From Cirrosporium novae-zelandiae (taxonomy: Eukaryota): a stretch of DNA of 64,000 nucleotides. Positions 1 through 64,000 of this stretch are shown here, piece by piece. The DNA lies in the NCBI GenBank assembly GCA_026023565.1, contig JAPETS010000036.1, positions 124,001 through 188,000 of the forward strand, given 5' to 3'. The translations under genes and the position numbers were made by a program. Numbering within the stretch: position 1 is the first letter of the stretch; each line of letters begins with the position of its first letter. The notes under the pieces are model-generated. The model had not been told where the DNA came from and did not search any database. It was given only the letters and a program-made list of their open reading frames with translations.

Positions 1-804
<804 letters not shown>

Positions 805-1527
805 GATGCTAACATACAAGCTAGACTTTAGTTGCAGTCAAGACGGAAAAATCAATTGTCAATGAAAATGAAATAACTCAATCACCATGGGATTGAGAGG
901 AGAGATATATATATGACAATATGATGGAAATATCTCCCGGCATGCCGACAAAAGAACAGGTTATACGAATTCCCATGAACGATTGCTGGCTAGGGCCCAT
1001 AGTATCTAGCGGTGCACACGGAGTAACAATCATTGGAGAAGGTGATGGTGGAGAGTCTGGGGATAAGCATATCATGGTTAAGCCAAAGGATTTTGGCGGG
1101 AAATTTATCGGCATATCGGGCCTTGGTCCGGTTTTCTTCCTGTGAGATCGAGGGGAAGATGGAAGATGGGAGACACAAGAATGCATAATGAAGTCATTTA
1201 CAGATATTGATATTTCTGTTTAACACAATGTACTCTAAGCATTTAACCGTATGTCTTATCTATCATCATGGGAAAATATTTGCACTGCGTTGATCGGCTG
1301 TTTTAAACCCATATCCATCAAAAGCCCATTTTGCATCATGCAATCGTAAAGCCATCCATGGATACCAACCCCCGCTCCCACATTAAATGGAAAGAACGCC
1401 TGAAATGCAGCCCGTGATGAGCACCCCACCCCCCCAATAGCACCTTAGAGTAAGTCCACCTTCTTCCATCTTACCCGCCAAAACGCCTTGCTAGAACGAG
1501 CCCATATCCATCAAGTTTTAAATCCAC

Positions 1528-3964
1528 CTAGTTGATATCCATACCCTCGTCTTCATCTCCATCTGCCTCTTCAGTATCATCCCCTCCCACTACCGTCCCT
1601 CCACTAATGCTTCCCAATCTTGTTCGTGCTCCTAGACCTCCGATGCCGCCGATCCCTAGCTTTCCACCACCTAAGCCTCCAACGTACTCGAGTTCCTCAC
1701 CTCCAACAACACGTCCTTCCACATCAACAACTTCACAGAGGTCCATCAGACTCTTCCTATCCATTCGGCGAAAGCCTTCCGTCCTCACAATGCGTCCCCA
1801 ATGTAGAAGACAGAATGAAGCAGCACGTTTTTTCAACCATTCTTCACCGGCAATTCCGGCTCGTTCCCAAACCACGGCTGCATTTTCCACGTCTAGTTCT
1901 CTAGTAAGACGATTGACGCACAATACTCGAAGTTTAGGCATATCGTAGCAATTTGAAAGGACCAGCATTCCAGCAACATCCGTCAGACTCTTGCAGTACT
2001 GGCTGTGGTAGGCAATGCTATCAGTGTAGAGGTAGTATAAAAAGGCCCGAACGACAGAATATGGTTCTGGGATGTGCATTTTCTTGGTATGATATTCGGC
2101 CATCTGGGTAGCGTAGGCACGTCTAAAGTGAGGCCATCGAGACCGAAGGATAAATAGGTGAACATGTATTGGAACAGAGGAGGGTGACTCTGTTAGGGTA
2201 TTGTCGTGCTGAGTTAGTTGAGACGATGTAGAAATCATATCCTCATCTTCAGTAAAATCAATGTCATCCCTTGCAGCGGTAATAACAAAGTCAGATAGAC
2301 TGCCTGATTCTGGAGGTTGATCAAACATCGATGCCAGATCAGCTCCAAGTCCACAGATGGGACGATGTATAGTGCGGTCCAAAACTTGACTTTTACTTCT
2401 TTCAAAGCGAACTTCGGCGGCCATCTTATTTCCAAGGAGACCGAATTTGCGTAAATCAATGGACATAATGTCACTCAAATATTCCTCGGAAACACCATTT
2501 GCGACTTCTGGTTGATCTGTAATTGTCCTGCAGCCTAGAAGCCAAGCCTTTGTTCCATCTTCGTTGACCGTGCAATACTGCCACCTGTAATTTGGGTCAA
2601 ATATTTCAACACCCTCGGCAAGCTTCTGCCAACGCAGGGTATCAAGCTCCAAAGACGATAGATTACATTGCCAAGGACGAATTGTAGGTGCTGGAGTAAC
2701 AAAGTCGACAAGGGTACCGGAGGAATAGACATGGAAATGGGTTCCTGACGTTTGGCACGGTACATCTGGACCAGAAACAAACTTGAGCGATGAAACTGTT
2801 CCTGGAACAATGGGACGAGGGGCTAAAGCTGCGGCTCGCACTTGAATGCTGGTGGAGTTTGCGGCGTAGCCGCTAGTTCCAGTGGTGATTTGCTGCGATT
2901 GATTAAAGCCTGATCTTTGAACCGCACGGTTCTCATTGATCCGTGACAACTCGCCTGACTGGGCAGTCTCAAATGTCGGAATTCCCTTGAGATCAAGCCA
3001 CCAGACTTCACCGCCGCGCTCCATATTGTAGCTTAACCCCCCAAATACCCACAGTCGATTTTCCCATACCCAGATGCTGTGGTCATAGCGTCCAACAAAG
3101 CTCCAACTTCGTGACCACGTCCAGGTTTTCAGATCCAGATAGCATATCTCATCCAAGATATAATTTGTTTCACCCCCCGTCAACCCCCCCACGATAAAAA
3201 GCTTATCGTCATATATAGTAGCGGCATGTCGGGCTCGTCCTTTCGGTGTTGGTCCTTTCAACTCGGGCTGTGTCCAGTGAGCTGTTTTCAAGTCGAGGAC
3301 GACAAGGTCTGACAGGTACTCTCGATGTTCATTCTCGCCGCCATGAACCAGCAATTTATCTCCTTGATAAAGACAAGCAGTGTGACCTGTTGCTGATCAG
3401 CGAGATCTTTCAACCAAAGTTAGACAGGTAATACACACCCATGCGTACGCCTGGTATATCTCCATAGTTATCCACTAATGTCCATTGAAACGTCTTCAGG
3501 TCCAGCCTCAAAACATGATTGTATACTGGAGATCGAGTCAGTCGTCAGCATGTTGCACAAGGAGGATCTTGCATGATGATGACTAATACGCAGATATGAC
3601 CAATAGAATTGTTTTTTGACATGTTCAACATACCTTCATCTGTATATTGATCAAAGCCTCCAAAGGCGTAAATTTGATCGTTTCCTGCGTAGGTAAGAGA
3701 TGCATTGACAAGAGCGGCCGGCTTTTGTCCGGTTGTCTGTGCCAATTTTGGCCTGAGGCTGTCCGGGCTTAGTTGGCGGCCCTTGACTGGACTTGTAGGC
3801 ATTAGATATGTATTATTTGACGATGCAACCGAATCCGGCGTTCGATTTGGAGTCGTCCCAAGATTGATCCAACTCGAAGAAGATACGCCATTCGGTGGGA
3901 AGAGAGTGGTGGTGCTAGAATTATGTGACATGGATGCTGGAGTTGCTGGAGTTGCTGGAGCCAT
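1528..3964 (-). CDS. Kelch-repeat plus BTB/POZ domain protein, Ral2-like
   Basis: Kelch repeats (IYAFGGFDQYTDE, KLFIVGG, RLWVFGG) followed by a BTB-like region (SDFVITA...PIHVHLFILRSRWPHF...AFLYYLYTD). ATG at 3964, two GT-AG introns near 3632 and 3438. Confidence 0.85.
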
Positions 3965-4705
3965 GATTGTGTAATGAATGTAGTGTCTCCTAGCCCCTGT
4001 GAATAGTAAGTAGCCCCCGGGCAATCGTAGTCTCCGTAGTATGATCGTAATAGTAAAGGTATGACATTGTCAATCCTAAAGTACTCAAGTGGATGTAGGA
4101 TCGGTGGTGGAGCCTTTGTTCTTGAGCCGTCTACTTTCTGATGTTCAATTTTGGTAGCCGCAACGGGCTTACCCGCATTTAGACAGAGCTGAACTCTCAC
4201 GTGAGTTAGTCCAGTTGCTACATGGCAACGCGTTTGTTTTGCAAACAATATAAGAATACCGCTCTGGCTTCACCATTTCCTTTCTTTTTCTTCTTCTCCA
4301 TCATACCCTCATCTTCAATCCGCATTCCTCAATTATCATATTTTTCGCGCTCGCAAAAGCATTTATTGCCTTAGCTAGATTTAAATCTGTTCTCAATCCA
4401 CTAGACTTGAACAATTCGTCTCTGGTCGACCCTCCGATTGTGATAGCTTTTTCTGCCAGGCAAACTCGATTAATTCGATCTCTCGGCATACCATCGACTA
4501 CAACTATACGACTTTACTAACCCATATTACTTCCAGGATCCATTCGGTTGAGACTCTTGGAATCTCGTTGTTATACCGAAGCAACAGCTTATTGATAAAC
4601 CTTCGACCTATCGTCGGTTAATCGAGAACTTATACTAACCACAACAGCAATTTGATCGACACATTAGGTTGTCCAGTCGATCTATTTAACAGGAACTTTA
4701 TAAAA

Positions 4706-6581
4706 ATGGCAACTCCGTCAGTCTCAACACCAATGAAGAGCCATCATGGCATTTTCTCGACAAAGGTTGCTGGCGGTCGCATGCTACTTACCCCATCTCC
4801 CCGCACAAGAACCGCAAGCCTAAACACAAACAACTCACACGACTCCTCCCCATGCACTCCCAAGAGACAACCCAAGCAAACATACAGTGGTAACCTTTCC
4901 TCATACTTCTCCGCATCAAAGAAACAAGCTTTCCGTGACTCTCCAAAATCGAACATCGCCAGATCTAAGAGGACTTCTCCAAAGAAACTCGATCTTGGTG
5001 TATCAGACTGGAGACTGACTGGCACTGGCCCAAACATTCTTGGTCAATCTCCAACAAAAGAAAGGTCAAAGAAAGAATCTCATCGATCAAGGTCGGGGAA
5101 GACCACCATCCGAGTATCACACAGGTCTGGAGATCGGTTCATTCCAAGCCGAAGTGCTAGCAAGGGAATCACAACAAAAGGTGCTGTCAAGGGAGAAGAA
5201 AGACCAAAGAGCAGCAGCAGTGAATCTTCAGTTCTGTCTCGTCCTGCCACCGCTTTCGACATCGGTGGTCAAAGTGCCGACATTGATGCCACCGAGGCCC
5301 TTGAGGGCCTTAGTCTTGAAGATGATGAGCCAACAGGACTTAAGCGCACTGCCCCAGACGCTATTGCCTACCAATCATCGCTCGCATCTGCCTGCGGTGT
5401 AAATCTCAACACCAGAATTCTGGCCTTTAAGCCTGCTCCACCAGAGTCCTCAAAGCCAGTTGACCTCCGATCACAATACAACCGTCCTTTGAAGCCAGTC
5501 AACGCAGTTTCAGGACAATTTCGCCGACGTGTCCTTACCGCACCTGAAAGGGTACTAGATGCCCCAGGTCTTGTCGATGACTACTACCTTAACCTTCTCG
5601 ACTGGAGCTCCGGCAACCAGGTCGCTATTGGTCTCGAGCGCAGCGTCTATGTCTGGTCTGCCGATTCTGGCAGTGTAAACTGCTTGTTCGAAACTAGCGC
5701 AGACACATATATCAGCAGCGTCAAATGGAGCGGTGACGGAGCCTACGTTGGCGTTGGCTTGGGCACAGGCGAAGTTCAGATCTGGGATGTTGAAGAGGGC
5801 ACCAAGCTCCGAAGCATGCACGGCCATGATACCAGAGTTGGTGCTTTGGGATGGAACAAGCATATCCTCTCCAGCGGTGCACGAAGTGGCCTTGTCTACA
5901 ATCATGATGTTCGCATCGCTCAACACAAGGTTGCAGAGCTCGTTTCGCATACCTCTGAAGTTTGCGGCCTTGAATGGCGACCGGACGGTGCGCAATTGGC
6001 CACTGGCGGCAATGACAATCTCGTCACAATTTGGGATGCCCGCGACCTTGTCACTCCCAAGTTCACCAAGACAAATCACCGAGCAGCCGTCAAGGCTCTT
6101 AGCTGGTGCCCATGGCAACCAAGCCTCCTCGCTACTGGTGGGGGTTCTTATGACAGACATATCCACTTCTGGAACACCACAAGCGGTGCCCGCGTCAACA
6201 GCATCGATACTGGATCTCAGGTCACCAGCCTCCGCTGGAGCAACCACTACCGCGAGATTGTTAGCTCGGGTGGTTTCCCCGACAACTCGCTCAGCATCTG
6301 GAGCTATCCTACCCTTGTTCGCAATGTTGAGATTCCAGCCCATGAGACCCGAGTGCTTCACAGCTGCTTAAGTCCCGATGGTCAAATGCTCGCAACAGCT
6401 GGTAAGTCGACGAACTGTTATTTGGAAGAAGCCCTTGCTAACCTCTGTTATAGCTGCTGATGAGAGCTTGAAATTCTGGAAGATTTTCGAGAGGAAGCCT
6501 GGCACCAGTGCCTCAAGCGGCCGCGAAGGACGTGTTGGAGGCAAAGGAGGAGCAATGGCCAAGCAAATGACAATTCGGTAA
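4706..6581 (+). CDS. CDC20: APC/C activator Cdc20/Slp1 (WD40)
   Basis: C-box DRFIP, RVLDAPGLVDDYYLNLLDWS, WD40 repeats, and a C-terminal IR tail (MTIR*) after a GT-AG intron at ~6402-6453. Confidence 0.96.
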
Positions 6582-7415
6582 TAATTGACTTGATGTCCTT
6601 ATTGTGATATTGTCGTGCTTTTTAGCGAAGGCGTCGGTCGGTTATCATGCTTGGTTATTCTCAGGTTGATGGCAGGTTCATGCATGAACTGATATCATGA
6701 GGATTTTGGACTGGATGGTTTCTTGTCCCCGGGGATGGGATCATGACTAGTGTATTCTTTTCGTATCTGTACGTGTTCAAACCCATGAACAGCATTGTAC
6801 GTTTTTGGCGCCATTGGGATCAAATGTATATGGCAAAGTTTACTGGAGTATAAATAAATTATCAATTGAATTTTCAACCATATACAAACAAGATGAAGGG
6901 AATATTGTGAACTTCAGAGGTTGAATTCACACAAAAACTCTCATATGCGTTGATTACAGTAAATATTAAAATGTTGATGGAGTATTTTTTACAGACAGAC
7001 AGACAGACAGAAGGGTACAAAGGATACAAAGTACTGGTGGTCACATTGGCGTTGACCGCGGCTACTCGGTTAAGCGAGGACCTCCTACTGTACAAGATTT
7101 TCGTGGACTTTGACATTTCCATCATACAACTCATTTCTTAGCATATCGATCACGGGGACGCCTCAACAACCACCACTTACCAGCATCCGGACCTTTCATT
7201 CTAGACAAATTACTGACTTCTGGAGAAATTATCTACGTCAAGAAATAAAGATAGCATACCGTTACGTCGCCCGAGGCTTTGCCTCAACCCCATGCCACTC
7301 TCTTTCACCACCTAACCGGCTGCCGTTACCTCTTGTGCGCCTCCGTTCTTTGATCACGGCAAATTATAGTTGATTTTCCATACGTTTATAAGATCACTGT
7401 CTTGATCAAGCCAAG

Positions 7416-9318
7416 ATGTCGAACCAACTAGTTGTGAGTTCCACCTCACTCACAGCTTCATATTCGCAGTTTGGCGACATGAGTTGCGGGGAGGAAGCTG
7501 ATGTAATAATCATCGCAGGGTCAAGTGTTCGCTCGCATCATCGACGAAGTCATGGAGACATCTCGTGTTGATTTCGAAGAAGGTGGAGTTGAGCAGAATG
7601 TACTGGAAGAACTTCGTCAGGTTGGTTTATTCTTTCATTCCCATCTCATCATGGCATTTTTCGGCACGTTGCATCGGATCCAAGCACATATTTTTTTTTG
7701 TTTCCATTGTTTTAGAACGTGATGAAGAAAATGAAGATTTTTGATAAAAAAGACATTATTGAGATAGTGGTGGTTGATGAAAAATTTAATGGCTTTATGT
7801 ACCTGTGGGCTGTTTGGCTGTTGGGCAGATTTTCGGATTTTGCAGGCTTCAGTTCAAAGGGCGGGGTTTTTTGAAATGGGGACAGGTTTTTGAGGGGGGC
7901 TACGGTGTATTTGGGAGCCCATTTTAAATCAATTTTTCTGCTGCGCCAATTTCTTCAACAAAATTGTTTGGTTCGCTTGTTTGATCCCTGGCCCGTCTTC
8001 CGTGTGACTTGATCATATCCCCTCCATCCGCCTTCCGATGACTAACCCCCTCCCCAATCAATTCAATTCAAGCACCAAACAAAACCCAACTTTCCCAAAT
8101 TGTCAACTTTATGTTTGATTAGAGCTTTGGCCTTAATGATCTTGATGAATATGGCTTTTACTGACTTGATTATTTTAGATGTGGCGACAAAGATTATCTA
8201 ATTCTCGTTGTGCCCCATTTGTAAGTATCTCCCGACTCTGGATGATGATGGATTTGAAAGCATTCTAGAAGAGAGAGTACTGACTTGCTCGTTTGTTGTA
8301 GCCTTGGGATCCTCAAGCAGCCGAATCTTCTCCCAACCAAGTTCTCCAACCACCAACCGTTCCATCAAATGCTGCAGCCTCGCCTAATTTGCCACAATCA
8401 AGTATTGAGAGTCCTGTATCCACCCCCACTGCCAGCGGAAACAATGGAAACGGGCCCCATATCAAGTCTGAACCTGGCTACGAAGAAAATACCCCCTTAT
8501 CTCACGGTCATCCTCTTCCATCTGCCCTAAGAGCTGCTGAAAATTTGCAACGCATGTATGGGGATATGGCTCGTCCTCAAATTGTTCAGCTGCGAGCACA
8601 AGCCCATGCTCAAGCAAGCGCAGTGCGGGTTCAGCCTCACCAACAGCAAATCAAGCAGGATCCAGGCTTGCCTCAACACATGCCACCTCAATATCAGCAA
8701 GGTGTTCAACATCAAAATTCAACTCCCAATCTTGCAAAGGCTCAGGTTGATGGTGGAGGTGATAGCCTTGAAGAGTGGCGCAGATATGTGGCAGCTAAGA
8801 AGCAAGCCAATCCCGCTCATGCAGATAATCTCATGAGGCAACTTGCCCAACAAAATATGCAACGCATGGAAGGTGGCGGCTTACTAGTACCCTTGGATGA
8901 GCGCCCTCCTAGTTCTTCGGCACTAACTCGTGAACTCGCTTATCGACCAGGGTCAACGGTCGCAGGCCCATCAACGGCTCCCACGCCTACTACTTTGTCT
9001 CAGTCCTCACAGGTTCCTCAAGCTCCTCAACTTGATGGTAATGCCAGCGATGATGACGATGCCATCAACTCTGATTTAGATGATCCTGAAGAGGAAAATG
9101 TCTTTGAAGAAGATGAGAGTGAGGCAGGCGCGGGACAGATCATGGTTTGCACCTATGACAAGGTCCAGCGGGTTAAAAATAAGTGGAAGTGTACTCTCAA
9201 AGATGGGCTCCTGACTACTGGCGGCAAAGAGTTTGTTCTCTTTTATATGTATGACTCACATTTACTAACTGAAATTAGGTACGTCTTCCACAAAGCCCAG
9301 GGTGAATTCGAATGGTAG
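7416..9318 (+). CDS. TOA1: Transcription factor IIA large (alpha/beta) subunit
   Basis: Spliced N-terminus MSNQLV|GQVFARIIDEVMETSRVDFEEGGVEQNVLEELRQ|MWRQRLS...F|PWDP and C-terminal DDAINSDLDD...CTYDKVQRVKNKWKCTLKDG...YVFHKAQGEFEW. Four introns, one of 558 nt (7621-8178). Confidence 0.95.
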
Positions 9319-9922
9319 AATTTCGAGTCAGGCTTTATACTTGATAGGATTTGGACATGAAAATAGTCATCACCTAGGAAGCAGCTAGCTAGTAGACCAC
9401 CCAATCCTATCGCTGTGCCTTATTCGACTATTATTAAGGCTTTAGGAAAGTTAAGGGGACCTTTCGCCTATCTATCTAGGTATCTTTCTCATTCTTACCC
9501 CTGTTTGATTAATTCACCCATTCTCAATGACCCCCCGATTCATACAAATTGTACCTTTTCATTTGGGTGTTTCTTAGGGAAGTTACACGATTTTAAATAA
9601 CATGGATTTTTTTTTCTTTTTTTTTTTTCGTTTTTGCAAAAGGGATGGGCGAACCGGTCGGCACTTGGTTTTTGATGGGAGGGTGGATGGCTTGTGTTGT
9701 ATCTTAGAAGGACATGGAGTTTGGCACAGCACGCAGATAGTGTGGGCTTGGTTAGTTCAAACTTGAGCTAGAAATGAATAAATTTTGAAAAGGAAAATGA
9801 TGGTCACTAGATATCAGCTATGGACTGCTAATTAACCATCTCTTGGATTTTAACGAGAAAAGGCATTAAAGATATCTATCCCTATATACATACATACATA
9901 TATAAGCAAACTTCTTTCTCGA

Positions 9923-9970
9923 TCCCTCAAACAATCCCCTCAAACAATCCCCTCAAACAAATTCCTCAAA
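9923..9970. repeat. Short tandem repeat, ~12-nt unit CCCTCAAACAAT, 3-4 copies
   Basis: tccctcaaacaatcccctcaaacaatcccctcaaacaaattcctcaaa. Confidence 0.8.
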
Positions 9971-10961
9971 TCATCAATCTATCACACAATCCTTCAAACA
10001 AAATCAATCAACCAGTCACCCACCAATCCCAAACCAAAAATGAAAAAGAATTCTTAACTCTAGCATCCAACCATCGATCGATTGATCTATCCATCCATCT
10101 ATCTATCCCAGAGCAGAGTAGAGTAGAGGGTAAAGTAGAGGACATAAGGAAAAGAGGAAGAAAGGCAGTCCTGGCTTAAGTAAGTCCAATTTCCCAACCT
10201 ACTCGAGTGCCAACCTAGATACCTACCTACCTACCTAGGTGACTATCAGACATTCACTATGCATACATATCTACATGTCCATCTACACACATACTTATAA
10301 TTACCTAGGTAAGTAAGTCAGCCGTTTGTCCCCCCCTCTCTTTCCATTTAAAAAAAAAAAAGGATTATGTGAGCCATTCCTATCCCTCGATACCGATCCT
10401 GATCTTAGTATTCCAGTATTCCATCTCAGTATTCGGCCTCCCTCCCCCATCCTCTACTCGACACCAACATAATATAACCACTTATTAATTTAATTATTAA
10501 TTTTTATTATTATACAAATTTCTTGAGTCTTAAATTTGGGGTTATTGTATGTGTGTACATATGTGTATGTATGTGTATGCGTGTTTATCTTTAGATTTAT
10601 ATGGAATGTGAATGGGGGATATGAATGTGGATGTGAATGTGAATGAGGTTGTAGATGGAGTTTTGGAGTTTTGGAGTGTAGAGGCAGGCTGGATAGTTTT
10701 TATAATGGTAATAGTGATGGATACGTAGGTAGATATATACACATAGGTATCAACGAAAACTCAAGTCCAATTCCTTTCCCTTTCCCTTCTTTCTGTTTCT
10801 TTCCTTTCCTTTCCCCTTTCCTTTCCCTTTTCCCCAAGTTCCTTCTCAATATCCTTCTCACTTTCCTACCTTCCTTACTTTCCTACATTCCTATATTCTT
10901 ACCACCACCACCACCACTACTACGATATATCCAAATATCCAACTAACCCTAACCAAACCAA

Positions 10962-11090
10962 ATAAAAATAAAAATAAAAATAAAAATAAAAATAAAAATA
11001 AAAATAAAATAAAAACTAAAGTTGTTTTTCAAGTTGTGATGCGTTAGGGTGGAGTAGAGGGGAGAGAAGAAGAGAGGAGGGGAGATGTGG

Positions 11091-11121
<31 letters not shown>

Positions 11122-11126
11122 TGTAT
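10962..11126. repeat. Microsatellites (TAAAAA)n at ~10962-11012 and (ATGT)n at ~11093-11126, within an AT-rich low-complexity block (~9600-11570)
   Basis: Directly visible tandem repeats. Confidence 0.9.
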
Positions 11127-11571
11127 GAGTGTGCATATGGGTGTATTAGTTAGTATAGCGGTAGATATGATGGTTGAACGTCAAGAATTCCTTAGATTAA
11201 AAAAAATGCGGCCGCTTTCGTCCGCATTCAACTCATACATAATTACTATAATTATTAATTAACGAACAAATGGATATTAAAGTTTCATATGATTATGCTT
11301 TTTTTTTTGGTTTATCTCCGTATAAACTCCATTATGTGTATGTTTGATGCAAGGATGGGGATAACAGGGAGATACAAGGGAAAGGGAAAGGGAAAGGTGG
11401 ATTATGTGATATGGTCTGATATGATGGATTGGTATGTGGTTGGGGTATACCTATATAAAAGCTCTCTATAAACCAGAACCCTCACAAAAAAACAAAACAA
11501 AAAAAAACAAATAGCACACACATCCAATCCCATTCCACTACAACCATCTCTCTATATATACAGTAAATAAA

Positions 11572-12888
11572 ATGGCATTATCATCATCAGCTTCGACCTC
11601 CTCCCCACAACCACAACAACCACAAACATCATTCGGATTCACAACCACAGGCGATGAAGTCGTTTCTGCTTTCGCTGATCGTGTTAAAGGGAAAACGAGT
11701 TCGTTGCTCCACCCTAATCACCCCCTAAATCCCAATTCCAATCCCACCACCTCCTCCCCCCCATATCAAACTCCCACCCCCCCTAACCCCCCCCTCTAGT
11801 CCTCCTCACAGGCCCCACCCCCCAAAGCCTCGGCGCCAGCACAGCCCTATCCCTCGCCCGCGCCAGCCCCACGCACCTCCTCCTCCTAGGCCGCTCCGAA
11901 ACAAAAACCCTTCCCCTCCTAACCACCCTCCGCACCAACCACCCCACCGTCCAAACAACCTTCATCCCCATGGACCTGAGTTCGCAAACTTCCGTCCGCG
12001 CCGCCGTGGCCGAGATTAAAGCTTTGGTGTCTAAAATTGATATTTTGATTAATAATGCGGCTGTTATGGCTTGTCCGTTTCAGATGGCTGAGGGTTGGGG
12101 TGGGGATGGTGAAGAAGGGGGGAGAGAGGGAGTGGAAATGCAATTCGCGACTAATCATTTAGGACATTTTTTATTGGTCGGGTTGTTGGAACGGGCGGGG
12201 CTTTTGGCAACAAATGAAGAAAACGGGAAAGAAACGACAAGGGTGGTGTGTGTAAGCAGTACGGGACATCTTGTGGGAAGTGGGATTAGGTATGAGGATT
12301 GGAATTTTGGGCAAGGGAAAGTTTATGAGCCGTGGGAGGCGTATGGGCAGAGCAAGATGGCAAATTTGGTTTTTGCGAGGGCGTTGGCGAAGAGGTGGAG
12401 GGGAAAAAAGGGCGTTGCGGCTTTTTCGTGTCATCCGGGGTGTGAGTGTATTTTTTTTTCTTTTCTTTCTCTTCTTCTTCTTTTCTCCTTTTCCCCTTTT
12501 CTCTTTTTCTTTTGTATCAATTCTCCACTCCACTCCGCGCACTTTTTTTTTTTATTTCTTAGCCTTATTCGCTAACCATCACAAAGCCATCGCATCCAAC
12601 CTCCAAAAGCACGTAACCCCCTCAGAAATCGCCCGCCAACGCGCCGTCTACCAAAACCTAGCCCGCGAAGCCGGCACCGAGCACATCTGGATCGAAGGCC
12701 GCAAGACCCTGGAACAGGGTTGCGCTACCACTCTGGTGGCGGCGCTGGATCCGTCCCTCGAGCCGTATTCGGGGGCCTATCTGAAGAATTGTCGGATTGC
12801 GGCCAAGGAGAATGTGAGGGAGGTTGGGGAGGGGGAGGAGGAGAGGCTGTGGGAGTTGAGTGAGAGGTTGGTGGGGGAGAAGTTTTGA
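11572..12888 (+). CDS. Short-chain dehydrogenase/reductase (retinol dehydrogenase/WWOX-like)
   Basis: LLTGPTPQSLG nucleotide-binding loop, IDILINNAAVM, QFATNHLGHF and catalytic YGQSK. Introns at ~11699-11799 and ~12443-12586. TATA-like element at 11452. Confidence 0.9.
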
Positions 12889-13272
12889 GATGGGAGGGAG
12901 GTGATTAGGGGGGTTGGTGTTGGAAGGTAAACTAATAAATAAATAATTATATCTAATTAAGCGAAAGGATATGGGATATCTGTTTCTTGGGCGGATACCT
13001 AGTGTTGGTATATATGCGGCTGTAAGAGTCGAGGAAGCATGTGTTTTCGGGGTTGAGCTTTTGATTTGATAGGACACTTTTGCTTTCCATTTTGCTAGCT
13101 TCTCACCTAGCAGAAAAAATATGCACATGAATTATAAATTTCAATAGGGTTATCCAGAAAGTAATAGTCCACTTCATCAGCTCCGTCCTCCATATTTCCC
13201 TCCGAGCTAGATCACTCAGCTCATGCTAGAGCAGCATTACACACACACACACATATATGTCGCAATGCAAAA

Positions 13273-14898
13273 TCAATTATAATAGCAAAACGTACTGAAG
13301 CATTCTGTACATGTACTCGGTAAATCCTCACCCGTTTTCTTCATAAGCGCGCACCCCAAACAAATTGGCCACGTGCTATTCCCATTCATAGTCACGACCG
13401 CATTTCCATTCTCAATCATGGCTGTCGTTTCTGCTTTGGTATACTCGAACTTTGTGGTCGATGTTCCGCTGTCATATGTGTAGTCCACATTGGGGATATA
13501 CACAATTGTGATGACGTCCGTGTCGTTGCAGCCGAAGAACGTAGGACGCTCGTTAAGGCCTTCGGAGACGAAGACTTCGGCTGAGGGGATATATGGCATT
13601 TTTGTGAGACCGACCTCTTGTGCCCGGACGTAGGTCGTGTAGATCTCGCTTCCATTGGGATAATTTGTATCAAGGTCGGCGCTGTTGTCGTTGACGAGAA
13701 TAACGTCAAGGTCGCGATAGGGCTGGATGAGGGGCCAGATGGGGTTGTTCTGCATGGCTTCGCCACCATCAACGAGATAGAGAACCGGGTCGTCTATGAC
13801 GTCCGTAGAGACGCTGTATTTGTAAAAGGGATTGCGGTAAATTCCAAATTCATCATGGTATACAACTTCGTGTACTCTATCTATGATTGAAGTGATGATG
13901 CCTATAAGAGAGGTGTTGGAGCCTTCTGGGACACTGCTGCAGTAGTCGTTGAATAGATTGCTGGATGTGCCGAGGAGGAAGCCTAGGTTGTCGAAATTGA
14001 GCACGCAAGAGTCTGTGATGGGGCTTCCATTGTCCAGGGACGTTCCAAGATATGCCATGTCGACAAAAGCGGCGACGCCATCATCCCAGCTGCCAAAATC
14101 ATAGGGTGTGAATTCATATTGGGTTCCCGCGGAGCCAGGGAGACAATCTCCGTCGGCAAGTTGGACGCCAAGACTGACCATTATTGGAAAGGGGACAGCG
14201 TAGCTTGTGAAATTGGAGTAATCGCGAATCCCGGAGAGAGTTATGGATGCGCCGCCATCATCGCCGTTGAGGAGTTGATAAGATAACAATCTTCCCCATG
14301 GGTCAGTTAATGTAGGATCAAACCCGGCTGCATCTTTCGCTTCAATATCTTCTATGATATCTACGTATGCTGCAGCGCTAAGAAGGGAGTCTGGTAGGAG
14401 AAGGCTGTCGAGAAGCGCATCCAGCCACAGATCGTTCAACAAAGTGGTGATGGTTGGATAATTATTTCCTGCCAAGGAAGAGAGAAGCCACGATCCTCCA
14501 GATAAGCCTGTGTGATATGTAAGACCTTGGAAAATTCCAGCAACTCCCGAAGTACTGTCTCTTGAATCCAGAGCTTGTATAACACCACCTCCTGTCAACA
14601 TAGCACGGTATCCGCCTCCACTGGAGGAGAGTCCAACTTTCGGCAGACTGGAGGTCCCGAATCCAGAGTCTGTGCTCTCCAGCCAAGAGCTGAGTGCAGC
14701 ATCAGCAACGGATTTTCGACTGCTAATAAACGAAGTTTCAGAAGAAGAGAGGCCGGTAGCCTGCCGGACCATGGAAGAAGTAGGACATGTTGCACCCGTT
14801 ACTGGAGCATAAGCATTAGTTGCACGGGGAACTACTCGAGCGAATATCAAAGTCAGCGAATTGCTGAGAAGCAAGAAGGTAAAGAATGTAGGCAACAT
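13273..14898 (-). CDS. Secreted lysophospholipase / phospholipase B (PLA2c domain)
   Basis: N-terminal signal peptide, SGGGYRAM, nucleophile GLSGG, LVDGGE and Cys-rich end (CLGCA...CTECFSTFCY). Single 541-aa ORF. Confidence 0.95.
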   Translation of the reverse strand: MLPTFFTFLLLSNSLTLIFARVVPRATNAYAPVTGATCPTSSMVRQATGLSSSETSFISSRKSVADAALSSWLESTDSGFGTSSLPKVGLSSSGGGYRAMLTGGGVIQALDSRDSTSGVAGIFQGLTYHTGLSGGSWLLSSLAGNNYPTITTLLNDLWLDALLDSLLLPDSLLSAAAYVDIIEDIEAKDAAGFDPTLTDPWGRLLSYQLLNGDDGGASITLSGIRDYSNFTSYAVPFPIMVSLGVQLADGDCLPGSAGTQYEFTPYDFGSWDDGVAAFVDMAYLGTSLDNGSPITDSCVLNFDNLGFLLGTSSNLFNDYCSSVPEGSNTSLIGIITSIIDRVHEVVYHDEFGIYRNPFYKYSVSTDVIDDPVLYLVDGGEAMQNNPIWPLIQPYRDLDVILVNDNSADLDTNYPNGSEIYTTYVRAQEVGLTKMPYIPSAEVFVSEGLNERPTFFGCNDTDVITIVYIPNVDYTYDSGTSTTKFEYTKAETTAMIENGNAVVTMNGNSTWPICLGCALMKKTGEDLPSTCTECFSTFCYYN

Positions 14899-15177
14899 AA
14901 TAATGAGCGACAGACCAATTGTTAAGGTTCAGAGTTTCAAACTCTTAGGAGGGGAACTGGAATATATCCAAGACTTTATAATAAAGACCCGCATGGGGAA
15001 GGTCTCATCCCAAACCACCCACATTGTATACTTTTCTTGTATCGTTGCCGGTAATTGGATGGTTTCAAGAGCTACATACAAGTAGTAATTAATATGTAGA
15101 TGATTGCAGAAGGGTTGGTAATTTTGGTAAAGCTTTGAGTTCAACGGGCGACCCACCAGCGTAAAGGAGTAGGATGC

Positions 15178-15219
15178 ACGGTACAGACGGTACAGACGGT
15201 ACAGACGGTACGGACGGTA
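15178..15219. repeat. 9-nt tandem repeat (ACGGTACAG), ~4.5 copies
   Basis: acggtacag x3, acggtacgg, acggta. Confidence 0.85.
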
Positions 15220-16804
15220 TCATATCTTTACCTTTTTTGCTGTCGAGCATATCCCGGTTTAGGGAGATCAATCGACAAGATAATATGTCCGGAGGAAGTG
15301 CGCGTCCAATTGCTAGTACTTATTAGTACTGCCACCCTGAAAAAGAACTGACTTGAAACATGAATCAGGTACCATCGTAAATCCTTCAAACTGATTTATC
15401 AAGATAAAAAGAAAGGAACATGAATATACCCGATGAGCTCATTTTGAAAGCTGACGAATATCTTTCTCGTTGTATATAAAAGAACCACAGCTTTCTTCCC
15501 CACTCGTTGGTTAAGGCAGTAGTTAGTAGACTATCTCTAGATACTTATGTATAATTACCCATTCTCTCTTTGTGCCTTTTTATGAATAATAAGCGAATTA
15601 CCGGATGTTCATTTCTCCAAATGTTTCCTGTCCCGACCATTTCCATTTATTGAAATGCTTAATGCTACAATATTCTTCTTCAGCTACAATACGATCACAG
15701 ATAACAACCATGTGGTCCAATAAACGGATGTTATTCTTCCACGGGGTGGTGGTCATGTTGTACTATTGATACTATCGATACTATCGATAACACACTTCAA
15801 AGAATTAGATATTCTCTTACATTTGAAATCTGAATCTATTCATGAGTGTAGAGCATGGACGTCGGGACTCGTAAGTAGAGTAAATATCTACCGAATACTA
15901 TTTTCGTCGTGAGAGAGACCAAGGGACGAATCAGGTATTATGCCTTTGCAGGGAGGGCAAGTAATTAGTACAGTAGCACGTGAGTAGTAAATCAAACATT
16001 ATGTGTTTCGTGAATGCCTCAGGCTACTAGCATCATCAACATCTCACTCCACACCTTTACAAGTTCAATGTAATAAATCATTTTCTAAACCTGTTGGTAC
16101 AGTAAGTACTGGCTATATCTATCTATACTTCGCTCCCATCTCTCTCCCTAATAAGTAAAAAAAAAGAAAAAAGTAAAGCGGACCTCCACCTCCACCTCCA
16201 TGCCAAGTAGCAGGCCTCCGCATCGGACCGACCCATTTTCTGACACCCACATAACATAATATCCTAATTCCGTCCACCCCTCCCCCCAAGAAGACGAAAA
16301 AGGCAAAGACCAAAATAGGGTTTTTTCTTTCTTTCTGACGTTGAAGATTTTTATTCGTGATAAGTCGTCTTTCTTTCTTTCTGGTCAACTTCATTTTGTT
16401 TCTAGGTTTTGGACTATTAGCCATTTTTTGACCGTGTAACTATTCGAGTAAATTGTCTCTGCGGATATATGACTTCATCTTCGTGTATGTTTAATGGATG
16501 TAAGAGATGGCTGGATAGATGGGGATAAAAGTCGTAAGTCCGTTGGTTGGTTGGTTGGTTGCTGAAGGTGAAGATGGAATATAAAAGAGAAGGTATTCAA
16601 ATTGGGAATAAAATATATTTCTTTAAATCATACCATCAAGAGTTTGGATCATCTTCATTTAGCCATTCTGCTTTTCACTCCAATTCACCATCTATCTGGT
16701 TGATTAATTGACCCCTAATACATTCCATCTTCCCCGACCAAAAACGAGGAATCTCCAAAGAACCTCCAAAGAATCTCCCCCAGTCCACCCCCAAAACTAC
16801 TAAG

Positions 16805-17880
16805 ATGGAATACACTCGCCTCGGGTCCTCCGGCCTCAAGATCTCCAAGGTAATCCTAGGCACCATGTCCTTTGGATCCCCCAAATGGATGGGCTGGATC
16901 CTCCCTGAAGAGAACGCTTTGCCGATCCTGAAGCATGCCTATGACAGTGGCATCAACACTTTCGATACCGCCGACGTCTACTCTCACGGTGTCTCGGAAC
17001 AAATTCTCGGAAACTTCCTTCGCAAATACGACATCCAGCGTTCCAAGGTAGTTATCATGTCGAAAGTCTGCTGCGAAGTTGTAGAGGACGAGACGCAACC
17101 TCCGCTAAATCTGACGAATGATGGGGAGGCTGTGAATCAGTGTGGGCTGAGTCGAAAGCACATCCTAGATGCAGCGGAAGCAAGCGTGAAGCGATTAGGA
17201 ACATATATCGATGTGTTCCAGATACATAGGTTAGATAGAGATGTGCCCATGAAAGAGATTATGGGAACCCTAAACGAGGTTATCGAGAAAGGATGGGTAA
17301 GATACATTGGAGCAAGTTCGGTGAGTTCACAACACCCCGCATAAAAATCAATAGTATTAATACGAAAAATCAGATGGCTGCTTGGGAATTCCAGATGCTC
17401 CAAAATGTTGCCAAGGAACATGGATGGCACCAATTCATTAGCATGCAAAACTACCACAACCTCCTCTACCGCGAAGAAGAACGCGAAATGCTCCCCTATT
17501 GCAAGGCGACAGGCGTTGGCATTATCCCCTGGTCTCCCTTAGCCCGAGGTGCTCTTGCCCGGCCCTGGTCCAAGACTCATGATTCCGCCCGGGACTCTTC
17601 GGATGTCTGGATGGAGGCAATTGTGCGTGCGGGGCAGGGCAATCCAGATAAGACAGTTGTGGATCGGGTGGAGGAGTTGGCAGAAAAGAAGGGCGTGAAG
17701 ATGGCACAAGTGGCGGTGGCGTGGAGTTTGAAGAAGGAGGTCAACCCGATTTTGGGGTTGATGAGTGCAGAAAGAATCGATGAGGCAGTTGGAGCGCTCA
17801 AGGTCGAGCTGACAGAAAGGGAGATGAAATACTTGGAGGAACCGTATATACCTAAACTCATACAGGCTGTCGCTTATTAA
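16805..17880 (+). CDS. Aldo-keto reductase (aryl-alcohol dehydrogenase-like)
   Basis: MEYTRLGSSGLKISKVILG, FDTADVYS, RLGTYIDVFQIHR, RYIGASS|M, SMQNYHNL, IPWSPLARG. Intron 17321-17373. Confidence 0.95.
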
Positions 17881-18406
17881 GTAGATATAGACTTGTGATG
17901 GTTTTGTACCCTGAAATTAGCAGCCCTTTATTGTCTGGTATCTGATCGAGATAACGAAACAGAAAACAAGAATTTTCTATCCTCCGTGTAACAAAGATAT
18001 CTTGGCGGCGCTGAGATCTCCGATTATTGAACCGTGTACCTGGCACTGCATTGAAACAGCAAACTGGCCTAGGATGGCAAGATCCCGACGACGAATTGCC
18101 GGCGTCGAGGTCAAACAATAGTCAATCAGGTGCGGAGTACGTCGTACAGGTGCAACCACATGCAGTTATTTTATAACCGGATCCACCCTTTGGCTTGGTT
18201 AAGCATCTCTTCATGCGTGCCTAACTTGCATATTCCAACTAGAATGCCCTCCAGATTCGGCACACCCTTCTGCACTCATGCATATGTCTATCAGCTATTA
18301 GCCGTACCCTTTAATGTTATTTCTCGACGGGCCTTCCCAATTTTTTCATTTCCCAGCATCTGCTATTTTGGAAGATAATTTTACTATTTCAGTCCATCCG
18401 TCCAAA

Positions 18407-20447
18407 ATGTCCAATTTTATGCCAGCTTCGAATGAAAAGAATTCAGTACCTCATAATGTCCAATTAGCCGAAGATGCATTCATCGGAGACCCAGTTGATG
18501 CGGATAAAGCGGGAACAATAGATGATCAACGAGATATGGAACGAGTTGGGAAGAAACAGCACTTCAGGGTAGGCGTCCGAATTAAAGCGACTTGGTAATA
18601 TGTATCTCCCTTGCTAATGTGAAAAGCGAAATTTTCGATTCCTCTCTATCCTCGGGTTTATCCTCAGCCTGACGAGCGTTTGGGAGGCTGTTCTTCTGTG
18701 AGTGAACTAAGTGAATTTCAAGCAGTCATGGCTATTTAGACAAGGGCCGAGGCATGAATTGAAAATTTTAGTAGAAACATCATGTCAAGGGAGTATCCAA
18801 ACAAAATCGATAAAGGCTTAATAGAGCTTATCCAATTCACATGGTGGATAGGACAATTGTTATATTGCTAATGCCGTGACAGGGTGTGTAATTACGGTCT
18901 CATTAACGGAGGGATTGCTGGAATGTTTTGGACGCAGCTAGCCGTTGGTTTAGGATTTGTGATGGTAATTCTCTCGTTGGCAGAAATGTCATCAATGTGG
19001 GCTCTATCTAGATAGGATCTGATCCATATATTAATACCTATTAACGTTATCAGGGCACCAACATCGTCGGGCCAGCCTCATTGGGTTTCAGAGTTTGCTC
19101 CAAGACAGTACCAGAGATTCCTCAGTTATATTATCGGTACCTTTCAAATATTCTAATGCAGTGACAACGAGCTAACACATTCCAGGTTGGCTTTGCGTTA
19201 TGGGATGGCAAACAGGCGCCGCCATTAATTCCTATCTTGTTACCGCGCTCGTCCAAGGGTTGATAATTCTCCACAATCCGGAGTATATTCCTGAAGGATG
19301 GCATGGAACTTTGATGATCATCGCGACCGCCTTCATGGGAATATTTATTAACACGTTTCTGGTTAAGAAGCTCCCGCTTATTGAGATGACCGCCTTCATT
19401 GTACATATTGTGGGATTCTTTATCGTTGTAATTCCAATGTGGGTCATGGCCCCCCATAATTCGGCAGCCAAGGTCTTTACAAAATTCGAAGATAACGGGA
19501 ACTGGGGAAACATGGGTCTCGCGTGCTTGGTCGGTATGACCGGTGCAATATTCGGCTTGATAGGACCAGACTCTGCCGTCCACATGGGTATGTCATGTAG
19601 AAAACTCGGGGTTCACTACTGTGTACTAACACCAATAACAGCTGAGGAAATTAAAGATGCGTCTCGGATAGTCCCTCTCGCAATGATATACGCCGCCATA
19701 TTCAACAGTATTCTTGGTTTACTTATGGTCGTAACCATTGGTTTCACGATAGGAGATATCCCATCAGTCTTAGCCACCAAAACAGACTCTCCGATGATTC
19801 AGATTTTCTTCGACTCGACCAAGTCTTATTGGGCCACGGCCGTAATGACTAGTATCGTTATTTTTATGATGTTTTCAAGTCTTATCAATAGTATTGCATC
19901 CTCTTCACGTCAGATGTTTGCTTTTGCTAGGGATAAGGGGCTCCCAATGTCATCCTGGTTAAGCTATGTAAGGCCTGCTCCTGGTAAATCTGATTAAGGC
20001 TTACCTTGACAGGTCCACCCGGAACGGGATATTCCTCTTAACTCAATCATGGTAACATTTTCTATAACGATATTGCTAAGTTTTGTCAACATCGGTTCAA
20101 CAGTAGCTTTCAACGCTATCGCATCCCTTGGAGTCGGGGCTCTTTTATCTTCCTACATTATATCAATCGCCTGCATTCGACTTAAACGGTGGAGAAAGGA
20201 ACCATTCCCGCCAGCACGATGGAGCATGGGTAGATGGGGAAGTGCAATCAACACAATGGCAATTTTCTTCCTATTAATGGTATTCATTTTCGCTTTCTTC
20301 CCCATTAAAGCACCGGGTACGACACCTTCGACGATTAATTGGGCAATAGTCATATATGGATTGGTGATTTCATTTGCCATTTCGTACTTTCACATTTGGG
20401 GGAAACATGTTTACCGTGGACCTGTTGTTGATGTCAAGAGTCTGTAG
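18407..20447 (+). CDS. APC-superfamily amino acid permease (GABA/choline type)
   Basis: DQRDMERVGKKQHFR|RNF, SLAEMSS|APTSSG..HWVSEFAP, GPDSAVHM|AEEIKDAS, SRQMFAFARDKGLP, STVAFNAI and multiple hydrophobic helices. About 6-7 introns. Confidence 0.92.
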
Positions 20448-21491
20448 TCACAATGTCGGAAGGCGTTGGTACTAGTGGAGAGTGAGATGAATATGATTTG
20501 ATGTGAGGAAGATACTATCATAGCTAGAATGGAAGAGTGGTGGGGAAGATAAGTTGCTCTCTAGTTTAATCTCCGTAGTATTTGTCCATCCAGGACATAT
20601 TAAACAATGACACGGAATTGGAAATGACACGTCGGGATGGATGTGATGGGTTATAATTAGGTTCAAAGGATCGCGGGCTTCAAGATCTGACGTAAGTCGG
20701 CAACAAAATCTCTTGGATTTCAGCCCTACTAAGGTCAAGCTACCTGACTCAACACAAGTAGCATCTAGACTCTTCAAGGATTCGATGATGGTCTCGAAAT
20801 AAATAGCCTGTCAACTGCCTAGGTACATATGTGAAATGAACGACTGCGGTGCGTCTATTTCACCCCAAGTTTAATATCAAACGATAACACAGCAAAGAAT
20901 ATATTTTCCAAAGTCGATATGAAATCAAGTACGCGTAGGCCAGCTCCATCTAGCCGTTGCATAAGGGAAGGAAATGCGACTATAATACTAACGTATGATA
21001 CCAAATACCACGTGATATTCACATACTCAAGTAGATAGTTGTAATCAAACAACAATGCAGCATGAATTTGTCATCCAAAAGAAGACTCATCGAAAAGGCA
21101 ACCATTGTGTCTGTACCTGTACCTGTATTTTGACCAGAGCCAGTGGAGTGGAAAGACAAGCCACAGAAAGTAAGGAGCAATATCTCTCCGACAAGTGAGG
21201 AGCGGGTGGAAAGAAGTTGTTTCTTTGAAAGCTTTGAGTCGAGATAAGGTTGTTTCCTTTTCTTTAGGCCTCTCCCAGTCTTCAATCATTTCCCGGATTG
21301 GGTAACAATGTGCGATAGGCTGAAGGCTATCATTGAAGGATCACTCATCTAAGAATTTAGAAAGGCAAAGGAGGGTGAGATTAACAACAAGATTTATGAC
21401 TTTAGTCAGCCATGGTGCATTAAATACCTAAGGACTTTGCATAACTTCCTAACTCCGATTGCCCGATTAGGTCCATGTGCTTTAGTTGCTT

Positions 21492-21942
21492 ACGGAACTT
21501 CCCTAACAACCTTCTCTCTACCTGAGAATATCAAGAATATCTCAATCTTTTTCATCCTTCAACGGAACTTCCCTTTTCTATGGCATTGGAACCATGTCCT
21601 TAACCTTCTGCCAACGAAGCTTACTAAATAATCTATCGTCGACACCTTCATCTATCCTATGATGGACGTCTAAACTCCCCCTCAATGTCCCACTATCTCA
21701 TTTTTTTAGAGGGCTGAATAATGATTGGAAGTACGTCATGTTGACTTCCTTTTTACCTCTCCAAACGGCCGTAGTGTATGTCTTGTCTGCTACACAGCGG
21801 ATCAGTATCATGCCCGATTATGTGAACGTCTTTCGCTTTGTTATTCAACTTCTCTTTGTTTCTTCGTTCGCCCAGTGTATCTTTACGGAGCTAACATTTC
21901 AAATAACTAATGGCGATTATCAATCTCCGAGAGCCTGAGTCA
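21492..21942 (+). promoter_or_regulatory. Candidate drug/oxidative-stress elements upstream of the MFS transporter: direct repeat ACGGAACTTCCCT (21492, 21562), Yap1-type TTACTAA (21621), AP-1-type TGAGTCA (21936)
   Basis: Motifs read directly, 180-630 nt upstream of the ATG at 22119. Confidence 0.45.
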
Positions 21943-22118
21943 GAGCTCTTGCTCCTCATGTACTCTATATTAGAAGCTATCTTGCTGCTTTCCCTTTCTG
22001 TTTTATTTCAGATTCTTTATTATCAACCTTCCAGGCTTCCAAGTCCCTACATTTCTCAAGTCTCCAGGAAAGCCCTTGATTTGAGTTTTGCATACTATTA
22101 TTCCCCTCATATATTCTA

Positions 22119-23952
22119 ATGGCCGATATCTTGAGAGAAGCCCCCTTGGGGCAAATTATCTACTACCTCTCTAAGGGGAAATACTTTGCATATCCGGAAG
22201 AAGGAGATGGATTCGAATGTCCTAAAGCCTATGCGGATCCTGATGATCTAAATACCGCCGACGATGTCGAGAAACCACCCACCAGCCCTGGCCCTACTCA
22301 TGATCCCGAGAAGGCGGAGCTAGCAGTAGCAGATGATCTCTCTCGACTACCTACAGCCCCAGATGTCGAACACGTTGCCGAGGGAGAAATGGCTCGAGTT
22401 AGAACACTACCATTCACCGAAGCCAGACTTCAGATGGACAAGTCTTTGTCGATTGAAAGAACCCATAGCAGATCGATTCTTCCGCAGAAGACTTCTGACG
22501 GAGTGATACTGGTCGATTGGTATACAACGGACGATCCAGCAAACCCTCAAAACTGGAGTACACTCAAAAAAGGGTTTGTTGCGTTTCAGATATGGTACGT
22601 AATTACAGTCTATTGAATGAGCAGGACCTAACACTTTTCCTAGTATCTACACGTTTGCTGTTTATTGTTCTTCTGCGATATATACATCTAGTGAACCTGG
22701 CATCATGGCACGCTTTAATGTTGATGAAACCGAGGCAGCCCTAGGTTTGGCTCTCTACGTTCTCGGCTACGGTATTGGACCACTATTTTTCTCGCCCATG
22801 AGTGAAGTGCCGCGATTTGGCAGAAACATTCCATACGTCACTTCTTTTACCCTCTTCGTCATCATGGCTGTCCCCACCGCCTTGGTCGACAACTACCCAG
22901 GTCTCATGGTCTTGCGATTCATCCAAGGTTTCCTGGGCAGTTCCTGTCTCGCGACCGGCGGCGCATCGATGCAAGACATGTTCAACCTGATCAAACTTCC
23001 CTACCTCATGGCAGCCTGGGTGTCATTTGCCTACTGCGGCCCAGCCCTGGGCCCCCTGATCTCAGGATTCGCTGTGGTGGCAGAAAACTGGCGCTGGTCT
23101 CTCTGGGAAATCCTCTGGATGTCCTCCCCGGTCTTGGTCCTCTTCTACATTTGTCTCCCTGAAACTTCCTCCCCCAACATTCTCCTGCGGCGCGCAGAAC
23201 GGCTCCGCAAGAAAACGGGAAACAAAAACTTAAAATCGCAATCGGAAATCGACCAGGGCAACATGAAGCTCAGCGCAGTGCTCTGGAATGCCATCATCAA
23301 ACCCCTCGAAATAACAATCAAGGACCCCGCGGTGGCTTTCACAAACCTCTACACAGCGCTCACATACGGAATCTACTATTCCTTCTTCGAAGTCTTCCCG
23401 CTGGTCTACCCGGTCTACTATGGCTTCAACCTCGGCGAAATGGGCCTAGCATTCCTCTGCATCCTAGTCAGCTGCATCATCGCCCTCTCCTCGTACATTG
23501 CCTACCTCTACTACTACATCGAACCGGACATCATGAAGAATGGGCTCCGCGTGCAGGAGCACCGTCTCGTCCCAGCGCTCTTCACCGTCTTCGGCCCCAC
23601 AATCGGCCTGTTCATCTTCGGCTGGACCGCCCGCCCTAGCATCCACTGGATCGTCTCCCTCATCGGAATCACCATCTACGGTGCCTCCGTCTTCATCATC
23701 ATGCAGTGCCTATTCATCTACCTACCACTCTCGTACCCGCAGTACGCCGCCTCCCTCTTCGCGGGCAACGATTTCTTCCGTAGCGCCCTCGCGTTTGCTG
23801 CCGTGCTGTTCGCTAGGCCCATGTATGTCAATATGGGTGTCGCCGAGGGCGTAAGCTTGCTTGGTGGCTTGAGCGTGATTGGGATTATCGGAATGTATAT
23901 TTTGTACTTTTTTGGTGCAAAATTGAGGGCGAAGTCGAGGTTTGCTATTTAA
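22119..23952 (+). CDS. MFS DHA1 multidrug transporter (Flr1/Mdr1/Caf5-like)
   Basis: LVDWYTTDDPANPQNWS, GYGIGPLFFSPMSE, LRFIQGFLGS, WRWSLW, LPETS, YAASLFAGNDFFRS. One intron at ~22596-22643. Confidence 0.95.
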
Positions 23953-24751
23953 AGTAACGACATGTGCATGTGCATGCGTGTGTGCTTGTTTGAAGGATGA
24001 TGACATTGGAAAACGGATGTTGCCAGATATAATGTGATAGAGCGGTGGAGTTCAGGTTCAGATTCATATTCATGTTCATGCCATAATACATAATGATATA
24101 CATAATGACAATAGGGCATGAAACGACTTAACCAAGCGACTTAAAAAGACAAAGTACGAGAAAACGAATCTGAAGGAATCGAGAAATACTATTTAATTAT
24201 AGAAACATAATGACTACTGTTTTGGGGAGAATTTTTTTTGAATTTGGACTTGGACTTGGATAATAATTCGGAGGCTTGCAAGTAGTTATTACATGTTAGT
24301 TACTTATATCATATATCTATCTAATCTATCCATCCAGAAATGTAAGCATTCAAATTCCTTCATTTGGATAGAGCTTGCCCTTCTAACAGATAGGATTATT
24401 ATTATTATTATTATTATTATTACAAGTAGTTTTAAGCTAATTAATGTAAATATAAATCAAGAAAAGCAAAAGGGAGGTGGGTATAATAATTTCCCAAGCA
24501 TCGCACAAATACCAGAGTTCCTCCTCTTCTATTTTCACATGGGTGGACTCCCTCCACTGGTGATTAAATGGGGACCCATGGAGGCGCCATTGTCGTTGGG
24601 GTTTGGTTATTGCTTTTTTGGCGGGTTTGATTGTTTGTTTGCTGATTTTTGAAGTTGGCTTGGAGCTTGGGTGAGGATGAGGATGAGGATGCTGATCAGG
24701 TTGGGGGAGGTTAGTGGTCGTCGTCGTTGTCAGTGGTGGCATGAGACGTAG

Positions 24752-27700
24752 CTATAGTTGTCGGTAGGGAGTAATGGCTTGGCCGAAAGTCTCCTCAAGA
24801 TCGCATAATATCCTTTTCGCTTTTTCAACCTCGACTAGTTCCTGGCGGTAGTGGATGCTATCTAGATGCCCCCCAAGGTCTGACTCTGTTGCGAAGTAAA
24901 CATGTTCGCTGCCATTGCAGTTCCTCCACAAGCAAAAGAAGGTTGAGGTTCCATGCACTGTTATGGAACGAGAATGGGCGCCGGAGACATGGTTGCTTAA
25001 CATTCCAAATGTTCTGAAATTTTCTACGCAGTCAGACCATCTGCATTGATAAAGTCCTGAAGATTCGGTGTCTTCAGCCACGGATTCATTCGATGATAGA
25101 GTCCGTCCTAGGCCTGGTTTCGCAACAGCAGAGGAATCTGGGGAAGAGGTTCTATTTGGTGATTTGCGGCTTGCCGTATCTGGGATAAACTGAAGCGTTG
25201 TGGAGGATGTTGGGATCGAGCTGCTAGTTGATGGGGTTTTTAGTAGCCGTGCACTGAATTTTTCATCCGATGAAGGTTTGCACAATCTAGGACCCTCAAG
25301 GCCTGGGTTGATTCTGAGTGCTGCTGGGTGTGGATTATACAGTTGTACATCATTTCGTGCATGCGAATAGTCGTTCTTTAACGGATAGATCCTTGTGGGT
25401 TTTGCGATTGGCGTATTTAAAGATTTGAGTTGAAAAGCATTTATTTGGTCTCCACCACTAGCCACCTTCTCAGAGTGATAGGCGCTAGTGTGATGTCGAG
25501 ACGGTGATGGTTCCGGTTCACTATCATATTCCTGCATCGTTTCTTGAGTATCTGACATGTCTTCATCTCTTTGGTGCTTTTTGCTAGCAATCGTAGGGCT
25601 ATTCACTTGAAATAGTCTCATCTGCTCGTCGTGGCTAAAGCTGGTGCTTGAACATAGATGACTGAACAATGCTTTAATGCTGGTAGTATTATCATCCCAG
25701 TTCTCGGGATTTACAGAGCAGGGAAAGATGTCACAAGGACGAAATACTGAGAGAAAATGGCATAGTTCATCATATGACGAATGCCGTGAGTAAGGCAAAG
25801 TCTATGAATGCGTGAGTTATGAGACCAAGAGATTGAGAGAAAGCCTCCTACAATTCTATCTGGTAAAGTAGCTTGTGGGTTTCCTATGCTTTCCTGGGAT
25901 TTTCTCACATGCATTTCAGTCTCTTTCAGTGCTTTTGATAGCAGTATATTGACCAGTTCTTTTGGAGGAACGTCGCCAAAATCGCCAGCCAGCGAAATGT
26001 CAACAAGCAGGGCTTTTGAATCGGAATTTTTAGCTGTTCGAATCATGTCAAATATGGTCTCCTCGACACTATTGTCCATCAACTCCTTGTGTAGTAGGGC
26101 CCTAAGGCTATAGACTGCGGTCTCATCATGCAGTTCAAGTTCGTGGACCTGTCGAAAATCTCCCAAACCACCCCCAGCGCCAACCTCTAGCAATTCTTGA
26201 CCATCTTCCGTCCTCGAGACGACTGGGATAATCCAGACTACATTTTCAATATTTAATTTGCTACAATTGGTGGCCAATTCACAAGTATGAAACCACACAT
26301 CCGGATTAGACGTGAGACATCCTTCTTGCTTGGTGTTACCACACGGATAACCTCCAAGTGCTAGCCCTTCTTTAGTTAATAAATACTTCTCTGATGTCGA
26401 GCCTAGCAAATCGCACAAAGTCTTTTTATAATCGTCCACATGTACCTTTTTCGAATTAGCAACTTCTTATCTAGTTTTTTTTTTTCGTTGTCTAGCACTT
26501 TAATCATGTTTAGATGAGCCAAACCACTTTGTCAAACCAACCACTTTCGCAATTCACATCCAGGAACTCTCAAGCGAAATAAGATGCAGAAAGCTAAAGT
26601 TTCGTTCTACATCACTTGATATTTCACATGTGTGATTCTAAAAATTCTGATTGTAAATTGCAAAAATGATTAGACTAACAAAGTGGTTTGTTTCATTTCA
26701 GCGCAACTAAACAACAAAAGTATGATCGGCGGTTTCACAATACCTTTGAACCGAATGTTGATGATAGAGTGACCCAGACTTTTTCATATCCCAAAGTCCA
26801 AGAATTCATATGAAATACGGTCTTGGCAGGGTATCTCGATATCTTTTGGATGAGTTCACTTAAACCTTCTGCTTTTGTGGGAAATTTCTTGTATATAGAT
26901 CTTTTAGCGACAGCGAAAGCAGTATCGAGATAAACCTTATTAAGCCGTTCATGCTTCATGGCATAGACAAGCAATACCGGATTTCTGCTCAGGGAATTTA
27001 CCCGCCATGGCTTGGCTGGACAGGTATGAGCAGTTATTGAGCCACAGCTGACAATAAATACCTCGTATATCTCCAGTGTAGAGGATTGCTTTGCCATCCC
27101 CCTCGACAAGGAATATAACAGCACCGGGACAATGATTGGCCTGGGAATTCTAAGTTATGACCTTAGGCTCCGAGAGCCAAATAAAAGATACTGACATCAA
27201 ATAACGTCACTCGGAGCTTTTCATGAGGGCTAAGCTCAATCTCCGTGGGAGTTTCTAGCGGAAGAGGCTTCTGGAGAATACCATCAGCCTCGATCTACAC
27301 TCAAGAGACTGGGAGCTCACGAGTAACTTCTTGAGGTGACTATAGTGTTGTTTCCTTGTCTCAAGAATACCACGAGCAAAGTTCATCCGATAGGGAAACT
27401 TTTCCAGACGAAGGAGCAACTTCACATGAATTAGTCAAAGAAGATTTCGGAGACAAGTTGTCACTTGCCTCCCTTGTTGCAGATGAGCAATAGATGAAAG
27501 AGGATTTGAAGGACTCGAGGCCTCGTAGATGATCGGAGTGCACGTGGCTTAGAAAGTAGGCCAGAGGAACAGGACGGGCATGATCTTTCCGAAAAGAATC
27601 AACTGCAAGGGATGTTAGTTTTCGGGGAAGTGGATTAATGTGGCGATGACATGCATACTCCGAATTCGTGGGAATTCTGGAGGGTCAAGTTAGACAATAG

Positions 27701-27758
27701 TTGTGACGAATGGGGTAATCTTCAGCTTGCCAGAAACGAAACCATCAAAAGTGGACAT
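24752..27758 (-). CDS. Artemis/SNM1-like metallo-beta-lactamase/beta-CASP DNA-repair nuclease with C-terminal C2H2-like zinc fingers
   Basis: Spliced: MSTFDGFVS|EFPRIR|IDSFR...FLSHVHSDHLRGL (HxHxDH), D|ANHCPGAVIF, ILYTGDIR, VYLDT, WTLGYEKVW, PYSRHSSYDEL. About 7 introns, two with GC donors. Confidence 0.9.
26514..26696 (-). ncRNA. Candidate structured intronic hairpin (fold-back) within intron 26446-26743
   Basis: 45-nt arms 26514-26558 and 26652-26696 are reverse-complementary: 35 Watson-Crick pairs, plus 7 G-U pairs on the minus strand. Inner arms also pair. Confidence 0.55.
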
Positions 27759-29859
27759 TTTGGCGTCCCAAGAAGGTAAACTAAGTTGGTTGTGGATGCA
27801 TGATTGACACACACGGAAATGATTTCTCGTGTGACTTGAACTATTCTTGGGGGTTGTTGGTGGTGGTTTAGAAACATCAGGTGCCACCAAAGTTAAGCAG
27901 AAGAAGAGAGGTATTGGAGGTGTGAAGCCAAAGCGAGGTCAGGGAATTAGATAACTATTATTATTATTATTATTAAATAGAAAGGGAAGAAGTTGAAGAA
28001 AGGAATGGATGGATGAATGGAAGAAACAGGGTTGTGAGTAGACTAGTCAGCAGAAACATTTATTTCTCTGATGACCTAGGTATTATTGTTTTTTTTGTTT
28101 TTTTTTGTTTTTTTTGTTTTTTCTGTTTTCTTTTGTTTCTCAAAGGTGGATGTTAAGAGGTAGGGACCTAGGTACCTGGGTACCTGGGTACAGACATAGC
28201 CTGTAAAATACAATGATTTGTGGTGTCTGTTGCCCGGTGTGCCCAGACACACCAGACTTTAGGGGATAGTCTCGGGCCTTTAACGGGCGGTGGGTGGTAG
28301 GCGGTTGACCCCAAAAACTTGAGTTGAGTTCAGGAACCAGAGACCTTGGTGGGATAGTTACGATGATGACGGTACTTGGTACCAAAATGCCAGATGGCCA
28401 TGATATAGATATGTACTTCGGTAAATAGATAGTCTTATTAGCTACATAATCATCAGTACATATCAGTATGTCATCTCAGGTCATGAATAGGGCATCCACG
28501 CCTTTTCTCCAAAATACAGGATCCCCAAGGGCCCAACAAACTTGAACCTTTACTTGAATAGGCTCAGTACGCTGGACGTACATTAGAGAAGCAAAGTGGG
28601 AATGAAATTAAATTTTACTGGCACGACTGGACAATTGTTCCAGTCATCCACAGCATTCAGACACACAGTGAGGCGCCAGAGTGCAGTTCCATACAGTCCG
28701 GTCGCTTTTTTAACTATGAGTTGTCTTGCCCACTGCCACCAGCTTTAAATATCTGATGCATTCCTGTTCGTTTTTCTTGCTAATGCCCAATTTCTCTCCA
28801 TATCTATCTCGAACTAAATCAGAAAATACTTCAATTCATCTTTGCTGATTCCCTCACCCTCGGGCGATATTATTATTATTATCATCGTCATCATTGTTGC
28901 CAGTGAACAATTATCATCCATGACCACTTGAGCACGACGACGACGACAACGACAACGACAACGATAACAACATCAACATCAATATCAACAGCAACAGCAA
29001 CAGCAACAGCAACAATAAAGATAGTCTTCACAGAACTATCTCTTTCAGGCACTCCAGGCTATCCCATCGACTATATGTTTAAGTTGATCGGCTAATCGCC
29101 AATCCATAACCTGGACCCTTCATCTCTCATCCTTCCCTCCATCCCTCCCCCCCCTCTCCGAACTTCAACCAACCAGACCAACCAGACCAACCAGAGGGAA
29201 AATTGACTTGACCAACAACAAAAAACTCCGGAGTGTCTTCGGGTCTAAATTAGTAAAAAGGTTTCAAGATTCAAAACAGAGGTACAAAACACAAAAAACG
29301 AAAAACGAAAAACAAAAAAAACAAAAACAAAAAAAAAAACAGTCAAAAATCTCGGGTAATCCGATCTTGTTCCTGAACTAAAACTTTGGGTCATCCTTTT
29401 TCATCCCATCCCGTACCATCTCTTCTTCGGACAAGAAAAATCTTGAGATTTCCTCTGTTGAATCATAGTCGCAGTCACCTGTCCCACCACACACTTGCAC
29501 ACTTGCACACTTGCACACTTTTCCTCCTTCCTTGCCAGTTCTACATCGCTTCCACCATTCACAATCCAAAGGTCCTCCTGACCTGCTCATTCGAAAATAA
29601 AAGATATCCATTTACTCTAACTCGTCCCGTGTCCCCCTGCTTACACCTTCACCATCTTCACTTCACCTCACCACATTTATTTTATCCTCCCCCCCCCCCA
29701 TCTTCCTCCAACCCATAGGATTACTTTTCCTGGATAACAATTACTTTGGAATTATATACCAGAACAATTTCTTTGTTGCTCCAAGCGAATTTCCCCGTCA
29801 AGGGAACCTCAATTTCCGAGACGAATCAAAACATCGACTACGGTTCGCTTCCGCCCGCC

Positions 29860-30825
29860 ATGATCAAGCCTCAACTATGTCAGGTTGTTTACAGCCATCT
29901 ATATCCAAATCCTCGACCAAACGATCCTACTTCATTTCCCGCTCATGTATCTCGAAATATTGTCCCGGAAGTTCGCTTTGAGACCACTGGTTTCTACGGC
30001 AGTCTGGATTGTATCGAAGCTCAATATCCAGGTCTAGACTATGCCTATGGCCCTCATCGAATGCGCCTGAGTCGTTTCAGATACCACAGACAGCTATTTA
30101 GAGTTTTCGATGAGCTACGTCTGACATCTCTAGAGATCCAAGGGTTATGCAGGTGGGAAGGAACAAAATGGGCAAAGGAACGATATGAAAAGGACGAGAA
30201 TATTCGAATCAGAGATACAACCGGCGATGAGGTGACGGAAATAGCTGCTCCTATTCAACCTACAGCACACCTGAGTCTCCGACCTGATCATCTATCAGAA
30301 CTATCGGAGGGGGAAGACGATGAAGAATACATAGACGAGGTTATATCAGAAATGGAGGAAATCGAGGGATCGCCGCGACTACACCACCGAGGCGTTAGTA
30401 TAGACAACCGCAGCCGAAACCGAAGCATCCACGACCGCGATGACAGCGCCAATAGCTCAGAAGAACATTACATCCCAGGTTACGTTGAAAGCGACGACGA
30501 CGAATTCCAAAGCGTTGGCAACGACCTCACCCGACAACTCCTCGAACGCACAGCGGCAAGACAGCAAGGGCATGACATACCCCTAGACGAGCAATGGGAA
30601 CAGTGGCTTAAGGATATGGCGGAACGGGGTACCCTATCTGACATCCCTAGCGACTGGCGCCCGGGACTCCCGTTCCCTACAGTCTCCTCCACAACCGCAA
30701 TTGCAGCTGCACCTGCGCGTGTCGGATCAAGGGCACCCCCGCCTCGACTCAATTCCTCTGGGCCCGTCATTGTGGATGGTTCTGCGAGACGGCCGAGACC
30801 GCGGCCCACCGGGACAGCCATGTAA
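29860..30825 (+). CDS. Hypothetical protein: globular-looking N-terminal domain, acidic linker and EQWEQWLK motif
   Basis: 321-codon ORF with good start context (gccATG). The N-terminal part (IEAQYPGLDY...HRMRLSRF...CRWEGTKWAKERYE) looks like a conserved Pezizomycotina hypothetical family; function unknown. Confidence 0.8.
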   Translation: MIKPQLCQVVYSHLYPNPRPNDPTSFPAHVSRNIVPEVRFETTGFYGSLDCIEAQYPGLDYAYGPHRMRLSRFRYHRQLFRVFDELRLTSLEIQGLCRWEGTKWAKERYEKDENIRIRDTTGDEVTEIAAPIQPTAHLSLRPDHLSELSEGEDDEEYIDEVISEMEEIEGSPRLHHRGVSIDNRSRNRSIHDRDDSANSSEEHYIPGYVESDDDEFQSVGNDLTRQLLERTAARQQGHDIPLDEQWEQWLKDMAERGTLSDIPSDWRPGLPFPTVSSTTAIAAAPARVGSRAPPPRLNSSGPVIVDGSARRPRPRPTGTAM

Positions 30826-31605
30826 TAGATGAAGCTTTCGGTTCCCCCCTTGCTTTCGGCTGGTCCGAGATTGATTGGTACGACTACCGGAACGGTTACA
30901 CATATCACATATCACATATTTCCTTTTTTTTCTTTTCCTGTTATCAACAGAATATGCATGCATGAAAGGTGCGCAACACCCGGTAGGGAGTGTTGGGGGC
31001 AGAAGGGATCCAAACCAAAGGGAACAGGCGTTTCAAACAGGGAATATATCATTTCATCATCACGAAAGATGGAGAATTATGGATGGCTGGATTTCAGGGT
31101 CTCGGGAGCGGGGGAAAGGGGGTAGGCCGGACGGATCTCTCTTTTTTTCTATTTCTTTCTCATACTAGCGGCTGTGTCCTTTTGCTATTCCATGCATGAT
31201 ATAAGGCGTTTTTTTTTCTTCCTTCTAAAGGAATTTGCCTTTTTTTTTCAATACCCCAAACCCTGCCCGTCTGTGGCGAACGTCTTGCGGTTTTGTCATT
31301 AGCCTCACATTTTATTTTAAAACAAAGGCTGCCATGTTGTTGTTGTTGTTGCTGTGTGTTTTGCTGTGTATATTTTTTTTCTTCTTCACCCCCCCATTTG
31401 GAGAGAGTCCGAGAGACTTTATTGCTCGTTATATGACGAGCAAAAGATACATACATACATACGCACACGCACGCACACACACACACATGCGAAAGCATCC
31501 ATGCATGCATTCGAGATGTCCTCTTTTTTTTTCTTGTCGAAGGGAAAGCTAAAGCCAAAGCAAAGCAAAGCGCGCATTATTGAAGAATAGAAGATTCAAA
31601 TCAAG

Positions 31606-31684
31606 ACCAAATCAAATCAAATCAAATCAATCCAAATCCAAATCCAAATCCAAATCCAAATCCAAATCCAAATCCAAATTCAAA
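31606..31684. repeat. Microsatellite (TCAAA)n/(TCCAAA)n
   Basis: Directly visible. Confidence 0.9.
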
Positions 31685-32098
31685 TAAACGAAATAAAAAA
31701 GACTGAAAATCTCAATAGTACCATTCATTCATTCATTCATTCATCCATGGCCGTAGCAGCCAGCAGCAATCAGTAATTTTGATTAGGTATGTATAATAAA
31801 TAGGTAGATTGTTTTTTTTTTGAGTGGAGATTTTTTGTGTTGGTTAGTTAGGTACATACATACTAGTAGTATATGAATGAATGAGTATACAAAAGGTTTG
31901 CAAAAAATCTAGGCTTGGGAGGTATCGAGAGTTTTGTAAGCCAAACAAGCAAGCAAAGACGTGACATGAATGACGTACGCATGTTCGCGCGCACACATAA
32001 GATAGCCAGCAATCAGCTCCCCCCCCCGAAAAAAAGAGGTAGATGCTGCTCTGCTCAGTTCTCCCGGAGAGGTAAAGGTGGTCTGGTCCAGTAGTCCC

Positions 32099-33301
32099 TC
32101 ACACCCCCACACCCCTACCAGCCGTATTCCTGTCCACAATCCTCCTCGCAAACTCCCCAAAGCTAACCCCCCCCTCCTCGACCTCGACCTCCAAATTCGG
32201 CTGCGTAAAAACCACCAACGTATTCCTCGCGATCCCCTCCCCTTCCTCTCCATCAGCTCCACGCACGAAATGCGGTACCGCCTTGAACCTCCCCTTCGTC
32301 ATAGATTCTAGCGCCTCGCCTGTTTGAAATGCGAGACAGTCTTTTGGGATGTCTATTTTTGTGATGGAGCCGGAGCGGGAGCGGATGTAGAGGCCTGCGT
32401 TCGGTGAGGGGTTGGTATTGAGCTCCGGGAGAGGGGTTAAGGGTTGGTTTGGTTCGAGGGCTGGGATTAGGGTGGTGGATTCGTCGATGAGCATGGCGCT
32501 TGTGAGGGCGGTTAGGCAGCCGTGGTCGACATGGGTGGCGCACCAGCCGTCCTGAGATTTCTGGATGGAGGTTTGCGCGGGTGTTGGGGAGTTGGATTTC
32601 ACGTGCGCTGGGGGGAAATAGTGGAGTAAGCGGGCTTTGGTGGTTGTGCTGGTGCGGACGACGTTTTCAAGGAGATTTTTGGGGGTGTAGGAGGGGATTT
32701 TTTGGGTGGCGTATTGATCGCATGCGCGTGCGACTAGGGCGGCCGTGGAGATCATTAGGTTGCAGAGTTCCGTGGTTGCGGTTTGGAAGTCTCGGAGTGG
32801 GGGCCAGATGTTTGGCGTGGTGTATTCGACGAAGGGGGGTGGGGCGCATTGGAGGGTCGGGTCTGTGTGGAAGGCGCAGTTGATGTAGTAGGAGCCCTTG
32901 AGGATGTCGACTACGCCTGGCCGAAGGGTCTCGACGCCGTGGGACCAGCCCACCAGGTATTTGGCGTCGGGACGGGTGAGGGCGTCGAGTTTGGATTGAG
33001 GGAGGTGCGCTAGATATGAGGCCGAGGAGAGGACGCGGGAGCGGAGGGAAGGGAAGCTCGAGGGGAGGGACCGCACGACGAGGATGCCCAGCGAGGAGGG
33101 GCCGAAGGCTTCTTCGAGAGTGGAGAATGGCACCGTGCCTATTTTGCAAAGTTGAGAAGGAATGTCCTTTTTTGAAAAATTTGTTTTGTTTTGTTTTTTT
33201 TTGTTAGGGATGTTTTGTGTGGTGGTGGTTAGTTATGTACCGTTTTGTAAATCTTTAAGACTGACTGTGACGGCCTGAGCTTTCTTTGGGAGTGGAGACA
33301 T
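32099..33301 (-). CDS. 2-oxoglutarate/Fe(II) oxygenase, isopenicillin N synthase/clavaminate synthase-like superfamily
   Basis: VTVSLKDLQN|G..FSTLEEAFGPSSLGILVV, KARLLHYFP, HxD motif (WCATHVDHGCLT), FQTGEAL, distal His in AVPHFV. Intron ~33140-33240. Confidence 0.88.
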
Positions 33302-34308
33302 CGCATTGATGGTTGGAGTGGAGTGGAATGTAGCTATTCTAGATGTGCATGATGATGTGCGATATTTGAAACTGGATCTTGTCGCTATTGCGACACGAGA
33401 GGGGATTTTCCACGTCAACATTGCTGGTGTCACATCTGAATGTGTATTGGTTTATTGGTAATTAGTGGTGGAGATGTGCATCTGAGAAGAGAGGGACGAG
33501 TTGACCCCTCGAGCTAGTTATTATTTGACCTAAAATTTTGCTTATCAGTTCAGTATCAGTCAGTTATCAGTCGATGAGTGAAGAATCAGTTGATAATTAT
33601 TTTATCGTCTATTTAGTCTAGTGCCTGAGGTTTTTTAGCGGTGACAATCGATGACAATACCGTATATTCAGTACGGTCACAACGGTATGCATTGCTGAAA
33701 CAGCAATACTCTTCTGTAATTGGACCATATCAAAAATACCAAGGTATTCTATTTTACCATATATGGGTAATGGCCAAAGCGGTCTGAATAACCAGAATCA
33801 TGAGCATAACAAGCTTTTTAGTCTGAGATTCCGTCCGAGCTTACAGCCAATACGTATTCAATACATCGGGATAGTGTGATAACTTACGCAGAGGCTCTTT
33901 TATAATTCGTTCGGATCTGATGGCACCGACGGTTATGTACTACATTCAGCACGAGGCTGGGGATAATCCGATATTCCCCCCCCCCCCCATCAAGCCAAAA
34001 TGACTACTTGGATTCAACTACTTTACCAGCCTTGTCTATTTACCAGCTCAAATGAATGAAAGCCCTCTCTCTCTTAACAAGTTCAAATATTCATCGTTCC
34101 TCTATTTGATTTCCTCTACTTAACTATCTAACCTATCCAAAAAGCTTTTGATATTTAATTCTTTCCCCGTTTTCAACGTCGTTCAACACTTCCATCTCTT
34201 CCAAGTCTACTCCGCACTTAATTTCCAAATACGATTATCAATGCCGAGACGCTTATTACGATTGTGAATCTGGAGATTCTCTTGGCATTTACTAGGTAGT
34301 AACTCGTG

Positions 34309-36464
34309 ATGAGTGAGTTTTCCCCCTCTACTATTCTCTTGTAATTGCTACCTTGATGTCTATTAAATATTATTGTCTTGAGGATATCTTGGGGGTGACG
34401 TTGTCGCTAATAGACATATAGCCGCGTCGTCGATTAGTACTTTTACTCTCGACTTTTCAGATCCCCAATGGACCGGCTCCTTCCTACATCAAACTAGAGT
34501 CAATGTCTGTAGCCTATGTAACATCGTGATCATAAAGGATTTGTTCTAAATAACTACAGGAATCGATATCCTTCCATCTCGATATTGACGAAAATCTCCG
34601 CACTCTATCCCGTAATGGTGACTCGAGTGACCTCGCTGGCTTTCTCTATGTCCCAGATATACCCGACACTGATTCATGCTATAACATCTCAAAACCTTAT
34701 GTCTTCAACGCTACTCATCGATCCGACTTGCCTTCCTTTAACCATTCCCTCATCGCTTTTGCTCCTTGGATCTCTTCCGAATGTACCCATGCCTTCCTCG
34801 ATGCCGCGAGAACCACCCGTCCAGGATTCATTTCGGCCTTTATAACATATCTCCCAGATAATGGAAGCTCTCAGCCGCCTACAGCCAACGATGAAGTGTG
34901 GAATCTGCACGATGGAGGGCGCTGGAAGTCACAGAATGATTATCCCGTGTATGCGATTCCCAGCGATGAGGGAGAATCAATGATGTCGGCACTAGGCGAT
35001 TACTCGGGGAACATGACTAGTGTGCCAAACGGCCATGAATTGACAGAAGTATACGATTCAAGAGATTATGTGAGATTATATACGCAAATTACAGTTGGTA
35101 AGTGGAGTGTGGTCTCATCCGCAGGTATGTGCGAATGCATATCCATTGTCTTCAATGCGCTGCCAGAAGTTGCTTTTTCCACATTTGATGGGCATGTTCA
35201 TTGTGAACTCATTGAGTGTTTCATCGAGCTTCCTTCAACCTTACCATTGAGCCCTGCGTGTTCTCCCAGTTTCCTTGTATCCGTTATTGACAATTCTCAG
35301 CAGGCAAACATGGCCTTCCAAGCCTGTGGGTCTTCCTCATCATCATCCTTCTTATTCTCCTTTTTATCATCGCTCTTACGTCCTTGATCCTCCGATGGAT
35401 TCAACAACGACATCGACGGGATCTACGGCGCCGCGTTGCAAATGGCGAGGTCGACTTGGAGGCCCTAGGCATCAAACGATTGACTGTCCCCAAAAATATT
35501 CTCGATGAAATGCCTCTTTACGCCTATGTCCCTGATAAGGAACTTGTGGACGGGGAAAGCTCTCCTCCAGCTTACCCTACGCAAACGCGGCCTGCATCAC
35601 TTTCTGCTGGTCTTGGTGCAGCAGCTAGAACAACAGATGACAGTGACACCATCAACACCACTCTATCTCAACCTATTACCCCTATCGTCACACCAACAAC
35701 TGCAGCCTCGCTTACACGTAAAGCGTTCACACAGCCTACATGTCCTATCTGCCTTGATGATTTTCAAACCGCTCCCGAGGCTGGCCCTGTCTTTCAGCCC
35801 TCCATTGTTCGTTCCCTTCCCTGTTCCCATATCTTTCATCCCTCCTGCATCGACACGTTCCTCCTCGGGACTACGTCATTATGTCCTCTCTGCAAGAAAA
35901 GCTGTTTACCGCGAGGCTATATACCGAAGCTTAGTTACAGTAATGCAATGGTACGACGGGAAAGATTGGTTCGAAGAATGCGGGAACGGGTTGTTGTTCA
36001 GGATGATGCGCATGATAGAGACGAGGTAAACTATGGTGGTATGAGAAGAATGGCAAGTTGGCACCGACAATTTGGAAGAGGTCATGGCCAGAGACGGTAT
36101 ATCCAGAGACGGGTTGTCAGTGCCCCTCCTACCGTTGAAATGATTCCTGCACCTTTACCAAATTCTGGTCCACCTACGCTTGCTGTTCCACCCCACAGCC
36201 ATCAACCTAATGGATTGTCGCCACAGCCTCACCAGCCAATTTCTCTGTTCCGTCACTTCCAGCCTCACGAATTTCACTCATCACGTGGTCAAGACCAACA
36301 TGAGGGTAGTCCGGAGACGGAACAGGGGCAACATCCTCTATCTCGGTGTATGTGTTCATACTCAATATCATGGAGAATCATAGCTAATAATTCTTTTCTA
36401 TCTAGGGCAAAAAGTCTGGACAAAGATACCTTCATTACCAACCATGCGATCACGGCGTAACTGA
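34309..36464 (+). CDS. Membrane-anchored RING-H2 E3 ubiquitin ligase (luminal domain, one TM helix, RING)
   Basis: GFLYVPD...IAFAPWIS...YPVYAIP, TM segment LPSLWVFLIIILLILLFIIALTSLIL, EVDLEALGIKRL, and RING-H2 CPICLDDF...LPCSHIFHPSCID...CPLCK. Four introns; start inferred from ATGA|gtgagt. Confidence 0.85.
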
Positions 36465-37104
36465 CTTTACGAGACTTCATGTTCGATCGATGTCACTGAT
36501 TTAAGCGGGGTGGAGTAGAAACATTGCTATGGCGTTTTGGACGTTGATATATCCTCTTGATGTGCGTTTATATTCTGGCTACATGGGTCGATGTTGATGT
36601 ATATGAATGAATGATGTGCTCCTGTAGGTGTTTAATGTCGTTGGCAACTGGATTTGACGGTAGGGATTCCTGGCGTTCTCTATTCAATGGCATGTATGAC
36701 CTACGTGGAGCCAATAAATATTTCTCTATAATGAAAATATACCTCATATCTTAAGATCATATCTAGAATCGTCAATTCCCGTGGGATAGCTTATATATCC
36801 GAATAGAAACTTTCTTTTTTCGCTCCCTCACAATACGTAACTAGATACAGATAAGTGATGTGGTCTGGATGGATTGAAATCAGTTGCGGCGTTCAACGGT
36901 TACAATTATAGGATAGATATAAATTATAATGATTGCAACCTCACGCCCTAGCTGTCAATCGAGTGAGTCATTTTATCATGACATTACAATATAACTAGAA
37001 CCACTCCGACAAGATTCTCTCCCCATTATTTTATACCCCAGCACGCCTAAGGCCTCAACCCCGCTCCCCCGCCACCACTTACCCAGCCAGCTAGCAAGCC
37101 CAAA

Positions 37105-38190
37105 ATGCCTCCCCAACCCCTCATCCTCCCCTCCACAACCACTGACGTCTTCACCCAAACCCGGTACAGAAGGTAACCCCCTAGCCATTATTTTCAAAAT
37201 CCCCCGAGGAGCCACCCTCCCTCACCCAAACTCAAAAATAAACCATCGCTTGCGAGTTCAATTTCTCCGAAATGGTATTCCTGCACGCGCCTAGCAGCAG
37301 CACCACCAAGTGACAACGACAACGACCATGATGATAAGGATAATGAAAATGATAATGAAAATGAACGCCGCCTCGACATCTTCACCACCTCCCACGAACT
37401 CCCCTTCACAGGCCACCCCACAATCGGCACTGCCATCTACGTCCTAAAGAACGAAGAAGAACCCTTCCTCTTCCTCCTCCTCCTCCTCCTCCTCCCCCAC
37501 AAAACCAAAACCACATTCAGAAATAAAAGCCAGCCTCCCCTTCCCGTATATCCTACGATTCAAAAAAAACCCGATCTCGCATCCATTAGCAGAAACTCCA
37601 CACGGTTTTCCACGAACACACACTCTCTAACCGGGGTTTTCTGGAAACGAGATTTTGAGATTGGTAGCTGAAATGAGGGCGTAGTAGGAGTAGGAGTGGT
37701 ACCATCTAGCGCACGCAACAATAAGAGGAACTCATTCCCTCTGGTTAATATCGTCAAGGGGCATATCATTCGTACTCGTAGACCCTTCAAGACACACCGC
37801 AGCGCTAGCTAGCTAAGCGCCATGAATCTCTAGATGCGGGGTACCCTTTCATCATGCGGCTCTAGAGATCCAGCATGAGCGCCCTTTGTTTTGTGGGGGG
37901 ACCGTATTTTTTATTGCCACTCTCTCACTCCTACCACCCCCAATAACAACAATGAAAACAAAATCAAAAGTCCGAATCCGATTTATTGAGGGGATGCTAG
38001 AGGGGATCCAGCTAGCTATGGGAAGTTGCGGCCGGCTGGCGCGTTGAGTGTGTTGTGTTTTTTGGCACTTTGGAGGGGGTGTGAGGAGAGGGAAGAGGGG
38101 GAAGTGGGGGAAGTGGGTGGTGGAGATTGTGCGGGGAGCGGAAATGGGGAGGGAGAGGGAGAGGGAGGGAAGGGGGAGATTTTTGTGTAA
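37105..38190 (+). pseudogene. PhzF / diaminopimelate-epimerase-like pseudogene
   Basis: DVFTQTRY (frameshift) EGNPLAI, LTQTQK*TIACEFNFSEMVFLH, RLDIFTTSHELPFTGHPTIGTA and late EIVRGAEMGR. These PhzF signature motifs are broken by a stop, frameshifts and repeat expansions. Confidence 0.85.
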
Positions 38191-39679
38191 CGTAGGTGGG
38201 TGGGAGTGGATGGAAGGCCTACCATTTCACACAAAAGGGCTATTGTATTTCTATCAAAACCATGAAGATTATAATTCTCTTTTCTTTTCTTCTCTATCCT
38301 CTTCTCTCTCTATTCCGTACCCTATACCCCATATTTTATACCCTTATAACCCACCCACAACATCCCATACATCCCATATATATATATATATCCATCCATT
38401 AAATTCCACACTAATTACACTGGATATAACCATATCCATATCCACGCTTCTCAATAAATAAATATTATAGCTATAATTTCTTTGAATAAACTTTGAATAA
38501 CTTTTGACTAACTTATTAGCAAAGGGGAGGGCTTGGATTTAGATTTGGATTTGTGGCTCTGTTTAACTTGAATTGGATTTAGATAATTAGAGGAGAGGGA
38601 AGGAGAGGAGCGGATCACGTGCTACCAGTATTACAGGTATTAGTACAATTTAGTTAGGACTCCCTCAATCCTCAATAAAGGGAGTCATAGGTTTTAGAGA
38701 AGGAGAGGAGGGAATTGTTGAAATAATAATTATAAGTAATTTTTTTTTTTTTAATAAAAAACAGAAAGAGAAAAGGTAGGGTTACCTAGATTAACTACCG
38801 AAAAAAAGGAGGTTGAGAGAAGTCACGTGTGTGTATTTCATTTTACTTAGGTATTTATTCCTTCGTCCTTCGCTCCCCTCACCTCTCCCTCGCTAGAAAT
38901 CTCCATTCCCCCCCCTCCCATTTCCTTTTCCATCTTTCACGTATCCAAAAAAAACCTTCAAGGTGTTTATTTATGTGTATTTTATTTGTTCGTTATGTCT
39001 TTGGGTATGGGATGGGTATGGAATAGACCAGACTATGTCCTTAGGAATCTAGTAGCTCGGAGAAATCCTTTACTTATTGACATATCCATAGCAAAGGTCT
39101 TCTTCTTTAGTTTTCTGATATCCATTTCGCATTGCTAGACTATTCCTATTCCTATTCCTTATTCCTAAAAAAGGGAAAAACAAAACAAAACAAAAACTAT
39201 TTACTTTGTTTGTCGTTGGGTTTGAAGGCTCTTAATTAGAGCTGAGCTGCTAAGCTTCCCAATGGACCCAAGAGGGGGGTAGGGAGTATTAGGGGTAAAG
39301 AGGAGGAAATAAATCAAAACAAAACTTTCCAGCTGAAACACTTTGCATTAAAAAACGGCCGTCGTCATCGTTATCATCCCATCACGTGTCATATTATCAT
39401 GTTATCAGTTGTTACTCTTTGTCGTTTACACATAGTAATCGTCTAAAAGAGCGTGAGGAGATACCTTGGTTGCTGTGGGGGGCAGATGTTGGGGGAGAGA
39501 CGAAATGATAAGCCGTATAGGTATCGGACAAAAAAAAGGGGGGGGATAAGAAAAGGAAATCCAAGAGGATGAAAACTCTACATAGGGTAGACCAAATTGC
39601 TGCCAGCAGCTTCTCCCTTTTCTGTTATCCATCATCTGGATCAGGTCAGCTTATCCGATCCATTATTCGTGTCGGTCCA

Positions 39680-42600
39680 TCAAACCCACGAAGCATTACT
39701 ACTACCATCACCCATCGAATTCCTCGCTTTGCCAACCAATTCCGAAACCTCCGCCACACTCTTCTTGGTCATGGTATAACTCATCTCGGCTTTCTGAGCA
39801 GCCTGTTTGGCTTCCTCCATAGCCTTCTCCGCATCCCTAGCCTGCGTGATTGCCTCCACGAGGACCTTCCCAAGTTCGAGAAGCTTCTCCTTCTTGGCCG
39901 AGGAGGCCTCCTGGCGAGCACTGTTGATGAGGCGCATGGCGATGTCGGTGGATCTGGAGATTTCGTCGGGGATAGGGGTTGGTGGGATGGTGGAGGCTTT
40001 GGAGCAAAGGGAAGCAAATGATTTGGCCTTCTTGATAACGCGAGTACTATTGCTAGCATTTGAAAGATTGGAGACTTTTTCCTTGTCTACCTGTTGTTGG
40101 TGGTCGACTTCTGTGACGGTGAAGGGAGAGCCTTTGAGGGTACTCTTGTTGATCGTCTTGACAGGGGGTGCAAGCAGTGAAGAAACATCAGAGAGACGCT
40201 TGTTATGATGAAATAAACCACGGAAATTGGACAGGACAGTTCCAGCTCTTCCACGAGAATCACGTTTCGAGAACTTAGAAACTGATTCAGAAGTCACTGT
40301 ACTCAAAGGACGATTTGCCCTCTCGGCGGTGCTCATGTAATTCACAGAAGGTCGTTTTGTCACGGATTTGCTAGCGGTCGATTCCAATTTCTTCTCTAAG
40401 CTGCTTAGATCACCGTTGATGGTGAAATCTTCTTTAGGAGAACGGCTCGAGGAGCGAGGAGGGTATTGAGGTGATGGCCTAGTATGCTGGACTCGTGGCG
40501 GTGTACTTTCGCTTCGAGGTTTTGTCTTCGGAACATATTTCTTCTCACGGCCTTCACGGATAGAAGTGGTGGAGGCTATGCGTCTAGGAGCTGCTTGGTT
40601 CGAAGCGTGGTGGGGGGCTAAACCGCTGCGACTGGCTTGTGGGAGGGATGTTCTAGGTGCTCTAGTTGCAATGGGTGCGGATGACGTTGGGTGACCAGTG
40701 CCTTGTGCTGAGATCTTACGGCTAGGTTGCTGTTTAGGCCGAGTTTGACTTTTGTTGTTGTTATCAACAAAGGGGTCATCTTTAGGATTTGTGTTGGCAC
40801 CGCTGAGAAACATCGTGGATTCGGCAGCAGGAGCTGACTGACGCATCGCAGCTGTATGGATAGGTCTTTCGCGACTAGTGAGGCGAGCAGCGCGATTTGC
40901 GATACCCAAACTAGATGCAGGACGCTTTGGCTCTGTTTTCAGACCTGCTGGCCTGGAAATCTTCGTATCGCTCTTTGCAGATTTCTCGAGCTCACGGAGC
41001 GTAACCTTGCGACGAAGATCCGTCGACTTCTTCATCCTACTAAGACCGCTGTTTTCTTTATTGAACGGGATTCTCTGACTTCGTACAATGCTTGGCTTCC
41101 TTGCCCTTCTTGCTGGATCCTTGTTCTCTTTGTCGGATTCGTTGGTTCCCATGATGATATCCTCGGCGGATCTTGAAATTTTAAGCACAGGACCGAAGTC
41201 TGGAGATGTCATAGAGAGACGTTTGATCCTGGTTCCATCTGTTTTGGACACGACGAATTTTGGGGTTTGTGTGGTGGACGGGGGGATGGTATCGTGAGAT
41301 TCGAGGACACGACTATCAAGGCAATATCCCGCGTCAATGGGAGAGTGGTCTTCAAAGATGGCAAAGCTATTCTCCTCGTGTGCTGTTGATGGATAGTCCA
41401 CCATCACATTAGATACATTTCCCTGATGCCCATTTAAGATGGGAATAGAGCTGCGACGAGTTGGCTCTCTCATAGCTGGAGGTGAGCTGAATCTGCGAGA
41501 TGAAGTTGACTGGGTGGCATTTTTCTTCAAGGTGGTAATATCGCCAGTAGAGATGCGAGTGATCATTGAGCAAGCTTTGGAGTTGGTGTTTCCAAGACTA
41601 GTACGTGAGTTGCGACTATTCATAGAGCCACGGAAGACAGGAATTGAGCTTTGGCGAGGACCAGCAAGAGACTGTGTTGGTTTGCTCTCATCCGACGATA
41701 ACCATGTTGTCGTAATGTTGGTCTTGACCTCAATACAAGGCTGGACTGGGGTGTTTTTGGGAACTGCCATTGGTGTGGAGCTTGATGAACGCTCAGCTTC
41801 CATCACCTTCACAGACTCCTCGGCCTTGATTTGTGAGCAACCAGATATGCGAGAAATTCTCTTCGCAGGTGAACACACTGGAGATCGTTCGATCGCGATG
41901 TTTACCAACATGCTCCTGGCAGACAATGCTGGAGAGACAACCTTGGCCTTAGCAGGAGAGCTTCCCATGAATAGCTTGCGAGTAGGAGATTTCATGTCAT
42001 CCAAATCCTCAACTGAGGTATCATCTTGATACTTGCTTGGAGATAGCTCTGCAAGCGGTTCCCGAAAGACATTGCGCTTAGGAGTTATATTTAATGATAA
42101 CTCGGAACCTTCACGTGCTATGGCAGTTTTAGTATTAGCACCACTCTTGCTCGGCGAGAACCACGAGCTAGCTGGCTTGCGTCGGCTACGGTCGTTACGA
42201 GGTGACATCAAAAGATGAGCGCTCGATCTCTTTCCAGGACTATTAAATGTACGAGCGCTGCGGCTGCCAACAACGACTCTGACCTTTCCACCCCGAACAC
42301 GAAGAGAGTTCTTTGTATGTTGAAGACGGCGGGCGATTGGTGATGGGCTGGGCGGAGTGGCTGACTTTTTAGTAGGAGAACTTGGTGCAGTTGTGAAGTC
42401 CGTGAACCCAAGGACTCTGTTCTGTGCGTTATTCGGCCCCTCATATTCGAAACTCCCAAGAGATATACGCGAGCGGAGGGAAGATGATGGATAGACACCA
42501 CATTTCTTAGTGCTAAGACGATGCTCCAAGGAAAACTTCTCGAGAGCTGCCCCTCCTGGTGACATATCGGCTGTCTCGTAGGAAGCCATCGTTGTCATAC

Positions 42601-43667
42601 TGGGAGAGTTGGAAAGTAGAGACACGTCTGGTGCTGGGAAACGAGCTAGAGAGGCATCGTGAACCAAAGGTGACATCTGAGGCTTAGAAAGCATGTCTTC
42701 AGCAATGTTGGCGAATGCCGAAGCATTCGAATCACTCTCCCCACTCTCCTTTTGAAGCTCAGAAGGAAGAGATTTACGAGAGAATTTTTCAGTGGACTTA
42801 GCTGAAGTACTCTTCTTATTCTCTAACTCTTCACTATCAACCGACGTCTTCATCGATGTACCGACACTATGTACTTGACTCTCTTCAGGACTATTGGAGC
42901 ACGACTTATTCGGAGTCAAAGTAGGCCAGTCAACCTCATCCCTTGGATTCCCAGTAAATGATCGACGCAAAGGCCGATCCATCACATCGACAAGAGTACG
43001 AGACTCTTTAACTGGTGTTCCTGTGATGACTTGGACAATTGGGGGACTGGGAAGGGGCTTTTCAGTTGGTAGAGGCTTGTTTGGATCTGGTGGAGGACTT
43101 CCAGCTATACTCTTCGTCTTTTTATCAGAAGGAGTTGGCTGGGCCTAATAAACAAACAAAACAAAAATCAAGTAAGCAAAGATACTCCAGGTGATCAAAG
43201 GAATCAGTTCAACGACTTCTTACCTTGACAGGAATCTTACATCCCTTCGAAATCTCAACTGCCATCATCTCTCTCTTGTCTAGAGAAGAAACACAAGTAG
43301 AACTTTGACTCTTAGTCTCATCCTTACCCTTACCAGGCGTAGGAGTCTTCTCTCCAAACCTCCCTATCCCAACTCTCTTAGCGGCAGATGAAACCCAACC
43401 TTTCTTCTTCTCCAGCTTCATTCCTCCGGTACCGCTACCGCTCCCAACGGGAGTGGAGGTGGAAACTCGTTGCATCAACTCCGGAGTGGAGGCCTGAGAC
43501 CGCGATGCCGCAGTTTGAGCCATGAAGCGTGGGAGAGTCTTTGGTGTCCCTGTAGCTCCTGATGTTGAAGTTGGCTTTGGAGGAGGCTTTGGGGGCGAGA
43601 GAACATCAACTCCGTGGCCTAGAGTCGAGTAGCGAGAACTGGGGGGTTTGGGCTTCAGTTGTTTCAT
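39680..43667 (-). CDS. Large Ser/Pro/Arg-rich, probably disordered hypothetical protein with a C-terminal coiled coil (~1300 aa)
   Basis: Exon 43667-43224, intron gtaaga...ttag (43223-43145), then an open exon 43144-39680. C-terminal helix KKEKLLELGKVLVEAITQARDAEKAMEEAKQAA. Confidence 0.8.
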
Positions 43668-46440
43668 TGTAAGTGACAGGTTGACAGGCTGATTAACTGA
43701 TAGACAGACAAACGGATAGACGCGTCTGAGCTTCTTTCTTCGAAATGAAGCTCAAGGTAAAAAGATGGCGATAATGAATACCAGAGAGGATCAATCCTGT
43801 CTTGTTCAATCTTTCCTTAAGGAAGCCAAGTCTCCAAAATGTCTAGATGGATGGAGGAAATGGTGTGGTAACAAACAGTATTCGGTAAGTAAAACAAAAG
43901 TCCTATTTATCCAATCCAATTTACTTTCAGCTCAAGTCAAAGGCTCGAGCAAGAAGTAGGAAGATTGAAAAAAAAAGGGTAAGCAAAAGATCAAGGGGGA
44001 TGAAAGCAAGAAGCTGAGGATGTTTTTTTGTTACTGCTTTTTTGGAGTTTTGTGTTTGGTGCTTTGGGTGTGAAACGAATGTGAGTGAGCATGTGAGTGG
44101 GTTTAGGTATGTGGTATGTGTATGAATGAACGAAGGTGAGAGGGTTCAGGTATGTTGTATGTGAACGAACGAAGGTGAGTTTGTGGAGAAGAAGATGATA
44201 TGAAGAAGACGATTAAAAGAGGAAGAAGAGATGGGAGAGGAGTTGGATTTATGTGTCTGTGTCTGTGTATTTTTTTTTCCTCCAGGACATCAATAACAAC
44301 AACAATAACAACACGAACTCGACTTTGTGATGAGCGAGAGAGAAGAAAGTAAACAACAAATGACACGTCCGGACAAACGACGTAATCACAAACGGACGAA
44401 ACAAGGTGAATGGATATTGCCCTATCTTATCTTACCGCCTCTGGGTTTTGAAGTCGGTGTTGATATTTACGTCTACATTTACATTTATAGCCAACCAGAC
44501 CAAAGTAAATATACTAGAAAACAGGAGAGACGAGGGAAAGGGGCAAAGTGAGCTATTAAGATAGAATTTTCTTTTCTGCTAGTCTTTTTTATATTTTTTT
44601 TATCAACGGTAGAATTCATGCATGTAGTTGTTATAATACCGTTCCAGTAGAAAATATAATATGGGATGCTATTGCTGCCTATTATATTGATTTTTATTTA
44701 TTCATGGCATTAGGATTAAGGAGGGTAGTTGGGAGGGGTGGATGATAAGATGAGGGAGATGATATATAACATTATATCTCTCCACCACCACCATGAACGT
44801 TTAACGGCTAAATAACTAATATCTTCAATCCTGAATCTTCACCCCTATCCAGCCAGGCCTCGAAAGAAAATAAGAAGAATAAGAAAAACAATAGCATTGG
44901 GAAGGTTAGTGGATGGATATGCAAATAGATAGAGTGTGGTGTTTATCCTTATCTGATATACTCACATCCTATAGATAGAGATACTGGACCCACCACCACT
45001 ACCACTATCACTATCCTCCCTCCCTCTCTCCAAAGAACAAAAATACCAGAAAATTCCTCTTCCCCTCCCCCCCTCCCATAAAACTCCTCTATAAACAAAC
45101 AAAGAAGACCTCACTCTAAAAACCTCCTAATCCACCATACTCCCTACATCTCCTTACTATCATATCCATTCACCCCATCCTCAATATAGATGCAATTTTA
45201 ACCAATTAAAAAAAAAGGGGGGGGGGCCTTTTTTTAGGGGGATTAGTTGGGTAGTTCAATATAAATATGGATGGGTAGGTTAGTAGGATAGGGGGATAGG
45301 GGGGTAGTGTTGTTATTTTCATTTTCATTGTCCTAGATAGCACTATAAGAGCCGTGAGGACTGTGGGTGAGTGAGTGTATGAGTACGTTGGATAACTTTG
45401 ACGGAGTTATTGCGAATTAGGCACATTAGATCGTAGCTATCATAGCCGTTGTGACCGTACATAAGATGAGATAAATGTATTTATAATTGAGATATACAGG
45501 TAGAATAGCAAGCACGTAGCACGCATGTTATATCCAAGTTCTGGTTTTATGATGTTTGATATGAAAAGCTAGCTAGTTGGAAAGTAGAAAGAATATCAGA
45601 TTGGATGATATACCTAGATACATATGTAACAACGTGCTGTGCGTGTGCATGTGCATGTGCATGCGTGAATTATACTAACCAACTCCCGTACTTCCGGCCC
45701 CTTCCCCCGGTTATAGTCCTGAAGCTTCATAAGACCTGGATTTGCTGGAAGGAGCTTTGATAAATGTTCACCCATGTCTTGGGGGTATGCATCCTTATAT
45801 TCCTAAAATTATAACCTATATCTATGTTCATATCCATGTCAACATTCCAAAATTCTTTTCCATCAAGGTTGCGCGTTTCCTTGAGAGGGAAAGAGGAAGA
45901 AAGGAGAAAAAAAAAAGCAGTGGCTAGCCGCCGTTTACCAGTGGGGGATACCGACCAAGGATATTATTTCCCCTTGCTAGGAAGATTTTATTCGGTAGGA
46001 GGATGTCATTTGATGTTCGTCCTGTCCCGCCATGTGGTGTCCTAGGCTTAAATATCGGCCGGCGCGTAGCAACTGATGATGATGATGCAGATAGGTACTT
46101 CGTAGTCAACCAAGAAAAAAAATATGGTGAATAAAAATATCATCAACTAACCAGCTGGTTAGTTAAGCGTACAAGGTATCTTTGCTAAGAGTGAATCAAC
46201 TTACTGAAAGGGCCATCTACCTTCCCAACGTGTCCTTCGTCATATAGTGACCATTCAAACATGTAAAGTTTTGTCGGCAGTTAGGGTCTCCAAGGAGACC
46301 ATCGGGTCATTTTCACTTTTCGTCCCATTTCAGCTCTTCCCAATCTTCAGACAACTATTGTGTTTTTATATTTCCAACACGCCTTAGTATGATCCATCAG
46401 CAAAAGTGTTTCGATATCCCATCGCACCCCGCCCTCACCA

Positions 46441-46749
46441 TCATCCCAACCTCAGCGCCTCATCAACAACACCTCCTCTGTCCTCAACCTCCCTGATCAA
46501 CCGCTTCCTCGCCTCCAGTTGATCCCGCATAAACTCCGCCGTCTTTTTCAGCACCATCCCTTCGCTTCTCCCCTGTCCCTCTATTCCTGGAACCAACTCC
46601 GTCAGTCGATCAAACCCGTCTCGAATCGCAGCCCGTCGTTTCTGCTCGGACGCGATGTGGTTCGTTTTCTTCTCTTGTTCTGTTAGGCGGGGTTTTTCGG
46701 CTGAGTTTGGGGGATTAGGTGTGGAGGATGAGGTCGACGATGGAGGCAT
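46441..46749 (-). CDS. Small bHLH transcription factor (Ino4/Mlx-like)
   Basis: EKPRLTEQEKKTNHIASEQKRRAAIRDGFDRLTELVPG...RSEGMVLKKT. 102 aa from the ATG at 46749. Confidence 0.9.
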   Translation of the reverse strand: MPPSSTSSSTPNPPNSAEKPRLTEQEKKTNHIASEQKRRAAIRDGFDRLTELVPGIEGQGRSEGMVLKKTAEFMRDQLEARKRLIREVEDRGGVVDEALRLG

Positions 46750-47865
46750 GTTGTTTTGGGGCGGGGGGGGGTTAATTTCGCAAGGCCGCGCGGAGGATGG
46801 GGCAGTAGGAGGTGGTAAGAGGTGGTAGGAGGTTGTCACGGGAAAGGAAAGAAGAAAAAAGGAGAAAAAATCGGGTTGATCCTCTGCTATTCGGTTATGT
46901 ATTTGATGAGATTGTAGGACCTGAATGGAAATGTAATAAGGCTGGCTGATAGATAGATGAAACCATCTAGGTATATGTTTAAATTGATGCCTAGATTTAC
47001 AGGTATCAAATATTTTAGGCTCCATTCTGATTCGTACTTGACTTTTGGAGCCGTTTCGAACTCGACTGGAGCTCGGTTGGATACGGTTATGAGTCAAGTA
47101 TGTTCAAATACTGAGTAATTACAACTTAAAATACAGTTCTACTCGTACAGAACGCGATAATTACAGCGAATTTCAGCGAATTCGGGGCCAAACACTTTCG
47201 AAAGTATCTATAGATGACTACACCTGTATCTTACCGCTTCAGAACAGGGCCTTAGTTCTATTTGCCGCTTTAAGTACAGCAGTCCTACAAGTAATTACCT
47301 AGGTACATATGAGGCAGCCACCATACTAAATATCGCCTAGCAGTTACTTGAAATAGTTAAATTCTATGTGGCAGACGATTTTCGTACTATGGATTATTCC
47401 GCCTGAGAAGCAGTATGGTGGGGGTTCAATTGATGCGGGGGATTCGAGCTGTCCAAGTTTCGATAGAAAATGCTTTCTCGTCTAAGGAAAGTAGCTCGAC
47501 CGTTCCTGAATATTCTGTGAAGGGAATCACATCACATCATATCATCAATCATCACTACACCATTCTCCCAGTACACACCATTTACATATTATACTCGATT
47601 TAATTTGACTCTTCACTTTCTTTCACCTCGTAAAAAATATTCTAATTGACAGTCGTCAAATTTCTTTCTCATTGTCTTGATATCCAATTGTTTATTTTCT
47701 TTCTACACAACCTATAGCTATCTCGTCGGTAGCTAGTAACGTCCACACTACTCTACTCTATTCTACTTTCTATCCATCTCATCACCGCCACCAATCACTA
47801 TCGCCACCAACCACCATAAAAACGAACGAAAAGAAGATAGCGAGAGCAAAAAGAGACCTCAAAAC

Positions 47866-48769
47866 ATGAGTAGCCTCCACTCCCACCATCATCCTCTCCG
47901 AGGGAGCTGCATGTGTGGCCGAAACCAATTCACAATCGCCTTACCCCAAAATTTCGCCCAAGAAACAGAAGTCTTCTTCTCCAACAGCTTCGAGCACCGT
48001 ATGTTCCAATCTCTCCTAACCCCTTCCATCATACTCTCATTGAACCCCCCACTTACCAACCTCCCAAATAGGCCATACTCTTGCCGCCCCATTAACAGCC
48101 TGGCTTCGCATCCCCCTAACCTGGTACAACTCCACCACCTACCCCTTTTACCCCGATGAAACCTACGCCTCGATCCGCCGCACCTTCACACCCCACACCG
48201 CACCAGCCACCAAACGTGTTTTCTGTGGATATTGCGGCACCAACCTTACATATTGGACTGAGCAACCGAGAGAGGAGGCCGATTTCGTGTGTGTGACGGT
48301 AGGGAGCCTAGGGGATGAAGAAGTAGAAGCGCTAGAAGAGGGTGGTGTGCTACCAGGTGAGATAGAAACAGAGACACCACTTCCACCACAACCGTCATCA
48401 TCTCCCCTTAGGAGCCGAGATATCTCCGACCACAACCACGACGCCAGCACCATCAGATCCAGCTCCGGCCTCCCCTGGTTTGCTGATCTCACCCGCGGAA
48501 GTAGACTAAATGATCTCCTCCTAGCCCACAATGTCCGAACGCGAACGAGGAGGGGTGGTGCCGTCAGTGCAGATGGGACCACAAGCATTGAATGGGAAAT
48601 TACGGAGGTTTCGGAAGCGCCTGAGGCAGGAGAAGTGGAAAGTCCTGGGAAACGGAGGAGGGGGGCTCCTAGCGCAGGGGAAGATTTTGGAGATTCCGTT
48701 ACTAATAAGGCGGATGATGACAATGGGGAAGACCTAGATGTGGATGTGAGGATGAGTGGGGCGCTATGA
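47866..48769 (+). CDS. GFA/CENP-V (Mss4-like) zinc-binding domain protein
   Basis: LRGSCMCGRNQF and, after an intron at ~47999-48071, TKRVFCGYCGTNLTYW. Confidence 0.8.
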
Positions 48770-49428
48770 GAGATTACGGACGAGGGGGACCGGCAAATGA
48801 AATAGGTAATGGGGTCGAGCTGAACCAGGCGTGGTATAAGGATGGGTTGATTTAATTACTTATTCGCTAGAAACGACCTCATGACAATTCATGTTATGAC
48901 TACAACTGAAATGTGACAGAACTAGGGAAAAGAAAAGATTGTGATTAATCAGTGAAGAGGGGCGTGAGGGTTCTTAGGGCAGGAAGGCATACGAAGAGCA
49001 AATTACGAAGAAATTTTAAATCTTAAAATTCAAAAAGATGAATTGAGTGTTATCATACAAGTATATTCATCTTCTCCATTTCCCCCTTTCCTCTATGGCC
49101 TTCCAGGATGTAGAGGCGCTTTTTCTTTTTGATGTATGGATAATTAGACAAAAATGAACGAATGAAAATGAGGAAATCAAATAATTGGGGGGTTTTTTTC
49201 TGCGTGTTTTGGTCCACCTGGCTGTTATAGATGGAGTAATGGGAATTATTGTTGGCTGGTTGATGGCGCAGGTTTAGGAGTGTTGTATGCATCCATATTG
49301 CATTCCAGCCCCCTATGGGCTTCTATATTTTTTCTTTTGCTTCTCTTGTAATCCTAGATGTGTCGAATTGGTGAATTGTTTAGACATCTGTTCCTAATAT
49401 TAAATGCAAAGTAGCACATACAGTCCCT

Positions 49429-50779
<1,351 letters not shown>

Positions 50780-50969
50780 GTTTGCGATGGAGGTGTAATG
50801 AGTAATAGAAAATACAGTCGCGAAAGGGAGGATATCTTGACGAAGGTAATGGAATATGACTGGGTTATTAGTATCCCCTAAAGTATCTAATAGTATAAAG
50901 ACAGAAAGATGACTAGACGGGGAAAAGAAGATGGAGAATTAATTTTGAGACTTTCGCAAAGGAGAGGAT

Positions 50970-50976
50970 TGAGTCA
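50970..50976. promoter_or_regulatory. Gcn4/CpcA element TGAGTCA upstream of LYS1
   Basis: Perfect consensus ~190 nt upstream of the LYS1 ATG. Confidence 0.7.
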
Positions 50977-51439
50977 CTGTTAGCTGCCACTGCCACGGTT
51001 AGACTACCGCTAATCCAAATTAAGACAAGTATCATCACCATCATTCTTCAATCTTTCGAATTACAATACTGCACAAATCATCTTTAATCATATAATTGTA
51101 TGGTTGTATATTAAGTTGATCAGGCTTGCTTTGACAAGGGTTTGTTATGTTTATATCGATTGTTATTCCTGTTGAATGGTTAGATATAACTTACAGTGCT
51201 TGTGTTCTCCGAGCTAAAATATCGCGGGTAGTCTATAAAAACTTTAATCCTATTTATCATTCTACTCGTCCTACTTCTCTGCTTGTTCCTATTGCCCTTA
51301 CTTGAGTGTGGCTTGTATTTCAATAGGCTGCGGCTATACAAATATAATCTCTGTAGAAGTTTCTCACAAAACAACAAACTCAATATATTCAATAAACGTG
51401 ATATCAATTGCTGCATTCCTGAGTTCCGATGTTTCTTCT

Positions 51440-52250
51440 TCCCCTAACCAGACGTAATTACGTCCCTGTTTCAACTTTTGCAATACACCTGATCTCCGTG
51501 CGCGCGGAATGAGTTTTGAGATATTCCTCTAAGGGACTTGTTGACACTGCAAGATAATAATGGCCGTCGATCTGAAGATCCTCCATCATCAACTCAGCGT
51601 CTGACTTACATCCCTTTTCATCTAAGCGTCCCTCGGCAGCGACGAGTTGCTCATGCCCCACCTATTTCGCATTCTCGGGATATCATATATAACAATGGCA
51701 GCAGCGTGCAATGTGTACCCTAGAGCAATGATTGATATGGCGATCTCGGGTTTAACCGGCTAAACCTGCGGAATATTGTGTCTAGTGGCTTGTTGATTGT
51801 GTGCTTTAGTACAATAACGGTCTACGAACATATATGCACGGTCGAGAATCTTGCATGTCTTGTGCCATATATGGGAGTCCCGGGCATGCTTAAAGTCCTT
51901 CCAACAAGGCTTCTTGGTGCAGTGATGGTTATCCGGTTCTATCCAGCTTTTACAACTGCACTTCGGCGATACGCCCTCAGTTAAAGACCAGAGTCTCTTC
52001 CATTTAACCAAAGACGACAGCAGCTTCTCTGTCGTGATGGTCTGTCCCATTTGTGTTCCCTCTGCAGGCTCCGGAGACAAGAAGTCCTCGGTCGTAACGT
52101 AGATGCCGATAGCTTTTAGGATTTCGATAACAAATCCAAAAAATAGCCACGTCTAAAAGAAGGCTTCAATTTCTTCGTTCTACCGCCGAAATTATTTTCA
52201 CCGTATAAATCTTCCTGGTGCAACCCCTATCGGAGTAGATGGTCCATGAA
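51440..52250 (-). pseudogene. Degenerate fragment resembling the N-terminal region of fungal HET-domain-associated proteins
   Basis: EEIEAFF*TWLFFGFVIEILKAIGIYVTTEDFL (resembles xQTWLFFG with CAG>TAG), later RLDEKGCKSD...GHYYLA...H...RCIA. Stops and frameshifts present; no full ORF. Confidence 0.55.
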
Positions 52251-52700
52251 AATAGTTCAAATAGAGAAAAAAAGAATCAAATGTTCAAGAAATTCCACAA
52301 GTTAATAATTAATACTTTATGCTCATGCCTTACCTACAAACATATAGAATATCGTCGACTCAATAGTCTTTAGAGCTAACGGATGTAGACGACCACAACA
52401 GAGAATGTGTGACGGTGCTACGGCTATTCATTACTACCAATCAAGGCATGCGAGCTAGAGTAGCGCTGTTAGATAAAAAAAAAAAGCGAAGTACTTGTAG
52501 GGACCAATTTGGCCTATTCCAAAAAAACGACGTTGATCTTCCGGGATCGGTGCACCGGGAATTTGGACCGGAACATCATTGTAGCGTTCATGTCCGTTAG
52601 TTCCGTCTCAACCAGGCCTTGGCAAAATCGGTGAGCTTCCGCCACCGATCTTACAGTTGAAAAGTATCATAGAAAGTGGGATATTTCGAAATATTTCACA

Positions 52701-53598
52701 ATGGCTAGCGAGAAAAAAATAGAAGCAATGCGGGATATGAATGGAGGAACTCCATCAGAACCCCCACCGTCTTATGAAGCTGTTGCTCAACCTGCTCCCT
52801 TTCCTGGAAAGCGACCTATAGCTCGCCCTCTTGATATCCCCGCCCTCGCTGCCTTGAAGGGGAAGAGAGTTATACTTGCTTCGCAGTCTCCTAGAAGAAG
52901 GCAACTATTGGCTCAGGTATGTTCTAATTATGAAAGGATAGACTGCGCATTGGATTAGAATTTACTCGGTATTGACATCAAGGTAGATTGGCCTCGTCAA
53001 CCTCGAGATCATACCCTCCGCAGCCGCAGAAGACTTCCCCAAATCCCTTGCGCCCTTCGAATATGTTATCCAAACTGCCCAAAAGAAAGCCATGACAGTA
53101 TACAAGCAAGAAATCGATAATGAAGAAAAGGGAGAGCCTGCCTTGATATTAGCCGCCGACACAGTCGTTGTCTCTGGTAAAGGAGAACTTTTGGAAAAGC
53201 CTCGTTCTGAAAAGGAACATATTGCGATGTTGAAGGGCTTGCGAGATGGAGGAGACCATAAAGTGTTTACGGCAGTTACAGCAATAGTGCCATTAGAGAG
53301 CGCTAGGGACCCAGGATATGCTTTGGAAACGACGTGGGAAGAAACAGTCGTTAAATTTGATAAAGAAGTGTCGGATCAATTAATTATGGCTTACGTTAAG
53401 ACAAGGGAAGGAGCAGACAAGGCTGGTGGATATGGAATCCAAGGGATGGGGACATTGCTTGTTAGTAAAATCGACGGAGGCTTCGATAATGTCGTGGGAC
53501 TGCCATTGAGGGCAACATTGAAAATAATAGAGAGGGTCATGAGTCAAGATAATGATATTGAGGATGAACTTGAGGGGACTACGTCAGATAACGAATAA
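52701..53598 (+). CDS. Maf-family nucleotide pyrophosphatase (dTTP/UTP pyrophosphatase, YhdE/ASMTL-like)
   Basis: RVILASQSPRRRQLL, ILAADTVV, LEKP, ADKAGGYGIQG, NVVGLPL. Intron ~52917-52987. Confidence 0.93.
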
Positions 53599-53934
53599 GT
53601 CTTTCCTTGTGGGTATATATAAGCATACATATAGATTTGGGGGGGTCATTGTCAACGCATTTCTCGGAATACTAAGTTGTTCTGGGATGGGAAAGGTAAA
53701 ACCAGACAACTATATTTTATCACAAATTTCTCAAAATTTCCCAACATATCATCATCAGATAACGCCAAAGGCATTACGAATTCAATGAGCAGAAGAGCTA
53801 CATCGGCAAGAGATATCGTAACATCGGGCGGGCCTGGTAAAGGCCGCATTTCGATTGTGCTGATAGACGCCAGAACCCATATATATGCTCATGAACCGTT
53901 CAAAATTTTACAAGAAGTCGAGGCTCCGTATCCT

Positions 53935-54769
53935 CTATGCAGTCCAGATCCTCTTAACTGCTTCAGTAATCCCAACATCATTGGTCTCAAATTCATAAAG
54001 TCCGACCCCAACGGTCAATGTTGCGGCATTCAATCCCCACCAGAACAATTTAAAAGTTTTCGGCAGACGATTCTCGGGAATATAATCAATCACTATTGAC
54101 CTATTGTTTATCAGTCAAGTCCATCTACAGGAATTCGGTTATCCTAGTACGTACTGGAAGCCGATGTGGGAATGAATGAGAATAGTTCCGCAAAGAATAG
54201 CATCCATAACGGGATTGAGGGTTCCAGCAGCAAATGGAGCAATTGTAAGTGGTACTAAAGCCGCGGAGACGGCCCTATGAATGATTGTCAGATTCTGGCC
54301 GCTTTAGAGGAAATAAATTGATCGCGTGCCTCTCAAACACCCAGTGATAACTGCCATGGGTTGGCGAAGTAGGCGGCAGTGGGTGCGCATCATTTACTAC
54401 AAGACTACTGAGCATAACTGGACAAAGACTAGATGGGGTTAATCAAACCTGTGCCTTCGATAGTCTCTGATTTATATTAGCTTGTGAAGATCCGAGAGCG
54501 GGGTAGCATTATAACATACGAGGAAGAGCAGGCAGAATGGCATTCTTTGCAGTTGCATGAAATGCAGCAATCTGAATAGGCGTTGCAAGAGGTTTTCGTG
54601 CAGACAAGACTTGCCTAGTTAGAGATCCTAATCCTGAACAACTGTTTGGCTTAACCATCTGCATTGCTCGGAAAGCCGGAGTAGGAGTAGCAGCAGTTGA
54701 TAGCAATCTCTTGGTAGGAACAGAAAAGGCAGTTTGCCGAATAATTGAGGGTCGTGCAAAAGATGCCAT
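53935..54769 (-). CDS. SDH4: Succinate dehydrogenase cytochrome b small subunit (CybS)
   Basis: Mitochondrial presequence, AAFHAT, PTHGSYHWVFE, HSHIGFQ, IDYIP, YEFETNDVGITEAVKRIWTA*. About four introns. Confidence 0.93.
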
Positions 54770-54901
54770 AATGATCCTCAAGAATTGTCAAAGAAAAAGT
54801 TAAGAATTGAGTGGAGATTATAAAGAAGTGTTGATGAATGATGAAATGATGTTCGCAATATTCAAGTTCACGATCTTCTCCGGACCGAGGGGAATAAGTC
54901 G

Positions 54902-54922
54902 ATTGGGCTCAACTCTGATTGG
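54902..54922. promoter_or_regulatory. Two CCAAT boxes (ATTGG at 54902 and 54918) in the ~300-nt divergent SDH4/MPP-beta promoter
   Basis: GATTGG occurs twice between the divergent ATGs at 54769 and 55067. Confidence 0.6.
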
Positions 54923-55066
54923 CTCAAACGGGGTTTTACGGCTCTAAGGTCAAACCTTGGATTGACATTCTTTCTTTCCCTCAGCCAAAAACGAACAACA
55001 GGATCTCGAACCTCAGCGCAGAAACCTCTCCTCTCCAATCTTAATAGCCATTCTTTTCCTTTTGCA

Positions 55067-57356
55067 ATGGCCTCAAGACGTTTGGCCTTGAACCTCAACA
55101 ATGCCCTCCGAAACCGAGCGGCCCTAAAATCCGTGCCTTCCCTACGTAGAGGTCTTGCTACGCCGATCTCCAATGGCTCGTTAACAGAGAGGTACATCTG
55201 GCTTTCTAGGTACATCACAACTTGTATATAACTGACAATTGAACAGTACTACACTCAGTAACGGTTTTACTGCAAGTAAACATGTTCATATCTGGCTGAA
55301 TCGAAAGCTCATTGAGAACCCAGATCGCTACTCAGCATTCGCCATGGGCTCAGACCTCGACCGTCGGTGTGTGGATTGATGCCGGAAGTCGTGCTGAGAC
55401 GGATGTACGTGAAGGCCTCTAGAAAGCGCGAATCGGATAATAACATTTTTCTTAACAAGGCTACCAATGGAACCGCCCACTTCCTCGAACATCTTGCATT
55501 CAAAGGTTAGACATTGCGAAGTGAAAGAGCATATGTAACATGGTTGCGGAGTTTGACTCTTTCCAGGAACCAACAAGCGCTCGCAGCATCAGCTCGAATT
55601 AGAAATAGGTACATATCCATGAATGGCTCTATCATATGCTCGCGGCTTACAATAATACAGAAAATATGGGTGGCCATCTCAATGCCTATACCTCCCGGGA
55701 AAATACTGGTATTTCCATCTCACTATTTCTTGAGCTAGCACATGAAGTTTCGCTCATCAAACGAAAGTTTACTATGCCAAATGCTTCAACAACGATGTTG
55801 AAAAGTCTTGTGACATTCTTGCGGACATTCTTCAAAACTCAAAGCTTGACCCAGCTGCGGTTGAGCGAGAGCGCGACGTGATTCTTCGGGAACAAGAAGA
55901 AGTATGATTAGTTACAATTGCTACCCCTGATTAAAAGAGCGAAAAGTCAATAGATGGCTAATTATTTTCCAGGTGGATAAATCCTTAGAGGAAGTTGTAT
56001 GTACCACTGATATTTAATGCTATAAGTATGCGAGGGCTTTAAGTACTAACAAGCCCCTGACCAGGCGTTTGACCATTTACATGCGACCGCGTTCCAAGGC
56101 CAACCCTTGGGAAGAACGATCCTCGGACCAGCTGACAACATCCGATCAATTCAAAGGGATGATTGCTGTAAGTTGGCATTGTTGATACATGACTATTCCA
56201 TGCTCACAGCTAACAACATGTAGTGGACTATATCAAGTAAGAATATTTATCCAGGGGAAAAACAAATACTAACTAAATAGGACCAACTACACGGCGGACC
56301 GAATGGTACTCGTTGGTGCAGGTGGTGTTCCCCATCAGCAGTTGGTAGACATGGCCGAAAAATACTTTGCAAGCCTCCCTGCTGCTCCTCCAACCTCCGC
56401 CTCAGCTGCAATTGCCGCTGAACAGAAACGAAAGCCAGACTTTATTGGCTCCGAAGTTCGCATCAGGGATGACACCATCCCAACTGCCAACATTGCCATC
56501 GCTGTTGAAGGTGTCAGTTGGAAAGATGATGACTACTTCACGGCATTAGTAACCCAGGCCATTGTATGACTACATCCCATCGATTATCCTTCGAATTACA
56601 TAGAACTAAACGGGAATACTAATAATCTCTCAGGTTGGCAATTGGGATCGCGCGATGGGCAACTCTCCTTACCTTGGTAGCAAGCTCAGCACCTTCGTGA
56701 ACCACCACAACCTGGCCAACTCCTTTATGTCCTTCTCGACTAGCTACTGCAAGTTCTACCCCTACTCATTGATTTCTCCATCTAACTGAATAATAGCGGA
56801 TACTGGTCTCTGGGGAATCTACCTTGGTATGTATCAGTCGACCTTAGTCGTCTAAATGTACTAATGCTCATACCTTGTATAGTCACGGAGAATAAGACCC
56901 AGATTGATGACCTTGTCCATTTCACTCTTCGTGAATGGTCCCGACTATCCTATAACGTGACTGAAGCCGAGGTTGAACGGGCGAAAGCCCAATTAAAGGC
57001 CTCGATTCTATTATCTTTAGATGGTACAACCGCTATTGCCGAGGTTAGTTTACGAGACCCGTTATTCCCCAACTCAAATCTAATTTGTCAACCAAAGGAC
57101 ATTGGCCGCCAAATCATTACTACCGGTCGTCGTCTCAGCCCCGAGGATGTTGAGAGGGTAGTTGGTCGTATCACCGCGAAGGATGTCATGGATTTTGCCC
57201 AAAGAAAACTCTGGGGTTTGTTCTCCCATACAGTAAATTTAGAGTATGCAGCTAACAACTTCAACAGACAAGGACATTGCGGTTAGCGCCGTAGGAAGCA
57301 TTGAGGGTATGCTCGATTATAATCGTATCCGGAACGATATGAGCCGCAATATATAG
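55067..57356 (+). CDS. MAS1: Mitochondrial processing peptidase beta subunit (M16)
   Basis: [14 protein letters not shown], inverted zincin motif [43 protein letters not shown]. Fifteen introns by manual splicing. Confidence 0.96.
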
Positions 57357-58441
57357 GAGGTTGTCCGCAGTGAAGATCTGTTTTTGTAAATTAGAGGAAG
57401 GAAGAAAGAAGAACTTTCATAAAATCTGTGTGGCCTTTGTGTATGTAGCCGCAAATGAGATACCTACGAGGTAGTTGCCCACCTCATGTGCGAGTAGTAA
57501 TTACCTACCTAGGTATCCGAGTAGCTTATAAAGTCAGGCCGACGGTTCTCGGAGGTGTTTCTGACCTTCGTTCCAATGCCGTTGATAACTTGAGGTGATG
57601 GTGCGGTGAGAGAACATGGAAAGCAAGTCCGTAGAAGGCAGTAAAACCTAGCTCTGAGAAAATCTGATAATTTCCGGATGATTTGTTGCCCCACCCCGAT
57701 GATGTGCGATAACAAGTAATAAGAAAATAGATGACGTTCAGACGTGGTAGGAAGTGTACTGTTGTGGGTGATGATTGGACATGGGGTGATGGAAGATAAA
57801 AGATAAACTTCTAGATGGGAAGAGAGATACTTCTTGTTCCTGTTTTTTGTCTTTGATTCTTCACTTCAAAGGTTTGCAAAGTTTCAAAGATCTTTCAACT
57901 ATGGAAAATTGAAACAATTCGCCCCTTAGAGCCGAATATCCACCCACTTAGCAACGGATTTTCGTATCTTCGTACTTCGTCAATGGAAACCACGGGGGAA
58001 ACAGCAGACAAGGCAGTGTTCCGATGTCAAGATACCTTTGATAAAATTTGATAGAAAAAATGCCCGGCTGAAGATTATTAATCCGAAGTTATCGAAATTA
58101 TCCAAAGTATTCAAAGTATCCTCTCCGCATCAGGGCAAATGTCCGCTTCAAGCCAACTAATGATGACGTTGCCACGACGAAGAGGCCCTTAAGGTTCTAC
58201 AAACATTCCAGTACTCCACTGAATGCCGTTGACGCCCATTCGAAATCAGATGAACTTTGGGGAACCGAGGACTAATGTTTGTCTGAAACTGTTCGCCATA
58301 TCCGATCTTCTGACAAATCCCCATCAAGATGAATTGAGGAGTACGGGCCTACTTGAGTATATAAGGAGCCCAGCTTGCCCTCTGTTTCCGTATTTGCCAT
58401 TTTCCATAAAATCTCTGTACATTTATCCTTCGTTTCTCACA

Positions 58442-59555
58442 ATGGTTCAGAACAAGACTCTCAACTTCAAGAAAGTCCCTGTGGGCTACCCAGTCCCAGG
58501 TCAAGATCTCGCCATTGAGACCTCAGAGTTTGATGTAAATCAAGCACCTCCTCAGGGAGGCATCACCGTCAAGATTTACTATGTTTCCTTCGACCCATAC
58601 CAGAGGGGACGGATGCGCCCTGCCGAGGTTAAGTCCTACTCGCCTCCATATGAGCTTAACGGGCCTATTAACAACTCAGCCGTCGCAAAGGTCCTCAAAA
58701 GCGATAGCAACAAATTCAAAGAAGGCGATTTGATTATCTGCATGCTTCCAACTGCCGAATATGCCTCGGTTCCGCAGCAGCTTGTCGACAAGACGGCCCG
58801 AAAGATCGAGAACCCTTTCAACCTTGATCCACGAATGTTTCTTGCAGCTTTGGGTATGCCTGGTCTAACAGCCTACTCGAGTTATCACGAGATCGGCAAG
58901 CCTAAGAAGGGAGAGACCATTTTCGTTTCCGCAGCAAGTGGTGCCGTTGGTCAGATGGTTGGTCAATTGGCTAAACATGATGGTCTGACGGTTATCGGCA
59001 GCGTTGGTTCTGACGAGAAACTGAACTTCATATTGAATGATCTGGAATTTGATGCCGGCTTCAACTACAAAAAAGAAAAGCCGGCAGATGCTCTGAAGAG
59101 ACTTGCACCAAATGGCGTTGACATCTACTACGAAAATGTGGGCGGTGAACATCTTGATGCTGCTCTCGAAGCTATGAATAATTTTGGCCGAATTGGTGAG
59201 TCCTATTGCATTGTTCTTTCCATCTTATAACATTACTAACTCCATTATTTTAGTTGGATGCGGCATGGTATCTCAGTACAACAAGCCTCCGGCGCAGCAA
59301 TATGCTATTAGAAACATAATAAATCTTGTGTCTAAACGGTTAACCCTTCGAGGCTTCATTGTTGGAGATGTTGATATGGGTCCCAAGTATTTTGCTGAAC
59401 ACCAGAAAAATGTCCAGCAATGGGTTCATGATGGATCTTTGAAGGTCCAAATGAGCCAGACTGATGGAATCGACAAGGCTGCAGATGGGTTTCTGGGAAT
59501 GTTGAAAGGAGAGAACTTCGGAAAAGCTGTCTTGAAGGTTGCAGACTTGGATTGA
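58442..59555 (+). CDS. NADP-dependent MDR-family oxidoreductase (prostaglandin reductase / 2-alkenal reductase-like)
   Basis: SFDPYQRGRM, LGMPGLTAY, FVSAASGAVGQ, DIYYENVGG, GENFGKAV. Intron ~59196-59252; TATA-like element at 58358. Confidence 0.93.
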
Positions 59556-59889
59556 GAGACATTCAAGGAACTACATTAGGTTGCTGATCTTGCTAATGGA
59601 CCTGGGTTATGGGGTTCTTTGGGGGGAGGCCATGGCTTTATGGAACACTGTATAATAGTTATGACAGAGACCTATCAGAATTAACGAATTGAAAGGCTTA
59701 TTGTATTACTTCCTACTTGAGTGAATACCTAGGTACTGTACTGTACCTAGTAATAACTACATCTAGGCTATGGAGAAGTTTTTCAAGGTCCGACGTCGGA
59801 TCCACCTTGCATGGAATGATGAGCTAACGAATTTATTTTTGCTTCTTGGTATGACCGGAATAACCCCGCGGTGTCTCGATAAGCATTGG

Positions 59890-59943
59890 TGACTCAAGTC
59901 ATTGTAGAGCTTCTCATTTCTTTATTTAATTATCATTGACTCT
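59890..59943. promoter_or_regulatory. Gcn4/CpcA elements TGACTCA (59890) and TGACTCT (59937) upstream of HIS4
   Basis: One consensus and one near-consensus site within 100 nt of the ATG at 59989. Confidence 0.7.
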
Positions 59944-59988
59944 TCTTTTAGTTCCTCATTTTTTCTATCCTTACCGTTCTTGTTTACC

Positions 59989-62794
59989 ATGGATGCAAAT
60001 GCTGTGTGCAAAGGCATTGGCCTGCCGTTCTTGGTGACGATCGACTTGTCAACAAATTTTACCAACCAATCAAATGGACTCCAATTGAAGCAGATATCAT
60101 ATTTAAGCCAAGTATACGCTTCAGTCTCGCCCAAAACCGTTCAAAATGCCTATAAATTGCTGGATACATGCATCAATGAATACGGACCACGATTCCAGGT
60201 TTTCCTGAATGTCACAAATCTAGCCGACGCTCTCGACGATGTTGAAACCTTTCTGGAACTAGGATGCAGCAGGATAATTGTAACTTTTGCCCAATTGAAA
60301 GAGCTTGTCTCGCGAAATGAAAACATTCCCTCTTCACGCTTCGTTGTTTCGGTTGATGGACATAATGCAAAAGAGCCAGCCAAAGAAGTGGAAAACACAC
60401 AGGGCAATATCAACAGTATATTCGGCGGCAAGACTACTATTGGCGGACTTCACATATACAATCCTGGAAATTTTGTGAATTCTGCTTTCAAGGCTTATGG
60501 TTTCTCAGGCACCCCAGATATTGAAAGTGCCAGGAATGGTAGAGAAATTGTGCTGGATCTGGAATCCAAAAATATGCTGCCATTATGGGGTGCAAATGAA
60601 TTAACGACCAAGGAGGTTTCTAAGCTCTTGCTTGGCAGCCACGGACAGGATAGGACTTCCCCTCTCTACCCGACAATGGTTGTAAATGAACATGGGGTTG
60701 GACTCGGGCTTGTTTACAGCACTCCCGAAAGTATTGATCTTGCGCTGAGCACTGGCACGGGCGTCTACTACAGTAGGTCACGGAATGAGATCTGGCGGAA
60801 GGGAGCAACTAGTGGAGACACACAAGAGCTTATTAGTATAAACTCTAATTGCAATTCGGATTCATTACGATTTGTTGTGAGACAGAATGGCAGAGGTATA
60901 GATTCCTCCTCTTCCAAGTGCTCGCATCTAACTTTCACTAGGCTTCTGTCACACTCCCGAAGATACATGCTATGGCTCCTTCCATGGCTTGTACAAGCTC
61001 CAAGATACCCTTAAATCACGTATGACAAGCGCACCGAAGGGGTCTTATACAGCTCGACTTTTCAATGACCCAGAGCTACTCAACGCAAAAATCAAAGAAG
61101 AGGCTACCGAGCTATGCGAAGCAAAGTCGAAGAAAGATGTGGCATTTGAAGCCGCCGATGTCCTATATTTCGCTCTTGTTAAATGTATAGCCTCGGGGGT
61201 AAATTTACAGGATATTGAAAATAACCTTGATTTCAAGCACTTGAAGTGCAAGAGACGGCCCGGGAATGCAAAACCGCAGTACATTAGGAAAGATAATACC
61301 GAAGCAAATCCTCCCAAACCTGCAGAGATATCATCCGATCCTAAACCGATTGAACCTCAAGATATCAAGATGCAGCGCTACGTTGTCGCTAATGAAGCCC
61401 CCCAAACCATTCAAAAAGTTCTCCAGCGTCCTGCTCAAGGCATGGGCGACTTAATTATGTCGCGCGTCACCCCTATTATCAAAGGAGTTCGAGAAGAAGG
61501 GGACTCTGCACTTCTCAGATATATCAACCAGCTCGATGTCCGGTGCCCTGATCCAATTAATAACCCTGTCCTGAAAACGCCTGTTCTTGCCGCACCTTTC
61601 CCCGAGAACTTGATGCAAATTGCTCCTGAGACGAAAGCTGCCATCGATGTCTCATTCAATAACATCAAGACTTTCCATGCCGCACAGGCGACCCCAGACA
61701 TGCACGTAGACACCATGCCAGGCGTGACGTGCTCTCGTTTCTCCCGACCTATTCAAAGTGGTATGTAATGTCGCAAGCTTTTTATTTCCCTCAAGATCCC
61801 GATTGGATTTAGCTGGACGGAGAATTAATATATTACTTTAGTCGGTCTCTATATTCCTGGCGGTACTGCTGTTCTTCCCTCCACGACTCTAATGCTTGGT
61901 GTCCCGGCAATGGTCGCCGGTTGTCCATCCATTGTCCTTGCAACCCCACCCCGATCCGATGGTTCTGTTTCCCCTGAAATTATCTACATCGCTTCCCTGG
62001 TTGGTGCTAGCCACATTGTTCTCGCAGGTGGCGCCCAAGCAGTTGCGGCAATGGCCTATGGAACCGCCTCCGTTCCTAAAGTTGATAAAATCCTAGGCCC
62101 AGGGAACCAATACGTCACAGCCGCCAAGATGGTTGTTTCAAACGATACTTCAGCGGCAGTAAGTATAGACATGCCTGCTGGTCCTTCTGAGGTCCTGGTT
62201 ATTGCCGATTCGTCATCCAATCCAGCATTCGTGGCCGCTGACTTGCTCTCCCAAGCGGAACATGGTGTGGATTCTCAAGTGATTCTCATTGCAATCGCTC
62301 TCAGCGAGACTCAGCTTGAAGCCATTGAAAAGGAAGTACAAACCCAGGCAATGGCTTTACCAAGGGTGGATATTGTGAGAGGAAGTATTGCGCACTCCGT
62401 CACCCTTGTGGTCAAGGATGTTGAAGAGGCCCTCAAGCTCTCCAATTTCTATGCTCCTGAACATCTTATACTGCAACTTCATGATCCACATGCCGCAGTG
62501 CCTTTGGTTAACAACGCTGGATCTGTGTTTGTCGGTCCTTGGACACCTGAGTCTGTAGGCGACTACTCGGCTGGGGTTAACCACTCCTTACCCACATACG
62601 GGTATGCAAAACAATATTCTGGAGTGAACTTGGGTAGTTTCCAGAAACAGATCACCGCCAGCTGCTTGACCGAGCATGGACTGCGAAATGTCGGTACTAG
62701 CGTCATGCAACTTGCTAAAATTGAAGAATTGGAAGCTCACCGGAGAGCTGTGGAGATAAGATTACAAGGGGGAGCTGACGGCCCTAGGCTATGA
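59989..62794 (+). CDS. HIS4: Trifunctional histidine biosynthesis protein (PRA-CH / PRA-PH / histidinol dehydrogenase; Neurospora his-3 type)
   Basis: [28 protein letters not shown]...[59 protein letters not shown]. Two introns. Confidence 0.96.
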
Positions 62795-63596
62795 AGAAAT
62801 GAAATAACTTTACTGCGTAGAGGTTTTTTTATACTATATGATTTTAAGAGCTATGAATGACTACGGTGACCGACTGTGAGTGTAAGGTATTCACCAACAT
62901 TATAGGGTACCATTAACACCTCAAAGCCTAATTAATGACCGTGTGGTAAAGTAAAGAGGAGATAAAAGCCTCTCTTTTCCCGTTGTGTCTCAACTACTTG
63001 TTGAGGAATGGAGATTAAGTTACACGTCGGCCACCATTTGACACTTTCCTTGCTTTCTGCAAGTAATTTATCAGGACCCCTTGGCGGGATAAATGAAGGT
63101 GGCATCTTTTTTAATTCTCCGGTCTCATATCCAGGAGAAAACCCTTAGCTTTATGATGAAGTCTTTGATAATCGCCACTGTAAAATCATGTCGTTTATAC
63201 CGAGGTCTTTTAGTAATAGCAATAGCTTGGAGCAAAGGTTTGGCTGGAATTTTTGTCTACTATGTAGTTATGACTTGTCGCTTTCGCAGCGCCATGGATG
63301 ACGTGGTGGATGATTTGAGCAAATGTTGGCTGTTCGATAACAAATAGGGCAAAAAGAACATGTTACTCTTCAGCCGAGACCAGGGGGAGTTGTTGATTGC
63401 CATCAAGAAATAATTTCTACAAATACAATGATTTGTGATACCTTGATTTTCAGGCATTACAAACATGCTTCAAAGTTTACTGTTGTATTACTTTGGTAGG
63501 CTTTAGTTAGTAGGGGATCATCCCTCCCCCCCGCCCGTTCCACACTCACTTGTCTTCAGCTGTCTTGCTGTCTTGCTGTCCTGCTGGCTTGAGCTT

Positions 63597-63635
63597 GAGC
63601 TTTAACCCTGAGCTTTAACCCTGAGCTTTAACCCT
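63597..63635. repeat. 13-nt tandem repeat (GAGCTTTAACCCT)x3 containing the TAACCC telomeric hexamer
   Basis: gagctttaaccctgagctttaaccctgagctttaaccct. Confidence 0.85.
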
Positions 63636-63674
63636 GGCCTTTTTTTTCGAAATTAAAGTACCTCATTGGCCACA

Positions 63675-64000
63675 ATGTCTCCTCTCAACGCATACTCACG
63701 TACATCTTTCTTCCAGAGAAGAGAAGGGCTGTTTTATGCGACCATGCATTCTCTTCTCTCCATCACCTAATTGTCTAGCAGTCGCTTCCTTCATCTCTCC
63801 TTTCTTTACTGTACAATCTCCGCATCTGTTTTTGTGCTTGGTCCCTTCCCTTGATCATGGCAATGAAAATGGGAGGTAGGTTGTTCCTGTATCAACAAGA
63901 ATTCATACATTGAAGCAAAACTGATGCTGTATAGTCTCGACTATATTCCACCGACTTTCGGGCCTCTGGCACCTTGTACGACCTTACCTCCCTCCCATGA
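63675..64000 (+). CDS. Probable 5' end of an unidentified gene (runs off the window end)
   Basis: acaATG start; splicing gtacat...ctag and gtaggt...atag keeps one frame open to the window end (MSPLNAYSPVASF...GSLDYIPPTFGP). Confidence 0.45.

What the first reader, a model, noticed from the sequence alone, without database searches (positions are those of the whole stretch)
26446..26743. Intron of the Artemis-like gene folds into a long hairpin that is near-perfect only on the transcribed strand
Seen: this 298-nt intron is several times longer than the gene's other introns. Arms 26514-26558 and 26652-26696 (45 nt) give 35 Watson-Crick pairs. Seven of the 10 mismatches become G-U wobbles on the minus (pre-mRNA) strand, giving 42/45 paired, whereas only one is a wobble on the plus strand. 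Two inner stems (26574-81 with 26620-27; 26583-91 with 26605-13) each have a single mismatch, again G-U on the transcript. Inference: this bias is what selection on RNA structure leaves; symmetric decay of a DNA inverted repeat should not favour one strand. Candidates are an intron-encoded milRNA/siRNA precursor, a stem that brings the donor and branch point together (effective intron ~115 nt) to control splicing of a DNA-repair nuclease, or a domesticated MITE.
Basis: partly seen in the sequence, partly recalled or inferred. Interest (0 to 1): 0.72.

Follow-up and report, generated by a model that had tools for sequence, protein, structure and literature searches.

The report
Hairpin insert in fungal repair-gene intron
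A 298-base intron in a fungal DNA-repair nuclease gene looks like an ordinary short intron that took up a 237-base inverted repeat, which in the RNA should fold away as a long hairpin; the hint that this fold is kept by selection is real but statistically modest.

Summary
The intron (26446-26743, minus strand) carries the longest inverted repeat in the window. The sense RNA folds at -93.6 kcal/mol (z -7.0, 0 of 200 shuffles). The antisense folds at -59.8 (z -1.9).

The host is an SNM1/Artemis-type gene of Cirrosporium novae-zelandiae. Its seven other introns are 46-66 nt. Ten of 75 orthologous metagenome loci have a phase-0 intron at the same codon boundary, always 49-60 nt. The hairpin spans 237 nt and leaves 24 + 37 = 61 nt unpaired. 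So this is best read as a normal intron with a foldback insertion.

A strand-neutral arm alignment gives 14 sense against 4 antisense wobbles (p = 0.03, post hoc). No RIP-like context was found, and the other introns show no sense-strand C depletion. Most wobbles share one orientation, which selection alone does not predict.

The geometry meets the yeast "zipper stem" criteria. Copy number, small RNAs, splicing and close relatives could not be tested. Known kind, modest interest.

The parts
24752..27758 (-). Host gene: SNM1/Artemis-type beta-CASP metallo-beta-lactamase nuclease. My model has 9 exons and 778 aa.
   Evidence: Exon 25852-26445 is 100% identical to an NCBI protein of Cirrosporium novae-zelandiae. 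Pfam DRMBL hits at E 3.1e-06. The model is open and aligns from residue 1 to homologues P0002-P0006.
26446..26743 (-). The 298-nt phase-0 intron between ...GSK and VHVD.... Donor is GTATTG and acceptor is AAG.
   Evidence: The deposited protein and 5 homologues are contiguous across it. The other 7 introns are 46-66 nt. If the intron is retained, the frame hits TGA at its third codon (read).
26483..26719 (-). Inverted-repeat insert that forms the long sense-strand hairpin (sense positions 25-261, 90 pairs).
   Evidence: The hairpin alone folds at -90.9 kcal/mol on the sense strand and -54.5 on the antisense.
26638..26719 (-). The transcript's 5' arm (right arm on the plus strand). It is the AT-richer arm and holds the U of 14 of the 17 wobble pairs.
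   Evidence: GC is 0.28 here against 0.39 for the other arm.
26483..26573 (-). The transcript's 3' arm (left arm on the plus strand). It is G+U-rich on the sense strand and contains an internal 14-nt direct repeat (26522-26535 / 26539-26552).
26574..26637 (-). Apex of the hairpin, with two short inner stems and loops.
26720..26743 (-). 24-nt 5' linker including the donor GTATTG. It is unpaired in the centroid structure.
26446..26482 (-). 37-nt 3' linker. It holds the rest of an 11-A run, the branch-point motif CTAAT (26455-26459, branch A at 26456, 10 nt from the intron's 3' end) and the acceptor AAG.

Best explanation
An old, normally 50-60-nt phase-0 intron of an SNM1/Artemis-type nuclease gene has taken up an inverted-repeat (foldback) insertion of about 237 nt.

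In the pre-mRNA the insert pairs with itself into a hairpin of about 90 bp. That leaves 24 nt after the donor and 37 nt before the acceptor single-stranded. Donor and branch point are therefore held about as far apart as in a normal intron of this gene, and two donor-like sites inside the insert are buried in the stem. This is how a yeast 'zipper stem' works.

Since insertion the two arms have diverged by about a quarter of their aligned positions. Changes that leave a G-U pair in the transcript have accumulated. Changes that would give an A-C mismatch in the transcript are rare. I read this as purifying selection for the RNA fold, because failure to splice puts a stop codon three codons into the intron.

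Shown: the repeat, the fold energies, the intron status, the intron lengths here and in orthologues, the geometry and the wobble counts. Inferred: that the extra sequence is an insertion, that the hairpin forms in vivo, that it helps splicing, and that selection caused the bias.
For: The repeat and its strand-specific stability are real. Sense z is -7.04 (0 of 200 shuffles) and antisense z is -1.91.

The intron is real and 4.5-6.5 times the length of the other seven introns, which are 46-66 nt.

The same codon boundary carries a GT..AG intron in 10 of 75 orthologous metagenome loci (7 distinct sequences), always 49-60 nt. This includes L066, the locus placed nearest to this gene, though with weak support of 89/56.

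The hairpin occupies sense positions 25-261, so 61 nt remain unpaired.

The geometry meets the positional criteria published for yeast zipper stems. [quoted passage not shown] Here the values are 24 nt, 23-26 nt and 47-50 nt.

Donor, branch motif and acceptor are unpaired in the centroid structure. Two donor-like hexamers inside the insert have 5 of 6 bases paired.

Wobbles are 14 sense against 4 antisense, p = 0.031 two-sided.

The supposed C-to-T sites show no CpA preference. The other introns show no sense-strand C depletion. The repeat's dinucleotide indices differ little from the window's.
Against: The bias rests on 18 sites, and the finding was picked because it looked biased.

Fourteen of 17 wobbles share one orientation. 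Putative C-to-T hits 14 of 25 C in one arm against 3 of 16 in the other (Fisher p = 0.025). Selection on pairing does not predict this. It points to some arm- or strand-specific mutational history, although p is 0.055 once the arms' C content is allowed for.

Raw strand differences in MFE of this size are common in the window.

There are no RNA data, no close relative and no genome-wide copy count, and no target-site duplication could be recognised.

Published cases caution against assuming benefit. In Hypoxylon the terminal inverted repeats of symmetrical introns appear unnecessary for excision (section 3.5 read). [quoted passage not shown]
Confidence: 0.45

Rival explanations
1. A neutral passenger. 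A foldback or MITE-like insertion sits in an intron and is simply decaying. The excess of sense-strand wobbles is chance or a local, arm-specific C-to-T history such as a one-off deamination or RIP-like event on one strand of one arm. The hairpin may form, but nothing selects for it.
For: The finding was selected post hoc. The wobble orientation is skewed, 14 U-G against 3 G-U. The hit rate differs between arms (Fisher p = 0.025). The right arm has GC 0.28 against 0.39. A one-strand event would fall on the sense strand half the time. Strand MFE differences of this size are common in the window.
Against: There is no CpA preference, 5 of 14 against 6 of 11. The hairpin's TpA/ApT of 0.72 and (CpA+TpG)/(ApC+GpT) of 1.34 are close to the window's 0.74 and 1.26. 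Five other introns of the gene are C-rich on the sense strand, so a general transcription-linked C-to-T pressure is not visible. After about 25% divergence between the arms the sense fold is still the most stable 300-nt fold in 64 kb.
Confidence: 0.33
2. The whole intron is, or descends from, a mobile structured intron. It would be an introner-like element or a 'symmetrical sister intron' whose RNA fold is selected at the level of the element family, and it happens to lie at a site where other fungi also have an intron.
For: Fungal introner-like elements are described as longer than regular introns, with stable predicted structures and compensatory changes (abstract and passages). Hypoxylaceae sister (stw)introns of about 207 nt carry 45-55-nt inverted repeats about 73% identical (abstract and section 3.5). 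That architecture is close to this one. The two exon-intron junctions share AAAG|GTA (read).
Against: The intron position is shared with 10 of 75 orthologous loci, including the nearest one. The repeat is internal, 24 nt and 37 nt from the intron ends, not terminal. No second copy lies in the 64-kb window or in 432,508 bases of related loci. Most of the shared junction motif is forced by splice signals and a conserved valine codon.
Confidence: 0.1
3. The hairpin is an intron-hosted precursor of small RNAs (milRNA or siRNA) cut by a Dicer-type enzyme.
For: It is a long, imperfect, G-U-containing hairpin on the transcribed strand. The best Rfam matches are long-hairpin plant miRNA families.
Against: Those matches are far below threshold: 30.1 bits against a gathering score of 195, and 25.2 against 71. 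No small-RNA or RNA data exist to lay on it. Nothing points to a target.
Confidence: 0.07

Closest known systems
Zipper stems of Saccharomyces cerevisiae introns (RPS17B and others; Rangan et al. 2025, PMC12350175; passages read)
   Same: An intronic stem lies between donor and branch point and shortens their effective distance. The published positional criteria are met here (24 nt, 23-26 nt, 47-50 nt in total).
   Different: This is a filamentous ascomycete with about 50-nt introns, not a yeast with 400-500-nt ribosomal-protein introns. The stem is about 90 bp and made of one inverted repeat, not a short stem. No probing or splicing data exist.
Internally symmetrical sister (stw)introns of Hypoxylaceae (Fekete et al. 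2021, PMC8469720; abstract, section 3.5 and passages read)
   Same: These are fungal spliceosomal introns of about 200 nt with 45-55-nt imperfect inverted repeats (about 73% identity) that predict a hairpin, and only the coding strand is a genuine intron.
   Different: There the repeats are terminal, the introns are multi-copy and sit at new positions, and many are twin introns. Here the repeat is internal, the position is shared with orthologues, and the copy number is unknown.
Introner-like elements of Dothideomycetes (Collemare et al. 2013, PMC3609843; abstract and passages read)
   Same: They are longer than regular introns, have a stable predicted secondary structure, and their structure is reported to be conserved by compensatory changes.
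   Different: They are defined by hundreds of near-identical copies and by creating new intron positions. Neither is shown here, and the second was tested and not met.
MITE or foldback transposon insertions, and MITE-derived hairpin RNA genes
   Same: A short non-coding element that is an inverted repeat over nearly its whole length and lies in a genic region.
   Different: No target-site duplication was recognised, no second copy lies in 64 kb, and the family is unknown. This comparison rests partly on general knowledge, not on a call.

Membership tests
Zipper stem (criteria of Rangan et al. 2025) | [quoted passage not shown] | tested here: met
   90 predicted pairs at sense positions 25-261. 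Donor is at 1-6 and CTAAT at 285-289.
Zipper stem (criteria of Rangan et al. 2025) | [quoted passage not shown] | tested here: met
   24 nt; 23 nt to the motif or 26 nt to the branch A; 47-50 nt in total. The criteria come from passages and were derived for the yeast spliceosome.
Zipper stem (criteria of Rangan et al. 2025) | Forms in vivo and affects splicing | not testable with these tools
   No RNA run holds the locus.
MITE | Many dispersed copies in the genome | not testable with these tools
   No genome is held. No second copy lies in the 64-kb window.
MITE | Terminal inverted repeats flanked by a target-site duplication | tested here: inconclusive
   The inverted repeat reaches the ends of the insert. 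Reading the flanks showed no clear duplication.
Introner-like element | Longer than regular introns, with a stable predicted fold | tested here: met
   298 nt against 46-66 nt; z -7.04.
Introner-like element | Occupies a newly gained intron position | tested here: not met
   10 of 75 orthologous loci have an intron at the same phase-0 site.
Introner-like element | Hundreds of near-identical copies | not testable with these tools
   No genome is held.
Hypoxylaceae symmetrical sister (stw)introns | Inverted repeats at the very ends of the intron | tested here: not met
   The repeat starts 24 nt inside the intron and ends 37 nt before its end.
miRNA-like RNA precursor | Match to a curated hairpin RNA family | tested here: not met
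   The best match is MIR8007 at 30.1 bits against a gathering score of 195.
miRNA-like RNA precursor | Discrete 19-25-nt RNAs from one arm | not testable with these tools
   No RNA holder is listed.
RIP-mutated repeat | C-to-T changes preferring CpA, and raised RIP indices | tested here: not met
   CpA context is 5 of 14 mutated against 6 of 11 unmutated. The hairpin's indices, 0.72 and 1.34, are close to the window's 0.74 and 1.26. That RIP prefers CpA is recalled, not from a call.
SNM1/Artemis beta-CASP nucleases (host gene) | HxHxDH metallo-beta-lactamase motif and DRMBL domain | tested here: met
   HVHSDH is encoded in ORF 27361-27684. DRMBL hits at E 3.1e-06, 27.8 bits against a cut-off of 22. 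Lactamase_B_2 is below its cut-off on the single exon tested (17.8 against 27).

The most novel reading that the evidence does not exclude
The hairpin is a selected cis-element rather than a tolerated passenger. It would act as a structural gate that sets how much of a DNA-crosslink-repair nuclease message is productively spliced. Loss of the fold would give immediate termination and decay. It might double as a source of small RNAs. If so, a foldback insertion has been domesticated inside an intron in an isolated fungal lineage.
Probability: 0.12. Interest if true: 0.6.

Novelty: new member of a known kind. Interest (0 to 1): 0.3.

Why it matters
If the sense-strand bias reflects selection, this is a clean natural example outside budding yeast of an intron tolerating, or using, a large insertion by folding it out of the way. 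It would also show how inverted-repeat elements can sit in the very short, length-constrained introns of filamentous fungi without breaking the host gene. It suggests a simple genome-wide test: do intronic foldbacks carry more sense-strand than antisense-strand wobbles? As a single case with p of about 0.03 it is suggestive, not a discovery.

Tried and rejected
Whole genome: none is held for this window, so copy number and target-site duplications could not be examined.

Sequencing runs: 3 were listed and 1 holds the stretch. That one may be the source of the DNA. No RNA holder is listed. Laying the three runs gave 3 contigs from X1 with no differences. X2 and X3 gave nothing at 80% likeness. 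This yields no information on expression, small RNAs, variants or relatives.

Rfam: 6 matches at E up to 10, none near a gathering score. The weak snoRNA-like match (21 bits against 45) and my reading for C/D boxes gave nothing.

BLAST of the intron: only itself, its own arms and chance words of 15 nt or less in the window. Nothing in the 80 related loci.

Earlier findings of this scan: nothing for this place or sequence. The word search returned only unrelated prokaryotic and phage cases.

Close relatives: the best non-self protein match to the 198-aa exon is 40% identical, so covariation in orthologous introns cannot be tested with sequences I could reach.

RIP literature search: the listing gave nothing on minimal repeat length or strandedness that I used.

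Raw strand difference in MFE as evidence: rejected, because differences above 45 kcal/mol are common in the window.

Similarity between this intron's linkers and the L066 intron: noticed by eye but not pursued, as it is mostly splice-signal consensus.

Full report
**What is there**

The stretch 26446-26743 lies on the minus strand between two exons of a gene. One 198-aa exon (25852-26445) is 100% identical to an NCBI protein named as a hypothetical protein of Cirrosporium novae-zelandiae. The next best match is 40% identical. The taxonomy places this fungus in the small class Xylobotryomycetes.

Pfam finds the DNA-repair metallo-beta-lactamase domain (DRMBL, E 3.1e-06). The HVHSDH motif is encoded upstream. 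One homologue is named Artemis by a source. So "Artemis-like" is fair.

My model has 9 exons and 778 aa, is open, and aligns from residue 1 with five homologues. Its introns are 66, 56, 49, 50, 55, 46, 298 and 50 nt. The deposited protein and the homologues run straight from ...GSK to VHVD..., with no residues corresponding to the 298 nt. It is therefore an intron, 4.5-6.5 times as long as the others. If retained, the reading frame meets TGA at its third codon (read).

**Check of the observation**

Of 45 positions, 35 are Watson-Crick, 7 are G-U on the sense strand, 1 is G-U on the plus strand, and 2 are other mismatches. Both inner stems hold one sense G-U each.

The repeat is larger than described. 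It has 65-nt arms at 71% complementarity. In the sense fold it forms one hairpin from sense position 25 to 261 (window 26483-26719). That hairpin has 90 pairs, of which 73 are Watson-Crick and 17 are G-U.

- Sense RNA of the intron: -93.6 kcal/mol; shuffles -59.2 +/- 4.9; z -7.04; 0 of 200 as good.
- Plus strand: -59.8 kcal/mol; z -1.91; 6 of 200.
- Hairpin alone: -90.9 against -54.5 kcal/mol.

It is the longest of 5 inverted repeats found in the 64 kb. It is also the lowest GC-corrected fold energy among 638 windows on both strands.

One caution applies. A raw strand difference of about 33 kcal/mol is not unusual here (sd 20.5, many windows above 45). Strands rich in G and U always fold better. 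The asymmetry therefore has to be judged from shuffle-corrected scores and from the wobble counts.

**Where the extra length comes from**

A profile of six homologues pulled 80 fungal loci out of public metagenomes. Seventy-five of them hold both flanking exons.

- Ten of the 75 (7 distinct sequences) have a GT..AG phase-0 intron at exactly this codon boundary, 49-60 nt long.
- The other 65 have none at this boundary. Three of these have an intron about 14 codons upstream.

I built a tree of 51 rows. Exact duplicates and loci with fewer than 100 aligned residues of the downstream exon were left out. It places this gene next to L066, which has a 53-nt intron there. Support is weak (89/56) and this gene's branch is long. 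The intron-bearing rows need at least 4 changes on the tree.

In the intron studied here, the parts outside the hairpin are 24 nt and 37 nt, 61 nt in all. That is the size of a normal intron in this gene and in the orthologues. The simplest reading is an old short intron that took up a foldback insertion of about 237 nt. This is an inference; no empty site in a close relative could be examined.

**The strand bias**

The folding program itself favours G-U pairs on the strand it folds. I therefore aligned the two arms as DNA with a strand-neutral score. This gave 79 matches, 14 transitions that are wobbles in the sense RNA, 4 that would be wobbles only in the antisense, 9 transversions and 26 gap columns.

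- 14 against 4: p = 0.031 two-sided.

I tested two mutational causes.

- A RIP-like process should prefer CpA (this preference is recalled, not from a call). The base after the supposed C-to-T sites in the main arm is A in 5 of 14 cases, against 6 of 11 for unchanged C. The repeat's dinucleotide indices are close to the window's. No AT-rich block lies in the window.
- A general transcription-linked C-to-T pressure should leave other introns C-poor on the sense strand. In the five I counted of the other seven (267 nt; one with coordinates a base short), C is 73 and G is 50.

Both results favour selection.

Against selection, 14 of the 17 wobbles in the fold have U in the transcript's 5' arm and G in the 3' arm. 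If the wobbles arose by C-to-T, 14 of 25 C were hit in one arm and 3 of 16 in the other (Fisher p = 0.025). Allowing for the arms' different C content the skew is p = 0.055. An internal direct repeat in the other arm weakly suggests that C was the ancestral state. Selection on pairing does not predict an arm preference, so part of the pattern may be mutational history. With 18 sites and a post hoc choice, the case for selection is suggestive only.

**How it would work**

The donor (GTATTG), the branch motif (CTAAT, branch A 10 nt from the intron's 3' end) and the acceptor (AAG) are unpaired in the centroid structure. The stem starts 24 nt after the donor. It ends 23 nt before the branch motif and 26 nt before the branch A, giving 47-50 nt of linker.

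These values meet the positional criteria for yeast zipper stems. Those are at least 10 nt, at least 20 nt and 42-85 nt in total, set by modelling in the A-complex spliceosome (passages read). Applying them to this fungus is an extrapolation. Two donor-like hexamers inside the insert have 5 of 6 bases paired.

So, if the hairpin forms, the spliceosome sees something like a 61-nt intron. That fungi recognise introns across the intron is stated in a survey of which I saw only the search listing and abstract (PMC2397502).

Whether the fold is needed is open. In Hypoxylon the inverted repeats of symmetrical introns appear unnecessary for excision (section 3.5). Some yeast zipper-stem variants even lowered intron retention.

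**Comparison with what is known**

Three described kinds are close.

- Yeast zipper stems. The positional criteria are met; function is untested.
- Symmetrical sister (stw)introns of Hypoxylaceae. These are about 207 nt with 45-55-nt repeats about 73% identical. Their repeats are terminal and their positions new, so two features are not met here.
- Introner-like elements. These are long and stably folded with compensatory changes. They are defined by many copies and new positions. The first cannot be tested here and the second is not met.

A MITE remains possible but untested. There is no second copy in 64 kb or in 432,508 bases of related loci, no clear target-site duplication, and no genome. 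A small-RNA precursor cannot be tested, and Rfam gives only sub-threshold matches to long-hairpin plant families.

**Verdict**

The best reading is a foldback insertion in an old short intron, looped out as a zipper-like hairpin in the pre-mRNA, with a modest signal of selection for the RNA fold (confidence 0.45). The main rival is a neutral passenger with chance or arm-specific mutation (0.33). It is a new member of a known kind and of modest interest, unless genome-wide copies or RNA data show the bias to be general.

Noticed in passing
window 27419-27758 (minus strand): The deposited protein model (P0001, 743 aa) lacks the HVHSDH metal-binding motif that the DNA encodes. A model with a 16-nt first exon, an 18-nt micro-exon (27659-27676) and a GC-AG intron (27420-27468, GCAAGT...AAG, 49 nt) restores it. 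That model aligns from residue 1 with five homologues.
   Followed up: yes
window about 24983-25048 and the C-terminal tail 24752-25400 (minus strand): The C-terminal tail of this nuclease has cysteine/histidine patterns. It gives a sub-threshold hit to a C2H2 zinc-finger model (Zap1_zf1, 23 bits against a cut-off of 27.2). It does not align with the tails of the five homologues.
   Followed up: no
loci L001-L080 (metagenome orthologues): The intron at the GSK|VHVD boundary is present in 10 and absent in 65 of 75 loci, scattered over at least 4 places of the tree. L057, L060 and L061 instead have an intron about 14 codons upstream. This is a patchy intron presence pattern of the kind expected from repeated loss, or possibly parallel gain.
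   Followed up: partly
whole window, 300-nt windows: The two strands differ in RNA fold energy by more than 45 kcal/mol at several places, for example 37001-37600 and 32301-32900 (sd of the difference 20.5). Raw strand differences in MFE are therefore not evidence of strand-specific structure in this genome.
   Followed up: partly
window 27950-27975 and 28085-28135: An (ATT)n microsatellite and a run of T-rich (G/T) repeats lie just upstream of the gene's start, in the presumed promoter region (read).
   Followed up: no
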